64,000 nucleotides of DNA from a virus: the IMG/VR virus record IMGVR_UViG_3300027977_000007. The stretch is one strand, 5' to 3'. The translations under genes and the position numbers were made by a program. The notes under the pieces are model-generated. The model worked only from the letters and a program-made list of their open reading frames with translations, searched no databases and was not told the origin of the DNA. How positions within the stretch are numbered: position 1 is the stretch's first letter; each line of letters starts with the position of its first letter. Of the stretch, positions 1 through 64,000 are shown in pieces.

Positions 1-2
1 AG

Positions 3-443
3 GCTAAGGAAATTCTTAATAAAGATGGTGATTTAGATAAAGACAATATGACTATTGTTTATGATAGAGTTGACTCAAAAGACTTAACGCTAGAAGCTGT
101 TACTAACCAAATAATTAAAACCAAAATTACTACCGATAAATTTAAATTAATTAAAGGAGATGTTCAAGATACGATACCTAAATTTTTAGAGGAAAACTTA
201 GGCTTTAGAATATCTTTATTATATATTGACGTTGATTTAGATAGGCCCACATATTATTCATTAAAATACCTTTGGGATAGAATACTTCCTGGTGGTTATA
301 TACTTTTTGATGAGTATGAATACCATAAATTTAGCGAAAGTGCTGGTGTTGAGCGTTTCTTAAAAGAAATGGGTATTGAATACAACCTTAAATCAACTAA
401 CTGGGTCGCCCCAACAGCCTTTATGCTTAAGAAAGGATTCTAA
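3..443 (+). CDS. TylF/MycF/NovP-family O-methyltransferase (5' truncated by window)
   Basis: LLYIDVDL...ILPGGYILFDEY motifs; frame is open back to the window start. Confidence 0.75.
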   Translation, partial: AKEILNKDGDLDKDNMTIVYDRVDSKDLTLEAVTNQIIKTKITTDKFKLIKGDVQDTIPKFLEENLGFRISLLYIDVDLDRPTYYSLKYLWDRILPGGYILFDEYEYHKFSESAGVERFLKEMGIEYNLKSTNWVAPTAFMLKKGF

Positions 444-1102
444 TGGAGCAATTATTAATTTTAGCCAAACAAGTGTCAAAATACTGTGTTGGTATGGAAG
501 GCAATATTTCAATGAAAACTGAAGATGGTTTAATAATTAAAGCCAGTGGTTCTAAGTTAGCTAATTTAAGTTTAAACGACTTAGTTCATTATAATTTAAA
601 TGGTGTTCAAATCTCCAACTTAAGAAAGAAAGGTAGTATGGAGTTAAATTTTCACAAATATTTATTGAGTTTTAATGATATTAATTTTGTATCACATACA
701 CACCCAACAAACACTGTTAAAATTTTATCAACTGAGGTTTGTAACCTTTTCTCGTCAAATAGATTATTCCCAGACCAAGTAATTTTCAATGGTGCCAAAT
801 CATGTTTAGTACCGTATGCAAATCCAGGAAAAAACTTAACTAATTTGATTATGAAAGAAGTTGATTTATACATTAATACTGAAAATTGTTTCCCCAAACT
901 CATTTTACTTAAAAACCATGGTATTATTACTTGTGGTAAAACAATAGATGAATGTGTAATGTCAACCGATATTTGCGATAAAGCCGCTGAGATATTTATT
1001 GGAGCTAAGACACTAGGGGAGGTTAACTATTTAAGTAGTGATGCGATTAAAGAATTATTAGAAGATAATAATGAAAAATATAGACAAGATTTATTAAAAT
1101 GA
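443..1102 (+). CDS. Class II aldolase/adducin family protein
   Basis: EGNIS, IKASG, SMELNFH, HTHP, LLKNHG metal-binding motifs. Confidence 0.85.
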   Translation: MEQLLILAKQVSKYCVGMEGNISMKTEDGLIIKASGSKLANLSLNDLVHYNLNGVQISNLRKKGSMELNFHKYLLSFNDINFVSHTHPTNTVKILSTEVCNLFSSNRLFPDQVIFNGAKSCLVPYANPGKNLTNLIMKEVDLYINTENCFPKLILLKNHGIITCGKTIDECVMSTDICDKAAEIFIGAKTLGEVNYLSSDAIKELLEDNNEKYRQDLLK

Positions 1103-1392
1103 GGATAATATACGTTGATATAGATGAAACAATCTGTGAAACACCAGAACCAAGAAATTATAATAATGCAAAACCAATACAAGTTAATATTGATAAAATA
1201 AATAAATTATATGATGAAGGTCATACTATTGTTTATTGGACTGCTCGTGGTAGCCGAACACAAATTAACTGGTATGATTTAACTAAGAAACAATTAAATG
1301 AATGGGGTGCTAAGCATCATGAATTAAATGTTACTAAACCTTATTATGATTTATTTATTGATGATAAAACACTTAGAATAGAAGAAATATGA
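1099..1392 (+). CDS. Small HAD-family phosphatase (capsule-biosynthesis type)
   Basis: YVDIDETI, YWTARG, KP..DLFIDDK. Confidence 0.8.
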   Translation: MRIIYVDIDETICETPEPRNYNNAKPIQVNIDKINKLYDEGHTIVYWTARGSRTQINWYDLTKKQLNEWGAKHHELNVTKPYYDLFIDDKTLRIEEI

Positions 1393-1850
1393 AATTAATA
1401 TCACATAGAGGTAATATTATCGGCCCTAATCCGATTAGAGAAAATTCACCGTCATATATTGATACTGCAATATCTGCTGGATATGAGGTTGAAGTGGATA
1501 TAAATTTTACAAACGGTAAATTTTATCTAGGTCATGACACACCAGATTATGAAATTAGTGAAAGGTGGATTGCATCTCGTAAAGATAAATTATGGTTTCA
1601 TTGTAAAAATCTAGAAGCAGCCACTAAAATTAGTGTCTTAGGGGATGGCTATAAATTCTTTTGTCATACTTCAGACCCATTTGTTTTAACTAGTAATAAA
1701 TATGTTTGGGTCCATGATTTAAATATGAATTTATGTGATAGGTGTATAATACCTCTTCTTAATGCCAACGATATTAAAAACTATAATGGTAAAATAATTT
1801 ATGCTGTATGTACTGATTACATAACACTATTAAAATACAAATTAAAATAA
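1389..1850 (+). CDS. Glycerophosphodiester phosphodiesterase-like protein
   Basis: ISHRGN, VEVDI, LGHD, HCKN, VCTDY. Confidence 0.7.
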   Translation: MKLISHRGNIIGPNPIRENSPSYIDTAISAGYEVEVDINFTNGKFYLGHDTPDYEISERWIASRKDKLWFHCKNLEAATKISVLGDGYKFFCHTSDPFVLTSNKYVWVHDLNMNLCDRCIIPLLNANDIKNYNGKIIYAVCTDYITLLKYKLK

Positions 1851-1859
1851 AAAATAAAT

Positions 1860-2504
1860 ATGTTTAATAATACAAACCCAGAAACAAATGGAGAAAGAAG
1901 ATTCTTCAACTCAATTAAACAAAATTGTACATTGATATTCGATGTTGGTGCTAGTGATGATTCAATATTTCTTAATGATAAAATAGAGATTCATTATTTT
2001 GAACCTTTAAAACGTAATTTAGATAATTTAAAATTAAAAGAAAATAAAAATATAAACCCAAAATTTAATTATTTTGGGTTAAGTGATATAGAAGAAACTC
2101 TTAAATATTATGATAATCATGGTTCATTAATAAATAGGAGTGAAAAGTTTAGTAGAACACCTAGTTATTATTCTGGTATTGATGTCTTAGTGAAAAGAGC
2201 TGATGAATATGTGAATAATAATAACATTACTAAAATAAGTTTTCTTAAATTAGATGTTGAAGGATATGAATTAAAAGTATTAAAAGGTTTTGGTGATAAA
2301 TTAAAAATAGTAGACTATATTCAATTTGAATATGGTTCTGGAACAGCTGATGCTGATTGTACAATGCTTGAGTTAATTAATTATTTAAAAGGGTTTGGTT
2401 TTACTGATTTTTCGTATTTAAGTGACGATGGGTTAGTACCGATAAATGATTTTTCAGACCATTGGTCTTTTTGTAATATAATGTGTGTTAATTCAAAAAA
2501 ATAA
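1860..2504 (+). CDS. FkbM-family methyltransferase
   Basis: IFDVGA, FEP, FLKLDVEGYELKVLKG, IQFEY. Confidence 0.85.
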   Translation: MFNNTNPETNGERRFFNSIKQNCTLIFDVGASDDSIFLNDKIEIHYFEPLKRNLDNLKLKENKNINPKFNYFGLSDIEETLKYYDNHGSLINRSEKFSRTPSYYSGIDVLVKRADEYVNNNNITKISFLKLDVEGYELKVLKGFGDKLKIVDYIQFEYGSGTADADCTMLELINYLKGFGFTDFSYLSDDGLVPINDFSDHWSFCNIMCVNSKK

Positions 2505-3589
2505 TGATAATAGATAATATTATATTTAAAAGTCGATTAGATAAATATTTTAATGGTGAATTTAATTTACACTCAGAACCAATGTTGACATTGGTTCCAA
2601 ATATAACAATATATGATGACTATAAATCTAAAAGTGAGGTTAAGTCATTTAATGATGTTAAATTTAGAATTGAACCAGAAGGACCACAATCTTTTACAGT
2701 TCATCAAATAGGTGTTTGTGGTAATCAAATAATAAATATAACACATAAAATGTTGTCTTATTTCACATTAGTAAATAATAATTGGACATATGGGCATAAT
2801 GAAATAAATAAAATTTACAATAATATACAAAATTCATCTATATTTGAGATGGTTGATGAAGAAGTTTTTCAGTTTTTTGATTGTTTTCCATACGCACCAG
2901 TACATAATCTAGACGATACATACAACTTATTATATTCTTATGTAAAAAGTGGGTTGACATGTAAATTATTAGTCTTGAAAACAGATAATTATTATTATAA
3001 TCAAACTATTAATTCACTTAAAGAATATTTTAATCTTGAATATTTTTATTTAGAACCACATAAAAATTATAAATTTAAAAAATTTAACTGCGTTAGACAA
3101 TATCATTGGATTCAAAATGACGCATTAAGTTTTATACATGATAATTACATAAAAAAAATATGTAATAAAATAATAGATAAACCAACATATGATAATATAT
3201 GTTTAATAAAAACTGTTCACCCAACTAACACATCAACTGTTGATACCTTTAATATCACAAATAATTTTTCTAATATTTTAAAAGAAAAAAATATTTTTAA
3301 TTTAGATAATATTAGAGATGATTTAGAATATAAAATATATCTTGTAAATAATGCTAAAAATATTATAATATCGTATTTATCCCCATTCAATGTTAATATT
3401 CATAAACATTGTGTTAAAACAGATGATAAGAATTTTATAATATTAAACGGTGGTTACGGTGGTTCAATAATACCACATTTTACTAAATTATTAGATAACA
3501 AATATAATTTTTACGGTAGAGAAATTAACGGTGTTTTAATAGATAACAAAATATCCTTGGATGATTTGAATTCCTTTATAAATTTTTAA
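2504..3589 (+). CDS. Hypothetical protein, possibly glycosyltransferase-like
   Basis: 361-aa ORF coupled into the sugar operon; only a weak resemblance to GT61-type C-termini. Confidence 0.4.
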   Translation: MIIDNIIFKSRLDKYFNGEFNLHSEPMLTLVPNITIYDDYKSKSEVKSFNDVKFRIEPEGPQSFTVHQIGVCGNQIINITHKMLSYFTLVNNNWTYGHNEINKIYNNIQNSSIFEMVDEEVFQFFDCFPYAPVHNLDDTYNLLYSYVKSGLTCKLLVLKTDNYYYNQTINSLKEYFNLEYFYLEPHKNYKFKKFNCVRQYHWIQNDALSFIHDNYIKKICNKIIDKPTYDNICLIKTVHPTNTSTVDTFNITNNFSNILKEKNIFNLDNIRDDLEYKIYLVNNAKNIIISYLSPFNVNIHKHCVKTDDKNFIILNGGYGGSIIPHFTKLLDNKYNFYGREINGVLIDNKISLDDLNSFINF

Positions 3590-3591
3590 TA

Positions 3592-5157
3592 ATGAAAAAA
3601 CCACAATTAATAATTCCAATGTCTGGAATTGGTAAACGTTTTATAGATGCTGGGTACGATGTACCAAAGCCCTTAATTGAAGTTGATGGTATACCAATAA
3701 TAGAGCACGTTGTTAATCTATTCGATAGACCAGACGATGTAATTTTCATATGTAACGAAGTACACTTAATAGATACCAACATGATTGAGATACTTAAACG
3801 TATTTCACCTAATTGTAAAATATATCCAGTCCCAAATGCAAATAGACGTGGGCCAGTGGATGCTGTTACCCAGATTTTTGATAAAATAGATGATGATAAA
3901 GAAATTATTTTTAGCTATTGTGATTATGGTACCGAATGGGATTATAAAAAATTCCTAAAGGAAACTAGAGAAAATAATTCAGATGGCGCAATACCATGTT
4001 ACACTGGATTTCATCCGCATATGTTAGGTAATGATAATTATGCTTTTGTTAAGTGTGATGGTAATCGAGCGTTGGATATTCAAGAAAAGAAACCATTTAC
4101 AAACGATAAAATGAGTGAACGTGCGTCAAATGGTACTTACTACTTTAAAAATGGTAAAATTGTTAAAAAATACTTTAAAGAATTAATTGATAAAAATATT
4201 AATATTAATGGAGAATATTATATTAGTTTAGTTTATAAATTATTAATAAACGATAATAAACTAGTTACAACATTTTTAATAGATAAGATGTTACAATGGG
4301 GTACACCATATGATTTGGAAAACTATAATACATGGTTAGATTATTTCATAAGTGTTAAAAATGAACAACCAAAAATAGAAAATCCAGCAAATACAACACT
4401 TATACTACCAATGGCTGGTAAGGGTAGTAGGTTTAATGAAGATGGTTACGAACTACCTAAACCAATGTTAGATGTCATGGGTAAACCAATGATTATTCAA
4501 GCGGTTAATTGTTTGCCGAAGTCAGAAAAAAGTATTTTTATTTGTTTAGATGAACACATAAAAAAATTTAGTATTGATACCATACTAATCGATACCTACA
4601 AAAACACTAATATTGTCTCAATAAAAGAGACAACTGAAGGTCAAGCTTGTACATGTGATATAGGTATAAAAACACATAATGTTAACCTAGAAAATCCAAT
4701 AATGATTTCAGCCTGTGATAATGGTGTATATTATGATACTAAAGAATATTTAAAACTAATTGAAGATGACAGCATTGATGTAATTGTTTGGTCATTTAGA
4801 AATAATCAAGCTAGTAAAGTAAATCCAAATGCGTATGCTTGGTTAGATGTTGATGACGAAGGAATTATAAAACATGTATCGTGTAAGAATTTTATATATG
4901 ATAACCCATTAACTACCCACGCAATAATTGGTACTATGTTTTTTAGAAAGGGTAAATATTTTATTGATGGTTTTAACGCTAATCTAATGGAAAATGTTAG
5001 AACAAACGGTGAATTTTATGTTGATGATGTTTTAAACCAAAATATAAAAGCTGGTTTAAAAGTTAAAGTTTTTGAGGTAAAACACTACATTTGTTGGGGT
5101 ACACCTAATGACTATAAAACGTATAACTATTGGAATGAGCACTTTAATTTATTTTAA
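3592..5157 (+). CDS. Tandem double-domain sugar nucleotidyltransferase
   Basis: Two copies of IPM(S/A)GxGxRF..GY..PKP; each half ends in WGTP. Confidence 0.85.
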   Translation: MKKPQLIIPMSGIGKRFIDAGYDVPKPLIEVDGIPIIEHVVNLFDRPDDVIFICNEVHLIDTNMIEILKRISPNCKIYPVPNANRRGPVDAVTQIFDKIDDDKEIIFSYCDYGTEWDYKKFLKETRENNSDGAIPCYTGFHPHMLGNDNYAFVKCDGNRALDIQEKKPFTNDKMSERASNGTYYFKNGKIVKKYFKELIDKNININGEYYISLVYKLLINDNKLVTTFLIDKMLQWGTPYDLENYNTWLDYFISVKNEQPKIENPANTTLILPMAGKGSRFNEDGYELPKPMLDVMGKPMIIQAVNCLPKSEKSIFICLDEHIKKFSIDTILIDTYKNTNIVSIKETTEGQACTCDIGIKTHNVNLENPIMISACDNGVYYDTKEYLKLIEDDSIDVIVWSFRNNQASKVNPNAYAWLDVDDEGIIKHVSCKNFIYDNPLTTHAIIGTMFFRKGKYFIDGFNANLMENVRTNGEFYVDDVLNQNIKAGLKVKVFEVKHYICWGTPNDYKTYNYWNEHFNLF

Positions 5158-5229
5158 AATTAAAAAACTATTAACAAACTAGACTCATGACTATTATAAA
5201 ATAATGCGATATTTATTATTAAACAATTT

Positions 5230-6075
5230 ATGCAAAAAAAACCAGTCGCTAGGCGTACTACATCAACCACTGAAACACCTAAAAGAACTAGGACCAAAGT
5301 AAGTACTGATAAAAATGTGGATATTATATCATTGATAAAGTTAGATATCAAGCATAAAAACGAAACACAAAAAAAGCTCTCCTTATCGATTAAAGAAAAT
5401 GATGTTACCGTATGTACAGGTTCCGCTGGTACTGGTAAGACATACATCAGCGTTTTTGAAGCATTATTATTATTAAAAAACAACTCAGACACGTATCGTG
5501 AAATAAAGTTGGTCAAATCAATAACACAATTAAAGAATGAAGACATCGGTACACTACCAGGTGATGCGGTAGAAAAAATGAAATTCCATATGATGTCTTA
5601 CCTTGATGCATTTTATAAGCTAATAGGTGAAGAATTAACCACCAAGCTTATCGATGCTGGGTACATTAAATTTGAGGTATTTGGGGCCATTAGAGGTAGG
5701 TCATTTAGCAATGCGATAATTCTAGTAGATGAGTTCCAAAACATAAGCCATGATAACGCTAAGACGTTCCTAACTAGGTTTGGTGATAATACCAAGATTA
5801 TCATATTAGGTGATAGCGGTCAAATAGATATTCGAAATAAGAACGAAAGCTCATTAGAGCGATTATCTAAAAGGGTTCAACTTAAACCCATTGATGGTGT
5901 TGGTGTTGTAGAATTTAGCGATGCCGATATAGTTAGACATAGATTAACTAGTTATTTTATTGATATATTTGATGAGTCGGATAACGTTAAACCAATCAAC
6001 AAGCCAAAGGTAGAAAATACCCCAAAATCAAATAAAGATTCTTTTTTTGTTCGTGGCTTAGATTTTTTTAGATAA
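5230..6075 (+). CDS. phoH: PhoH-like ATPase
   Basis: GSAGTGKT, GTLPGD, IRGRSF, VDEFQN, LGDSGQID. Confidence 0.92.
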   Translation: MQKKPVARRTTSTTETPKRTRTKVSTDKNVDIISLIKLDIKHKNETQKKLSLSIKENDVTVCTGSAGTGKTYISVFEALLLLKNNSDTYREIKLVKSITQLKNEDIGTLPGDAVEKMKFHMMSYLDAFYKLIGEELTTKLIDAGYIKFEVFGAIRGRSFSNAIILVDEFQNISHDNAKTFLTRFGDNTKIIILGDSGQIDIRNKNESSLERLSKRVQLKPIDGVGVVEFSDADIVRHRLTSYFIDIFDESDNVKPINKPKVENTPKSNKDSFFVRGLDFFR

Positions 6076-6124
6076 AATACAATCTTTTACTTTACTTATC
6101 ATATTCCTTTATTAAGTTTGGAAT

Positions 6125-6733
6125 ATGAAAATAAATATATCACTAAATGAGGTATTAAGGGACTTTATCAGTCAATTTATTTATACCTATGATAAGTATA
6201 TAAGTCAAATTGATATTAAAGCAAACGATGTAACTAGTTTTGACTTATTAGATACTTTTAAATTTGAGTCTATTGATAGACTAAATAGCTTCCTATATCT
6301 AGAGGCACCATTAGAAATTTTTGGTCATGCTGACCAAACATATAATGGATTAATGAATGAGTTCAATCAATTTTTAATGGATATAGAAGACGATGGTGAC
6401 CATCAAATATCATTGGTCAGTCGTGAAGTTAATAAAGCCATTCCAGCAACATTATTTTTCTTGTCTAAGACTGGTTGCCGTGCATCAAATATTTCATTTG
6501 TTAAAAAACATGAAGATGAATGGAATTATACTGATGTATTAATTACGGCCAACCCAAAAAGCCTAGCAGCTAAGCCAGATGGTAAGATAAGTGTTAAGGT
6601 TAAAACACCGTATAACACTGATGCTAATGCTGACTACGAGATAGAATCAATCTTAGATTTTATCAATGATGAAGAACTTAGGGATAAAATCCTAACAAAA
6701 ATAATAACAACAACTTACGAAGAAATTAACTAA
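6125..6733 (+). CDS. Degenerate HAD/5'-nucleotidase-like protein
   Basis: N-terminal INISLNEVLRD resembles HAD motif I without the Asp residues; C-terminal TPYN. Confidence 0.45.
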   Translation: MKINISLNEVLRDFISQFIYTYDKYISQIDIKANDVTSFDLLDTFKFESIDRLNSFLYLEAPLEIFGHADQTYNGLMNEFNQFLMDIEDDGDHQISLVSREVNKAIPATLFFLSKTGCRASNISFVKKHEDEWNYTDVLITANPKSLAAKPDGKISVKVKTPYNTDANADYEIESILDFINDEELRDKILTKIITTTYEEIN

Positions 6734-6734
6734 T

Positions 6735-7094
6735 ATGATAGATTTCGGTGGAATTATCTACTATCTTGATTTAGATGAATTATCTAAATTTACAACGATT
6801 AACCCAAACGGTGAAGAATACCGTGTTACAACTAAGACCAAAACAAAACACTATAATGGTGGTGATGTTCATTATTATGATGTAATTGAAACCAAAACCC
6901 CAAAGGTTACAGAAGTAGATATAACAAAATATGAGTTTATACGGATGATGATTGAGACCTTATTAGATGGGATTTATGAAGAAGAAGAAACTGACCTAGG
7001 TGCAGATAGGGCTTTATCAAAAAAACCACTAGCTTATCAATTAGCATTTAATACCCTATACCATTATAATATTTTAAAAGAAAAAGAACTTTAA
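6735..7094 (+). CDS. Hypothetical protein
   Basis: 119-aa ORF in operon. Confidence 0.7.
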   Translation: MIDFGGIIYYLDLDELSKFTTINPNGEEYRVTTKTKTKHYNGGDVHYYDVIETKTPKVTEVDITKYEFIRMMIETLLDGIYEEEETDLGADRALSKKPLAYQLAFNTLYHYNILKEKEL

Positions 7095-7098
7095 TACA

Positions 7099-8262
7099 AT
7101 GCAATCAAACAAAAAACAATTTGAAGACCAATTACAACAAGGTAAAAATGTAATTGAAAAACTAGGTAATAAGGATTTTACAATCTATTACTTTACCTTA
7201 GATACAAAGGGTAATCCAACAGCTGGTATTGCTAATATTTATGAACATGTAAAAATGTTAAACGAATTAGGTTATAAGGCTGTGATTTTGCATGAGAAAA
7301 ATGACTACAAGTTAGTCGGTGACGAAAATAGTTATGGTATTAAAGAATGGTTGGGTGAGGAATACGCTATGCTACCTCACGCATCAATCGAAAAACAAGA
7401 ACTTAATATTGGCCCAGCTGATATTATTGTTATACCAGAAATCTTTGCTAATATCATGGACCAGATTAAAGCCTTCCCATGTAAGAAAGTGGTTTTATCA
7501 CAAAGCTACAATTATTTGTTGGAATTATTACCACTGGGTAAAAGATGGAATGTGGACTACGGTTTCTATGACGTTATTACAACAAGTGTAAAGCAAGCTA
7601 GATACCTAACTACACTATTCCCATCAATTAGGACACATATCGTACCTGTGTCGATTGCAGACTACTTTAAACCTAATGTCAAGCCTAAGCAACCTATCGT
7701 ATCAATTCTATCTAGAAACCAAAATGATGCGGCTAAGATTGTTAAGGCATTTTACTTAGAATATCCAATTTACAAATGGGTTACATTTAAAGAACTTAGA
7801 GGCTTACCTAAAAAACAATTTGCTGAGCAATTAAGCAAATCTTGTCTAGCGGTATGGGTTGATGACGAAGCTGGCTTCGGCACATTCCCATTGGAAGCAA
7901 TGGAATCAAATACACCAGTAATCGGTAAGATACCTAATATGGTTCCAGAATGGATGGAAGGAACTGACGGTGATGGTCAACCAGTTATCAAAAATAATGG
8001 CGTTTGGACCAACACAACAATTAATCTTCCAGAATTAATTGCAACTTATATGAAGCTATGGTTTGAGGATTCAATTCCTAGTGACCTACTTAATAGTATA
8101 GAAAGCTCTAAGGGTCAATACACTACTGAGATGCAAAAAGAAAAGCTTGCGTTGGTTTACCAAACACTAGTTGATAATAGAGTATCAGAAATGACTCAAA
8201 TTGTGGATAGCTTAGCATCACAATTGGTAGAAATTGCTGAAGAAACAACAAAAAATGCATAA
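7099..8262 (+). CDS. GT-B fold (GT4-like) glycosyltransferase
   Basis: GIANIYEH, IVIPE, AGFGTFPLEAM..TPVIG. Confidence 0.75.
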   Translation: MQSNKKQFEDQLQQGKNVIEKLGNKDFTIYYFTLDTKGNPTAGIANIYEHVKMLNELGYKAVILHEKNDYKLVGDENSYGIKEWLGEEYAMLPHASIEKQELNIGPADIIVIPEIFANIMDQIKAFPCKKVVLSQSYNYLLELLPLGKRWNVDYGFYDVITTSVKQARYLTTLFPSIRTHIVPVSIADYFKPNVKPKQPIVSILSRNQNDAAKIVKAFYLEYPIYKWVTFKELRGLPKKQFAEQLSKSCLAVWVDDEAGFGTFPLEAMESNTPVIGKIPNMVPEWMEGTDGDGQPVIKNNGVWTNTTINLPELIATYMKLWFEDSIPSDLLNSIESSKGQYTTEMQKEKLALVYQTLVDNRVSEMTQIVDSLASQLVEIAEETTKNA

Positions 8263-8286
8263 AAATAATACAATAAAATATACAAA

Positions 8287-9078
8287 ATGTCTAATATATC
8301 AATAATAATTCCAGTTCACGAATTGGATGAAACAACAAAGGTAACATTAACAAATGCAATTACTAGCGTTAAAGAGCAAGTAGTAAGACCATCAGAACTA
8401 ATTATTGTAGTTCCGAAGGGAAGTGATGCAGCATCATATATTAAAGATTATGACTTTGGCGATTTAGCTACATCAGTAGTAATTGCTGAAAATGAAGGTG
8501 CTACAGATTTTGCAACACAATTTAATTATGGTGTTAAGGTAGCTAAATCAGAATGGGTTAGTCTATTGGAATATGATGATGAATTAGCTAAGATATGGCT
8601 TAAGAATGTTGTGGAATATCGTACAGCATATCCAGATGTTGCCATCTTTATGCCAATCGTTGTAGACGTGGACCAAAACAATCAATTTAACGGCTTTACA
8701 AACGAAGCTGTATGGGCGCAAAACTTTTCAGATGAGTTAGGTATCTTAGATAATAACGCTTTGTTAATGTACCAAAACTTTAACGTTGATGGATTTGTAA
8801 TGAAAAAATCAACATATGAAGAATTTGGCGGTTTCAAAAGCAATATACCGCTAACATTCATTTATGAATTCTTGCTTCGTATGACGTTCTTATCTCTTAA
8901 GACAATGGTTATACCTAAATTTGGTTACAAACATGTTAACTTAAGACCTAATTCATTATTTTCTAATTATAAAAATACTCTATCTCCATTAGATGCAAAA
9001 TGGTGGTTGGCTCAAGCTAAAAAAGAATATTTCTTTGTTAAAGATAGAGTGATAACAAAAGTACAAGAAACTGTATAA
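8287..9078 (+). CDS. GT2-family glycosyltransferase
   Basis: ISIIIPVH, EWVSLLEYDD, FGGF. Confidence 0.8.
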   Translation: MSNISIIIPVHELDETTKVTLTNAITSVKEQVVRPSELIIVVPKGSDAASYIKDYDFGDLATSVVIAENEGATDFATQFNYGVKVAKSEWVSLLEYDDELAKIWLKNVVEYRTAYPDVAIFMPIVVDVDQNNQFNGFTNEAVWAQNFSDELGILDNNALLMYQNFNVDGFVMKKSTYEEFGGFKSNIPLTFIYEFLLRMTFLSLKTMVIPKFGYKHVNLRPNSLFSNYKNTLSPLDAKWWLAQAKKEYFFVKDRVITKVQETV

Positions 9079-9803
9079 TGATTAAAAGAGGACGCAAAAG
9101 AAAAAATGACATGTATTTTGGTCCAGAAGAAGAAGAAGCAGTTATTAGATTTTTAGAATCAACAAACGAAACAGAAAGGAATCAGATTTTTAATAAATGG
9201 CTTAAAGGGCCATTTGATAAAATGGTCGAATCAATAATTAGAAAGTACAAGTTATATAGAAAGGATATTAGTTTTGAGGAATTACATAGTGATACCGTTT
9301 CTTTTCTAGCAACAAAGGTACATAAGTTCGAAAGTGGTCGGGGTAAAAAAGCTTATTCGTATTTTGGTACAATTTGTAAGCGTTATATTATAGGTTTATT
9401 AATCAAGGATGATAAATACCTAAAACATACCGCATCGTATGATGATATTTCAGAAGATTTAGCAGAACGTAGTGAACTAACCTATGTTATTGATACTGAC
9501 CATTTTTTAATGGATGAATTCATTAAAAAAGTTGTCGTTGGCATTCAAGAAGAACTTGAGAATGAAAATTTACCAGCTAAGAAAAGACTTAATGAAAATG
9601 AACGTAAGGTTGGTCATGCATTAATTGAAATATTAGAACATTGGGAAATAATATTTGATGGTGAAGATAGCGGTTCTAAATATAATAAGAACTCAGTATT
9701 GGAAACGATGCGTAACTATACCAACCTATCAACAAAGGATATTAGGATAGCTATGAAGCGATATAAACAACTCTATGACCTGTTAAAGAATCATATTTTA
9801 TAG
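9078..9803 (+). CDS. gp55: Phage late sigma factor, T4 gp55-like
   Basis: Sigma region-2-like segment KVHKFESGRGKKAYSYFGTICKRY; lies just ahead of the late genes. Confidence 0.65.
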   Translation: MIKRGRKRKNDMYFGPEEEEAVIRFLESTNETERNQIFNKWLKGPFDKMVESIIRKYKLYRKDISFEELHSDTVSFLATKVHKFESGRGKKAYSYFGTICKRYIIGLLIKDDKYLKHTASYDDISEDLAERSELTYVIDTDHFLMDEFIKKVVVGIQEELENENLPAKKRLNENERKVGHALIEILEHWEIIFDGEDSGSKYNKNSVLETMRNYTNLSTKDIRIAMKRYKQLYDLLKNHIL

Positions 9804-9828
9804 ATTCCAAATAAAACGTAGGTTTAAG

Positions 9829-9836
9829 ATATTTAT
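9829..9836 (+). promoter_or_regulatory. Putative late promoter ATATTTAT (representative of ~19 copies)
   Basis: Same sense-strand octamer upstream of ORFs at 5209, 13311, 15085, 39456, 46885, 50982, 57357 (+) and 16760, 21728/21762, 22561, 23903, 27837, 34448, 42713, 45136, 45881, 46278, 47785 (-). Confidence 0.7.
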
Positions 9837-9851
9837 AATAAAGACAAATCG

Positions 9852-10244
9852 ATGCCACGTAAACAAAAACAAGATATAAAAATCAATAGTGATGATTCAC
9901 TATCTGGTTTAATGCAAGAAACATACAATGATGCTTGCTTGCAAATAAACGATGCTCAACGCACGATAAATGAATTAACGGTAAGCGCAATAGCTACAGA
10001 TATTGATGACCTGACAAAGGTTGCCAAAGAAAAGGCTGGCCTATTAAAGGTTAAGGATTCTGCGATACGAATAAAATTAGAAATCGCAAAATTACAAAGC
10101 GATATAATTAAAAATCGTGGTGATGTGGATTCAGTTATATCTGAACGAAATCAAGGTGCACCTTCACTTTCTGACTTTAATTCCTTAAGGGAAATGTTAA
10201 AGAAGGGTAAAGAAAATAATGACGATTCTTTTGATATGGATTAA
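9852..10244 (+). CDS. Hypothetical coiled-coil late protein
   Basis: 130-aa helical ORF behind the late motif. Confidence 0.65.
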   Translation: MPRKQKQDIKINSDDSLSGLMQETYNDACLQINDAQRTINELTVSAIATDIDDLTKVAKEKAGLLKVKDSAIRIKLEIAKLQSDIIKNRGDVDSVISERNQGAPSLSDFNSLREMLKKGKENNDDSFDMD

Positions 10245-10246
10245 TA

Positions 10247-11683
10247 ATGAGCATAGTTGAGAAAAAGAAAAAAGTATTTGGTAATATCGCTGCGATAAAA
10301 ACGCTAACCCAAGGTATGCCAAAGCTTAATTTAAGCTCATCGTTTTCATCCATTAATAATAGTGGTGATGCCATTACATTCTTAACGGATTTAATCAAAT
10401 CGTTGATTGGTTTTGAAGCCTTGGTAGAGGCTGTTGTTGATATTATAACCCATTCTTTACCAAAGGTTGAGCGTGAGGTTAAAAAAGCACTAAAGTTAGA
10501 ACTTAAGACCATTGTTAGTTGTGGTGTTGACCCAAGCTTACCATCATGGGTCAAATCAACAGCTATGTCATCAACTACAAATAACCTAGTTATTGAATTA
10601 AAAAAGGTAGACTTTGCAAATATATTACGTACTGACCCAAATTCGGTAGCTGGTAAGTTGATATATAATGACATTACAACACCATTAACCGCTAGCACCG
10701 ATTTTAATACATTCTTATACGGTGTCATTCAAGATGAGGGTCGTGTATATACTTGGAAAGATATCCTAAGCATACGATTTGATGCGGTTGGAACCATTAA
10801 TAGACCTAATAATTCCCTAACTATTAGTGCAGCACTACCATATGATACTAAGACTCTAACGGACCTTAACAATGACTTTATAGATAGCCTAGTATTATTT
10901 AATAGTGAAAATATTATAAATAAGATAATGGATATCATATACGGTTCAGTATCTAGCTTTATTGGTAAATCATTGAAACAACTTGAGAATGAAGTTAAGA
11001 TAAACGATATCGTTGATAAGATGGTTAATAACGTTAATGTTGGTTCTTTACCAGATTCAGCATTTTCATTTACCAAAGAGGAAACATATAAGCAACAAAA
11101 TACAGCGGCAGACCTTAAAAAGGGTGTGACGGAACTAAAGAACTCAACAACAATCCCATCTAGTGTACCAATTGGTGACCTAACTAATTTTACACAAAAT
11201 ATTCTTGCGGTTCAAACAACGATAGAAAAGAAGGATGTCATTAAAACTGGCCTTAATAATATGGCTACGTCTAGTGTAGGTAATGTTTCAGATGAAACTG
11301 ACAAGAATTCTGGTAAATTAAATTTTATTCAAAGAATAATAGAAACCCTAATCAAATCAGTTGTGAATATTGTTCTATCACCAAAGGTAATTATGGTATT
11401 TATACTTAACTATAAGATAGTATATGGGCCAAGTGCAACGTTTACAGATGGTGTTGATTTTATCAAGAAAAATAAAAATTTAATGACCCGAATTATGAAG
11501 GTTATTGGTGGGGAAATAATCAAGGTATTATTGGCAATTGCTCTAAAAGAAATTAGCGTATTAGTGGCTAAAGCAATGGCTAGAAAACAAAAAGAAAAAG
11601 CTGTACTTAAATTGGCTCAATTACAGAGTCTTGTTGGTATACCAGCAGATACAATAAAAAACTTAATTGATAACTTATTATAA
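10247..11683 (+). CDS. Hypothetical, putative virion/baseplate-associated protein
   Basis: 478-aa ORF in a late operon with a spike-like gene; function inferred from context only. Confidence 0.5.
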   Translation: MSIVEKKKKVFGNIAAIKTLTQGMPKLNLSSSFSSINNSGDAITFLTDLIKSLIGFEALVEAVVDIITHSLPKVEREVKKALKLELKTIVSCGVDPSLPSWVKSTAMSSTTNNLVIELKKVDFANILRTDPNSVAGKLIYNDITTPLTASTDFNTFLYGVIQDEGRVYTWKDILSIRFDAVGTINRPNNSLTISAALPYDTKTLTDLNNDFIDSLVLFNSENIINKIMDIIYGSVSSFIGKSLKQLENEVKINDIVDKMVNNVNVGSLPDSAFSFTKEETYKQQNTAADLKKGVTELKNSTTIPSSVPIGDLTNFTQNILAVQTTIEKKDVIKTGLNNMATSSVGNVSDETDKNSGKLNFIQRIIETLIKSVVNIVLSPKVIMVFILNYKIVYGPSATFTDGVDFIKKNKNLMTRIMKVIGGEIIKVLLAIALKEISVLVAKAMARKQKEKAVLKLAQLQSLVGIPADTIKNLIDNLL

Positions 11684-12114
11684 TGGCAGAAGAAAAACCA
11701 ATACCAAGTTCAGGATTTAACATTTCATCGGTTAACGGATTGCTAAATGTAATATTAAGTGCGTTTAAGATACCAGACACACCAGTAGAACCACTACCAC
11801 CACCATTAGTCATGGTAGGTGCTAAATTGAGAACTGGACTCTCACCACAGACAATAGCGGCCAATATAATTAGCAAGCAATCTAATTCTGGTAGAGTTGT
11901 TGGTGATGTGTTTGCAGATGGGCCAAATGTAGAAGAAGCTATGGAGTTAATCAGGGTACAAGAAATTATCAACGCAATACTTAACGATGCTAAGGTAGAT
12001 GTAGTTATACCGCCTGGGATTGCTGTAACTACCGTTGGTGCTAGTCCATTAGGACCAGTAGTATCACAAGGCGTAACAATAACAATGGGTATCGGTGACG
12101 GTATTATACGTTAA
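11683..12114 (+). CDS. Hypothetical, putative baseplate-associated protein
   Basis: 143-aa ORF, Gly/Pro-rich C-terminus, translationally coupled. Confidence 0.5.
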   Translation: MAEEKPIPSSGFNISSVNGLLNVILSAFKIPDTPVEPLPPPLVMVGAKLRTGLSPQTIAANIISKQSNSGRVVGDVFADGPNVEEAMELIRVQEIINAILNDAKVDVVIPPGIAVTTVGASPLGPVVSQGVTITMGIGDGIIR

Positions 12115-12125
12115 ATTTATAAACA

Positions 12126-12308
12126 ATGAATGATTTAGAATCAAAATCAAATAATGACATTTTATTAGAAATAAAACAAATCGAGGCTGACCATGAGGCA
12201 TTAAAGCTAACTATGTTGAAAGACTTAGATAGGCTTTTTGAATTGGAAGCTAGATTCGAACGTGCAAATCAAATAATATTAAATAGATTAAAAGGTACTA
12301 ATGCTTAA
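12126..12308 (+). CDS. Hypothetical small coiled-coil protein
   Basis: 60-aa ORF overlapping the next start. Confidence 0.6.
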   Translation: MNDLESKSNNDILLEIKQIEADHEALKLTMLKDLDRLFELEARFERANQIILNRLKGTNA

Positions 12309-13302
12309 TAGTTCATCAAAATCATATAGAGAAAATGGTAACCTATACGCTAATACAAGTATAACACAAAATATAAAGTATGGTGTTGTAAAAGCATTAG
12401 AAAATGAAGGTGGCCCATTGGTTAACAAAGGCTTAGGACGCATCAAGGTGTTCCTAAAGGGTTCTATCGTTACTGGTGGTGATGATGGTACCGCAGAAGC
12501 GGATTTGCCATGGTGTTTTCCATTGTTACCCAAGCACCTATCGGTTCAACCTAAGATTGGTGAGGTTGTGCTTGTTATGGTATTTAACAATAATCGTCAA
12601 CATGCTGATAGATTGTATATAGGTCCAATCATTTCACAACTACCATTATTAAATAAAGACCCGTATGAGTTCTCAGCACTGGCTGGATTTACCTTTGGTC
12701 CAGCTGAACCTAACGTAAACCCAAGTCAAATAACTGAGTTAAATGGTGTATTCCCAAATCCTTCAGATGTATCGATACAAGGCAGATACAATACCGATAT
12801 TACACAAAAGGATAACGAAATTATTATAAGAGCTGGTAAATTTGAAACAGTAACGCCAACGCCTAATAATCCTTATCAAATTAGATTTAATAGCGCAACT
12901 CAAGGATATATTCAAATAAAAAATGATGTTATAACCGTACAGAGTTCTGATAAAACACAACAAAAGAAAGGTACAATAACAAATATTGTATCAAATAAGA
13001 TTAACTTATTGACTCATGTTGATGGTAGTCCACGGTTTAATTTAACTAATCAAGATAATTTAATTAGTGATGAAGAACAAGACCTAATCAATCAAACGGC
13101 CCATCAACTACCATTTGGTGATGTTCTATTAGAATATTTATTATTGTTAAAAGATGCTTTGTTTCTACACGTACATAATGGTAATGGTAATCCAGCAACG
13201 GATTTAACCGTATCAGGTAATAAACAAGCGCTAGCTGTATTCAAATCTAAAGCAAACCAATTAGAACAATCGATGCTATCAAAAAATATTAGAATAAACT
13301 AA
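12301..13302 (+). CDS. Baseplate hub/spike protein (gp5/VgrG/gpV-like OB fold)
   Basis: GLGRIKV, LPWCFPL, PKIGEVVLV, LYIGP OB-fold motifs; C-terminal HVH metal-binding apex motif. Confidence 0.7.
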   Translation: MLNSSSKSYRENGNLYANTSITQNIKYGVVKALENEGGPLVNKGLGRIKVFLKGSIVTGGDDGTAEADLPWCFPLLPKHLSVQPKIGEVVLVMVFNNNRQHADRLYIGPIISQLPLLNKDPYEFSALAGFTFGPAEPNVNPSQITELNGVFPNPSDVSIQGRYNTDITQKDNEIIIRAGKFETVTPTPNNPYQIRFNSATQGYIQIKNDVITVQSSDKTQQKKGTITNIVSNKINLLTHVDGSPRFNLTNQDNLISDEEQDLINQTAHQLPFGDVLLEYLLLLKDALFLHVHNGNGNPATDLTVSGNKQALAVFKSKANQLEQSMLSKNIRIN

Positions 13303-13332
13303 TTTTTTTGATATTTATATATAAAAGAAATT

Positions 13333-14739
13333 ATGGTTATTAGAACCTTTTTTGATAAGAATAATACTATCGTTAGTAATAGAAATGTTAATACTGGTCT
13401 AAACCCAGTAACTGAATTATTTTATGGTGGTTCTATAGGTGAACAAACATATAGCCGATTTTTGTTTCATTTTGATGAAACAAGATTAAAAGCATTATAT
13501 ACTGGTGGCACTTATACTGACTTAACTAAGCTAAGACATACGCTTAGAATGACCAATACTGGTTCGTTTGATACTGAATTGCTTAATACATCAGTTGCTG
13601 GTAAACGTAGAACATCATCATTTGACCTTATCTTATTTAAGATACAACAACCTTGGGATAATGGTGTTGGTTATGATTATGAAATACCATTATTAGTAAA
13701 TGGTGAATCAGCATACTATAACGGCCCATCAAATTGGGTAGAAGCACAAACAGGTATTTCTTGGTCTGGTGGTACTGGCGTATATTCTGGTAGTCCTTCT
13801 GGCATAACCGTAACAACCCAACACTTCGATAAGGGTAATGAAAATATTGAAATGGACGTTACCGACTATGTAAATGGCCTATTAACAGGTAATACCAATA
13901 ATGGTCTAGGTATTGCTTTCGATAGAGGTTACGAAGAATTAAATACTATAACCCCACAATATGTTGGTTTCTTTACCAATAACACTCAAACGTTCTATGA
14001 ACCATTTATTGAAACAATATATGATAACTATATAACTGATGATAGAAATAATTTCTTTTTAGATAAGCCAAATAAACTTTACCTATATGTAAATATAGCT
14101 GGTAACCCAACTAACCTAGATGCTAAACCAAGCGTAAATATCTATAATTATAATAATGTATTGGTTAGCGCTTTTACCTCTTCAAATGTAAATCATGTAA
14201 CGCTTGGTGTATATTCTATAGATTTAACCATACCAACTAATTCAAGCAACGTAGAGACGATGTATTCAGACGTGTGGACTGGTATTACCATTAATGGTGT
14301 GAACAGGGCTAATATTAGCTTAAACTTCGTTGTAAAGGATTCTATGGGTTATTATAGTATAGGTGATAACTTCATGCTGCCACAAAAGGTAGCCGTTAAC
14401 ATTTCTGGTATACAAAATAAAGAACGCATTAAGCGTGGTGATGTACGTAAGGTTATCGTATCAGCTAGAATACCCTATACCGTAGAACAAACACAAAATA
14501 TTTCAGGTCTTAAGTATCGCTTATATGTTACCGAAGGTACCAGTCAATTAACCGTAATTGATTGGGAATCAATTGAAATGGCAAATAATTATTATTATTT
14601 CTTATTGGATACTGAAAGTCTAATCCCTAATACTTATTATATTGATGTTCAATCAACAACTGGACAAGAAGTTACAACACTTAAAAATGTACTTCAATTT
14701 GATATCATTAGTCAAGTAGAATTAAGAGGACGTTTATAA
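13333..14739 (+). CDS. Putative virion structural protein
   Basis: 468-aa beta-rich ORF rich in T/N/G, behind the late motif. Confidence 0.55.
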   Translation: MVIRTFFDKNNTIVSNRNVNTGLNPVTELFYGGSIGEQTYSRFLFHFDETRLKALYTGGTYTDLTKLRHTLRMTNTGSFDTELLNTSVAGKRRTSSFDLILFKIQQPWDNGVGYDYEIPLLVNGESAYYNGPSNWVEAQTGISWSGGTGVYSGSPSGITVTTQHFDKGNENIEMDVTDYVNGLLTGNTNNGLGIAFDRGYEELNTITPQYVGFFTNNTQTFYEPFIETIYDNYITDDRNNFFLDKPNKLYLYVNIAGNPTNLDAKPSVNIYNYNNVLVSAFTSSNVNHVTLGVYSIDLTIPTNSSNVETMYSDVWTGITINGVNRANISLNFVVKDSMGYYSIGDNFMLPQKVAVNISGIQNKERIKRGDVRKVIVSARIPYTVEQTQNISGLKYRLYVTEGTSQLTVIDWESIEMANNYYYFLLDTESLIPNTYYIDVQSTTGQEVTTLKNVLQFDIISQVELRGRL

Positions 14740-14740
14740 T

Positions 14741-15046
14741 ATGAAAGAGCAAATAAAAAACCTATTAAGAGAAGGATTACTTCAAAATAAAGGATTAGAA
14801 ACAGCTTGCAATACAATGAGCGTGGCATCATATAAAGAAGGTATTGCTTTAATTATTAGTGCTATTGGTACACCAGAGCAAAATCCATCAATGTGGAAGC
14901 GTATCGAGCGACCAATTAAAAACTGGCGAGATGCGGATAAATTAATTAGTCATGAAATTAAAACCAAGCGTATGTCTGGTGATTCAATGGTTGATGAGTC
15001 TAATACTTGGTGGTCTGCTGTTCAATCAACTATTTGTCCTAAATAA
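14741..15046 (+). CDS. Hypothetical protein with N-terminal IKNLLREGL tag
   Basis: Tag shared with several other ORFs. Confidence 0.65.
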   Translation: MKEQIKNLLREGLLQNKGLETACNTMSVASYKEGIALIISAIGTPEQNPSMWKRIERPIKNWRDADKLISHEIKTKRMSGDSMVDESNTWWSAVQSTICPK

Positions 15047-15060
15047 TTTTTTTGATTTAC

Positions 15061-15092
15061 TTGACAATTATTAATTTTATTAGTATATTTAT
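15061..15092 (+). promoter_or_regulatory. Promoter region (TTGACA plus ATATTTAT late motif)
   Basis: ttgaca at 15061; atatttat at 15085. Confidence 0.5.
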
Positions 15093-15095
15093 CAT

Positions 15096-15165
15096 TACAT
15101 TAGCTCAAGTATCAGTCCCGACCAATAAAATGGTTTAGAGTTGTTAACGCAACAAAGGTATTGGT
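15096..15165 (+). promoter_or_regulatory. Structured 5' leader
   Basis: accaata/tattggt stem enclosing a gttg-ttaacg-caac hairpin; 15096-15110 is complementary to 16036-16050. Confidence 0.55.
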
Positions 15166-15196
15166 ACAATAACAATAAATTAAAAAGTTAATAAAC

Positions 15197-16027
15197 ATGA
15201 CACAAAAAATGATGGCACCTAATGTGCCAACGGCAAATATTGCTGTAAACAAATCTCGTATTAAATTATACGACAAGAATGTAGAAGTACCAACTTACTA
15301 CTTGAAAAAAGGCCAAGAATTTCAAATTGAATTGGCAAACATGACTACCGATGTAGTCTTAGCAAAAATAATACTTAATGGTAAATCTTTATCTCAAGGT
15401 GGTCTGGTATTAAACCCAGGTCAGAGAGTCTTCTTGGACAGATACTTAGACGTAGCCAAAAAGTTCTTATTTGATACGTATGATGTGTCAAATACACAAG
15501 AAGTTAAAGATGCTATTAGAGATAATGGTGATATTAAGGTAGAATTCTATCGAGAAAATATCAACACCTATCAATCACCAATCGTTATTAGACCACTTGA
15601 TTACACTTATCATCCTGATATTATAAGATATAATACTTATACATCAAATACTTATTGTGCCTCACAACCAGTGTTTGGTCGACCAAACACTAATGATAAC
15701 ACCACACTAACAAGTACCTTAGGGGGTTATTCGTCTGGTCAGATTTTAACTTCGGCTTTATCAGCTAATAACTCACCACTTAGAGGGGTGTCAAAATCAC
15801 TTGAAACTGGACGAGTTGAAAAGGGTTCTGACTCCAATCAAGAATTAACATCGGTTAATAAATCATTCTATTATCTACCATTCCATACGGTAACGTATAA
15901 ACTATTACCAATATCGCAAAAGATTAATACCCTTGAGGATATTAATGTAAAAAGATATTGCACATCTTGCGGTGCTAAGGTCGGTAAAACTGATAGGTTT
16001 TGCAGTCAGTGTGGGGCCAAAGCGTAA
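15197..16027 (+). CDS. Hypothetical protein with C-terminal zinc ribbon
   Basis: CTSCG...FCSQCG at the C-terminus. Confidence 0.75.
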   Translation: MTQKMMAPNVPTANIAVNKSRIKLYDKNVEVPTYYLKKGQEFQIELANMTTDVVLAKIILNGKSLSQGGLVLNPGQRVFLDRYLDVAKKFLFDTYDVSNTQEVKDAIRDNGDIKVEFYRENINTYQSPIVIRPLDYTYHPDIIRYNTYTSNTYCASQPVFGRPNTNDNTTLTSTLGGYSSGQILTSALSANNSPLRGVSKSLETGRVEKGSDSNQELTSVNKSFYYLPFHTVTYKLLPISQKINTLEDINVKRYCTSCGAKVGKTDRFCSQCGAKA

Positions 16028-16052
16028 ATAAAATAACTTGAGTTAATGTATA

Positions 16053-16080
16053 AAAAAAAGGAGCATAATGCTCCTTTTTT
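16053..16080. terminator. Bidirectional intrinsic terminator
   Basis: A-run, ggagca-taa-tgctcc, T-run between convergent genes. Confidence 0.85.
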
Positions 16081-16564
16081 ATTTGCTTATAATTTGTTGT
16101 ATGTCATCAAAACTAACTGAATCATTTATATACCAGAATCTATCAGCATCTCTAAAAGTATCTTCACCATCAAAACCATTTCCTAAGATATAATTAGATG
16201 ACCTAAATAAATACAAATCTTGACTATTATTATCCTTATGGTGCCATGCTATGTCAGTAATCTCATCTAGGGCTTTATTAAATGTTTCTTCATTATTAAA
16301 ACCGTAACCACTTAAACCCCACTCTGGGTCAGAATTCCACATTCCACTAACAGGGTCTTCTTTTGGTTCACTTTCTAAATACACACCTTTAGATTTTCTT
16401 TCTTCATAATCAGCCATTGCTTCCTCATAGGTATCGTACCAAGCTTGCATATGTCCACTAAAATTACGTTCTATATCATTTTCTGGTGAATCAGTCCAAC
16501 GTAAAAATAGCATCGTATCCTTATTTAAACCCTCTCTTAATAGCTTTCTTATAAGAACTTTCAT
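16079..16564 (-). CDS. Hypothetical protein with N-terminal IRKLLREGL tag
   Basis: Tag motif; acidic 161-aa body. Confidence 0.7.
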   Translation of the reverse strand: MKVLIRKLLREGLNKDTMLFLRWTDSPENDIERNFSGHMQAWYDTYEEAMADYEERKSKGVYLESEPKEDPVSGMWNSDPEWGLSGYGFNNEETFNKALDEITDIAWHHKDNNSQDLYLFRSSNYILGNGFDGEDTFRDADRFWYINDSVSFDDIQQIISK

Positions 16565-16755
16565 TTTTTATACTTAATAATATTATCTTTATTTGAATTT
16601 TTATCAAATTCATCTTTATCTATAAATTCCCACATATTATTTTCAGCCTTTCTTTTATAGTATAAATTAGAACCATCAATATCTCTAATTTGATATTCAA
16701 ATTTGGATTCAACTAATAAACCCTCTCTTAATAGCTTTTTTATATGTTCTTTCAT
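16561..16755 (-). CDS. Hypothetical protein with N-terminal IKKLLREGL tag
   Basis: Tag motif; late motif at 16760. Confidence 0.7.
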   Translation of the reverse strand: MKEHIKKLLREGLLVESKFEYQIRDIDGSNLYYKRKAENNMWEFIDKDEFDKNSNKDNIIKYKK

Positions 16756-16802
16756 ACTAATAAATATGTTGAACCTTTAGATAAATTATCTTCAGCCCAT
16801 AA
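16752..16802 (-). pseudogene. Relic 3' end of an HNH endonuclease gene
   Basis: Translates LWAEDNLSKGSTYLLV*, matching the usual (NLQP)LWAxxNxxK terminus of the family of ORF 57394-58008. Confidence 0.5.
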
Positions 16803-16813
16803 TTATTAAACGC

Positions 16814-18406
16814 TTACATTATCAATTCGTACTTAAATAAACCACAATCCCATATTCTATCATAACCTAATTCGCTAGTCAATTCTTTCTCCGTTTTATT
16901 AAAATCCATATTAGGGTATTTTTTCCTTATAGCGTTTTTACCAAAACCAAATTTGTGAAATCGTTTATGTTTATCTACTTTTGAATTATAATAGCAATAA
17001 TTGGGTTTAACCAAACCAACTAGTTTAAACCCAATATTTGTGTAAAGGTTGTTATTTACATCAAGCGTCCAACGCCTATCAGCAAAACTAATTATATTTT
17101 TAGGTGAATAATCGTTTATAAATTGTTTTATGAATTTAGATGCCAACCCACTAATAATATAATTTTGCTTTGTTGCATATCTAGTTAATTCATATTCACC
17201 ATCGTTAGTTTTTGTCATGTTACGCTTATTTGAAAAAGTCATTACACCTACTAATTCATTATTATAATAAGCCCCATAATTTATTGTTGAGTTATCATTA
17301 CCTTGGATATGGTTTTCTTTTAAAAATAACCCTTTTTCTTTCCCGTTAATTATCTTGACCTTAACGTTTCTACCACCTATTTTAATACCATCATTTATTT
17401 TTAATATGTGCTTTAATTTATTTTTAACTAATTCCTTATTAAGAACCCATTCATCCTCAAAAATATGTATTAATTTAATACCTATTTTCTCACAAGCCAT
17501 TGTTTTATCTAAATGATAAGTAGAGTTTTTACCCATTTTTTCGGTGTGATAATATAATCCATTATATTCTATACCTAATTTAATTTTAGGTATTATTAAA
17601 TCTATCTCTTTACCGTTCAATAGTTTTCTATTTTTGCTCTTCTCAACACTAAAACCTAATTCTTCAATAAACTTTTTTATTTCAATTTCACCCTTTGATG
17701 TCCAGCTTGGTTTCATATTAATATTAGTTATTTTTATATTGTTTCTAAAAATAACAGACGATGATTCAGATATTAATTTATTATTAGGAAATAATAATTT
17801 ATAGTCATTACTACTAATATTGTGTTTAGTTTTTAAATGTGTATTTGATATAAGTTTCATTTTTTTTCCACATAAATTACAAACAACATAATTTTTTTCG
17901 TCAAGGAATAACTCTTCTCTTTCTTTATTTTTTATTGTGGTTTTAAATATGTGTTCTATATTTATTTCTTTATCCTTTTCAACAATATCAAAATATACCT
18001 CAAACCATTTTTTATTATTAACTAATTCATATTTTTTTCGTTGATAAGTGTTAGACGGAATTTTAATATCACCATAGGTATTTAAAATATGTCTAGTTAA
18101 TGTCCCAGATAAATTATTTGGGTCATCAAACTCTATTTTTGTTTTTTTACAAATGGCAACTAATTTTTTATTGGAATTATTTATTGAATACAGTTTAGTG
18201 TTAGATTTTTCAATATCATGACTATTACCAATTTTAACTTGCCCACCCTTTTTATTAATCGCTATAGAATGCTCAGTTAAAATTAATCTAATCCTATCAT
18301 TACCAACTTTAAATAATTCACCAAGTTTATGTATACTAACTTTATCTTCTTCATATAATAAAATAATTTTTTTTATATCTTCTTCTGTTAGATTTGTTTT
18401 TGCCAT
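16814..18406 (-). CDS. Free-standing homing endonuclease (Hef-like, PD-(D/E)xK/Vsr-like) with HTH and zinc finger
   Basis: SKGEIEI, EIDLII, GIEYNGLYYH, IHIFEDEW, ISFADRRW, RIWDCG, CNLCG..H; very AT-rich; own promoter; likely start MAKTNL at 18406. Confidence 0.75.
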   Translation of the reverse strand: MAKTNLTEEDIKKIILLYEEDKVSIHKLGELFKVGNDRIRLILTEHSIAINKKGGQVKIGNSHDIEKSNTKLYSINNSNKKLVAICKKTKIEFDDPNNLSGTLTRHILNTYGDIKIPSNTYQRKKYELVNNKKWFEVYFDIVEKDKEINIEHIFKTTIKNKEREELFLDEKNYVVCNLCGKKMKLISNTHLKTKHNISSNDYKLLFPNNKLISESSSVIFRNNIKITNINMKPSWTSKGEIEIKKFIEELGFSVEKSKNRKLLNGKEIDLIIPKIKLGIEYNGLYYHTEKMGKNSTYHLDKTMACEKIGIKLIHIFEDEWVLNKELVKNKLKHILKINDGIKIGGRNVKVKIINGKEKGLFLKENHIQGNDNSTINYGAYYNNELVGVMTFSNKRNMTKTNDGEYELTRYATKQNYIISGLASKFIKQFINDYSPKNIISFADRRWTLDVNNNLYTNIGFKLVGLVKPNYCYYNSKVDKHKRFHKFGFGKNAIRKKYPNMDFNKTEKELTSELGYDRIWDCGLFKYELIM

Positions 18407-18503
18407 ATTTTTTATTTTATACAAAGATACCAAATTAAAACCATAACGTCAAGTTTCAATCCGTTTAATTTTAATCCAAATATATTTTAAATATGCTTAA
18501 AAA

Positions 18504-18534
18504 CAAAAAAGCCATACAAAAATGTATGGCTTTT
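18504..18534 (-). terminator. Terminator after major capsid gene
   Basis: gccataca/tgtatggc stem with a U-run on the minus strand. Confidence 0.8.
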
Positions 18535-18555
18535 AAGTTATTGATTTACAATAAA

Positions 18556-20448
18556 TTATCTCAATTCAGCAACGTTAAACGTTGGTACACCATCTACACG
18601 GATAGCTCCGTAAAAGCGGTTATTTACCATTTTTTTAGCGTAACGTGTCATGATACCCTTAACTGGGGCAAAGTTAAACGGATTGTACATAGTTGGTGTA
18701 AGTTGCAAAGGCACGTATGGTGCGTAGATGTAACCTGTATCCAACAATGATTTACCTTTGTGACCGATGATGATTGAGTATGCTGGTGCATAAGGGTCAC
18801 GGTACACTTGGTAACGTCCGCTTAATGTACCGATTCTCTCAATACCCATGTTGTATTGGTCTTGCTCAGGGTTAGCATCACTTACGTGGAAGTATTCCAA
18901 ATCATCAAATATCGCTGAAATTTCAGAAGATACTACGATAATGTTAGCACCACCACGAAGAGTTGACTTGTGGATTTGAGCACTAGTTTGGTTTACTCTT
19001 GTGATAAGAGTTTGATTCCAGTCTTTTTGTGTGTAAGGACTTGCAGCAGAAGAAGCTCTTCTCCAACCGTTATAATCCCAACGTAATTGCCATGCAGAAC
19101 CTGTACGCAAATCTCTAAGGATTTCACGGTCAATTTCAGCAGCAACTTGTTCTGACAACATAGCTGTCAATTCAGCTTCAGCATCAATGTTGTGGAATGC
19201 ACTAACGTCTTGAGCCAATTCTGGTGACCATGTTGCACGTAATTTACGTTCTTCAACACTTACTACTACTTCGTCAAGTCTAAATGAAACTTCACCAAGT
19301 TCTGTTTCCAATTCAAGAGAAGCGTATTCAGCCCATCCAAAAACAAGACCAGCAGTAGTTGTAATCGCTGATACAGTTGTTGCAGAAGCACCAACATAAC
19401 CATCATAAGTTTCAGTACCAGCTACGGCAACACCGCTTGCAGTGGTACCAACTGGGTGACGTAAGTCAACCTCAACATACATTACATTACTAGAATTCGC
19501 TGCACCAGTTTTTGTACCTTGAACGATAGCCTTACCGTATTGTTGTGTAACTACACGGAATGGCACCTTACTACCACCAACAACAATTTTATTACCATCA
19601 CTATCTAAGATAGCATTAGTAGTAACACATTGTAATGAAGCCAAGAATGACTCAGTATCCATGTTGTTACCGTCTGGGCCAGTCAATACTCCACGGCCAT
19701 TAGTACCAGCACCACCACTGAAACCAGACATTGTTAAAAGAACAGTTCTAACTGAACCATCAGTTGCTCTTGGGAAAGAAGCTGATGGGGTCAATACTGT
19801 AAAAGTACCGTCAGAATTTAAAATGTTAGCGTTTGCATTAGTAATCGCATAGGTTTTCATTGTAAGAGTACCTTTAGAGTTATCGAACAAACCATCATCA
19901 TAGAATGCATCATACAAGTTTTTAGCTTGCATTTGAGTCAACTTAACACCGTTAGTAGAAACGATAGCTGGAACAGCAGCAGAAGTTGCAGAACCATCAT
20001 GCTCACCGTTAAGACCAGTGTGTGCTGAGTATTGTGTTCCATAAGTGGCATCAGTTGATGATACACCATTGTAGTTGCTACCAGCAACAGCTGGGTTAGC
20101 ACCGTTAACACGGCTAGATGTTTGTGGAACGAAGTAGAACAATTTACCAATTGGCATGTTCATAGCTTGAACCGATACGATATCATTCGCTAATAATTTA
20201 GAGAAAACTCTACGTACAATTGGGAATACAACTGTTTCGAAAGAACCAGATGATGTCGCTGTTGTGCTTTCGCTCAACAATTGAGAAGCTTGGTTCTCAT
20301 ACAATTGTGCAACGTTTTCTTTAACGTGGCCTTTTAGACCTTCTAGGAAGCCTAAGCTTTCCCATTTTGCTTGGGTTTCTTGACGGATAGCCTTCATGTG
20401 GTTCAATCCGATGTTACCAACTTGTCCAGATGTTAATAAATGTGACAT
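18556..20448 (-). CDS. gp23: Major capsid protein, T4 gp23-like
   Basis: RKLRATWSPELAQD, HNIDAEAEL, EIDREIL, YAPYVPL, GIMTRYA. Confidence 0.97.
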   Translation of the reverse strand: MSHLLTSGQVGNIGLNHMKAIRQETQAKWESLGFLEGLKGHVKENVAQLYENQASQLLSESTTATSSGSFETVVFPIVRRVFSKLLANDIVSVQAMNMPIGKLFYFVPQTSSRVNGANPAVAGSNYNGVSSTDATYGTQYSAHTGLNGEHDGSATSAAVPAIVSTNGVKLTQMQAKNLYDAFYDDGLFDNSKGTLTMKTYAITNANANILNSDGTFTVLTPSASFPRATDGSVRTVLLTMSGFSGGAGTNGRGVLTGPDGNNMDTESFLASLQCVTTNAILDSDGNKIVVGGSKVPFRVVTQQYGKAIVQGTKTGAANSSNVMYVEVDLRHPVGTTASGVAVAGTETYDGYVGASATTVSAITTTAGLVFGWAEYASLELETELGEVSFRLDEVVVSVEERKLRATWSPELAQDVSAFHNIDAEAELTAMLSEQVAAEIDREILRDLRTGSAWQLRWDYNGWRRASSAASPYTQKDWNQTLITRVNQTSAQIHKSTLRGGANIIVVSSEISAIFDDLEYFHVSDANPEQDQYNMGIERIGTLSGRYQVYRDPYAPAYSIIIGHKGKSLLDTGYIYAPYVPLQLTPTMYNPFNFAPVKGIMTRYAKKMVNNRFYGAIRVDGVPTFNVAELR

Positions 20449-20476
20449 ATTTGTTTAGTTTTATTTTTTGGTTATT

Positions 20477-21706
20477 TTATTTTTGTTCAACTCTACTAAT
20501 TAAATCAAGGATTCTTTTAGTAGAAGGGTCAACATAAGCAGTCGATTCGTTTAGTTGTTTTGAATTACTTGTGCTGGCCTCTTTGATTATTTTATTTTCT
20601 ACTACTTCACGAACGGTTTCTCTTTTTTCCAATTCACTAGCAATAGTTCTGTACAATCTTTTTGACTCTTTAAGGTTAGTAACACCAGTATCAAATCTCT
20701 TGATAATGTTTTGTTTCTCAGCCTTGGTAGTCGAATGCTCCATAAACAATCTTGTTACATATGTAAGATTGCTATTGAAGATAACTGTTTCTACAAGCTT
20801 GGTTCTAAATTCTTTTAAGCCATCTCTGAACATTTCGTTCTCAACCTTTAATTTTTTAGCTTCACTTAATAGGGTATTATATTTGTTTGCTGTTTCGGTA
20901 AGTAATTTCTTTGTAGCGATACTTTCGTCAATTTTTGACTTAGGGTTTTCAGGAGCACCGATTGATTTAGGTCCTTGGCCACGGTGAGTACCTACACTCA
21001 TACCTACACCAACACCAATTTTTTCGTCAAGCGTTTCTTCTTCTTCCTCTTCATCACCCATTTCTTCATCACCCATTTCTTCATCACCCATTTCTTCATC
21101 ATCACCTTCGATATCATCAACAGGTACGAAGTCACTTGATTCTTCTTCATCATCAAGTTCAATCTCGTATTCCATATCGTCATCGTCAGATGCTGGTAGA
21201 CCAGATGCTGGCAAACCAATGTCAGATGTCTTAACAATATATTCACCTGGTTCTGAAATGTTTAAACGTATTTCATCACCAACGATATTGATTTCATCTT
21301 CACCGCTTAATTTTTTGTAAATTGCAATAACTTCATCGTCTGATGCAGCTGTCATGTCCAATTCATCTGATGATTCAAAATCATCCATTCCGTTTTCGTA
21401 TGAGTCTTCATCATCAGATGATGCCATAGACATATCGCCTAATTCATCACCCAAGTCATCACCCATATCATCGATTGACATGTCATCTTTAGTTATTTCT
21501 TCAGAAGTCATTGTGTCATCATCTTCGATGTCAACATCAACGCCTTCTTCTTCATAAGCCTCTCTAGCTAATGATTCTTTCACAACCCCATCAATTTCTT
21601 CTTTAGCAATGCTACGAAGTATTTCTTTCGTGTTGGCATCAAGAGCATTTTGAATACTTTTAATATCCAATAATGCTTCCTCAAGTATATTTTTTTTCTC
21701 TGCCAT
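20477..21706 (-). CDS. gp22: Prohead core scaffold protein, gp22-like
   Basis: Highly acidic with a coiled-coil C-terminus; lies between protease and capsid genes; EEMGD repeats. Confidence 0.75.
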   Translation of the reverse strand: MAEKKNILEEALLDIKSIQNALDANTKEILRSIAKEEIDGVVKESLAREAYEEEGVDVDIEDDDTMTSEEITKDDMSIDDMGDDLGDELGDMSMASSDDEDSYENGMDDFESSDELDMTAASDDEVIAIYKKLSGEDEINIVGDEIRLNISEPGEYIVKTSDIGLPASGLPASDDDDMEYEIELDDEEESSDFVPVDDIEGDDEEMGDEEMGDEEMGDEEEEEETLDEKIGVGVGMSVGTHRGQGPKSIGAPENPKSKIDESIATKKLLTETANKYNTLLSEAKKLKVENEMFRDGLKEFRTKLVETVIFNSNLTYVTRLFMEHSTTKAEKQNIIKRFDTGVTNLKESKRLYRTIASELEKRETVREVVENKIIKEASTSNSKQLNESTAYVDPSTKRILDLISRVEQK

Positions 21707-21823
21707 TGTGTTTTATTTGTTTAGTAGATAAATATGATTTAGTTATTCATCTTATTTGATAATAAATATATCTAGTTTTCAAAAAAGACATTTATATAAA
21801 AAAAAAAATGATAAAAATTTGCA

Positions 21824-22543
21824 TTATAATAAAAATTTATTTAAATCATCGATTAAATTTTCTTTTATAACATTTTTAGTGGTGGTAACGCTCTCAACGT
21901 AAGGCTTAGCTTCTTCAACATTTTTAAATATCCATGCATCTGGTGTTGATGGTGCGGTAACTATATCCCAACAAATTATCTCGAAATCTTCTTGGACTAT
22001 TTGTTCACCGTTCTTACCTTCTTTTAGCGAACCTACACCTCTAGATGAAACACCTATCTTAATTCTATTTCTTAATAGGTTAGCAACTTCATCACCCTTG
22101 GTTGAAACGATACCATAATTAATAAAGCCTGGAGTCATTAGGATTTCCATCTTACCCATTAGTGTATGACCTTCCCACCATGTTTCAATAATATTGTGAG
22201 ATATTCTATCGATAGAAATAACTGAACTTTCTGGGTGGTCACATTCACCTACAGCACCTCTAGATTTAATTAATTCTTGATATAGTTCATTTTGTTTTCT
22301 TAGAATGTGTTCTGGGTAAACCCTACCATTTCGGTTTAAGATACCGTATTTTTGTAGTATAACATATACAACTAGAGGTTCACCGATAATTACCTTACCA
22401 GTTTCTAGTTTTTTCATTTCGTTAATGAATGGTAAATTTCTAGGCTCATCAGGACTAATGTAACCAGCGTCTTGTTCGATGAGGAATCCAAAACCACTTT
22501 GACCACGCTTGATAACCTTAATATCGTTATAATTTATTTCCAT
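21824..22543 (-). CDS. gp21: Prohead core protease, T4 gp21-like
   Basis: NRNGRVYP, GECDHP, GVSSRGVGS, DIVTAPSTPDA. Confidence 0.95.
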   Translation of the reverse strand: MEINYNDIKVIKRGQSGFGFLIEQDAGYISPDEPRNLPFINEMKKLETGKVIIGEPLVVYVILQKYGILNRNGRVYPEHILRKQNELYQELIKSRGAVGECDHPESSVISIDRISHNIIETWWEGHTLMGKMEILMTPGFINYGIVSTKGDEVANLLRNRIKIGVSSRGVGSLKEGKNGEQIVQEDFEIICWDIVTAPSTPDAWIFKNVEEAKPYVESVTTTKNVIKENLIDDLNKFLL

Positions 22544-22577
22544 AACATTAGCTTATAGATATAAATATAGTGGATAA

Positions 22578-22608
22578 TAAAAAAGGCCCTATTTTTGGTA
22601 GGGCCTTA
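22578..22608 (-). terminator. Intrinsic terminator
   Basis: aaggcccta/tagggcctt stem with U-run. Confidence 0.75.
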
Positions 22609-22613
22609 TTAAT

Positions 22614-23054
22614 TTACTTTTTTCTTTTATGATAAGAAAATGCGTCATCGCATTCAAATACCTTATCAATGATGTGTTGAGTTATATCTTCTAATTGATT
22701 TTTTACTGAATCTAAGGTTTCACCAATCTCTTCATAAACAAATATGGTTATCTCACAATTCATAAAGCTACGCTTACCAAACTTGATTCCAGATTCTCTA
22801 ATATCAAAATCAACAATCGTTCTATCCTTGATAAATATTTCATTTTTACTAACAAAACGATTATATATAACTTGCTTAATTTTCTTATGATTATTTCTAA
22901 TGATTCTTTGGTAGTTTTCTTCAGAATTATTCCTTGGGTCCACCCATGCTGAAATATTAATGAAAACAGCTTTTGGATGTTTATTATTTATACTACCAAA
23001 TATAACATTATATTCGTTAAATTTATTTATCTTAAGTTCTTTTCCTGTTTTCAT
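22614..23054 (-). CDS. Hypothetical protein
   Basis: 146-aa ORF in head module. Confidence 0.7.
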   Translation of the reverse strand: MKTGKELKINKFNEYNVIFGSINNKHPKAVFINISAWVDPRNNSEENYQRIIRNNHKKIKQVIYNRFVSKNEIFIKDRTIVDFDIRESGIKFGKRSFMNCEITIFVYEEIGETLDSVKNQLEDITQHIIDKVFECDDAFSYHKRKK

Positions 23055-23106
23055 TTTTAAATATTTTATACAAGTATAACAAAAAAAAATGAAAGCGTCA
23101 AGTTAT

Positions 23107-23886
23107 TTAATCTAAATTAGACTTTAATTCTACTAATTTTGAAATATTTTTTGAAAAATTTTCATCAATTGCTTGAACTGTATTTAACAATTTATCCTTA
23201 ACTTGTAATAGCTTATCTTTAGCGTTTAAATCAGCGGTACTAAGCTTCTCATTTATCAAATCAATGCATTCTCTAACCAGCTGAGAGTAAATCTCTTTTT
23301 TCTCCAATTCATTTGAAGATATAAGAACCTTAAGAATCTTCTTTTCCGATTCAGATAATGATTCATATTTTTCATTGTATTTAGTAATCATTAGATTGGA
23401 AATTACACTATTTGGTAGACCGATTTGTTCAATAATAACCCTTGGTTTATTATTTAAGATATACTTAATAACTTTATCCGTTGATTCAACAATAGTATTA
23501 ATATTATTTGAAGCTTTTTTGGTAAAGATAAGCTTTGAAATATTTTCATATAAGTCATTTGTTTCATCAACAATATCCCAAGTAATTAGATTAGCCAACT
23601 TGGTATTTGCCTCTAATATATCCTTTATTTTATACTTAGCCATTAAGTCAATATTTTCTTTTACAAATAATAAAGCCTTACCAGCATCAGTTTCACAGGT
23701 ATTTTCAAGGTTATTATAAACCATAAATTGAGTGCGAAGAATTTCGTTTTCTTTTATGGTTTTTAAATAAGTTTTAAATACATTATTTTTACCATTATCT
23801 TTAATAATGATATTTTCAGCTAAGATATTATTAAAGTTATCTTTAATCTTACCAAAATTTTTTACTATGCTTGCTATATTTGACAT
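23107..23886 (-). CDS. Hypothetical helical protein, probably a prohead core component
   Basis: 259 aa, between portal and protease, behind the late motif. Confidence 0.55.
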   Translation of the reverse strand: MSNIASIVKNFGKIKDNFNNILAENIIIKDNGKNNVFKTYLKTIKENEILRTQFMVYNNLENTCETDAGKALLFVKENIDLMAKYKIKDILEANTKLANLITWDIVDETNDLYENISKLIFTKKASNNINTIVESTDKVIKYILNNKPRVIIEQIGLPNSVISNLMITKYNEKYESLSESEKKILKVLISSNELEKKEIYSQLVRECIDLINEKLSTADLNAKDKLLQVKDKLLNTVQAIDENFSKNISKLVELKSNLD

Positions 23887-23931
23887 TTTGTGTGTTTAAT
23901 TAATAAATATCTTATACATGATAAAGAATTA

Positions 23932-25998
23932 CTATTCACCTAACATTTTATCAATACCATTAATCATAGTATCAATTTCTTCGTTAACCTTAACATTCTT
24001 ATCGTAGACCTTAACCTTTTCATCGATATGTGTAGTCTTTGGCTTAATTGACTCAATCAAGGTGTTAACAAATCGACCACGGTACTTTTCAGTCCTTTTG
24101 TTTAATTTATTAGCCAATATAACCTTCTGTTCACCCAATACACGCTTTATTCTTTTTACAGATTCGGCAACTTGTTCTGGTGTTTCTTCATCACCAAAAG
24201 TTAAATCTTCACCACCTTCTGTATTTGTGTCAGTACCTTCTGGTGTTTCACCTTCTGGCGTATCACCTTCTGGTGTATCACCAAAATCTAGGTCTTCACC
24301 ACCAGTACCGCCACCACCAAATGAACCACCTAGGCCACCGCCACCGCCACCGCCACCACTAGCAGCTGCGTCACCGCCTTCACCTCCACCATTACCACCA
24401 CCTTGTAGTGCTAAGTCCATATCACCATAGACTCTATCAACTACATCAAAGGTACCAGTATGCTTGATAACATTTGCCGAATTAGCTAATTCAGCAGAGG
24501 CAGCTTTTTCTATTCGTTGTTCAAGTAAATCTGATTTTATTTCATCATCTGACCAACCCATAATTTCTCTATGTGCACGAGTCCATGACATCGTAGCAAA
24601 TCCATTACCAGTATCTGATACTGCATCTTTAAGTAACGTAACTTTTTGTTGCATATGTTCAACTCTAAGCATATCAGCTTGTGTTGATGGATTATTTAGG
24701 GTTAATGTAAAATTATCAAAATCTTCTTCAAAGCCTAATAAGTATAAGTGAATAATAGCTATCTTATTTAATTCTTGAATCATTGATTGTTGAATCCTAT
24801 TGATTGTTCTAGAAAATCTAATATCTTGTAGTGCAAGGTTTTTACCATCACCAGTAGTCTCATCGAACCCTAAGAATGGCTTAGGCACACGTAATGCAGT
24901 AAATAAGTTATTCCTTAAGTATTCAATATCTGCAATCTGGTCAAGATTAGTTGCACCTGGAAGCGTATCAATTGGGCTTGGTGCATCTTCACTTCTAACT
25001 GGTATAAAATAATCTTGGTCATTAGCCATTTGATTATATCTTAGGTCCATTTGACCAGTTTGTGAATCCATTACTTGTGCACGTTTGAATCTATCAGCGA
25101 TACTATTAACATATGCTGGTACATCAGCATCATCAATATTACCTACGTATATTTTGTATATTCTTCTTTCTGGTGCTCTAGTAACACGATACACCAACAT
25201 AGCATCCTCAGACATGATAAGTTGTTTCCAAATACGTCTAGCTTTTTCTAAAAAGCTTGTACCATATGGTAAACGTTTATCCTCACCCAATAATCTAAAG
25301 TGGGCCATTTGCCATGAGTTGAACTCAACATTACGACCCCTCCATATAAATTTTGTTTTATCTGTTTTGTTAGATGATAAATCTACCTCTACAGTACTTC
25401 CGTTAATAACACTAAATAAATCATTCTCCCTACGGTCCATTTCATAGTTTGGCATTTGCTTAGCGCCAATAATACCGTTTGCATCATCGATATTTAAATA
25501 AACGAAATTATCACCGTATTTACATGTGTTTCTAGTCCACATAGGTAATGATGTATGAATATCAAGCCTATTATAAAATAAGTCCTCTAATATACCCTTA
25601 ACACGCTTACTATCAGAATAAATATTCATTATTTTACCCTTATCGTTAACGGTTGTGGATTCTTCCATCATTACGTCTAATGCGGCAGCGATGGCTGGAT
25701 AAAACTCCATATTCTCAAAATCACTATATGATGCAATTCTTGTTGTTTCATAGTTGATAGATTGTTGAAATAATCCGCTATCAACTCTAGACCATTGATT
25801 TGCTAGAAATCTATTCTGTTGTTGTTGTAGCTTAATCCTATCAAAATCAGCTTTATTATCCGTTTTTAATAGAACATCACTACCAATATTATATCGTTGA
25901 GTATTTGTTTTGGCTTGTGCTTGTTTTGGTCTAGTGTTCTCAGGATTAATAACTTGTCCAAGACGTTGAAATATAGTTAAATTATTTTGCTGTGCCAT
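23932..25998 (-). CDS. gp20: Portal protein, T4 gp20-like
   Basis: EDAMLVYRVTRAPERRIYKIYVGN, DYFIPVR, IDTLPGA, LRVPK, DIRFSRTI. Confidence 0.95.
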   Translation of the reverse strand: MAQQNNLTIFQRLGQVINPENTRPKQAQAKTNTQRYNIGSDVLLKTDNKADFDRIKLQQQQNRFLANQWSRVDSGLFQQSINYETTRIASYSDFENMEFYPAIAAALDVMMEESTTVNDKGKIMNIYSDSKRVKGILEDLFYNRLDIHTSLPMWTRNTCKYGDNFVYLNIDDANGIIGAKQMPNYEMDRRENDLFSVINGSTVEVDLSSNKTDKTKFIWRGRNVEFNSWQMAHFRLLGEDKRLPYGTSFLEKARRIWKQLIMSEDAMLVYRVTRAPERRIYKIYVGNIDDADVPAYVNSIADRFKRAQVMDSQTGQMDLRYNQMANDQDYFIPVRSEDAPSPIDTLPGATNLDQIADIEYLRNNLFTALRVPKPFLGFDETTGDGKNLALQDIRFSRTINRIQQSMIQELNKIAIIHLYLLGFEEDFDNFTLTLNNPSTQADMLRVEHMQQKVTLLKDAVSDTGNGFATMSWTRAHREIMGWSDDEIKSDLLEQRIEKAASAELANSANVIKHTGTFDVVDRVYGDMDLALQGGGNGGGEGGDAAASGGGGGGGGLGGSFGGGGTGGEDLDFGDTPEGDTPEGETPEGTDTNTEGGEDLTFGDEETPEQVAESVKRIKRVLGEQKVILANKLNKRTEKYRGRFVNTLIESIKPKTTHIDEKVKVYDKNVKVNEEIDTMINGIDKMLGE

Positions 25999-26040
25999 TG
26001 TTTTATTTCTATTTTAATTATTATTTGTTAAAAGTCAAGA

Positions 26041-27825
26041 TTATTTAATACCACGAAATAACCAAGCATATTGACCTGTTGGGTCTTGCATATTCTTAGA
26101 TACAATCGGGCTGAAATTAGGTCTAGAATGATTAACGCTATTACCACCTTGTTTGCTAGAGAAACCAGTTCCACGTTCTTTCTCTATTTCAATTGGTTGG
26201 CTACTACCAAGTATCCAACTACTTAACATAGCTTTATTTTGTTTTTCTAAACGCTCTAGATTCTTAAAAGAGTGTTCTAGGACCCAAAGGGCCATAGCCA
26301 ATGCCATTATTAGGTCATCATGGAAACCATCTTGATGGTCTGGTTTACCGTTCTTATAGATGAATGTCTTTAGCTCTGTCGCTAATCTAATTGAGCGAAT
26401 CTTAATTTCATTTGTTCTAATTTTATATTCTAAATTAGAAATCATCGGTAAACGAACAGATGTTGCTTGAAAACCAGGTATTTTATTTTCTTTATTATGC
26501 GATGATAACTCACGTTGTCTAGCAGATAAAATCTTACCATTTTGTGTATCATAATGTAGCCTCTTATAATCAAATTCTAAGAGTTTTAATACCGTAGAAA
26601 CACCCATACCACCAGTAATATCAACTACGGTATAAGCCTTATATAGATTACCATATTCTTCGACTATCTGGGCCATTAAGTCTGGTTGTATCTTACCTTG
26701 ATATTCCATAACTTGTTCCATAGTTGTAAAATCAACAATAACCATCGTGGATGAATCTTGACCGTCACCCCTAGCTATATCGACACCGACTATGTACTGA
26801 TGACCTTCTTTAGGTTCAGCCCATATCCAGAACTCATTATCAGCACCACTAGTATATAAGGGGTCAATAACATTATGTTTAACTTGATACTCAATATATT
26901 CTTCCTCAATCACGTTACCACCAGACCCAATAAATGATACATCTAGTTCTTGAGCAATCATCTTACGGTCATTATTCATACCCAAACACATCTCTTCATA
27001 CCAAGATGAAGTTGGTTTCCAACCATCATTTAATCTTCTATTGTATGAATCAAATGTGAACTCTACTTCTTCTTCAATCTCATCACCTCGTAACCATCTA
27101 AGGTCTTTGTTATAGCGCAAATCTTCATACCATTTCATTTCAATGATATTAAAATTATTATCTTTTGTTTTAGCCTTAGCATATGTTCGATAGTATAGAG
27201 AATCCATACCATGTGGCGTTGAAATTAAGGTAGCCTTACCACCACTACCTAAAGCGGTTAACGCAGCACCAAATACTTCAGCACCGTTATCAATAAAGGC
27301 TGCTTCATCCATTATAAGGTATGTTGGTGCGAAACCACGTAGAGCATCCTTAGATGTAGCAACCGCTTTAACACGGCTACCATTTGGAAGTCTAATTTCT
27401 TTTTTTGAATCAACGATAAATATTGACTTAGCTTCGTTTTTAGGGTTACCATAATATTCGGTACCCCAAATCCATCTTGGTAATTGGTCAAGAAAGTCTT
27501 TTATCTTACCCAAGAATTCAAATGCTAATTCTTGTTTGTTTGCGATGATTAGTACCGCTTCTGGGTTATTCTCGTCAGCAAAACCAACCTTTATAGACAT
27601 GTAAGCGGCTGTGGTTGTTGACACACCAGCTTGTCTAGGCTTGGTGACCAAATTAAACCTATGCTGTTCGTAGGCTAAGATAATTTCTTTTTGTCTTGGG
27701 AATAATTTGAATGGGACAAAACCTTCTTGTGTCTTATCAAATGTAACTAAATATGTTTCAATTGCGTATGTTGGACTAGCTAAACATTTAGCGTATTCTG
27801 TATATATTTCTAATGTCGTTAGCAT
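26041..27825 (-). CDS. gp17: Terminase large subunit, T4 gp17-like
   Basis: KPRQAGVST, LIMDEAAF, ISTPHG, GVDIARGDGQDSS, HDDLIMA. Confidence 0.95.
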   Translation of the reverse strand: MLTTLEIYTEYAKCLASPTYAIETYLVTFDKTQEGFVPFKLFPRQKEIILAYEQHRFNLVTKPRQAGVSTTTAAYMSIKVGFADENNPEAVLIIANKQELAFEFLGKIKDFLDQLPRWIWGTEYYGNPKNEAKSIFIVDSKKEIRLPNGSRVKAVATSKDALRGFAPTYLIMDEAAFIDNGAEVFGAALTALGSGGKATLISTPHGMDSLYYRTYAKAKTKDNNFNIIEMKWYEDLRYNKDLRWLRGDEIEEEVEFTFDSYNRRLNDGWKPTSSWYEEMCLGMNNDRKMIAQELDVSFIGSGGNVIEEEYIEYQVKHNVIDPLYTSGADNEFWIWAEPKEGHQYIVGVDIARGDGQDSSTMVIVDFTTMEQVMEYQGKIQPDLMAQIVEEYGNLYKAYTVVDITGGMGVSTVLKLLEFDYKRLHYDTQNGKILSARQRELSSHNKENKIPGFQATSVRLPMISNLEYKIRTNEIKIRSIRLATELKTFIYKNGKPDHQDGFHDDLIMALAMALWVLEHSFKNLERLEKQNKAMLSSWILGSSQPIEIEKERGTGFSSKQGGNSVNHSRPNFSPIVSKNMQDPTGQYAWLFRGIK

Positions 27826-27857
27826 AATATTTTATTATAAATATGCTAATAACGAAT

Positions 27858-27877
27858 AAAGGCCCATATGGGCCTTT
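27858..27877 (-). terminator. Intrinsic terminator
   Basis: aaaggccca-ta-tgggccttt. Confidence 0.7.
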
Positions 27878-27879
27878 AT

Positions 27880-29190
27880 TTACATTAATTCATCTAAGTC
27901 AAATCCTTCTGGTTCTTGACTATCATCGTCACCAAATAATTCCTTAAAACCAAACCCATCCGAATCTTGTTCACCAAAAAGTTCTTTAAATTCAAAGCCT
28001 TCAGAATCGTTTTTTTCTTTATGTATTTTATTAGAATCAATCTCATCCATAGCTTCATTGAAGTCATCTTCTTGTAAACTAGCTTTAACTTCATCGACTA
28101 CCGCTTTAATTATTTTTTTACCTTCTTTGGTATTAGCCATAATTTCTCGCATCTTTACGTTAAACTCTCTAACTGGCAATGCAGCCAATTCAGAATATAT
28201 GTGATGCTTTAAATGGAAATCATCTGGTTCGATTAAGTTAGTAAATCTACTCCATAATGCTGGACCTATACGCATATCCCAAGGTTCAGCAGCCAAAAAA
28301 TCTGCCTTATTAATAACATATTCACCGATTCGTTTATTCTTAGGTAAGCCATGTGCAGATAATAACTCCATAACACCCTTAACCAATTCGTGAATTAATA
28401 CTGGGAATACTAAGGCTTGTGCATATATTACGGCTTTTGGATTAGACTCAGTTGGGAATTGTACTCTAACTACGCCACCATTTTTTGAATCCTCAAGATT
28501 TGGTAAGATATAATAAGTGTAATCAGCGCTAGCCATCATCTTAGAATACTTATTTGGCAATCTAGGGTCCATATCAGTTAATTCCTCATCAACCAAATGA
28601 AACATATGATTACATTTTTTTGCTGAACCCTGTGTCATAGCATTTAGGAATCTACGCTTATAAACTTCTTCATTAGCATTAACTAATTCGTCATGGTTCT
28701 TAAAGCTAGACTCAGTTGACATTGGCTTGGCATTTTTAATCGTTCCAACCATATTAATTTCGTTAGTTAATTCACAATTAATTTCAACAATGTCATCAGC
28801 CATATCAAATTCTTCACGAATCATCCTTTCGGCTAGCTTTTCAAGCTTTTTTTTGTGCTTTGCCTCTAAGCCTTGGGTTTCATAAACCAAGGGCATTAAT
28901 TCACTTAAAACAACTTTATTATCAATAGAATCAACATCATAAGCTCTCTTATAACGCTTTGCAACTTCACTAAAACGTTCACCCATAATCTTTTCTTCAA
29001 AGGTTGATTCATCATCATCTGGAAATATTGGATGCTTACCTAATGAGTGTTGTCGATTCATTAAATCTGATTCTAATTTAGGTGCCATTCGTTCAGATAA
29101 TCCTTCTGGATAAACAACGCTTTCATTTAAGCCTTTGCTTTTATTTGCTCTGTTTAAAGCAGATTGGAGAATTTTTTTATAATCACTCAT
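27880..29190 (-). CDS. Hypothetical protein (head-module associated)
   Basis: 436 aa; duplicated GFxFKELFG at the C-terminus. Confidence 0.7.
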   Translation of the reverse strand: MSDYKKILQSALNRANKSKGLNESVVYPEGLSERMAPKLESDLMNRQHSLGKHPIFPDDDESTFEEKIMGERFSEVAKRYKRAYDVDSIDNKVVLSELMPLVYETQGLEAKHKKKLEKLAERMIREEFDMADDIVEINCELTNEINMVGTIKNAKPMSTESSFKNHDELVNANEEVYKRRFLNAMTQGSAKKCNHMFHLVDEELTDMDPRLPNKYSKMMASADYTYYILPNLEDSKNGGVVRVQFPTESNPKAVIYAQALVFPVLIHELVKGVMELLSAHGLPKNKRIGEYVINKADFLAAEPWDMRIGPALWSRFTNLIEPDDFHLKHHIYSELAALPVREFNVKMREIMANTKEGKKIIKAVVDEVKASLQEDDFNEAMDEIDSNKIHKEKNDSEGFEFKELFGEQDSDGFGFKELFGDDDSQEPEGFDLDELM

Positions 29191-29191
29191 A

Positions 29192-30229
29192 TTATTTGCT
29201 TATTTTTTTTATTAGGTTTTCTTCTAATTGTGCTTTACTAATAATACGTCTTTCGGTAGTTACTTGTGCTTGTGGTTCAGTATCACCAGTTGCGATATCT
29301 TTATAACTACTAATAATGGTACTTAGTTTCCCAAGCGGTACACCAATTTCTTTAGCCATAGCGGTTAGGAATTGAGCTTGTTCTATTGGTTTATCTAACT
29401 TAGCTAAGTAAATACTAAATTTATTTTTTATAAGATTAGCTAACTTGGTAACATCAGCCTGTAACTTAGGTACATCAGTACCATCGGTACTAACAGCTTC
29501 AACCTCATTCATTGCAGATTTAAAATAATTACCAAATCTAAAACGTTTCAAGCCCTTAACATCCATATAATCTTCATCTGGCCCTAAACCTTGTCCAGAT
29601 TTAATCATATCTCTATTTGTTTTAAATTTTGCAACAACCTCACCAGTATTTATGTTAACAAAAAAATGTTTAAATGATGGGTCGATATCACTTAAATTGA
29701 TATAAGCCATAAGTGAACCCTTATCTTCATCTTGTTTAATTTCCTTAACATGTGGAACCACTTGTATATCTTGCCCAACCATACCCATAGCTTCTTTCAT
29801 TGGCTTGGCGATGTTTTGGTCAAAGTATTCCATCGTATGAATAATATTCTCATTATTTTCATTAAGGTCATCAAAACAATATACACCCATAACAACAGCA
29901 TTAGCTGAGTTAATCCCCCTAACCAATTGATATTGCTTATCACCAATATTAAACGGCTTTGAAACATCACCAGTATTAGAATCCTTAACGTTTGATAAAT
30001 ACCTTAGTGTTTCAGCGTCCTTTGGTTCTATGATAGCATCTTGTTCCATCATCGATGACATAGACGCACCCATATCTTTAGCATTGCTTTTACCACCCAA
30101 TTCAAACTCAATATCCTTGTTAGTTTTTTGAATTTGAGACATGCTCTTTGTAATAGCTGGATTTTTAAGGTCGTCTTTGCTTACATGTATCTTAAATTTG
30201 TCATCTTCAGAAATATTGTGTTTTTTCAT
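29192..30229 (-). CDS. Hypothetical protein
   Basis: 345-aa ORF in late operon. Confidence 0.7.
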   Translation of the reverse strand: MKKHNISEDDKFKIHVSKDDLKNPAITKSMSQIQKTNKDIEFELGGKSNAKDMGASMSSMMEQDAIIEPKDAETLRYLSNVKDSNTGDVSKPFNIGDKQYQLVRGINSANAVVMGVYCFDDLNENNENIIHTMEYFDQNIAKPMKEAMGMVGQDIQVVPHVKEIKQDEDKGSLMAYINLSDIDPSFKHFFVNINTGEVVAKFKTNRDMIKSGQGLGPDEDYMDVKGLKRFRFGNYFKSAMNEVEAVSTDGTDVPKLQADVTKLANLIKNKFSIYLAKLDKPIEQAQFLTAMAKEIGVPLGKLSTIISSYKDIATGDTEPQAQVTTERRIISKAQLEENLIKKISK

Positions 30230-30232
30230 AAT

Positions 30233-30625
30233 CTATTTTGTGTATTTAAGTATTAGGTCTTTTTCATAAAGTTTATCTTGTGTCTCAGAAATGGTTTCAC
30301 CAAACCTGAAACTAAGTCGTTTATCTGGATATGTTTCATACGCATTCACATTCTCCCAAGCCAATGCGATAACATCATCCACAGCGTCCCAAACAGCAAA
30401 TGTATCACTGTTTTGAATTACGTCCAAGTTTAACTCAGACTCTAACCTACCAACCTTTTTAATGTAAAATTCGTCTGGTGGTTGTGGTCTACCAGATGCT
30501 GGATAGGTATCCCAATCGACACCATCAACATCATCAGTTGTGTCAGAGAATATAAACTCATAAAAATAGTTACCCTCATAATTTTTACCGACATAATTTA
30601 TATAAATTAAAAAAAATTCATCCAT
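30233..30625 (-). CDS. Hypothetical acidic protein
   Basis: 130-aa ORF. Confidence 0.7.
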   Translation of the reverse strand: MDEFFLIYINYVGKNYEGNYFYEFIFSDTTDDVDGVDWDTYPASGRPQPPDEFYIKKVGRLESELNLDVIQNSDTFAVWDAVDDVIALAWENVNAYETYPDKRLSFRFGETISETQDKLYEKDLILKYTK

Positions 30626-30657
30626 TAATCATTCAATAATTCAAAGCATTGTTATTT

Positions 30658-33450
30658 TCATTTAGTACCATTAGCTTTAGGTCTTGGTTGTACATTTGGC
30701 ATTGGTAAAAATGGTTTATTTTTTCTACTAGGTGATGGTTTTGTGTTAGGCTCCACCATTGGTTGAACTTTAGGGTCAATAGTTGGCGCAGTCATTGGTT
30801 CAGCATCTTGACCAAATGTTTCTTGTAGCTTCATACGTATATAGTTTTCATTAAAGGTAGTGTTTTTTGTTGAATTTTCCAAATCTTCACCAACAATTTT
30901 AGATACAGGTGTTGAAGACCACATCTTACATGACCAATACTTAGGTGTTGTTCTATCTTTAGCGTCACTGCATTTATGTCTGGCCCTAAATGATTTTCGT
31001 CTTTTTGGGTCGTCTCTTTTTATTTCCATATTAGGGTCACCAAAATTAACTTTAACTACATTACCCTTCTCATTTTTAACATAAACCTTAAATTTCTTAA
31101 CGTCACCTTTCATTGGTTTTCCTAGTGGTTTATCATCATATTTACCTTCATAGAGGTTAGCATCCTCAACTGTACCGTACTCATCTTCATACCCAGCTTC
31201 AGAATCACCATCATAAGCATCTAATGTGTTTGTTAAGAAATGATAAACTTCTTCCATATCGTCATTAGATGTTGCTATGTGGTCTAAAGCCCACCCATGA
31301 CCATCATTTAATAATGCATCTACACTATTATAATCCATCTCTAATAATTCTTTAGATGCGTGTTGAATAGTTTTAAGACTTGACCAAAACATATAATTGT
31401 TTGATTCGTGTTCACCTTCATTAACTACTATACCTTCGATAGCAGCTTCAATAAAATGATATACTTCTTCAACATCATCTTTTGATGTAATAACATGCTC
31501 GACAGCCCATTGATGACCATCAGCAATCAATGCATCAACTTCTTGTTCGTTCATACCCAATATTTCAGTTGCATTATCATAAATTCCTTTTAGATTTTGC
31601 CAGAACATATAGTTGTTAGATTCTTCTTCTTGATTTTGTTGATAAATACTTAATTTGTTTTCATTGGCGGCTTTTTTACCCCATGAATCACCCTTACCTT
31701 TTGTCTTACAAGCACTAGGTGTTGGTCTGCAAGATGGATATTTACTTCTTTCTTCACCATCCTTTCTACCACATGGCTTACATTTTCCGTCTCTACATGT
31801 GTTGCAATCTACCCAACCACTACTACCTTCACCACCTCTTCTAGAAAACCAACCATGTAGACCGCTTTCTTTTTCTTTTGAAAAATCAGTTTTTTTAGCG
31901 GCCTCATCAATTTGTTCGTCCGTCATGTTTTTATAATCACCTAACTTATCTAGGTCTTCTTCTTTAATTCCTTTCCAAATCTTACCTTTTCTACATCTAA
32001 CAACAGCACCCGAATTTCCAGTTATTGTGATAATACCACGACCTTCAGTTTCTTGCATCATAACCCAAGTACCATTTTCTGTTTCTGGACACCAAACATC
32101 TGAAATATTTTCTTTAACTAATTTAAAATTAGATGTGTTTTTAAGGGGTTTATTGCTACTATAATGACATGAATAAATGTCTTTATCTTTAGCTTTTTTC
32201 CAAGTTACTAGACCAGAGTTTAAAAAGGCTGATAACAAAAATGCGTCTCTATGCTCAATATCTTTTTGTTTAAAACCAAAAGATTGTTTACCATGTGGAC
32301 CAGTATATAACCAATTTAATTTATCAATTTTATTTATATTTTCAGTTAGTCTTTCTACTTTTTGTTGATTACCATCATAAACGATAGCACTAAATAACCA
32401 TGCTTGTCTTTGTTCACTAGTTATATCTAAAATATATTTTACCCAATTAGTTCCATATTTAAATATTTCATCTAACTTAACATTATTACCACCATTATAT
32501 GGTGCTGAAACAACCAAACTTTTATTATTCTTATTTGCTAATAAATCACTAGTCTCAATTAAAGCTTTATCATTTATTCTATCATATTTTTGCAATCTAT
32601 TTCCTTTAATATCTGGTAATTTAACAACCCACTTATGATTATCAGTTGCTTCAAATATAAAACCATTATTGCCGCTTCTAACTACATTAGTTTTAACATC
32701 TTTATATCTATGCAAATTTAATATTGGTTTAAATTCCAACTCATCTCTTTCAATATTATATGTCATTATTTCGTCACCTAGATTAAGTTGATTAACATCC
32801 TTCCAACCATCTCTAGTTAAAGCTTTAGATGTGTTTTCTGGAACACAAGCATAGGCCGATGGCCATACATCATACTTACGTTTTGCAATTCTAGTACATC
32901 TATCAGATTCATCTAATATATCATTAGAACCTTCTTGGAACATATTGTTTTTTTTAGGTTTATCTAAAAATAAATTTTCATAAACTGTAAGTTCGTCTAA
33001 TTCTTCTAATTCAGCGTCAACCTTAACATCTAAATCTTCTGGATTCGTTGTATCTGTAGATGGCTCTGTATCTGTGCTACCAGCCTTTTTAACTTTATTT
33101 ATGATATCTTTTTGGTCTTCAGCATCCATCTCTGAAGTGTGTGATGCCGCTATTACAGAATTAATAGCAAATTTTTCTAATGCGAAATCTGGTTGACCTT
33201 GAGCTTCAGTATATTTTCTAAGCGACTGTCCAAGTTTCCCAGTTAGTTGCTCGATATATTTCTTAGGGTCTGTCTCTTCATCGGCCTCAACACCAGCATC
33301 AAATGGCTTATCATCAAATGGCTTATCATTTGCTGGTGCTGGTGCTGCTAATGGCGCTGCTGCTTGCGATGGTGCTGGTGCTGGTGCTGGTGCTGGTGCT
33401 GGCTCAGATGAACCAGCAACCTTTAACTTATATTTTGTTTCTTCAGTTAA
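30658..33450 (-). CDS. Modular putative head protein containing an intein; -1 frame continuation of ORF 33447-34142
   Basis: Frame stays open 107 codons upstream of Met 33129 up to the A11 run (LTEETKYKLKV...PAPAPA...KKYIEQLTGKLGQ); modules WPSAYA^SGA, Cys-rich GWVDC, 2x ESNNYMFW, VNFGDP..RKSFRARH. Confidence 0.75.
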   Translation of the reverse strand, partial: LTEETKYKLKVAGSSEPAPAPAPAPAPSQAAAPLAAPAPANDKPFDDKPFDAGVEADEETDPKKYIEQLTGKLGQSLRKYTEAQGQPDFALEKFAINSVIAASHTSEMDAEDQKDIINKVKKAGSTDTEPSTDTTNPEDLDVKVDAELEELDELTVYENLFLDKPKKNNMFQEGSNDILDESDRCTRIAKRKYDVWPSAYACVPENTSKALTRDGWKDVNQLNLGDEIMTYNIERDELEFKPILNLHRYKDVKTNVVRSGNNGFIFEATDNHKWVVKLPDIKGNRLQKYDRINDKALIETSDLLANKNNKSLVVSAPYNGGNNVKLDEIFKYGTNWVKYILDITSEQRQAWLFSAIVYDGNQQKVERLTENINKIDKLNWLYTGPHGKQSFGFKQKDIEHRDAFLLSAFLNSGLVTWKKAKDKDIYSCHYSSNKPLKNTSNFKLVKENISDVWCPETENGTWVMMQETEGRGIITITGNSGAVVRCRKGKIWKGIKEEDLDKLGDYKNMTDEQIDEAAKKTDFSKEKESGLHGWFSRRGGEGSSGWVDCNTCRDGKCKPCGRKDGEERSKYPSCRPTPSACKTKGKGDSWGKKAANENKLSIYQQNQEEESNNYMFWQNLKGIYDNATEILGMNEQEVDALIADGHQWAVEHVITSKDDVEEVYHFIEAAIEGIVVNEGEHESNNYMFWSSLKTIQHASKELLEMDYNSVDALLNDGHGWALDHIATSNDDMEEVYHFLTNTLDAYDGDSEAGYEDEYGTVEDANLYEGKYDDKPLGKPMKGDVKKFKVYVKNEKGNVVKVNFGDPNMEIKRDDPKRRKSFRARHKCSDAKDRTTPKYWSCKMWSSTPVSKIVGEDLENSTKNTTFNENYIRMKLQETFGQDAEPMTAPTIDPKVQPMVEPNTKPSPSRKNKPFLPMPNVQPRPKANGTK
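32014..32847 (-). mobile_element. Intein, 278 aa (Cys1...Gly-Asn | Ser+1)
   Basis: Block A CVPENTSKALTRDGW, block B ATDNHKW, block F DVWCPET, terminus ITGN/S; removal restores WPSAYASGAVVRCRK. Confidence 0.88.
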
Positions 33451-34142
33451 TTTTTTTTTTTATTATTAAGAAGATTGTCAATATTTTTTAAAGTGTTTGA
33501 AAAAGTAATTTTAGACTCATTAACATCATCTTTTTGACCATCTCTTAATTTTTCAAAATCATCAGAATCTAATTTACCGTTTTTGTTAACATCAAGCTTT
33601 TTTTGACCACCCTTAAGTTCTTCTCTAGCTATAATTTCATCTACAGCCTTTTCAGCTTCGGTCAATTCATCATCCTCGTCCTCTTCATCCTCATCTTCTG
33701 GCTTAACACCATACTCAACTTCTCTAGATGCTTTTTCATAATCTTCGTCATCTTCCTCAGATATTAGATTATCATTTTCAAATATATTGATGTCACTACT
33801 AACATTATAAGCTTCAGCAAGGCTTTTAAACTTTAAATTTAATTGCTTAATGGCTTTAGCGTAAGAAGGGTAAGCTTCTGATTTTTTATTCATAAGACCA
33901 CCAATGTATTGAAAGTCTTCAGCGAGGATACTTGAAGTCTTAGAAGTAACCTTAATATACCACTCGTGATTCTCACGTATAATAGCATATGACTTACCAT
34001 CTGGACCCATCTTAGTTAACTCTACAACAATATTGCTTGTGTTTTCTTTAATAACAGATTTAACACCCATTAATTGTTTCATACGCTCATTGATAGCATC
34101 ACCCTTAAGACCTACTGGACTAATATTTATGTTTTTCTTCAT
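33447..34142 (-). CDS. Putative head protein with EF-hand-like motif, ending at an A11 slippery run
   Basis: LDVNKNGKLDSDDF; ends AAA AAA AAA AAT TAA. Confidence 0.7.
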   Translation of the reverse strand: MKKNINISPVGLKGDAINERMKQLMGVKSVIKENTSNIVVELTKMGPDGKSYAIIRENHEWYIKVTSKTSSILAEDFQYIGGLMNKKSEAYPSYAKAIKQLNLKFKSLAEAYNVSSDINIFENDNLISEEDDEDYEKASREVEYGVKPEDEDEEDEDDELTEAEKAVDEIIAREELKGGQKKLDVNKNGKLDSDDFEKLRDGQKDDVNESKITFSNTLKNIDNLLNNKKKN

Positions 34143-34175
34143 TTTAATTTATTGTTTTAAATCTTTTTATTTTAA

Positions 34176-34430
34176 TTAATATATACCACCAATACCAGTG
34201 CTACCGTTAAATACGTTGTTATTATCACCTAATAGGTAACAACCTGTACCACCACTAATTGTATTAACCACAATCTTAATACTACTACCCGCACCAATAC
34301 TAGCAATCGTTCCATTAATCCTAAGATTACAACCAGCAGAACCACCGTATATTTCAGTATACGTATGTGCTGAGAAAATTGGCGCATCCGCAGATACTAT
34401 AATGCTATGTGTATCGTTTATATTTGGCAT
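34176..34430 (-). CDS. Small putative virion protein
   Basis: Gly-rich 84 aa behind late motif 34448. Confidence 0.6.
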   Translation of the reverse strand: MPNINDTHSIIVSADAPIFSAHTYTEIYGGSAGCNLRINGTIASIGAGSSIKIVVNTISGGTGCYLLGDNNNVFNGSTGIGGIY

Positions 34431-34486
34431 ATTATTATCGTTTTCTTATAAATATCTACAAAAATAAAAAAACACCCTAGAGTGTT

Positions 34487-34891
34487 TTATTTATTGGTTA
34501 TTATCTTTAATTCTTTAACTGGATGAATTTCAGCGAGTCCATGCCATTTATCATAAACGTATGGCCCAACCACTTCAATGCTATCGCCAATGCTAGGTAT
34601 TGGTATAAGATTTGTATGGTCCTTGCATATCCTAAAGATAGATTTTTTAGCACAAATTATCTCAACTACCAAACAACCACCTTCTTTTTTTATGTTATTG
34701 GCGAATAATAGTGACGTATCTTGTATCCGTAAATTAATATGGTAATCACCATCAGCTGCACCTGTTACACCCATGACGATACCAGAAATTCGCTTGCTTG
34801 GTTCGATAATTGTTAATCTTTTTGGGTGGTGAACTAATTTATCTTGGTCGCTTACGATAAATAATAATAGAAATGTTATAACTTTAATCAT
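34487..34891 (-). CDS. Hypothetical exported/OB-fold-like protein
   Basis: Hydrophobic N-terminus; DGDYH and EIHPV motifs. Confidence 0.55.
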   Translation of the reverse strand: MIKVITFLLLFIVSDQDKLVHHPKRLTIIEPSKRISGIVMGVTGAADGDYHINLRIQDTSLLFANNIKKEGGCLVVEIICAKKSIFRICKDHTNLIPIPSIGDSIEVVGPYVYDKWHGLAEIHPVKELKIITNK

Positions 34892-34892
34892 A

Positions 34893-36026
34893 TTAGTTTG
34901 ATAATGGGAATTTTATTATTGGGTGTGATTTATAATTATCAAAGGTAAAATCGGCAATTGACATATTTTCATTAAGCACGTTGATATCGGAATGTAGTGG
35001 TCCAATTCCGCATTCAAAAGTCTCGGTTGGCCAGAATTCCGTATTAATGTTTAGGGTTGGTAATTCATATGGTTCTCTAGTAATTTGTTCTTTACAACCT
35101 TCTATTTGATTTAGATAAATATGACAATCACCTAAGTTACCAATTAATTCATCTGGTACCATATTAGCAATCTTGCCAAATAAAGATAATAAAATACCAT
35201 AAGATGCGATATTATACGGAATTCCCAGAGGAACATCACATGAACGTTGATTCCACATTAAAGAGATAGCCCTAGTTGGTATATTAAACCATTTTAAATC
35301 CTCTTCGTATGTGGTATTCAACTCCCATTGAGCGTCCCAATCTTCTAGACTTCTACCATTATGTCTTTTAGCCCATTCATCAAAGCGTTCTTGCATGGTT
35401 AGCTCTCTAGTATATAATTGAAAACCGTAATGGCAAGGAGGTAATATGGCCTTATCAACCTCAGATGGGTTCCAAGCGGTAACCATCATTCTTCTAGAAT
35501 CTGGGTTGGTTAATAAATCATTTATTAAGTTTTGTATTTGGTCAATATCAGAGTTCCAGTTACGCCAACAGTGTCCATATATCTTACCTAATTCGCCCCA
35601 TTTATTTGCAAATTCATTATCCGTTTTGATTTTGTTAATAAATTCATCAATAGTAAATTGGTCACCTACACTATATGACCCAATACCGTTTTTCGAACTT
35701 AATAATTCAGCTTTTCTATCATTTGGGTTGTACGAAAAATCAACATGTTTTTGATAATACTTATAAGCATCTCCGTTCCAGATATTACAATCATTATCTA
35801 CCAAATATTTTATGTTGGTTTGACCCTTAAGGAACCATAATAGCTCAGTAATAATACCTTTGGTATACATTTTTTTTGTGGTAAGTAGTGGAAACCCATC
35901 TGACATTTTATGTCGTATTTGTCTGCCAAAAAGAGATATAGTACCACCGTTTCTTGTTTCTTTTTTGGTACCATTTTCTAGAATGTCTTTTAACAATTCT
36001 TGGTATTGCTTATCTAATTTATTCAT
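34893..36026 (-). CDS. thyA: Thymidylate synthase
   Basis: FPLLTTKK, ELLWFL, DSRRMMVTAWNP, LPPCH, QRSCDVPLGIPYN, GDCHIYLNQ. Confidence 0.97.
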   Translation of the reverse strand: MNKLDKQYQELLKDILENGTKKETRNGGTISLFGRQIRHKMSDGFPLLTTKKMYTKGIITELLWFLKGQTNIKYLVDNDCNIWNGDAYKYYQKHVDFSYNPNDRKAELLSSKNGIGSYSVGDQFTIDEFINKIKTDNEFANKWGELGKIYGHCWRNWNSDIDQIQNLINDLLTNPDSRRMMVTAWNPSEVDKAILPPCHYGFQLYTRELTMQERFDEWAKRHNGRSLEDWDAQWELNTTYEEDLKWFNIPTRAISLMWNQRSCDVPLGIPYNIASYGILLSLFGKIANMVPDELIGNLGDCHIYLNQIEGCKEQITREPYELPTLNINTEFWPTETFECGIGPLHSDINVLNENMSIADFTFDNYKSHPIIKFPLSN

Positions 36027-36160
36027 ATTTAATCGTTAAATTTTCAATATCCTTATTGCTTAAATTACCAATGGGAATTATTAGTCTTTCCTTAAATTTA
36101 TTTTCTAATAGCTTCCAATTAATAATATTGCTATAGCATTGTCTTTAGTAACCTTCATAA

Positions 36161-36622
36161 TTAGTCTTTTGTTGTTGTATCAGTATATTCACCAAGCTTA
36201 ACCTTAAGCCTATCTAAGGTAACCTTATTAAAGTCGCCAGTGGTCAAATACTCACCAATAAGTTGGTTCATGGTGAGAACAAGGGCCTTACCTCTACCAT
36301 CAGTGCTAGCTTTATCTTCAGCAGTCTTAAGATTCTCGATTTGCGTCAATAATTGTTTTAATTTATCAGCTGGTAGATTATCTAGTTTTTCGTAGTTGGT
36401 GTATTTCTTTTTGATATACGTATTAAATACGGAACCACTACTATCGCTAGTTTCCAAGCGAGTATAATCACTTAGCTCAATATTAGGGTACTTATAACGA
36501 CCACCTGTATTAAATATAACCGTTAGGTCTCTAGTCTTGGGGTCAAAGGTTGACCCACAGATGGTTGATGATGAATACATAGCTTTGATTTCACCATTAG
36601 TCTCAATTCTTGTTAATAGCAT
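36161..36622 (-). CDS. KTSC-domain protein
   Basis: SSTI...FD..TRDLTVIFNTGGRYKY...SSGSVFNTYIK. Confidence 0.75.
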   Translation of the reverse strand: MLLTRIETNGEIKAMYSSSTICGSTFDPKTRDLTVIFNTGGRYKYPNIELSDYTRLETSDSSGSVFNTYIKKKYTNYEKLDNLPADKLKQLLTQIENLKTAEDKASTDGRGKALVLTMNQLIGEYLTTGDFNKVTLDRLKVKLGEYTDTTTKD

Positions 36623-36635
36623 TTTTGTTAATTTT

Positions 36636-36835
36636 TTATGTTGTTATGTTATATCGTTCAATATCGTTTAGTTGAATTACTCTAACTTTAACAGTATCTG
36701 TACCGTCAGTTAACGTAATAAACATATGATTAGCGTTTATCTGAACATGACCATTTTCGTAAGTATTTGAATTATAACCAAACCTTGACGAAGTATTCGT
36801 CCAGACAGTCAATGACTTAAAGTTTTCTTTATTCA
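36636..36835 (-). CDS. Hypothetical protein
   Basis: Small ORF behind a TATCTTTG motif at 36851; likely start MNKENF, start coordinate approximate. Confidence 0.55.
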
Positions 36836-36928
36836 TAATTTCTGTTTGCACAAAGATACAAATATTTATTTAAAGAGGCAACACTTGATTGTTTAATTTT
36901 TAATGATTATATTTTTTAAACACACGAC

Positions 36929-39424
36929 ATGAATAGAGAAATTTACCCAAAAGTAAAAGTGATAATTTCAGCAGCCTCAAATGAGGCCAAGATATTTGAT
37001 GATGTTAAGGTTAGACCAGAGCACATAGTATTATCAATCTTAAATGATAACGATAATGAAGGTGCCAATGTAATAAAACAATTAAATATCAGCACAACGG
37101 AATTTTATGACAGATTAAGTGATTATATACGTAAAAAGGACTTAACACCTAGGGTTGGTAGTACTAGAAAAACACTACCCTTATCTGATGAATCTAAGGT
37201 AATAATGAAAGCCTTAGATAAAGAATGTGAAAAACTAAATGATAACGTTATTGATACAACACATATCATGCTAGCAATCTTATTTACAAGCTCACCAGTA
37301 ACGGAGGTATTATTTCAAGTATATGGTGTGGATTATAAAAAATTTAAAGATATTATTAAAGGTATGAGAGAAGAACAAACAAAAAATCAATTTGAAGGTG
37401 AGGACCATGATGATGTTGACCCAATCAGACGTAAACCAAAAACAACGGATTCTAAAAAAACTCCAGTATTAGATAACTTTTGTCGTGATATATCCAAAGC
37501 GGTAGAAAAGGGTGAGATTGACCCAGTTGTTGGGCGTAATGTTGAAATTAAACGCCTATCACAAATCCTGTCTAGAAGAAAAAAAAATAATCCAGTTCTT
37601 ATCGGTGAGCCAGGTGTTGGAAAAACCTCAGTGGTTGAAGGCTTGGCACTATTAATACATAGCGGAAATGCACCAAGACCATTAATTGGAAAACGTATCT
37701 ATACCTTAGATTTAGCTAGCCTTGTTGCTGGTACCAAGTATCGTGGTCAATTTGAAGAGCGTATGAAAGCCGTTCTAGAAGAATGTAAGGCTAATCCAGA
37801 TATTATATTATTCATTGATGAGCTACATACAATTGTTGGTGCTGGTAATGCGTCTGGGTCATTAGATGCAAGCAATATCTTTAAGCCAGCCCTAGCTCGT
37901 GGTGATATTCAAATCATTGGTGCAACAACACTTGATGAATACCGTGAAAATATTGAAAAAGATGGAGCTTTAACTAGACGCTTTCAACAAATTTTAATTG
38001 AAGAACCAACACTAGAAGAAACAAAGATTATCTTAATGAAAATCAAGGAAACATATGAAAAGCATCATAAGGTAACATATACCGAAGAAGCTATTGATGA
38101 ATGTGTTAAATTATCGGCAAGGTATATTATGGACAGGGCAATGCCAGATAAGGCTATTGATGTAATGGATGAAGCTGGTGCAACAACCAACGTAAATATT
38201 GAAAAACCTAAGAATATTAAAGACCTTGAGGCTAAAAAAACAGCGTTATTTGAAAAGAAAAAAGGTGTTGTATTAAAACAAAACTACGAAGAAGCCGCTA
38301 AGATAAGAGATGAAGAAAAAAAGGTTGATGTAGCTTTTCAAGCAGCTATGGACGAATGGAATACTAAATTGGAAAAAAGAACCACGATTGTTGGTGTTGA
38401 AATGATTTCTGAAGTAGTATCGATGATGACAGGTATACCTCTATCAAAAATATCCGTACAAGAGAGCAAAAAATTATTAAATCTAGATAAAGAATTAATG
38501 GGTAAGGTTATAGGTCAAGATGATGCCGTAACCAAGGTCGTAAAGGCAATTAAACGAAATCGTATCGGTATCAAGGATAAAAATAAACCAGTTGGAAGCT
38601 TTATCTTCCTTGGGAAGACTGGGGTGGGTAAAACAATGCTTGCCAAGCTTTTAGCTGAACACGTATATGGTGATGTTGATGCTTTGATACGTATGGATAT
38701 GTCAGAATATATGGAAAAACATTCTGTATCTAGGTTGGTTGGTGCGCCTCCTGGGTATGTCGGATATGAACAAGGTGGTCAATTAACCGAAAAGGTTAGA
38801 AGGAAGCCCCATTGTGTTATATTATTTGATGAAATTGAAAAAGCCCACGAAGATGTCTTTAATATATTATTGCAATTATTGGATGAAGGACAATTAACTG
38901 ATGGTCTTGGTAGAAAAGTTAACTTTAAAAATGCATTAATTATACTAACATCAAACATTGGTGTTAAAGAAGTCAATGCCTTTGGTAAGTCTATTGGGTT
39001 TGAAACTTCATCATCTGTTAGTGATGCAATTAGAGCGCATAATATAATTGAAAAAGAGTTAAAAAAGAAATTTAAGCCAGAGTTTTTAAATAGAATTGAT
39101 GAAGCCATCGTATTTAGAGCCTTAACACAAGAAGATATACATAAGATAATCTACTTGGAATTAGCTAATCTAGAAAAACGTATTAAAGAAATGAACTTTA
39201 ACCTAAAGATAACCGAAGAAGCTGTTAAATTTCTTGGCGTACAGGGTTACGATGAAACATACGGGGCCAGACCTCTAGGCAGGGCCATTCAACACTATGT
39301 TGAGGATGTCATAGCTGATGATATACTTGGCGGTCTAATCAATGAAGGAGATACAATTAACGTTGATTTTGATACAGAAAAAGGTGAAATAGTCATCAAA
39401 GGAATCAAAACAAAAACAAAATAA
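36929..39424 (+). CDS. clpC: ATP-dependent Clp protease ATPase subunit (ClpC-like)
   Basis: Clp-N domain, GEPGVGKT, FIDELH, UVR-like NYEEAAKIRD, GKTGVGKT, GAPPGYVGY, GARPL. Confidence 0.93.
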   Translation: MNREIYPKVKVIISAASNEAKIFDDVKVRPEHIVLSILNDNDNEGANVIKQLNISTTEFYDRLSDYIRKKDLTPRVGSTRKTLPLSDESKVIMKALDKECEKLNDNVIDTTHIMLAILFTSSPVTEVLFQVYGVDYKKFKDIIKGMREEQTKNQFEGEDHDDVDPIRRKPKTTDSKKTPVLDNFCRDISKAVEKGEIDPVVGRNVEIKRLSQILSRRKKNNPVLIGEPGVGKTSVVEGLALLIHSGNAPRPLIGKRIYTLDLASLVAGTKYRGQFEERMKAVLEECKANPDIILFIDELHTIVGAGNASGSLDASNIFKPALARGDIQIIGATTLDEYRENIEKDGALTRRFQQILIEEPTLEETKIILMKIKETYEKHHKVTYTEEAIDECVKLSARYIMDRAMPDKAIDVMDEAGATTNVNIEKPKNIKDLEAKKTALFEKKKGVVLKQNYEEAAKIRDEEKKVDVAFQAAMDEWNTKLEKRTTIVGVEMISEVVSMMTGIPLSKISVQESKKLLNLDKELMGKVIGQDDAVTKVVKAIKRNRIGIKDKNKPVGSFIFLGKTGVGKTMLAKLLAEHVYGDVDALIRMDMSEYMEKHSVSRLVGAPPGYVGYEQGGQLTEKVRRKPHCVILFDEIEKAHEDVFNILLQLLDEGQLTDGLGRKVNFKNALIILTSNIGVKEVNAFGKSIGFETSSSVSDAIRAHNIIEKELKKKFKPEFLNRIDEAIVFRALTQEDIHKIIYLELANLEKRIKEMNFNLKITEEAVKFLGVQGYDETYGARPLGRAIQHYVEDVIADDILGGLINEGDTINVDFDTEKGEIVIKGIKTKTK

Positions 39425-39427
39425 ACT

Positions 39428-39453
39428 AAAGCCCTAATCTTAGGGCTTTTTTT
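39428..39453 (+). terminator. Intrinsic terminator
   Basis: aaagccctaa-tc-ttagggcttt followed by a T-run. Confidence 0.85.
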
Positions 39454-39467
39454 ATATATTTATTATC

Positions 39468-40001
39468 ATGAAATCGATAATTAAAAAACTTCTTAGGGAA
39501 GGCTTAGATAAAACAATAAAATGCAGTCAGTGTAATTGGTCTTGGAAAGAATCTGAGACCGATAAAAAAGACATGTATGTTTGTCACAAGTGTGGGCATG
39601 ATAATTCACCAAAAAAAGAATCGTTAAATGAAACCATCTTAACCAAAGACGAAAAAGATATTAAGGCTATTGCTGATTTTATTAACTTTGCTAAAGATTA
39701 TCTAAAGATTACTGATGATGTCCAAATAAAACTAGCGTTTAAAAGAATACCATCACTAACCACAACAGCCTACTATGATACAAGAGGTGAAATAATGGTC
39801 TACGTTAAAGATAGGGCCATAATCGATGTATGTAGGAGCTTAGCGCACGAACTTGTACATCACAAGCAAAATCTAGATGGTCGCTTAACTAATGTAGCTG
39901 AAGATGGTGCTGATGGTAGTGAAATAGAGAACGAAGCAAATGCTGTTGCTGGAAAATTAATTAGGATTTACGGTAAATTAAACCCAGAACTATATGTCTA
40001 A
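39468..40001 (+). CDS. IKKLLREGL-tagged protein with zinc ribbon and HExxH metallopeptidase-like domain
   Basis: CSQC..CHKC; LAHELVHHKQ...ENEANA. Confidence 0.7.
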   Translation: MKSIIKKLLREGLDKTIKCSQCNWSWKESETDKKDMYVCHKCGHDNSPKKESLNETILTKDEKDIKAIADFINFAKDYLKITDDVQIKLAFKRIPSLTTTAYYDTRGEIMVYVKDRAIIDVCRSLAHELVHHKQNLDGRLTNVAEDGADGSEIENEANAVAGKLIRIYGKLNPELYV

Positions 40002-40869
40002 TGTTAAAATATTATTAAAAGAACATTTATATGTTGTTGATAAAGAAAGTTTATTAACTGAAGAATCATTGTTGTTAATTAAAGACTATGAATATGTTAA
40101 TAATATATTAGGTATTAAATATAATATAAATGAGTCTATTGATACTAATATTAAAATTAAAATAATACAAGAACAGCTTATTGTTGAATCAATATTATCG
40201 TCAATTAATGATTATATTGGACAAGCTTATACCAAAGGTAAAGAAAAAACGTTAGAGGTAATCGATAGTATCAAAGGATTAAAAGATATCGCAAAATTGT
40301 TCAAAGATATTCTTTTAGATTCAAGTCTTATGAATGTCGCTATTAATAAGATAACGCAAGTCTTGACTGATACCATGCAAAGAATCAAACAAACAGCCAA
40401 TAAAATATTAACATCAATAAATATTAATATATCTAATTTTAATGAAAAATTCGAAGCATTAATTAATCACATTGAAAGGGTGACGAAAAACTTGGTTTCA
40501 GATACTGGTTGGAAAGGTTTTATCTCTTGTCTTGGTTTTACAACTTTATTGGTCTATGTTGAAGAAAAATTTTTAAATAATATGCTTCAAAATACCCTAA
40601 AGTTTATTGGTGATAATATTAATATATTAGTAAATATAGCTGATATTTTTAATGGTTTTAAATCGTTAAAATCATTGGTTGGAAACACTCTTGAAATACA
40701 ACCTATATTATCTTGGTTTTCGGAAATAGGTAAAGGTGCTACATTAGGTGTTGGGTTGGTTGCCATTGATGTTATTGGTATCGTCAACAAAGTTTTAACA
40801 CCAATAATTAAATCCGTTGAGTGGGCCAACAAACTTAAAAAACCTACCCAACAAATTAAAACAATATAA
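39994..40869 (+). CDS. Hypothetical protein
   Basis: 291 aa; N-terminal ILLKEHL variant of the tag; hydrophobic segments. Confidence 0.6.
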   Translation: MSNVKILLKEHLYVVDKESLLTEESLLLIKDYEYVNNILGIKYNINESIDTNIKIKIIQEQLIVESILSSINDYIGQAYTKGKEKTLEVIDSIKGLKDIAKLFKDILLDSSLMNVAINKITQVLTDTMQRIKQTANKILTSININISNFNEKFEALINHIERVTKNLVSDTGWKGFISCLGFTTLLVYVEEKFLNNMLQNTLKFIGDNINILVNIADIFNGFKSLKSLVGNTLEIQPILSWFSEIGKGATLGVGLVAIDVIGIVNKVLTPIIKSVEWANKLKKPTQQIKTI

Positions 40870-40874
40870 ACATT

Positions 40875-41300
40875 ATGCCATATACACATAGAAAAGTCGG
40901 TGATAAAGAATGCGTCTTTAAGAAAGACGGTGGTGCTAAAGTAGGTTGCACCAAAGGCGATATCAACAAATACTTAGCAGCATTATATGCTAACGTAGAT
41001 GAAGCTAATACAATTAAAGGTGGTAAAGCCGATAAATTAACCATCAAGCAAATAGCCGATAAATTTGGTAAGTCCGTAGATGATATCAAAGCACAAATAA
41101 AAAAAGGTATCACTGTCGAAATGGAACATACTTCAGATAAGGAAAAAGCAACTGAAATAGTTATGGACCACCTGTCTGAATTTCCAGATTATTATGATAG
41201 ACTTAAGAAAATGGAAGATAAAGCCAAAGAAACATTTAAAACAAATGAAGGTTTATCTTATTCAATAAAACGTTTATTAAGAGAAGGTTTAAATTATTAA
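40875..41300 (+). CDS. Conserved phage protein (DUF5661-like) with C-terminal IKRLLREGL
   Basis: GITVEMEHT..ATEIVMDHL.E.PDYYDRL. Confidence 0.65.
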   Translation: MPYTHRKVGDKECVFKKDGGAKVGCTKGDINKYLAALYANVDEANTIKGGKADKLTIKQIADKFGKSVDDIKAQIKKGITVEMEHTSDKEKATEIVMDHLSEFPDYYDRLKKMEDKAKETFKTNEGLSYSIKRLLREGLNY

Positions 41301-41762
41301 ACCAATATATTCGAAGCTACCACATAATCTTTTATTATCAGCATAGTGGTTATTATATAGGTTTTCATGCTTCACATCCTTTCGTAGCTTTTTGTGCTTA
41401 CTTGTCGGTTTCCATAGTGGAGACTTTTCCCTGTACATAATCATTTTTGGATGTGCCGTCCTAGAGAAAAATCTATGACCCTGCTCTAAGTGTATCTGGG
41501 CAATAGCATCCGAAAATCTTACACCAATACCCATACCTTGGAAATCAGGTAATATAACGGTTCTATGCCCTCGCCAACCATTCTTAAAGGCACCATTTGG
41601 TTGAGCTAAGGTGGCCGAAAAACCTACTACTTGGTCGTCCCAAATCGCAATATAACATCTAGCGGCTTTATTGATGTTGGTATCTAAATAATGATGGTCC
41701 TTAAACATTCTCCAACTATCATAGCTTGTGCGATATACTTGGATATTGATTTCTGGTCGGAC
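41289..41762 (-). CDS. GNAT-like acetyltransferase domain (-1 frame continuation of the ATPase)
   Basis: HHYL, HRTVILPDFQGMGIG acetyl-CoA motif; frame is open upstream to the T9 run (VRPEINIQVYRTSYDSWRM). Confidence 0.8.
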   Translation of the reverse strand, partial: VRPEINIQVYRTSYDSWRMFKDHHYLDTNINKAARCYIAIWDDQVVGFSATLAQPNGAFKNGWRGHRTVILPDFQGMGIGVRFSDAIAQIHLEQGHRFFSRTAHPKMIMYREKSPLWKPTSKHKKLRKDVKHENLYNNHYADNKRLCGSFEYIGLII

Positions 41763-42373
41763 AAAAAAAAACCATTAAGTAATTCACCTGTATCGGTATT
41801 TATTACCCAATCTGGTTCTAACCAATCTAATATGTCACTATGACATGTTGATATAACAACGCTATCTAGATTATTCGTTTCTATATACCTAGATAAAGCC
41901 ACGCTAGCAGCCTTAGCTACCGTTCTATCCACAACACTAGTGTATTCATCAATTACAGCACCAGACCTAAGCTTCCTAGCTAAGTCAGCCCTGAACTTTT
42001 CACCATTGGATAATACGTTATAAGACTTATACCACGATGGTATCGTATTAAAGCCCACAGAGCTTAATTTATTGATACCATCGGCTGGACTATCAAAATG
42101 TGAAATAATAGCCTTAGCTTCGTCCCAAATAGGTTCCTCTTCGATTCCAAAGTGTTTAAGTAGTGTCGACTTTCCACTTCCGCTACTACCTACGATAACA
42201 CCAAGCTTAAATTTCTTGGGTATCTTACTTGGTAACTTCCATGGGTAAAACTTAGAAGTGCCATCAAAAATGCAATCAAAGGCTGTTTCACTAGCAGTTA
42301 CGTATTCATCTTTAATGACAGATGATGTTAATGGAATGGTTTCTCGTTCTAATTTTTCTATTAATTTATCCAT
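41684..42373 (-). CDS. ABC-type ATPase domain
   Basis: GSSGSGKST, LSNGEKFRA, IDEYTSVVDR, TCH; likely start MDKLIE at 42373. Confidence 0.85.
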   Translation of the reverse strand: MDKLIEKLERETIPLTSSVIKDEYVTASETAFDCIFDGTSKFYPWKLPSKIPKKFKLGVIVGSSGSGKSTLLKHFGIEEEPIWDEAKAIISHFDSPADGINKLSSVGFNTIPSWYKSYNVLSNGEKFRADLARKLRSGAVIDEYTSVVDRTVAKAASVALSRYIETNNLDSVVISTCHSDILDWLEPDWVINTDTGELLNGFFLSDQKSISKYIAQAMIVGECLRTIII

Positions 42374-42482
42374 GTATAAATAATAGATTAAAACTATCCT
42401 AAGTAAAGTATAATAAATAAAATGGCCAGATAACAATGAAGGTTATCTAGCCAGTATTATTATAACTAATAATTAGTTACTA

Positions 42483-42677
42483 TTATTTGGTTGCAGTAAG
42501 TGCCTTAAATTGAGCCTCAAGCTTTGCAATTTTACCTTCCAAGATGGTATCTTTTTTGGTAGTTTGTTCTTGCAACCAAATCTTTTTTTGTGAAGCGACT
42601 TCTTTGTTTACGATGTTCTCAATCAACTCAACAAGAGCACTTTCTTTTACTTTAACTGTCTTTTTTGTGTTTGACAT
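42483..42677 (-). CDS. Small late protein
   Basis: VKVKESALVELIENIV; late motif at 42713. Confidence 0.6.
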   Translation of the reverse strand: MSNTKKTVKVKESALVELIENIVNKEVASQKKIWLQEQTTKKDTILEGKIAKLEAQFKALTATK

Positions 42678-42760
42678 ATTTCGAGGTTTTAAATCATTCT
42701 TATAACTAAACAATAAATATATGGAATTTATTAAAAGTTATAATAATGATAAAAAAAATA

Positions 42761-43273
42761 TTAACACTTATAATCTGCGCCATAGCTTGAGGCGAACGCA
42801 TCGGGTTTTACCTTGAAGCTATAGCCCATACCTATGATATAACCAATAGATTGTTGTAATGCCTTATTGGATTCATATAACGGATTTTGATTTATGTCGG
42901 CATGTACTTCTAATGGAATTTCATATTGGTCCAGTATTGGAGCTATCTCATATGCGACTTCAATTGATTTACTTACTTCAAAAACCATACGCTCAGTTAC
43001 AGCCTCTTTATTCTTAGCCTTAAAGCTTTTATTATATGTACTAGTAACTAACATAGCCCCTTCACCATTACCAGTCTTACGATTATCTTGGCTCTTAAAT
43101 TTACGTATAATAATTACCGTAGCGAAGCTATAAGCACCCCGTCCTAGTGTTTGTGAATCGGTACCAACATAAACGTTCAAAAAATAGCCATTTTCCATTT
43201 CGGTTTTAAAAACATCCTCTAAATATTCTATGATTGATACATCAATTTTTTTATTTCCCCTTGTCCATTCCAT
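42761..43273 (-). CDS. RNase H-like YkuK/DUF458 family protein
   Basis: VYVGTDSQ, FATVI, EVHADIN, VKPDAFASSYGAD. Confidence 0.8.
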   Translation of the reverse strand: MEWTRGNKKIDVSIIEYLEDVFKTEMENGYFLNVYVGTDSQTLGRGAYSFATVIIIRKFKSQDNRKTGNGEGAMLVTSTYNKSFKAKNKEAVTERMVFEVSKSIEVAYEIAPILDQYEIPLEVHADINQNPLYESNKALQQSIGYIIGMGYSFKVKPDAFASSYGADYKC

Positions 43274-43290
43274 TTTATTTAATTTTAAAT

Positions 43291-44706
43291 TTATTCAAAT
43301 CTTGTAGTTGGTAATAAGCGTTGTAACTTATCATAATTATCCTTACCAATATCACTAATACTTACTGTAATCTTTCCTAGACTACCACCATTACTAATAT
43401 CCAAGTTAGCAATATCATCAGGTATATAATTAATTGGATTATTATTTATATTCAAAAATAATAAGTTTTTTAACTTGCCAATACCATTAGGTAATGTTTT
43501 TATTTTATTATCACATAAGATTAATATCTCTAACTTCTCTAATGAACCAATAGATGGATGAAGTTCATGTAAGTTAGCTTTACTAATTATTAATTGGTCC
43601 AGATTTTGAAACGTACTAATATCTGGTAATCTAGGTATAGACCTATCAATAAATCTAATCGTTGATGTATTGGAATCTATTACCTCAAATAAAGACTCAG
43701 TATAACCAAATGAAACCAGCATCTTTAAATATGGGTTGGTATCTAATCCAGACTTATATGCTTTGGCCAAGCCAATTAATTCTAAATAAAAGAAATTTCG
43801 TAACGCCTCATCTTCACTTAAGACTAAGCTATAAATATCAACGTTTTCTTTGTTTGTTCTATCCTTTATCTGATTCGTTTCAAAGTGAATTTGATAAATT
43901 TCCTCACTATCACCGTTAAAAAATTTATTATTGATAACGATAAATAACTTAGAAAAAAGATTATCAGGTCTTTTATGATTCGTAGTATAATTCGCAAACA
44001 TACCATTTTTATCCCTAGTCGTACACCAGTTAGCAAAGTTACTAAATACCGAACTAGCCGTTACAGTTAATGGTACGTAAACCGTATATTTCCTATCTTT
44101 ATAAGGTATTAATGCTTGTCGACCATCAACATACTTATTCATTGTTCTTTCTACGCTACTTGGTTCCCTAAGAAAAAACGGGTCAACCGCATCAAAAAGT
44201 TCAGACAAGTTTCTATATTGATTAATATCTGTTGGGTCCGTAATATCCTTAAGTGAAAATGCGTTATTACAAAGTTCCTTGAACTTTTTCTTTCGCTTAT
44301 GTTCGGCAAATAATATCAAGTATTCGTTAGCTTGTGGTAAATCCTCACTAACAAACATAATAGCATCCCTTACACTAGAATCAGTATTCTGTTTGATTAA
44401 CCTAGTAAATACATTCAGCATCCATTGTAGATACATCTTGTTTTCAGTTGGGTCAGCATCAACCATACTGGCAAAAACATCAGAACTAACACTAACCTTA
44501 GTCAATATAAACTTAGGGTTACTAGGCTTAGGCTTTATACTTAGTAATGCAATAACAACACCAGCTGGTGTTGTTATTGTCTTAGTTTCATATCCATTTT
44601 CATTTAAGGTGTTCGTAATACTACCAACTCCAATATCTGATAACTCAAATATATCAAATTGTTCAGCTAGAAACAATAATCTGTCAGTCGTATTTATAGT
44701 TTTCAT
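43291..44706 (-). CDS. Protein with C-terminal leucine-rich repeats
   Basis: LxxLxxLxLxxNxIxxLPxxIG repeats (about 4); central NWCT and YQIHFE motifs. Confidence 0.75.
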   Translation of the reverse strand: MKTINTTDRLLFLAEQFDIFELSDIGVGSITNTLNENGYETKTITTPAGVVIALLSIKPKPSNPKFILTKVSVSSDVFASMVDADPTENKMYLQWMLNVFTRLIKQNTDSSVRDAIMFVSEDLPQANEYLILFAEHKRKKKFKELCNNAFSLKDITDPTDINQYRNLSELFDAVDPFFLREPSSVERTMNKYVDGRQALIPYKDRKYTVYVPLTVTASSVFSNFANWCTTRDKNGMFANYTTNHKRPDNLFSKLFIVINNKFFNGDSEEIYQIHFETNQIKDRTNKENVDIYSLVLSEDEALRNFFYLELIGLAKAYKSGLDTNPYLKMLVSFGYTESLFEVIDSNTSTIRFIDRSIPRLPDISTFQNLDQLIISKANLHELHPSIGSLEKLEILILCDNKIKTLPNGIGKLKNLLFLNINNNPINYIPDDIANLDISNGGSLGKITVSISDIGKDNYDKLQRLLPTTRFE

Positions 44707-44762
44707 TAAGATGTTTTATACCTTTTAGACAAAGATACAACTTTTTTTCTGTAATTACAAGA

Positions 44763-45107
44763 CTACACGTAAAATCTTTTAAAAAAATCATCATCTAAAA
44801 ATTCCTCAATCCTACGTTTGAAAAACCAAGTCACGTTATCAACATAATCAGATTCTCGGTCAATAATGTCTAATATAACGGCATTTGGATTCTCACCATC
44901 AGTTATACGATACTTTATCTCATTTAAATATTCATACTTACCTTGAGAAATTAATTGCTCCATGATTACACTGTATATTTCCCATCGATTTTCATCATCT
45001 TCACTTAGTGTTAATCTTAGTTTTTCAATATACTTATGATACGCTTTATCTAGTGTGGATTCTTTACCATGACTAGGGTTCAATAAATAAAAATTATTTC
45101 CCATCAT
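44763..45107 (-). CDS. Hypothetical protein (paralog of 45222-45545)
   Basis: EIKYRITDGENP motif. Confidence 0.65.
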   Translation of the reverse strand: MMGNNFYLLNPSHGKESTLDKAYHKYIEKLRLTLSEDDENRWEIYSVIMEQLISQGKYEYLNEIKYRITDGENPNAVILDIIDRESDYVDNVTWFFKRRIEEFLDDDFFKRFYV

Positions 45108-45221
45108 TGTAACTTTTTAATGAATGTTATTTACTATAAATATCATAACATTCTTAATAATAATGATTTCTAGACAGATATATTGTAACTTTACTGAATA
45201 TCAATACTAAAAAATAATACC

Positions 45222-45545
45222 CTAATTAAAATTTTTTATCTTATTATATAAGCGCTCAAGTTCTGGTGTATACGTCTTAACAGACTCAAGTACCTCGATT
45301 ACAATGTCCTTTGGATTGCATTCATCAGTAAGCTTATACTGAAGCTCTTTAACTCGTAACATATCATTTAAACTATTCTTCAGCTCAAGCACCACTTGGT
45401 TGTATGTCGCCCACGCTTCACGATTTGAATACGGGCCGTCATGTAGTTGGTTGGTTATTTTATCCTCATATTGGTGCTCTAAAACGGTGTCAAATGCACC
45501 ATAGTGCTCTCGTAATATTCTCCGTATCTTGCCCCTGTAACTCAT
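45222..45545 (-). CDS. Hypothetical protein with IRRILRE tag (paralog of 44763-45107)
   Basis: ELQYKLTDECNP motif. Confidence 0.65.
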   Translation of the reverse strand: MSYRGKIRRILREHYGAFDTVLEHQYEDKITNQLHDGPYSNREAWATYNQVVLELKNSLNDMLRVKELQYKLTDECNPKDIVIEVLESVKTYTPELERLYNKIKNFN

Positions 45546-45546
45546 C

Positions 45547-45876
45547 TTATTGCATCGTTACGTTTTTCGATAAATTAAAATCATCAGATATATTCCCATA
45601 CATCCAATCTCGTATTACTTGCTTCGTGAAATCATCACCCATCTTATACTTATACTTCATGTATTCATATAATGATTTAGGCGTTATTACTTCGTCATCA
45701 ACCTTAATTCTAATCATTGGTTTCTCATTATACTCACCACCCTCACGTACAAACTTTTCAATTGGTTCATAGTTCAGGTCCAATTCTTCTTTCATTTGTC
45801 TTACGATTCTTGAATGAAGTACACCCTCACATAAACGCCCCAACTGACTTTCAGTTATGATTAATTTCTTTTTCAT
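45547..45876 (-). CDS. Hypothetical protein with LIITESQL tag
   Basis: Tag shared with 47327-47773; late motif at 45881. Confidence 0.7.
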   Translation of the reverse strand: MKKKLIITESQLGRLCEGVLHSRIVRQMKEELDLNYEPIEKFVREGGEYNEKPMIRIKVDDEVITPKSLYEYMKYKYKMGDDFTKQVIRDWMYGNISDDFNLSKNVTMQ

Positions 45877-45924
45877 ATCTATAAATATTAGCAGTAAATA
45901 AAAAGGCCCTTGAGGGCCTTAGTA

Positions 45925-46248
45925 TTATGATAATAATGTGTCAATCTTTTTTTGTAAATCTGATTTACTTATGACACCAACCATTCGCTCACTTATTTCC
46001 CCGTCTTTAAATAATAGTAATGTTGGGATATTTCTAATCCCATAGGACTTTGCAACTTCACCACATTCATCAACGTCAATCTTACCAATACCAATATTGG
46101 TTTTATCGGTGTTATCTTCAGATAACGCCTTAATAATTGGGGTTAAGGTTTTACATGGGCCACACCATTCTGCCGAGAATTGTAATAGGGTTATTTCGTT
46201 ATTCTTTAAAACATCTGTAATGTTTTTTTCTGTTACTTCTAATACCAT
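45925..46248 (-). CDS. trxA: Thioredoxin
   Basis: FSAEWCGPCK, IRNIPT. Confidence 0.95.
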   Translation of the reverse strand: MVLEVTEKNITDVLKNNEITLLQFSAEWCGPCKTLTPIIKALSEDNTDKTNIGIGKIDVDECGEVAKSYGIRNIPTLLLFKDGEISERMVGVISKSDLQKKIDTLLS

Positions 46249-46307
46249 TTACTTAAATTTTTATTTTTGTTATTGTTATAAATATATAAAACTAAACCCA
46301 AATAGCA

Positions 46308-46562
46308 ATGACAGACTCAGATTTAATCCTTAATTTTTTAAAGCGTGAATATACCAATGAACACCCAGTAATTTATCTTCTCATTAGTGGTAAAAACAAA
46401 AGTTCATATGTAACGGCTACCAATTCAATTCATAATCTAACCAATGCAATCTTTATTGATTCAGTTAAAGAAGAAATTATTAAACTTAGCGTTCAAGAAT
46501 TTATTAGTCTAAAACAATCAGAATATAGTACTGGTAAATTAAAGACTAAAGCTATCTATTAG
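46308..46562 (+). CDS. Hypothetical protein
   Basis: 84-aa ORF. Confidence 0.5.
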   Translation: MTDSDLILNFLKREYTNEHPVIYLLISGKNKSSYVTATNSIHNLTNAIFIDSVKEEIIKLSVQEFISLKQSEYSTGKLKTKAIY

Positions 46563-46841
46563 CTTGGTGTTATGCGTGTTTACCTTAACCATTAAACGTA
46601 CAGGTATCTCAAATATCACATACTTCCTTAATAAAAAATAATCGATAAAGTACTTGTTGCGTTCAGCAACACCCATATTAAATAATTTTTCTAAGATAGA
46701 ATCTATCGTTAGATAATGGCTTGATTGTCGTGGACTTAAAGTATCATGTTTTAGGTTTTCACCAAATATCCTACAGTAAGACTGATAATCACTACAATAT
46801 GACTCTAAGTATAATGTTAATGTAACCTCACAGATTATCAT
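46539..46841 (-). CDS. Hypothetical protein
   Basis: Likely start MIICE at 46841, which avoids overlap with the next gene. Confidence 0.45.
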   Translation of the reverse strand: MIICEVTLTLYLESYCSDYQSYCRIFGENLKHDTLSPRQSSHYLTIDSILEKLFNMGVAERNKYFIDYFLLRKYVIFEIPVRLMVKVNTHNTKLIDSFSL

Positions 46842-46896
46842 ATATACATGGTTATCAAATATTGTCAATTTATTCAATTTGTTAATATTTATAAGT

Positions 46897-47160
46897 ATGT
46901 TTAATGATTTTGATAAATATATAATGTTAAAGTTCTTGACGAACAATTATCCTGTGATAAAAATAAAACATAATAAACGTTTTAAACGGGCTATAACATG
47001 TCACGATGGTACACGATATTTTTTATCCAATACTACCACGCAACAAAGTTTAAGAAATCACTTAAGCCAAGTATTAAATAGATTGTTTATTTGTGATGAT
47101 ACTAATTTTATTTCTATGGTCTTAGATAATTTTTCACCAACACGACAAAAAAAGCCTTGA
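46897..47160 (+). CDS. Hypothetical protein
   Basis: ATG at 46897 right after late motif 46885. Confidence 0.6.
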   Translation: MFNDFDKYIMLKFLTNNYPVIKIKHNKRFKRAITCHDGTRYFLSNTTTQQSLRNHLSQVLNRLFICDDTNFISMVLDNFSPTRQKKP

Positions 47161-47263
47161 TGTAGTTCCAATATGTAAATATTGGAATTACCGTAAGTAA
47201 ATAAAATATACTAATATGGCCTTCGCCACATAAGCCTAATGCATGTTTAATTATTTCTATCAT
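47114..47263 (-). CDS. Small membrane protein
   Basis: MIEIIKHALGLCGEGH plus a hydrophobic stretch; TATCTTTG promoter at 47281. Confidence 0.55.
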   Translation of the reverse strand: MIEIIKHALGLCGEGHISIFYLLTVIPIFTYWNYIKAFFVVLVKNYLRP

Positions 47264-47326
47264 TCTATTCGTATTTCTTACAAAGATACGAATAATATTT
47301 TTAAAAGACAAATAATTTACCCAGAA

Positions 47327-47773
47327 TTATTTATAAACCTCTAGGATAATTTCCTTAACAACCAAATTACCATTAGAATCATTAACCATAACAACCTCAA
47401 CTTCATTACCAATAGTAACTTGACCACTACCCGTATTTTCTTCGACATTAATCATGGCCCAATCTAAGCTTATCGGTAACGTGATTACATCTTCATTATC
47501 ATTAACGTAGTAATAAACTTCAATATCAACTTCTGTCGGCCCTGTAATACCATATAAGCTAATGTCCTTGATTCCCCAGCTTCTAGCCTCAATCTCGATG
47601 TCATAATATACCGTGGCTTTGATTGTTGGTATTTCACTTATTTCATTACCCTTATAGGTCGCACGATATGTGCTAAAGCTTAACACAACTTCCCTACTAT
47701 ACCTATTATCTACCTGTTCGGTTAATCTAGATTTTAAACGCTTTAATTGACTTTCAGTAATTATTAATTTCAT
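47327..47773 (-). CDS. Hypothetical protein with LIITESQL tag
   Basis: Tag; late motif at 47785. Confidence 0.7.
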   Translation of the reverse strand: MKLIITESQLKRLKSRLTEQVDNRYSREVVLSFSTYRATYKGNEISEIPTIKATVYYDIEIEARSWGIKDISLYGITGPTEVDIEVYYYVNDNEDVITLPISLDWAMINVEENTGSGQVTIGNEVEVVMVNDSNGNLVVKEIILEVYK

Positions 47774-47827
47774 AGTTTTTTATTATAAATATCGTTTATT
47801 TTAATAAAGGTTGTATTATATTTAAAT

Positions 47828-48367
47828 ATGAATAAACCTAAGCTAGAAATAGAACTCATCCCCAAGACTTGCTGGTTCTCATCAGTAAGAACTGCCGTTA
47901 AGCCAAGCCAATGGGATAAGATTAGATTCTTGTCTTATGAATCCGCTGGCCATAAGTGTGAAATATGTGGTGATACTGGTAAAAATCAAGGCTATAAGCA
48001 TAACGTTGAATGTCATGAAATATGGGATTATAACGATGTATCTAAAACTCAAACCCTTGTTGGTCTAATATCACTCTGTGTAATTTGTCACCAAGTTAAA
48101 CATATCGGTAGAGCAATTGCTATCGGAAAACATCAACAAGCACTCAATCAATTGGCTAAGGTTAATAAATGGACACCAGAACAAGTTCAACAACATGTCC
48201 AAGAGTCATTTGAAGTGCATAAGGAACGCTCAAAGCATGAATGGAAGCTGGATATATCACTTCTTACTAAAGAACCCTATAACATCGTTATAAAGCCAAA
48301 TAAAAAACGCATCTTTAAAAAGAAAAAATTTAAAAAACGACCAAAGAAAAAGTTACCTAAAAAATAA
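47828..48367 (+). CDS. HNH-like zinc-binding nuclease
   Basis: CEICG, ECHEIW, LCVICHQVKH; basic tail. Confidence 0.75.
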   Translation: MNKPKLEIELIPKTCWFSSVRTAVKPSQWDKIRFLSYESAGHKCEICGDTGKNQGYKHNVECHEIWDYNDVSKTQTLVGLISLCVICHQVKHIGRAIAIGKHQQALNQLAKVNKWTPEQVQQHVQESFEVHKERSKHEWKLDISLLTKEPYNIVIKPNKKRIFKKKKFKKRPKKKLPKK

Positions 48368-48425
48368 TTTAATATTTATTTAATATGATTAAATATTATT
48401 TATAATATTTATTCAAAAAATATAA

Positions 48426-48746
48426 ATGAACATAATACACGTAAAACCAAATGGTCAAGAAATTGAATCTTGGATTGCTATCATAGATAATGAAGTTGTT
48501 GGTCACATTTTTCTTAAGCATGAAGCTGAAAATAAGATTAAGTTTTTGGATGCGTGGGTACATGATGAACATCGTAGGAAAGGAATATATAGAAATCTTT
48601 GGGATACTAGATGGGAATATGTGAAAGAACACTATAAGAATAAGCTAGTTTATGCATGGTGTAAGGATGTAAGCTTACCACTTCTAATTGAAAAAGGCTT
48701 TACTACAGGTGATATATGTACGTATGTTGAATTTAAGATTGAATGA
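48426..48746 (+). CDS. GNAT acetyltransferase
   Basis: WVHDEHRRKGIY, KGF. Confidence 0.75.
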   Translation: MNIIHVKPNGQEIESWIAIIDNEVVGHIFLKHEAENKIKFLDAWVHDEHRRKGIYRNLWDTRWEYVKEHYKNKLVYAWCKDVSLPLLIEKGFTTGDICTYVEFKIE

Positions 48747-49452
48747 TTGACCAATTACCAAGCATATCCTCCACCAATGCAGTGTTAGATTCAACCCAAT
48801 CACCAGAATTCATATATTCAATATCCTTAATTACTCTAATCTCAGCCTTATGAATATGACCACATATCACCCCATCAAAATTTAAGTCTTTTGAATGATT
48901 AACCATATGGTTCTCGAATTCACCAATAAAGCTTGTTACACTCTTTACAGAATCTTTGATGTTTTTTGATAGCGAATAATATTCTTTACCTCGATATGCT
49001 TGGTATTTGTTATACCACTTATTTAACCAAAGAATCAAGTCGTAGCCAATCGAACCCAACTTAGCTAACCATTTCATATTATTGGTGAAAACATCGAATA
49101 TATCTCCATGTAAAACCAAATACCTTTTCCCATTTAACGATTCTAATTCGTAGTCCTCAACAATACTTATATTACCAAAACTCAGTGGTATGAAGTCATT
49201 TAGAAAATCATCATGATTACCCCTAACCCATATTACCTTCGTGTCATAAGATTTTTTCATTATCTTTACCAAGCATTTCATATGTTCCTTGGTCCAAGGA
49301 TTACCCCTCTTTATCGCCCACCCATCAATAATATCACCATTTAATATTAACGTTTCACACTTAATTTCATCTAGAAATTTTAATATGTTTTTTGTTCTTG
49401 AATATGTTGAACCTAAATGTAAATCTGAAATGATAACCGTTTTATATTTCAT
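48733..49452 (-). CDS. Metallophosphoesterase, UDP-2,3-diacylglucosamine hydrolase (LpxH)-like
   Basis: SDLHLG, GDIIDGW, GNHD, HGD, CGHIH, NSGDWVE. Confidence 0.85.
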   Translation of the reverse strand: MKYKTVIISDLHLGSTYSRTKNILKFLDEIKCETLILNGDIIDGWAIKRGNPWTKEHMKCLVKIMKKSYDTKVIWVRGNHDDFLNDFIPLSFGNISIVEDYELESLNGKRYLVLHGDIFDVFTNNMKWLAKLGSIGYDLILWLNKWYNKYQAYRGKEYYSLSKNIKDSVKSVTSFIGEFENHMVNHSKDLNFDGVICGHIHKAEIRVIKDIEYMNSGDWVESNTALVEDMLGNWSIIQS

Positions 49453-50153
49453 AACCAATAACCAATATCTTTTTTAAAGTGTTCTTTATTGTTTTTATGT
49501 AATAAACTGCTTGCAAAATACTTTACCATATTTATGGTACCAAGCTTTTTAAAGCGCCTGTCGTCCGTATAATGATATTTGTTTAAAATGTAATGCTTGC
49601 CTCGATTAACTTCTTTTGATAAAAAATAATCCTCACAATGCATTAATGTTTCATCAAAACCACCAATGCTAAAAAATACTCTTTTATCTATCATCATATA
49701 TGAACCAACAACAAATGGCTTATCTAATTTAGATAAATGAAAAATAACGTTGCATAAGCCGTAAATCGCTTTAATTACCAAGTCGTCCTCAATGTTTAAT
49801 AAACACCCTAAGATATCAACGTTCTTTTCTCTAAAGATTCTTAAGGAATCCATTATTAAGCTTGTGTCTTTAAAATAAACATCTGAATCTAAAAATAATA
49901 AGATATCACCCCTAGCCTCTAGCGCCCCCAAGTTTCTCCCAACAGATGGTAAGCCACCTTTGATTATCCTTAAGTTTGGTAATAAGTTTAAATATTTTTT
50001 AATAATACTAATCGTATTATCAGTGGAAGCGTTATCAGCAACGATTATCTCAACATATTTTGGTAATTTCTGCTCTACCAAAGATGTTAATAATTTACCA
50101 ATGTATTTCTCTTCATTCTTACAGGGTATAATAATTGATAACGTAATTTCCAT
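49449..50153 (-). CDS. GT2-family glycosyltransferase
   Basis: SIIIPCKNEE, GRNLGA, FLDSD, GGFDE, EDY. Confidence 0.9.
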   Translation of the reverse strand: MEITLSIIIPCKNEEKYIGKLLTSLVEQKLPKYVEIIVADNASTDNTISIIKKYLNLLPNLRIIKGGLPSVGRNLGALEARGDILLFLDSDVYFKDTSLIMDSLRIFREKNVDILGCLLNIEDDLVIKAIYGLCNVIFHLSKLDKPFVVGSYMMIDKRVFFSIGGFDETLMHCEDYFLSKEVNRGKHYILNKYHYTDDRRFKKLGTINMVKYFASSLLHKNNKEHFKKDIGYWL

Positions 50154-50197
50154 ATCTATAAATAGCTTTGTTTTTATACTAACACATTAAAAAATTG

Positions 50198-50569
50198 TTA
50201 ATCTAATTTAGCATAATACCATACTATAAATTTACTTACCAAATTCCAAACAGCTTGAATGTCCGTTTGTTCGTTCGTAATGTATTCGGCATGAGCAAAT
50301 GAAAAATCCTTGCGAAATTTGATACTAGTTTCCACGCTACATGATACGTATGTTTTAAAGATACTTATTTGTGTCGCCTTATCCAAGGCATTAATCTTAC
50401 GTACCACAGGCATCAACCAATCCCAAGAATCATGATAACGACCATGATGCCTACAAATATAAACCGAATATCTTTTATGTGATTCCGCTTTGGTAAAATC
50501 AATATCCATAAACTTAGATATGATTTTATTATTTTCTAATATAATTTCTTCATCAAGTTGTATGTTCAT
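50198..50569 (-). CDS. Hypothetical phage protein
   Basis: YHDSWDWLMPVV motif. Confidence 0.7.
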   Translation of the reverse strand: MNIQLDEEIILENNKIISKFMDIDFTKAESHKRYSVYICRHHGRYHDSWDWLMPVVRKINALDKATQISIFKTYVSCSVETSIKFRKDFSFAHAEYITNEQTDIQAVWNLVSKFIVWYYAKLD

Positions 50570-50934
50570 TTTTTTCTTAGTTCTTTTTGTACCTTAATAT
50601 AATCACTGAAAAATGTATCAAATAATACCGTAGTGGCAACATCAACCTTCTTGATATTAAAAGCCCCACGTATATCAGATAATGAAACCATTATATCGTC
50701 ATCATTCTTCTCCTTGGTTCGCTTGACCACAAGCGGCCCCTTATCCTCAACCCCTTCACCAGTACTGGTTAATTGCTTATATAATGTCTCAATATCAATG
50801 CTAACTTCACCAGATTTCATACCCTTTAGCTTTAGATTAATCGTCTGAGTATCCGTAAGCGTTATTAATATCTCTCGATTATCAAACCTTATCTTGCTTT
50901 CCCTAGTTAAATCTTTATCAAGTATTGTAGCCAT
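50566..50934 (-). CDS. Hypothetical protein
   Basis: ORF behind a TACCTTTG motif at 50951. Confidence 0.7.
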   Translation of the reverse strand: MATILDKDLTRESKIRFDNREILITLTDTQTINLKLKGMKSGEVSIDIETLYKQLTSTGEGVEDKGPLVVKRTKEKNDDDIMVSLSDIRGAFNIKKVDVATTVLFDTFFSDYIKVQKELRKK

Positions 50935-51007
50935 ATTTTATGCTTTTATACAAAGGTACATAAACTATTCCAAAGTTCCAAATATTTATAGACAAAGTTA
51001 CCACTAA

Positions 51008-52270
51008 ATGAAGTTCGTTAGATATAACCCAAGCCTGTTAGTTGAAAATGCTAAGCCAAATATGTCAGTAAAACAATTGGATGAAATAGACCAATTGGCC
51101 TCTAGTATCGATACCCACTTAGGTCAAGAACTACACGTACCAAATGATGTGCTTGATAGCTTTAAGATTAAGGATACCCTATCCCCAGATATCTGGCCCG
51201 ATGGCAACCTATCACCTAAGATTAAAACACAACTAGTAAGAATCGCTAAGGACTTTATTAAAGAACTTAAGCCCAAGACACCAATAAGGATTAAAGATAT
51301 TCTTTTTACTGGCTCTTTAGCTAATTATAATTGGTCCAAGTTCTCAGATATTGACATGCATATTCTAGTCGATTTTAATGACCTAGATGCAAATAAAGAT
51401 ATAGCCAAAGAATACTTTGATGCACAAAAAAATCTCTGGAACCAAAAACATGATATTACCGTATTCAATTATCCTGTTGAACTATATGTTCAAGATGTTA
51501 AAGAAAAATTGGTGGCAACCGCTGTGTATTCAGTATTGCACGATAAATGGATTAGAAAACCTGAGCGTGAAAGCTTTAAATTAAATAAAAAAGTCATAAA
51601 GGATAAAGCTGATAAATTTATTACACAACTTAAAGATATTAGAACCGCATATAAAAAAGAAGACTACCAAGAAGTTGTTGATATGGTCACTAGCCTTAAG
51701 GCTAAGATTAAAACGATGCGTAAATCAGGACTAGAAAAAGGTGGTGAACTCTCAGATGAAAATATCGTCTTTAAGGTCCTTAGAAGAACCCAATTTATGG
51801 AAATACTAGATAGCTTTAAGGCTAAGGCATATGATAAGCTTATGTCAGTTGTCGAAACGCTAAACGAAGATGAAAGATGGAACAAGGATGGTGTTGTCTT
51901 TATCCGTGGCCAAGTCTTGCCAGATAATGAACAACGACTTTTCGTAACAACTACTAAGAATATACTAAACGTAAATAAAAAAAAGAAAGATAACTCAGAT
52001 GCCATACCAGCTGAAATGATTTCTTTTGGTAATAATCCAGTATATCGTGTCGGTTTAATAGATGGTAGACTTAAGCCCCTAAAGGTGGATTGGAAATCTA
52101 AGGAATCTATGCTACAACGCTTAGGTCTTACTACGACAAGCCTTGCACTTAACGCTGATACCAAGACTCCATTGCATTGGAAATCTCTTAAGTATAATAA
52201 TGTAATAACAGCTATTAATAACCTATCCCAAGAATTACAAGCATTGCCAAATATAAAATGGATTAACTAA
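51008..52270 (+). CDS. Pol-beta superfamily nucleotidyltransferase with extra C-terminal domain
   Basis: GSLANYNWSKFSDIDMH, PVELYVQD; late motif at 50982. Confidence 0.8.
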   Translation: MKFVRYNPSLLVENAKPNMSVKQLDEIDQLASSIDTHLGQELHVPNDVLDSFKIKDTLSPDIWPDGNLSPKIKTQLVRIAKDFIKELKPKTPIRIKDILFTGSLANYNWSKFSDIDMHILVDFNDLDANKDIAKEYFDAQKNLWNQKHDITVFNYPVELYVQDVKEKLVATAVYSVLHDKWIRKPERESFKLNKKVIKDKADKFITQLKDIRTAYKKEDYQEVVDMVTSLKAKIKTMRKSGLEKGGELSDENIVFKVLRRTQFMEILDSFKAKAYDKLMSVVETLNEDERWNKDGVVFIRGQVLPDNEQRLFVTTTKNILNVNKKKKDNSDAIPAEMISFGNNPVYRVGLIDGRLKPLKVDWKSKESMLQRLGLTTTSLALNADTKTPLHWKSLKYNNVITAINNLSQELQALPNIKWIN

Positions 52271-52271
52271 G

Positions 52272-53027
52272 ATGAATATTAATATAAAAAGACTTCTTAG
52301 AGAAGCCCTAGAAAAACGACTCCCAGATACCACGTTCTCCCAAGAATTAAAGCAACACCAATATCCAAGCCTTAGCAACCCATCCAGAACGGCTGATATT
52401 AATCAGCTTTATTATAGAATAAATAAAGCAGCTCAACAAGCAAATGCCTTTATGTCAACAAACCCAGATGATAACTACTTTAATTCACCAGAAGATGGTA
52501 CTGGATTCTACCAAGTAGAACTTAGACATGATGGTCAAATAAAAACCAAGCACATCAAAGCAAGCCCAGATATGCAACAAATGGATGGTGCCTTTAGACC
52601 AAGTGATGTGGGTACTTGTAAGACATACCAAAACATAGCTAGATATTGCTTCGTTAAGGCTGGCAAGAATGGTACCAGCGTTGGTGCTAGCCCAGCTGAA
52701 GATGCCGCTAATAAGGCCCTAATCATCTTTAGAAATGAACTAATTGACTTCTTGGATGGTTCATCTTATGATGATGGTAAAGGCGCAGAAATATCTAGAG
52801 AAAAAATGTCACATAAACAAGCATTAAAAAAGCAGAAAAAAGACCTAGAAACCAAGATAGGTCGTAGAATATCAGACTCAGAATGGATGGATTTCCTTGA
52901 GTCAGGTCAAGAACCTAAGCCTAAGCCTAGTATTACAACTAACCCAGATGCTAATGCTGAATTTGAAAAAAGACAAGCAATGGCTATCGCTAGAAGAAAT
53001 GCAGCACTTAAAAATCGTGGTCAATAA
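52272..53027 (+). CDS. Hypothetical protein with IKRLLREAL tag
   Basis: Tag motif. Confidence 0.7.
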   Translation: MNINIKRLLREALEKRLPDTTFSQELKQHQYPSLSNPSRTADINQLYYRINKAAQQANAFMSTNPDDNYFNSPEDGTGFYQVELRHDGQIKTKHIKASPDMQQMDGAFRPSDVGTCKTYQNIARYCFVKAGKNGTSVGASPAEDAANKALIIFRNELIDFLDGSSYDDGKGAEISREKMSHKQALKKQKKDLETKIGRRISDSEWMDFLESGQEPKPKPSITTNPDANAEFEKRQAMAIARRNAALKNRGQ

Positions 53028-53421
53028 TATGTACCAATTCAAATTTCCTATCAGTCTTGCCAAGCATCTCTGTTACCCAAGCCATTGCTTCCTCATCAGT
53101 CTCATACCTAGATTCAATATAAGCCCCACCCTCAAACAATGCTTTTAGATATGGTTTTTGAAAGATTGAATAACCCCCTAAGACTGATTCATCTTCTTCA
53201 ATATGATAAGCATCATTCCGCATCAAATCCTCAATACTATACAAATGATTAAAACCTGAATAAGCATCCCGATATCCACCAGAAGTATATCTATTGCTTG
53301 GTATTAACCCAAAAAAGTATCTAATTTGCTTAGGTTCTTGCCAGTAATACCTATGCTTGGTCGTTCCATGTGTTATGGTAATCGAAGTAATCTTACTGGG
53401 TTCAAATGTTCTTGTTTTCAT
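53008..53421 (-). CDS. Hypothetical protein
   Basis: 137-aa ORF. Confidence 0.65.
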   Translation of the reverse strand: MKTRTFEPSKITSITITHGTTKHRYYWQEPKQIRYFFGLIPSNRYTSGGYRDAYSGFNHLYSIEDLMRNDAYHIEEDESVLGGYSIFQKPYLKALFEGGAYIESRYETDEEAMAWVTEMLGKTDRKFELVHIIDHDF

Positions 53422-53446
53422 GTTTTTTATGTATTAATATAAATTA

Positions 53447-54781
53447 TTAAAGACCGAATGCATCAAGATAATCATACGCAGCTATTGGGTCACTAGTATT
53501 AATATCATTGGTTATTTTTAAATTACCAGCCTTGATAAAGGCTATTATTTTATCAACAACTTCATTAAATAAAGCCTCTGGTGCGTTAACGTTTTTATAC
53601 CCCTTGAATTGTTGAATCTTAAAGATTCTATCCCCAATATCAAAGCTCATTGATATCTTTTGTTTATGCTTTTCTTGCCATATCTCAGAACCCTTGTTAT
53701 CTTCAAGCCTTAATTCGAGGGTATATCCATTAATATGATATATAGCACAACTACCAGAATCAACATTATTACTATAATTAGCAACACAGTGCTTCATACG
53801 TTGACCCTCACGTACCAAATCCTTATTCGTTAATAATAATTCATACCCACTAAGCTCAGCAAATGACTTGTATTCTGACCTAATCTTTAATGGTCGCTCC
53901 TCTTGACCCTCAAATAAATAGTTCGTTACCTCTAAGGCCCAAGCATCATGCTCCTCCTTTAATCGCCTTAGACTCCAACTAGTATTAACCTTCTTACCAA
54001 GCATATCTGCCATCTTACATGTATCCTCGAAGTATTCAGAGTCTAACATCTCTACCCTGATATTCATTGGATTATGAAGCAAATCCTTAATTAGACACCA
54101 TTTCTTCGTAATATTACCCCCCTGAAATAATCGGCTTTTCTCAATTTCTTTACCTACCTTAGCTGGCACCTTATATATATGACGATATATGGCATTTAAG
54201 CTAGTTAACTTTTTAGCTATAATCGTATTGAAGGATAAGGTATCAAAACCAGAAACCCTAATAACATCAATCCATTCATATCTAGCCCTAAATGCTTGAT
54301 ATATAAGGCTTTCTTCATGTATCTTTGTATCAAGCCCCCTATTGGTTAGCTCAGCACTAATGTAAGAGTTTACATCACCCCATGTTAAATGATGTACACT
54401 ACGATTACTTATATGCCAAGACTTATTGTCCTTACAAGTAATACGAGATAATAGCTTCTGTGAACGATATATCTTGTTGGTCTTGCTCATACCAACAGAT
54501 ACCCTAAAGATACAAGCCTCAAAGTTTTTTGGACCATATTCAAATAATACCATCCGAGTATACGTATACTCGTTTATATTACCCTTATTAGTCATGTATA
54601 CCACCCTAGCTAACTTAGGATTCTTTTCATATGTCTCATATAGCTTGCTTATACTTGAGTTTTTGGTCTCGTATATGAGAGTATACTTGGCCTTAACATT
54701 ACTCGTATTTTTCTTGCGCTTCGGAGCAGCCTTTGGTACCACCGCTTCCGTTCTATTTCTAGGCTTTAATTCTGGTATCAT
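53447..54781 (-). CDS. PcfJ-domain protein
   Basis: LKEEHD, DLVREGQRMKHCVANY, TLEL, IQQFKGYKN. Confidence 0.75.
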   Translation of the reverse strand: MIPELKPRNRTEAVVPKAAPKRKKNTSNVKAKYTLIYETKNSSISKLYETYEKNPKLARVVYMTNKGNINEYTYTRMVLFEYGPKNFEACIFRVSVGMSKTNKIYRSQKLLSRITCKDNKSWHISNRSVHHLTWGDVNSYISAELTNRGLDTKIHEESLIYQAFRARYEWIDVIRVSGFDTLSFNTIIAKKLTSLNAIYRHIYKVPAKVGKEIEKSRLFQGGNITKKWCLIKDLLHNPMNIRVEMLDSEYFEDTCKMADMLGKKVNTSWSLRRLKEEHDAWALEVTNYLFEGQEERPLKIRSEYKSFAELSGYELLLTNKDLVREGQRMKHCVANYSNNVDSGSCAIYHINGYTLELRLEDNKGSEIWQEKHKQKISMSFDIGDRIFKIQQFKGYKNVNAPEALFNEVVDKIIAFIKAGNLKITNDINTSDPIAAYDYLDAFGL

Positions 54782-54782
54782 A

Positions 54783-55121
54783 TTATGTTGTTTTTTTCTT
54801 ATATATCCTAGTCACACCATCCTTATAGGTGAAACGATATTCCGTGTTTGAATAAAAGCCTTCTTCTTTAAGAACCGCTATGGCTGCTGGTGAAATGTAA
54901 CAACTTGCCATAACTGAAACCGATTCAGCATGTGCCACACAAATAAGCTCCTCATAATCATCCCACTGGATACCAGCCTCCAATTCACAAGCTCGTTCCA
55001 ATACACCAATCAAACGCTCTCTAGACCATGGGCCACCCCTAGCTTGATGCGCAGCACCATACATATACCAATCAGCAAGCTCATCAATACTAAATAGTTT
55101 TTCACTTCTTGTCTTGTCCAT
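54783..55121 (-). CDS. Hypothetical protein
   Basis: ORF behind TACCTTTG at 55139. Confidence 0.65.
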   Translation of the reverse strand: MDKTRSEKLFSIDELADWYMYGAAHQARGGPWSRERLIGVLERACELEAGIQWDDYEELICVAHAESVSVMASCYISPAAIAVLKEEGFYSNTEYRFTYKDGVTRIYKKKTT

Positions 55122-55174
55122 ACTTTATTATTTTCATCCAAAGGTACTACTAATATTTTAAAGCGCAAAATTTT

Positions 55175-55357
55175 CCAGAAAAAAATTTTTGAAATATGGC
55201 ATCCTCTTTTTTAAAACCAAAAAATTTCCCAGAAAAAAATTTTTGAAATATGGCATCCCCTTTTTTCTTTATCATTTTTTCCCCAGAAATTTTTTGAACA
55301 GCATCATAACCTTTTTTAGTCCAATTTTTTCTCAGAAATTTTTTGAACAGCATCATA
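55175..55357. repeat. Four A/T-tract direct repeats with ~50-54 bp period
   Basis: ccagaaaaaaatttttgaaatatggcatcc at 55175 and 55229; cagaaattttttgaacagcatcata at 55284 and 55333. Confidence 0.85.
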
Positions 55358-55369
55358 CCCCATATATAC

Positions 55370-55461
55370 GGGGGCATACGGGGGGTATAGTAAGGGGGGT
55401 AACGGAGGGGGGGGTATGCATAGGGGGGGGGCTATATGGGGGTATATGGGCTATCTGGGGG
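55370..55461 (+). other. G-tract block (potential G-quadruplex)
   Basis: Eight G-runs of 3-9 nt separated by short TA-rich linkers. Confidence 0.8.
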
Positions 55462-55536
55462 CGTTTTATTATCATTGCTTAGTCTGGTATCAACTAGTTA
55501 AATAACGTGGCTTAAAGTGGCTGCAAATAGGTATAA

Positions 55537-55569
55537 TAAAAAAACCCACTACAACTTAATGTAGTGGGC
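55537..55569 (-). terminator. Intrinsic terminator
   Basis: cccactaca/tgtagtggg stem with U-run on the minus strand. Confidence 0.8.
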
Positions 55570-55590
55570 TTATGTGGTATTTTTGCTATG

Positions 55591-56469
55591 TTAGTTATTA
55601 ACCATATCAAAAATAAGCTGGTGTGCAAGGTCGCTGGTTTTAGCTGCGCTTGTAAACATTAGTTTTTCTTCACAACCGTTTGCCGCTTCATGCGTGGTAT
55701 AACGGGTTGCACCTTGCAACAGGCTAAACAAGTTTGCACCTGTATTTTGCATCTCGATAGCTACGCTATTATTGATAGCGTCCATTATATTACGTTTACG
55801 GGTGCTAATTTCCTTAGCTTCGCCAAGTGTTACGCCTGTAAGGTTGTGGTAAAAGGTTTCCACTTGCTTAGCTGTTACGGGCGTTTTAAGCAACTTAGCT
55901 AGGCTATTTTGGTAGTCCGTAACATTGCTAATGGCTTTCGTAATTTCGTGCGTGTAAAGCATACTTTTAGCGTGGTTATTAGCCGTATTTTTGTAGGACA
56001 AATCAATATCCTTCTTCCAAGATTTCGCACCATTGGCGCACCACAAACGGAACGCATAAAAGCCTAAAGATACCTTTGTTTGCCCATCAAAGCCAGTCTT
56101 AAATTGCAATTTTGTTGCAAGTGTATCACCTACCATTGGGCTAGGTATATCGAAATTTTGCAATTGCAAATCGAACACAATTTTCGAGCCTTCGCAATAT
56201 TCATTATATGTCAATTTTGACAAATCTAATCCTGCTGCGATAGCTGATTCAACAATACTTGTAAGGAACAAATCTAGGTTCATTGGTTCAAAAATTTTAC
56301 CAACTACACCTAATGCCTTGCCACCCGTATGGCGATAAATACCATAGGTTTCGGGGCTATCAAATCCATCAATACCGCTATGTAGCTGTATTTTTTTAGG
56401 TTGGATAAGACGGTTGCGGATACCTTCAATGTTTGTAAACTCGTTGCTGATACTGTCTAAGATACTCAT
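55591..56469 (-). CDS. DUF932-family protein
   Basis: LGVVGK..P, GFDG, RLWCANG, LFSLLQGATRYTTH. Confidence 0.75.
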   Translation of the reverse strand: MSILDSISNEFTNIEGIRNRLIQPKKIQLHSGIDGFDSPETYGIYRHTGGKALGVVGKIFEPMNLDLFLTSIVESAIAAGLDLSKLTYNEYCEGSKIVFDLQLQNFDIPSPMVGDTLATKLQFKTGFDGQTKVSLGFYAFRLWCANGAKSWKKDIDLSYKNTANNHAKSMLYTHEITKAISNVTDYQNSLAKLLKTPVTAKQVETFYHNLTGVTLGEAKEISTRKRNIMDAINNSVAIEMQNTGANLFSLLQGATRYTTHEAANGCEEKLMFTSAAKTSDLAHQLIFDMVNN

Positions 56470-56720
56470 GTTAAAAAGTTGTTTGGGTTAAATGATGGTT
56501 CAAAGGTAAATAAACTTATTTAGAATTCCAAATCTTAACTAAAATAAACTTACATTTTTTTTATCGTTATGTATGTAGTATAGTAGTAATTATTTGCTGA
56601 CACAAAGATAAGTAAACTAATTTAAACGGCATAGTCTGAAACAAAACTTTTTTATTGGTATATAAATTAATACAAATTATTAAAAAATTATATATTAAAT
56701 TTGTTGGTGTCTAATTTATT

Positions 56721-56785
56721 GGACGTGTTGGAGTATACCTCCCGTTGGTATGTGCCAGCGTCCCGTTGCGTTTCTCTTAACAACG
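56721..56785 (-). ncRNA. Putative structured small RNA, copy A
   Basis: One of three copies; hairpin plus three-way junction; own promoter upstream; no ORF. Confidence 0.6.
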
Positions 56786-56896
56786 GTGTAAAATTAAGTA
56801 AAATAATTGAAACGGCATAACTTTTTTTAAGAAAAATAAATTTATTTTTAGGTAAAATAAATTAGATAATCTCGATAATTTGTTTTATCTTTACAA

Positions 56897-56959
56897 TGTT
56901 GTTACGAAAAGACAACGTGACGGTTGCTAGTGCAAGCGGAAGGTATACTCCAACACGTC
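56897..56959 (+). ncRNA. Putative structured small RNA, copy B
   Basis: Follows TATCTTTA at 56886; compensatory changes; U-rich tail. Confidence 0.6.
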
Positions 56960-57203
56960 TAATTTTTTTTATGTTTATTTTTTTATATTCTTTTTTATTT
57001 GTATGTGTTTTTTAATTATGTATTATAGTATTTTTCTTTGCCTGACTATATTAATAAACTAAAATAGGGCTGAAGGCTATTTTTAGGCTATTTAAGGGCG
57101 TTTTAGTATTGTTCCCTTATGTGTTATTAACTAACTTAATAAAGTGGCTTAAATTGGCTTAAAATAGGCTAGATTAATTAAATAGGGTATAATAGGGTAA
57201 AAT

Positions 57204-57238
57204 AAAAAAAACCCGTACATTAAATTGTACGGGTTTTT
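57204..57238. terminator. Intrinsic terminator
   Basis: aaaaacccgtaca/tgtacgggttttt. Confidence 0.8.
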
Positions 57239-57255
57239 CATATTGGTATTTTACC

Positions 57256-57313
57256 TTATACGGTAATGCCTTGCAGTTGTACTTCGGCTTTGTCAAATAT
57301 AAAGTTTCGATAT
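57256..57313 (-). pseudogene. Displaced duplicate 3' end of gene 58029-58607
   Basis: YRNFIFDKAEVQLQGITV* versus YRSFVFSKAEVQLQGITI*. Confidence 0.85.
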
Positions 57314-57393
57314 CTATATTTTTTTTATAAAAATTTAGTTTTTAACAAAATTTATTATATTTATAATTAAATAACAAATACTAAATATAATGT

Positions 57394-58008
57394 ATGAAAG
57401 ATTACTCAATAAAAAGAAAACAATGGTATCAAGAAAATAAAGAACGAATAAAATCTAAACAAAAAGAAAGGTATCAAGAAAATAAATCTGAAATAAAAGA
57501 AAAACATAAAGAATACTATGAAAAAAATAAAGAAGAGTTAAAAAGTAAACAAAAAGAATATAATTCCAAAAATTATGTTAAAGGTAGTAAAAATGAATAT
57601 TTTAAAGAATATAGAGAAAATAATAAAACGATATTACTTGAAAAAGCGAAAGAACGAAACAAACAAAAAAGAAAAACTGACCCACTATTTAAAATAAAAT
57701 CAAATATGCGTTCAAATATTGCTAATGCTGTTAAAAGAATAAACCATAAAAAAGAAAGTAAAACTGAGTTAATTTTAGGGTGTTCATTTGATGAATTAAA
57801 ACAATATTTAGAGTCTAAATTTGAGGTTTGGATGAATTGGGGTAATTACGGTCTGTATAACGGTGAACCCAATTTTGGTTGGGATATTGACCATAAAATA
57901 CCACAAAATAAAGCTTTGAATTATGAAGAATTAATAAAACTTAATCACTATACAAATTTACAACCTTTATGTAGTAAAATGAATAGAGATATTAAAAAGG
58001 GGTTTTAA
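57394..58008 (+). CDS. HNH homing endonuclease with Lys/Glu-rich N-terminal repeats
   Basis: LGCS..ELKQYLESKF..WMNWGNYG..WDIDHKIP..HYTNLQPL. Confidence 0.85.
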   Translation: MKDYSIKRKQWYQENKERIKSKQKERYQENKSEIKEKHKEYYEKNKEELKSKQKEYNSKNYVKGSKNEYFKEYRENNKTILLEKAKERNKQKRKTDPLFKIKSNMRSNIANAVKRINHKKESKTELILGCSFDELKQYLESKFEVWMNWGNYGLYNGEPNFGWDIDHKIPQNKALNYEELIKLNHYTNLQPLCSKMNRDIKKGF

Positions 58009-58028
58009 AACCCCTTTTTAATTTATAA

Positions 58029-58607
58029 TTATATGGTAATGCCTTGCAGTTGTACCTCGGCTTTTGAGAAAACAAAAGAACGATATTTGTCCTGCTTAAA
58101 CTCGCATACTTTTTTTATCTTATTCTGAATAATCGTCAACTCTCTTGATTTGGTTTCCTTATATTCAATCGGTTTGATAACTGTTTTTTTAACTACCAAT
58201 CCGAATACGTGCAATTGCATAGTTTCTATATGCAATTTAACACCCTTTGTAAGATGAATATATGCATCTTTTTGAGCATCTGATAATCCTATCGTTTTGT
58301 CGTTCTGTTGGCGCAAGGCTTCTTTTACCTCGTCACTTGATAATCTTTTCTCAAGTGACACATATACGTTATTGTAAGCCGTTTCAACCAGTTCGGTTGA
58401 ATAGTCCTTTTGCAATATACCAAAAACTTTATCTTTGTTCTCTTGCAATACCTTGAAGTCATTGATTAGGCAATTTTCGTATGTGATACCTGCAATAATT
58501 GTTTGGTTACTTACTTCGCCTTGCTTGTTAGCATAGTTACGGATACCAATAAAGCTAGTGCCTTTAATGGTTTTGGCGGCAACTAATAATTTTGATGTAG
58601 GTTGCAT
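58029..58607 (-). CDS. Hypothetical early protein
   Basis: 192 aa; TACATTTG promoter at 58643. Confidence 0.75.
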   Translation of the reverse strand: MQPTSKLLVAAKTIKGTSFIGIRNYANKQGEVSNQTIIAGITYENCLINDFKVLQENKDKVFGILQKDYSTELVETAYNNVYVSLEKRLSSDEVKEALRQQNDKTIGLSDAQKDAYIHLTKGVKLHIETMQLHVFGLVVKKTVIKPIEYKETKSRELTIIQNKIKKVCEFKQDKYRSFVFSKAEVQLQGITI

Positions 58608-58729
58608 TGGGTATTTTTTAAGTGATTAATTAATAACAAAAGCAAATGTAGTGTAAATTTCTGACAAAAACAAATCTTAATTAAAATAAAACAAAACTTT
58701 TTAATTGATATGTGAAATTACTATTAAAT

Positions 58730-58954
58730 TTATTTTAGGGAATTTAAAACCCTTTTACGAGCTGCATACCAACCATTTTTTTTACGGGTTTGGTGTTGCC
58801 TAATTTGTAAAACAGGTACAACAATTACACCAGTAACCATAACAATTACAACACATATTAAAAACAATTCTTTTACACCGATTAGGTGCTCGGCAGTTTT
58901 AGCTATTATAGTTAGAACCACAGCGATAATAATAAAGATAGTAAAATTTTTCAT
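58730..58954 (-). CDS. Small two-TM membrane protein
   Basis: Two hydrophobic helices, basic tail; promoter at 58986. Confidence 0.65.
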   Translation of the reverse strand: MKNFTIFIIIAVVLTIIAKTAEHLIGVKELFLICVVIVMVTGVIVVPVLQIRQHQTRKKNGWYAARKRVLNSLK

Positions 58955-59073
58955 GGGTGCATTTTGATTGGTTATTTTGATGTTGTAAAGATAAGTAAAT
59001 TAATTTAAACGGCATAACTTTAAACAAAACTTTTTAATTAATATACGAAAATAAATTGTATAATATAGTATGT

Positions 59074-59137
59074 ACGTGTCGGAGTATACCTTCCGCTTAC
59101 TTGTGGTAACCGTCCCGTTGCGTTTCTCTTAACAACG
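59074..59137 (-). ncRNA. Putative structured small RNA, copy C
   Basis: Follows TATCTTTA (59141-59148, minus strand); same fold as copies A and B. Confidence 0.6.
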
Positions 59138-59230
59138 ATGTAAAGATAAAACAAATTATTGAAACGGCATAGCGTTTTAAAAAATAAACTAAAATAAAAA
59201 AAGGGCTATTTCTAGCCCTTTTTTTATGAA

Positions 59231-59410
59231 TTAATTATTTATGTTATATTGTTTTTTAAATTGTGAATATGGCACATAGATAAAAAAACTAACAAATATA
59301 ACAGAGTAATATATTAGCAATAAATTACCTGTACCAATATACGTTTCGCTAATTATTAGTAAATAAACTAATATAAGCAATACAGATTTAATTAATAAGA
59401 TTGTTTTCAT
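59231..59410 (-). CDS. Small two-TM membrane protein (59 aa, absent from ORF track)
   Basis: MKTILLIKSVLLILVYLLII...; A-rich leader; terminator at 59197-59225. Confidence 0.55.
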   Translation of the reverse strand: MKTILLIKSVLLILVYLLIISETYIGTGNLLLIYYSVIFVSFFIYVPYSQFKKQYNINN

Positions 59411-59435
59411 ATGTGGTTTTTTTTGGTTATTGGGC

Positions 59436-59543
59436 TATCCATAGGACAAAATAAAGTAATATTACACTTGATACGATAGTAATGATGCCACCGTAAAAAT
59501 CGCCAGGCGTTTCTTTTCTTATTTTATTTAATTCTGAGAACAT
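59436..59543 (-). CDS. Small membrane peptide (35 aa, absent from ORF track)
   Basis: MFSELNKIRKETPGDFYGGIITIVSSVILLILSYG. Confidence 0.45.
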
Positions 59544-59554
59544 ATGGATTTTTT

Positions 59555-59818
59555 TTAAAATTTGTTCATATTTTTACAGCCATTGCCATTGATATTAAGC
59601 AGCGCACCCGTTAGGGTAAATGTACCACCGATAGCCAGCAATGAAGCGCCCAATTTTGGCTTATTACCGTACAAGAATGCACCCGTTGTGGCGGTAGCTA
59701 CACCACCAAGTATAAAGCTACCCATTAGCCAGCTCTTAGCGTTTGCGTTCATCTTAGGCTTGGCAGCTGATTGGAACGAGATAAGCGCAACAAGTGTAAT
59801 AGTAAGTAAAAATTTCAT
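59555..59818 (-). CDS. Signal-peptide and two-TM membrane protein
   Basis: Likely start MKFLLT at 59818; promoter at 59849. Confidence 0.6.
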   Translation of the reverse strand: MKFLLTITLVALISFQSAAKPKMNANAKSWLMGSFILGGVATATTGAFLYGNKPKLGASLLAIGGTFTLTGALLNINGNGCKNMNKF

Positions 59819-60097
59819 GTCTAAATGTTTATTGGTTAATTGATGCTTCAAAGATAGCATTAATAATTCAAACGGCAAAACTTATTTTAGTTAAAACAAA
59901 AAATAAAGTAAAAATAATTTTCGATAAAAAATTTGGTAGTTTGGAATAAATTACCCATCTTTACAGAATCTTAAAAATACCAACATTACATTTAAATACC
60001 TTATGTTGATTATCCACATATGTCTATTTATAAAATGTGCCGTAAAACCCATTCATCGCTTTAGCGTGGATGGGATGTAAGGCACAAAGATAATGAA

Positions 60098-60508
60098 TTA
60101 ACCTTGTGAAAGGATATATTGACGTATTGTTTCTGGTGATGCTTCACCTATTGAACAAACGAAATAGCCATCTGACCAAAGTAATTTCTGATACCAATAT
60201 TGCTTACGAAGTACAGAATGATGGAGCAACCATAACTGACGAGTAGATTCTTGTTTTAACCTACGGACGATTTGAGCAATAGACAAACGAGGTATGTAAC
60301 GAATAAGAAAGTGAATATGGTTAATATCAGACTCCATAACTTCAATTTCAAAATCAGAACCATTGGCAATAGATTGAAATATTTGCTTAATATCATCATT
60401 TAACTGACCTATGAGCAACTTTTTACGATACTTACACACAAAGATTAGATGACACTTTAAGTAGTGTTTTGAACGATTTGTGCTGATGTAATTTGACTTT
60501 TTAGACAT
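60098..60508 (-). CDS. tnpA: Y1 HUH transposase TnpA
   Basis: HLIFVCKYR, NHIHFL, LWSDGYF, IRQYI. Confidence 0.95.
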   Translation of the reverse strand: MSKKSNYISTNRSKHYLKCHLIFVCKYRKKLLIGQLNDDIKQIFQSIANGSDFEIEVMESDINHIHFLIRYIPRLSIAQIVRRLKQESTRQLWLLHHSVLRKQYWYQKLLWSDGYFVCSIGEASPETIRQYILSQG

Positions 60509-60624
60509 AGTAGCGAAGTTTTTTGTGAATGTTTCTCAAACTCGATGGAAATATTTACAAAAAACGTAGCGAATTGTATAAATAAATTGTATCTTTGCAA
60601 AATATTAGACTATTTAATAGTAGA

Positions 60625-61821
60625 ATGAAAACAATTTTTCGGACATATCAATTTGAATTACAACCAACACAAGAGCAAAAAGTGTTGTTGGATAAGCATT
60701 TTGGATGTATCCGTTATGTTTACAACTACTTTTTAAATGAACGGAAAGTGCAATATCAAGCAGATAAAAAGTCTGATAATTACTATAAACAGGCAGCTAC
60801 CTTAACTGAATTAAAAAAGAAAGAAGAAACTGCTTGGCTCAAAGAAGTGAATAGTCAATCATTACAATTTGCTTTAAGATGTTTGGATACTGCTTATGTA
60901 AACTTTTTTAGAGGTAACGCTAAGTTTCCAAGATTTAAGTCAAGAAAAAAGAAAAACTCATTTACAGTTCCACAATTCGCAAAACTTGAAGATGGGAGAT
61001 TTTTTGCACCAAAATTCAAAGAAGGGATTAAAGTTAATATTCATCGTGAAGTGAAAGGTGAGATTGGTAAATGCACTTTGAGTAAAACACCAACAGGTAA
61101 ATATTTTGTTTCAATTCTATCAGAAGAACAATATCAACCAAAAGAAAAGACTGGTGCTCTTTGTGGAATAGATTTAGGTTTAAAAGACTTTGCTATTACT
61201 TCTGATGGCATTAAATTCAAGAACAACAAATACACAAAACAATATGAAAAAGAGTTAGCGAAAGCACAAAAACATCTTTCTCGTAAGACAAAAGGCAGTA
61301 ATTCGTTTGAAAGACAAAGACGAAAAACAGCAAGACTTCACGAGAAGATAACCAACTCACGAATGGATAACTTACACAAGGTTTCCCATCAATTAGTATC
61401 TGATTATGATATAATTGCATTAGAAGATTTGAATGTGAAAGGTATGGTCAAAAACCATAAACTCGCTAAACATATCTCTGATGCAAGTTGGGGAACTTTT
61501 GTTAGGTTGCTTGAATACAAGGCTGATTGGAACGATAAACAGATTGTAAAAATCAATCGTTTCTACCCATCAAGTAAAACCTGCTGTGAGTGTGGCTGGA
61601 TAAATCAAGACTTAAACCTTTCAATAAGAGAGTGGACTTGCAAAAATGGACACGTATTAGACCGTGATTTAAACGCTGCAAAGAATATTCTTAAAGAAGG
61701 ATTAAAAATAATATCGTCAGGAACTGGCGATTACACGGATGGAGATGGTGTAAGAAGTAGTAATACTCAACTATCTGTGAAGTCCGAAGCCCATCCCATC
61801 GCCTTTGGCGTGGGTAGGTAG
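60625..61821 (+). CDS. tnpB: RNA-guided nuclease TnpB
   Basis: GIDLG, LEDL, SSKTCCECG, DRDLNAAKNI (RuvC D/E/D intact); likely start MKTIFR. Confidence 0.95.
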   Translation: MKTIFRTYQFELQPTQEQKVLLDKHFGCIRYVYNYFLNERKVQYQADKKSDNYYKQAATLTELKKKEETAWLKEVNSQSLQFALRCLDTAYVNFFRGNAKFPRFKSRKKKNSFTVPQFAKLEDGRFFAPKFKEGIKVNIHREVKGEIGKCTLSKTPTGKYFVSILSEEQYQPKEKTGALCGIDLGLKDFAITSDGIKFKNNKYTKQYEKELAKAQKHLSRKTKGSNSFERQRRKTARLHEKITNSRMDNLHKVSHQLVSDYDIIALEDLNVKGMVKNHKLAKHISDASWGTFVRLLEYKADWNDKQIVKINRFYPSSKTCCECGWINQDLNLSIREWTCKNGHVLDRDLNAAKNILKEGLKIISSGTGDYTDGDGVRSSNTQLSVKSEAHPIAFGVGR

Positions 61822-61853
61822 TTCACTCACATTTAGTCAAGTGGTTCTACCTG

Positions 61854-62108
61854 TTAGACTAACTGGTTGGCTCGTATTATGATACGGGCTACGGCTATCT
61901 CCGCATCGGCTTGGTGCTCGGCATCTTCATCGCTATTCACCTCACGGTACATATCATCGTACAGGTAGCTTGCATCCATACGAGAAGTATATGATTTTCC
62001 ATCTATATCAGCATGGATAGTGTAGTGTCCGTAGCTATTGGTTTTACGGGCAATTACGTTGCTAACTTCAAAAATAGCTTTATCAACGGTTACGGTGTGT
62101 ATGCTCAT
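61854..62108 (-). CDS. Hypothetical early protein
   Basis: 84 aa, A-rich leader. Confidence 0.65.
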   Translation of the reverse strand: MSIHTVTVDKAIFEVSNVIARKTNSYGHYTIHADIDGKSYTSRMDASYLYDDMYREVNSDEDAEHQADAEIAVARIIIRANQLV

Positions 62109-62180
62109 GGTTTTTTTGGTTATTTAATTCTTAACTAATAATACAGCCCGCATATGTACACAATTGTGTATACCCTTGAG

Positions 62181-62564
62181 TTAGAAGTCGAAGTCTATGC
62201 TATGGTATTCAATCCAATTACCATCAACATTAATTTGAAATACGTTATCGTTCAACCACCGATATTCATAATCCTCTGAACCATCAAGACCAATACCCTC
62301 ATGGACTCCAAACACCCAAAGTTCCTCATCAATTAAATCCTGTCTTAATTTACAAATATTAGTCATAGGATTTTTTTTGGTATTAAGGAAATTTAGGATA
62401 CATTCATATTCGGGTTCATATGAATCATCAAATGAAGATGCTTTAAATTCATCATATAATTCAGTTCCCATTTCCCAAGTAGTATCATATTCTAATTCTT
62501 GCGGTATAATACCAGCAAGTCTAGCTAGTTCAATCATTAGGAAAATTCCATATCCGTCTTTCAT
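62181..62564 (-). CDS. Hypothetical acidic early protein
   Basis: Promoter at 62591. Confidence 0.7.
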   Translation of the reverse strand: MKDGYGIFLMIELARLAGIIPQELEYDTTWEMGTELYDEFKASSFDDSYEPEYECILNFLNTKKNPMTNICKLRQDLIDEELWVFGVHEGIGLDGSEDYEYRWLNDNVFQINVDGNWIEYHSIDFDF

Positions 62565-62590
62565 GGCTTTGGTTTATTTTTTGTGATACT

Positions 62591-62622
62591 CAAAGATAAG
62601 CAAAAGTAACGAGAATTCCAAA
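62591..62622 (-). promoter_or_regulatory. Bacteroidota-type promoter (TTTG-n19/20-TAnnTTTG), representative copy
   Basis: Related copies at 56501, 56603, 58643, 58986, 59141, 59849, 62969, 63219, 63749, 63966; -7 box also at 18422, 36851, 44730, 47281, 50951, 55139. Confidence 0.8.
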
Positions 62623-62636
62623 TGGATTATTTTAAT

Positions 62637-62939
62637 TTAATCCATTTCAGCCCATTCATCAATTTCAATCTTACCATCTAAGACACCTTGCCAAAATATA
62701 GCAGAATTTTGATATGTACCTTTGGTGCCTTTTTTAAGCATATCCCGACTAGGTACTCTATTGCCATAAGTATCGGTCTTAGGTTCTTTCGGTAACATAC
62801 AAGCACCGCTATCCAATAACCGACTAGCTTCACGACCAACAGAGCCTTCCAATTTCCAAGCCATACCAGTATTGATATTGTCTTGCATTTCAGTAAAGCC
62901 ATATTCTTTTTGTAATGCGAGTATCTTATTGTAGTTCAT
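62637..62939 (-). CDS. Hypothetical early protein
   Basis: Likely start MNYNKI, downstream of promoter 62969. Confidence 0.7.
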   Translation of the reverse strand: MNYNKILALQKEYGFTEMQDNINTGMAWKLEGSVGREASRLLDSGACMLPKEPKTDTYGNRVPSRDMLKKGTKGTYQNSAIFWQGVLDGKIEIDEWAEMD

Positions 62940-63014
62940 GTTAAGGATTGTTTTGGTTAATTGATACTCAAAGATAAGCAAACTAATTGACATTTCCAAA
63001 CCTTATTGGTAATT

Positions 63015-63185
63015 TTAGTTAATAATAGTTGTTTCTATAATTTCGGTGTCAGTAATGGTCGCACCACAGGTTTGGCTTGTAAAGTCATAATCCATATCGG
63101 ATAATACAATTTCAACGTCATCAATATGAGCATTTCCTACAAGTTCAATAATAAGTTTTACCTTTACTTCAACAGTTACTGTCAT
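63015..63185 (-). CDS. Hypothetical early protein
   Basis: Likely start MTVTVE, downstream of promoter 63219. Confidence 0.6.
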   Translation of the reverse strand: MTVTVEVKVKLIIELVGNAHIDDVEIVLSDMDYDFTSQTCGATITDTEIIETTIIN

Positions 63186-63300
63186 GGTAGTGTTTTTAAG
63201 ATTGTTTTTAATGATACTCAAAGATAAGCAAACTAATCCGTATTTCCAAACCTTATTTAAAAATAAAAACCACTATCTCGGTAGTGGTTTTTATCTTAGT

Positions 63301-63726
63301 TTATTCGGATAGCTTAGGTGTAAGCCTTAAGATACTCCAATTACCATCATCAAGCCCACCCTCTATGGTATTGGCTTTTGATTCATTATACATATCTATG
63401 ATATGCCTAACTTGTTCACCATACGTTTCACCTTTTATGGTTTTAGTGCCATGCAATTTATTTGCATTAGCATTGGCAAAGGTCAGAACGCTCAATAGCA
63501 TACGGGTAACGTCTTGATGGGTGTATGTAATTTGTTGTAGGTTAAACGGAACGGCATCAAGCCCCCAATCAAAGCGGTAGCCATATGGCTTTAATTCAGC
63601 TTCAAATTTACGGCATAACTCATAGCTGTCACCATCAGAAGCAAATTGATTGGCATAACGCTTGATTATCTCACGTACATCTTGCGGTAAGTTATCTTGA
63701 TTTTCAAATAGGTCTAAATCTTCCAC
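63301..63726 (-). CDS. Hypothetical early protein
   Basis: GTG start; promoter at 63749; terminator at 63265-63292. Confidence 0.65.
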   Translation of the reverse strand: MEDLDLFENQDNLPQDVREIIKRYANQFASDGDSYELCRKFEAELKPYGYRFDWGLDAVPFNLQQITYTHQDVTRMLLSVLTFANANANKLHGTKTIKGETYGEQVRHIIDMYNESKANTIEGGLDDGNWSILRLTPKLSE

Positions 63727-63786
63727 GTTGGTTTTTTTAAGTGATACTCAAAGATAAAACAAATAATCCGTATTACCAAGCATTAA

Positions 63787-63945
63787 TCAAATAAATTTAT
63801 CAACTTCTTTAATTAACTTAGTTAAGCGTTTAACTTCGCTAGGCTTGGTATCAACATTGAATGTTTTACCCTCAAGGTATTGTTTAAACTCAATTATTTC
63901 TTTAGAGTTTAGAACAGATATTTGTTGCTTTAATTGGTCGCTCAT
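63787..63945 (-). CDS. Hypothetical early protein (52 aa, absent from ORF track)
   Basis: MSDQLKQQISVLNSKEIIEFKQYLEG...; promoter at 63966. Confidence 0.6.
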   Translation of the reverse strand: MSDQLKQQISVLNSKEIIEFKQYLEGKTFNVDTKPSEVKRLTKLIKEVDKFI

Positions 63946-64000
63946 GGCTTGGTTTGGTTATGCATCAAAGATAAGTAAACTAATCGAGAATTCCAAATCT

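Follow-up and report, generated by a model that had tools for sequence, protein, structure and literature searches.

What are the three similar segments of about 65 nt that lie in the early region of this 64-kb viral stretch (the window)? Most of what is known about phage-encoded small RNAs comes from a few model phages, and a sequence-only reading had described the segments as separately promoted copies of an unrecognized structured RNA. A covariance model of the core, run over both strands with filters off, returned exactly three matches, A, B, and C (E 1e-11 to 6e-10), and together with a re-reading of the sequence it bore out the proposed positions. A -7-type box lies 3-4 nt ahead of each copy, TTAATTTTA for A and TTATCTTTA for B and C, and copies A and B stand back to back behind divergent promoters, as had been proposed. 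The features are as follows.

56590-56640, minus strand: second promoter of module A, with TATGCCGTTT at 56624-56633 followed by TTATCTTTG; repeat D6; predicted driver of the DUF932 gene at 55591-56469 (minus)
56721-56785, minus strand: RNA copy A (sequence and covariance model, 53.4 bits)
56785-56764 (P1), 56763-56761 (joint GGA), 56760-56743 (P2), 56742-56730 (constant module), 56729-56721 (tail AACACGUCC), minus strand: parts of copy A
56786-56836, minus strand: predicted promoter of copy A, read from the sequence, with TATGCCGTTT at 56810-56819 and -7 box TTAATTTTA at 56789-56797
56850-56896, plus strand: promoter of copy B, with -7 box TTATCTTTA; divergent from the copy A promoter and in inverted repeat I2 with the copy C promoter
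56897-56970, plus strand: RNA copy B including its U-run, or to 56959 without it (sequence and covariance model, 50.1 bits)
56897-56917 (P1), 56918-56920 (joint UGA), 56921-56938 (P2), 56939-56951 (constant module), 56952-56959 (tail), 56963-56970 (U-run), plus strand: parts of copy B
58975-59020, minus strand: second promoter of module C, with TATGCCGTTT at 59007-59016; predicted driver of the gene for a 74-aa membrane protein at 58730-58954 (minus)
59073-59137, minus strand: RNA copy C (sequence and covariance model, 57.2 bits)
59137-59116 (P1), 59115-59113 (joint GGA), 59112-59094 (P2), 59093-59081 (constant module), 59080-59073 (tail GACACGUA), minus strand: parts of copy C
59138-59190, minus strand: predicted promoter of copy C, with TATGCCGTTT at 59162-59171 and -7 box TTATCTTTA at 59141-59149

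Copies A and C form the first half of a duplicated module of about 240 nt, which runs from promoter through RNA and spacer to a second promoter. Co-oriented genes begin 252 nt (A) and 120 nt (C) downstream, and no clear terminator was read in the sequence before them. The earlier statement that no copy leads into an open reading frame is thus correct in the narrow sense, but the A and C modules do precede co-oriented genes, and their transcripts may continue into the genes behind by read-through. That the next genes have promoters of their own agrees with the second promoter in modules A and C. Behind copy B, a T-run follows 11 nt past the constant module. Copy C is chimeric: its promoter and P1 resemble those of A, while the base of its P2 and N55 resemble B. 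Elsewhere in this region, the 3' end of a gene is duplicated at 57256-57313, and a multi-copy HNH-type gene adjoins copy B.

Structure and covariation of the family

Across the family, the unit has one order: a Bacteroidota-type promoter, a P1 hairpin beginning at about +1, a joint of sequence N-G-A, P2, the module GGNARGUAKACUCC, and a tail RACCUAC. The distance from promoter to RNA is fixed across members. P2 is a variable, covarying hairpin whose base is closed by C-G and G-C pairs and which abuts the near-invariant module. Both sides have changed in four of its five pairs, the observed covariation was reached by none of 500 shuffles, and P2 pairs stood at the top of the mutual-information ranking; an arm that varies while keeping its pairing, as claimed from the window copies, is therefore borne out among the relatives as well. 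A P1 of 4 bp or more forms in 31 of 39 copies, compared with 25% of shuffles. Its pairs include 36 G-U, 25 of them the outermost U-G; read from the opposite strand they would turn into C-A mismatches, which identifies the promoter strand as that of the RNA. Collectively, the compensatory changes that about 46 distinct relatives show in the two hairpins support an uncatalogued, separately promoted, structured small RNA. Conservation of sequence without pairing, which had been named as an observation that would speak against an RNA, is not what is seen.

Other structural proposals fared less evenly. A fold common to all three copies is backed by compensatory changes for the 5' hairpin and the variable arm, but single-sequence folding yields it for none of them, giving three different structures downstream of that hairpin, one per copy; compared with shuffles, only copy A folds better (z -2.7). 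The proposed three-way junction closed by (G)ACG/CGU(C) is confined to the window copies and three relatives and is not a family feature. Its stem takes C34 and G35, whose partners by family covariation are G53 and C52 in the basal pairs of P2, where compensations are found from C-G to U-A in L015:776 and from G-C to A-U in L032 and L014:510. Missing in most members and in competition with covarying P2 pairs, the closing stem was rejected. The arm GG(G/A)AGGTATACTCC, described as nearly constant, is invariant in the three window copies; its GUAUAC palindrome, for which a kissing loop had been suggested, is replaced by GUAGAC in both L047:5792 and phage Larrie, and a kissing loop is therefore not conserved. 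Likewise, the GUUG...CAAC hairpin that had been likened to Cas13b repeats is only the version of this lineage. Elsewhere the strands read GUC/GAC, GUUCA/UGAACG, or GUUAUC/GAUAAC, and given this variability the likeness is not a property of the family.

The joint and the module are also linked. Base 32 is U in 4-6 of the 8 copies with A57, as against none of the 38 copies with G57. This link could reflect two old paralogous subtypes rather than a physical contact.

Carriers, catalogs, and gene neighborhoods

About 33 viral contigs in IMG/VR carry the family, many of them from phages of 200-400 kb. Scanning IMG/VR with a sequence pattern yielded 40 loci, and contigs had several copies each; model R1 yielded 71 matches, 42 of them distinct, to which 5 further members were later added. 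Contigs carry one to seven copies, clustered within a few kilobases, and each of two near-complete genomes carries a single one. The carriers are uncultured phages of Bacteroidota-type hosts, many of them giant. Among 185,579 prokaryote genomes there was no true match, four chance matches aside; no host copies or prophages were found. A blastn search of GenBank phages with family members returned only one weak relative, Tenacibaculum phage Larrie (13 bits), and neither a near-identity search with a 14-kb region of the window nor a protein search with the window's DUF932 protein found a cultured carrier.

The view that the element is an unrecognized RNA was supported as far as tRNAs and Rfam families go. 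ARAGORN found no tRNA or tmRNA gene in the window, and no Rfam 15 family matched the window at its gathering score. At E up to 1, no Rfam family covered the element at 11 homologous loci, and at E up to 10, the A/B region drew nothing but spurious matches to long-hairpin microRNA models. A literature search for the motif returned unrelated primers only. The family is absent from Rfam 15 and from the literature searched; the match to a known Rfam family that would have removed its novelty was not found.

Most units look like self-contained mini-genes, given the fixed promoter distance and a U-run that starts 13 nt past the module in the 14 members listed. Other members have a separate strong terminator, which in one subfamily lies 35-47 nt further on. 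In more than one-third of units, the gene that follows lies on the opposite strand, with its 3' end toward the unit and with its own terminator; these units cannot be leaders of the genes they face. In about 60% of units, a co-oriented gene lies downstream, with its own consensus promoter between the element and the start codon. At seven places (nine loci, some of which are the same place), two inward-facing units bracket a single gene: DUF932 at four places, one DUF6011 protein, and two unknown genes. DUF932 genes lie within about 100-250 nt of a unit in eight contigs. The neighboring DUF932 proteins are 18-21% identical to that of the window, with one relative at 54%, and the RNA module is constant despite this divergence. 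An obligatory partnership with DUF932 was rejected, as the protein is absent from a 94%-complete carrier. When a structural model of the DUF932 protein (pLDDT 71) was compared with solved folds, no match was significant (best E, 1.2e-2).

Several known RNA classes were tried and set aside. A mimic of the ribosomal L1 stalk (GGGAGG...CCGACCU) was based on Escherichia coli, and in the Rfam bacterial consensus those loop bases are not conserved. Targeting of Shine-Dalgarno or anti-Shine-Dalgarno sequences was rejected, since the window genes do not use GGAG. A type III antitoxin or pseudo-antitoxin of the ToxI kind was rejected as well, since the phage units are single, dispersed, and in both orientations, not tandem.

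Possible roles of the RNA

The reading that we tentatively prefer, at somewhat less than even confidence, is that the copies are genes of a promoter-fused small RNA family (about 65-80 nt) whose constant module would bind a conserved factor, so that the RNA may act as an early decoy or sponge. In this proposal, the joint, module, and tail would form one compact surface for a partner under strong conservation, for which a host protein or host RNA-protein machine is the likeliest candidate. Early synthesis of the RNA from several strong promoters would let the phage titrate or redirect that partner, and the variable hairpins would have no role beyond that of a scaffold and of protecting the 5' end. 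The constancy of the module beside diverging DUF932 proteins was taken as pointing to a conserved partner, the joint change of G32 to U with G57 to A as pointing to a single surface, and the several clustered copies per contig as support for dosage. The single copies in the two near-complete genomes weaken a pure dosage or sponge argument, and the attenuator-like pairing of the tail, the frequent bracketing of single genes, which fits a role in genome architecture, and the possible read-through of copies A and C were also counted against a decoy.

A close analogy to such a decoy is with CsrB/RsmZ and 6S RNA, which likewise offer a short constant motif in many presentations, here as several genes per genome, on a variable, noncoding scaffold that is probably highly expressed. 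The family differs from CsrB/RsmZ in having one motif per RNA, which is not a GGA motif, and in being carried by phages. Bacteroidota are not known to have Hfq or ProQ. Giant phages that are only very distantly related, and whose host phylum dominates ecologically, have kept in their early or accessory region a folded RNA with its own promoters and a constant 14-nt module; should the partner be a host machine or a defense protein, the RNA would be a new device for takeover or anti-defense and would also give a handle on Bacteroidota RNA biology.

Control of transcription in cis is unlikely, although several features fit it. Here the choice between the module hairpin and a terminator hairpin (GGNAGGU/ACCUACC with a U-rich tract) would decide between a short RNA and read-through, either through a factor that binds the module or through the RNA acting on its own polymerase, as the HK022 put RNA does. 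The element begins at about +1 of its promoter. In most members, GGNAGGU can leave the module's own hairpin and pair instead with ACCUACC of the tail; the two hairpins share their 5' strand and have near-equal energies (about -6 versus -6 to -8.6 kcal/mol), and the U-run stands at a fixed spacing. The units that precede a co-oriented gene, including A and C with no clear terminator between, also fit. HK022 put RNA and RAT-type sites are promoter-proximal folded RNAs of about 70 nt found at more than one promoter per phage, and protein-bound antiterminator (RAT) sites typically have a constant sequence that overlaps a terminator; the family resembles them in its size and position and in a constant part that overlaps a possible terminator. 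However, the genes behind the units carry their own consensus promoters, and the units that face convergent genes point away from anything they could control. Furthermore, the alternative hairpin has no compensatory support: copies with A57 retain C70, and the window copies lack ACCU. One subfamily has its separate terminator further on. A riboswitch was also considered; the alternative terminator pairing is present, with neither covariation for it nor a consistent regulated gene.

It is quite unlikely that the units are chiefly cassette boundaries, which would insulate accessory genes and give short homology for their swapping, with the RNA as a by-product. The model for this is the PeSL of T4-type phages, in which strong early promoters with terminator stem-loops mediate modular shuffling (PMC2839356). 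Like the family, PeSLs combine host-type early promoters with stem-loops and are repeated in plastic regions of small genes, often flanking single genes and with signs of shuffling (Arbiol et al. 2010, PMC2839356). The bracketed single genes, the chimeric copy C, the duplicated gene end, and the HNH-type gene beside copy B are in line with such a role, and repeats in plastic regions with traces of recombination are found here too. In a PeSL, however, the promoter contains the stem-loop or comes after it, and the gene begins immediately downstream. In the family, the hairpins lie past the start site; all three are transcribed, covary, include the 14-nt constant module, and are followed by a second promoter. 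Selection on RNA folding is evident from the compensation in both P1 and P2 and from the G-U pairs that fit one strand only, and a module held constant across very distant phages is needed for neither homology nor termination. A boundary role could coexist with an RNA function, and if boundaries are the main role, the units show how giant phages shuffle accessory genes.

A broader form of the decoy proposal is rather improbable. It holds that joint base 32 contacts module base 57, that the surface is recognized by a widespread bacterial RNA-binding factor, and that the single-unit phage genes and tandem arrays in Bacillota would be one new cross-phylum class of protein-titrating RNA, copied by phages for takeover. 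The arrays lie on Bacillota-like contigs and would be chromosomal, with units of 56-58 nt that carry the same 14-16 nt motif as the phage genes, GGNAGGUAYACUCC-RA; no toxin gene was recognized alongside them.

A role at replication origins is very unlikely, too; here, as in T7 or T4, the transcripts would prime an origin close by or open it. Copy B runs into a stretch of about 90 nt that looks AT rich, followed by about nine GGCT-type repeats (56960-57200, judged by eye), cumulative GC skew has its minimum near the divergent A/B pair, and perfect DnaA boxes (TGTGGATAA) lie downstream of units in L030, L036, L027, and L033. In the window, however, DnaA-box matches occur at chance frequency with none beside a copy, and the boxes in L027 and L033 read as upstream elements of opposite-strand promoters. 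Priming also leaves the constant folded module unexplained, and the units, at five to seven per short region, are more numerous than origins would be.

We give hardly more than slight credence to an antisense role, in which the constant stretch or a variable loop would pair with phage or host mRNAs. The constant ACUCC and GGAGG resemble anti-Shine-Dalgarno and Shine-Dalgarno sequences, P1 of copy B has a 14-nt complement at 51938-51951, and P2 of copy C has a 13-nt complement at 927-939. Yet GGAG precedes the start codon in 1 of 76 window genes, against 0.7 expected, no second site in the window matches the module at 9 or more of 10 bases, and both long complements are distant, in variable parts, and near chance.

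Least probable is an RNA anti-CRISPR that would imitate a repeat of the host's CRISPR arrays (Cas13b or other type) and load Cas proteins unproductively. The stand-alone unit of promoter and hairpin on phages recalls Racr RNA anti-CRISPRs and the pseudo-ToxI of phage PhiTE, small phage-borne, promoter-carrying noncoding units that could imitate host RNA. Two likenesses are leads only: the stem, GUAUA loop, and 8-nt tail are arranged much as in type I-F repeats, and ...GGUAU..CAAC is the end of Cas13b repeats. The family departs from these precedents in that GUUG/CAAC is not conserved, the phage units are dispersed, and the full element has no counterpart in the prokaryote genomes searched. When metagenomes were scanned for two AGGTATACTCC copies at a spacing of 40-70 nt, in no array was the module the repeat; the only arrays that came up have 36-nt repeats that share 9 nt at the repeat end, with spacers that are GC rich by eye.

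The three copies in the window

The three small RNAs proposed in the sequence-only reading lie at the following coordinates, which agree with the sequence:

56721-56785, minus strand: copy A
56897-56959, plus strand: copy B
59074-59137, minus strand: copy C

As described there, a -7-type box lies 3-4 nt ahead of each copy, copies A and B are arranged back to back, and GG(G/A)AGGTATACTCC is unchanged across all three. In keeping with that reading, which did not recognize a tRNA, ARAGORN recognized nothing at these copies, and no Rfam family was recognized at either the gathering score or loose E-values. GenBank phages contained no near relative of the window in a near-identity search. When run with filters off, R1, a covariance model of the RNA core, matched the window at copies A, B, and C only (53.4, 50.1, and 57.2 bits, respectively). 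A ~240-nt module, in which a promoter and the RNA are followed by a spacer and another promoter, is present twice, with copy A or copy C in its first half. No clear terminator was found at either copy, and copy C is chimeric between A and B. Four promoters, those of RNAs A and C and of the two genes that follow them, share the box TATGCCGTTT at a distance of ~10 nt on the 5' side of the -7 box:

56624-56633: TATGCCGTTT
56810-56819: TATGCCGTTT
59007-59016: TATGCCGTTT
59162-59171: TATGCCGTTT

The 64-kb window holds no further perfect match to this box, and these promoters may represent a local class.

Architecture of the RNA

The anatomy of the RNA was drawn from alignments A2, A3, and A4. The family promoter (TTTG, ~19 nt, TAnnTTTG) is followed after 3-4 nt by a 5' hairpin (P1) of 3-10 bp and free sequence, whose final base, G30, is mostly paired with U. 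P1 stems of at least 4 bp were present in 31 of 39 copies versus 25% of shuffles, and P1 contains 36 G-U pairs, at which the opposite strand would carry mismatches. A joint, N31-G32-A33, leads to a variable hairpin (P2) closed by C34-G53 and G35-C52. Changes on both sides were found in four of the five modelled P2 pairs, the observed covariation being reached by none of 500 shuffles, and the closing pairs co-change in rare variants (U-A at position 776 of locus L015; A-U in L032 and at L014:510). The constant module, GGNARGUAKACUCC, directly abuts P2 with 0 nt between and is invariant except at N55 (G, A, U, or missing), G57 (A in eight distinct copies), and U61 (G in one copy and likewise in Tenacibaculum phage Larrie). 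These variants best fit a predicted short irregular hairpin (G58-C63 and R57-U64 with a UANA loop) and match the GGAG/CUCC register of RNAalifold less well. The tail reads RACCUAC in the family and RACACGU in the window lineage.

The 5' hairpin and variable arm of the originally proposed fold were retained, whereas its closing stem, GACG/CGUC, proved to be limited to one lineage (the window copies, L001:2568, L029, and L033:4594) and consumes C34 and G35, which are partners within P2 in the family. Directly 3' of this stem, copy B and L033:4594 carry a U-run, and in these two the stem may be that of a terminator. A second subfamily, often single-copy, has GGUUCGGAACAAGGAAGC as P2 and a separate 10-bp terminator 35-47 nt downstream. 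Furthermore, U occurs at position 32, the middle base of the joint, in 4-6 of 8 copies with A at module position 57 (A57) versus 0 of 38 with G (G57), and both subtypes coexist within the same genomes. This association points to either a joint-module contact or two old paralogues with different partners.

We tentatively favor a stand-alone early small RNA, the joint, module, and tail of which would bind a conserved partner, with the bound RNA serving as a decoy or sponge. A stand-alone RNA is favored because the units (promoter plus small RNA) are mostly complete mini-genes, many of them unable to lead any gene, and because the folding of the RNA is under selection and its constant part far outconserves the proteins of these phages. 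The main rivals are action in cis, as an attenuator or antiterminator, which is unlikely, and two readings less likely still, cassette boundaries and origin transcripts. The U-run begins exactly 13 nt past the module in 14 of the listed members (11 nt in copy B), and in most of the former the tail could pair as ACCUACC/GGNAGGU. The resulting hairpin is mutually exclusive with the module's own hairpin at about equal energy; no compensatory change in its favor was found among the members.

Distribution and gene neighborhood

A pattern of the constant part recovered 40 stretches of IMG/VR contigs, commonly several per contig, and looser patterns yielded chance matches and just five further true members. 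R1 gave 71 matches (42 distinct; 23-67 bits) spread over ~33 contigs, as counted from contig names. Copies number one to seven per contig and are clustered, with five in 3.2 kb in contig G008. The large carriers include one of 362 kb that has terminal repeats and two of 253 and 217 kb, and some other carrier contigs are fragments that CheckV puts at 8-40% of a genome. Since a scan of 185,579 prokaryote species, one genome each, gave four matches, all by chance (at most 19.5 bits), the family seems restricted to phage DNA. Among cultured phages, the sole relative found is the weak and divergent one of Larrie (...GGAAGAGUAGACUCCAACCUACCUUAU...), which has a consensus promoter ahead.

The units adjoin small genes without assigned function. 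In eight contigs, a DUF932 protein (18-54% identity) is encoded ~100-250 nt from a unit in co-directional, convergent, or divergent orientation; it is absent from a 94%-complete carrier, and its predicted model had no significant match among solved folds. Two inward-facing units flank one gene at seven places (nine loci, some being the same place viewed again), and in four of these seven brackets the sense-side copy is of the A57 type.

At the sequence level, the window shows shuffling, namely, chimeric copy C, a duplicated gene end, and a recurring gene beside copy B. The last two are listed here, followed by an IS200/IS605-type pair and a DnaA box from the same part of the window:

57256-57313: 58-nt copy (79% identity) of a 192-aa gene 3' end at 58029-58086, located in non-coding DNA that follows copy B
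57394-58008: 204-aa gene beside copy B; N terminus repetitive and Lys/Glu-rich, with tandem 45-nt repeats
60010-60018: perfect DnaA box near the IS200/IS605-type pair
60098-60508, minus strand: Y1 transposase gene tnpA of an IS200/IS605-type pair, which lies ~1 kb from copy C
60595-61821, plus strand: TnpB/Cas12f-like gene of this pair

The duplicated gene end is a rearrangement remnant. Six further family loci hold relatives of the 3' half of the gene at 57394-58008 at the DNA level (69-76% identity; two in L018), and the relative in L031 has a weak HNH family score below the cut-off; the gene may be a mobile endonuclease gene. Beside these signs of shuffling, a role as cassette boundaries, similar to the promoter and stem-loop cassettes (PeSLs) of T4-type phages, is distinctly unlikely for an RNA whose folding is under selection, yet such a role would be compatible with a concurrent RNA function.

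That the RNAs are origin transcripts is highly improbable for so conserved a constant part; perfect DnaA boxes, TGTGGATAA, do occur downstream of several units:

L030:2889-3060
L036:11447-11620
L027:1400-1549
L033:3960-4060

The boxes in L027 and L033 resemble upstream elements of opposite-strand promoters aimed back at the unit. By eye, with no test against chance, 56960-57240 in the window comprises an AT-rich-looking stretch of ~90 nt and then about nine short GGCT/GGGT-type repeats (including TAGGGCT, AAGGCTA, TAGGCTA, GTGGCTTAAA, TTGGCTTAAAA, and ATAGGGTA), closed by what reads as a two-way terminator at 57206-57239; this stretch could be an origin or operator cluster. Searches gave no support for CRISPR-repeat mimicry or antisense targeting.

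Arrays in metagenomes

CRISPR arrays in L089, L092, L096, L097, L099, L102, L103, and L107 combine 30-nt spacers with a repeat of 36 nt, GCTGTGGTTTGATGGGAATC..CGCTCAGGTATACT. They were recovered solely through the repeat end AGGTATACT and appear unrelated to the phage RNA. Tandem arrays of 2.4 to about 7 non-coding units of 56-58 nt were found at three places:

L088:5500-5935 (the same place as in L094)
L100:2272-2692, minus strand
L112:217-880

These contigs look bacterial, with a hint of Bacillota for L088 alone. Neither a toxin gene adjoining the arrays (L088/L094, L100, and L112) nor an Rfam family for their units was recognized. Nearly every unit contains GGNNGGUAYACUCC-RA, which matches the constant module of the phage RNA, and most have UACC downstream. 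Past the searched 11-mer, the agreement is modest (~1 in 10 by chance, given the unrelated tandem repeats recovered), and the arrays are therefore a lead, not a finding, toward a possible bacterial, multivalent form of the phage motif. The short contig L112 aside, a terminator closes the arrays, those of L088 and L100.
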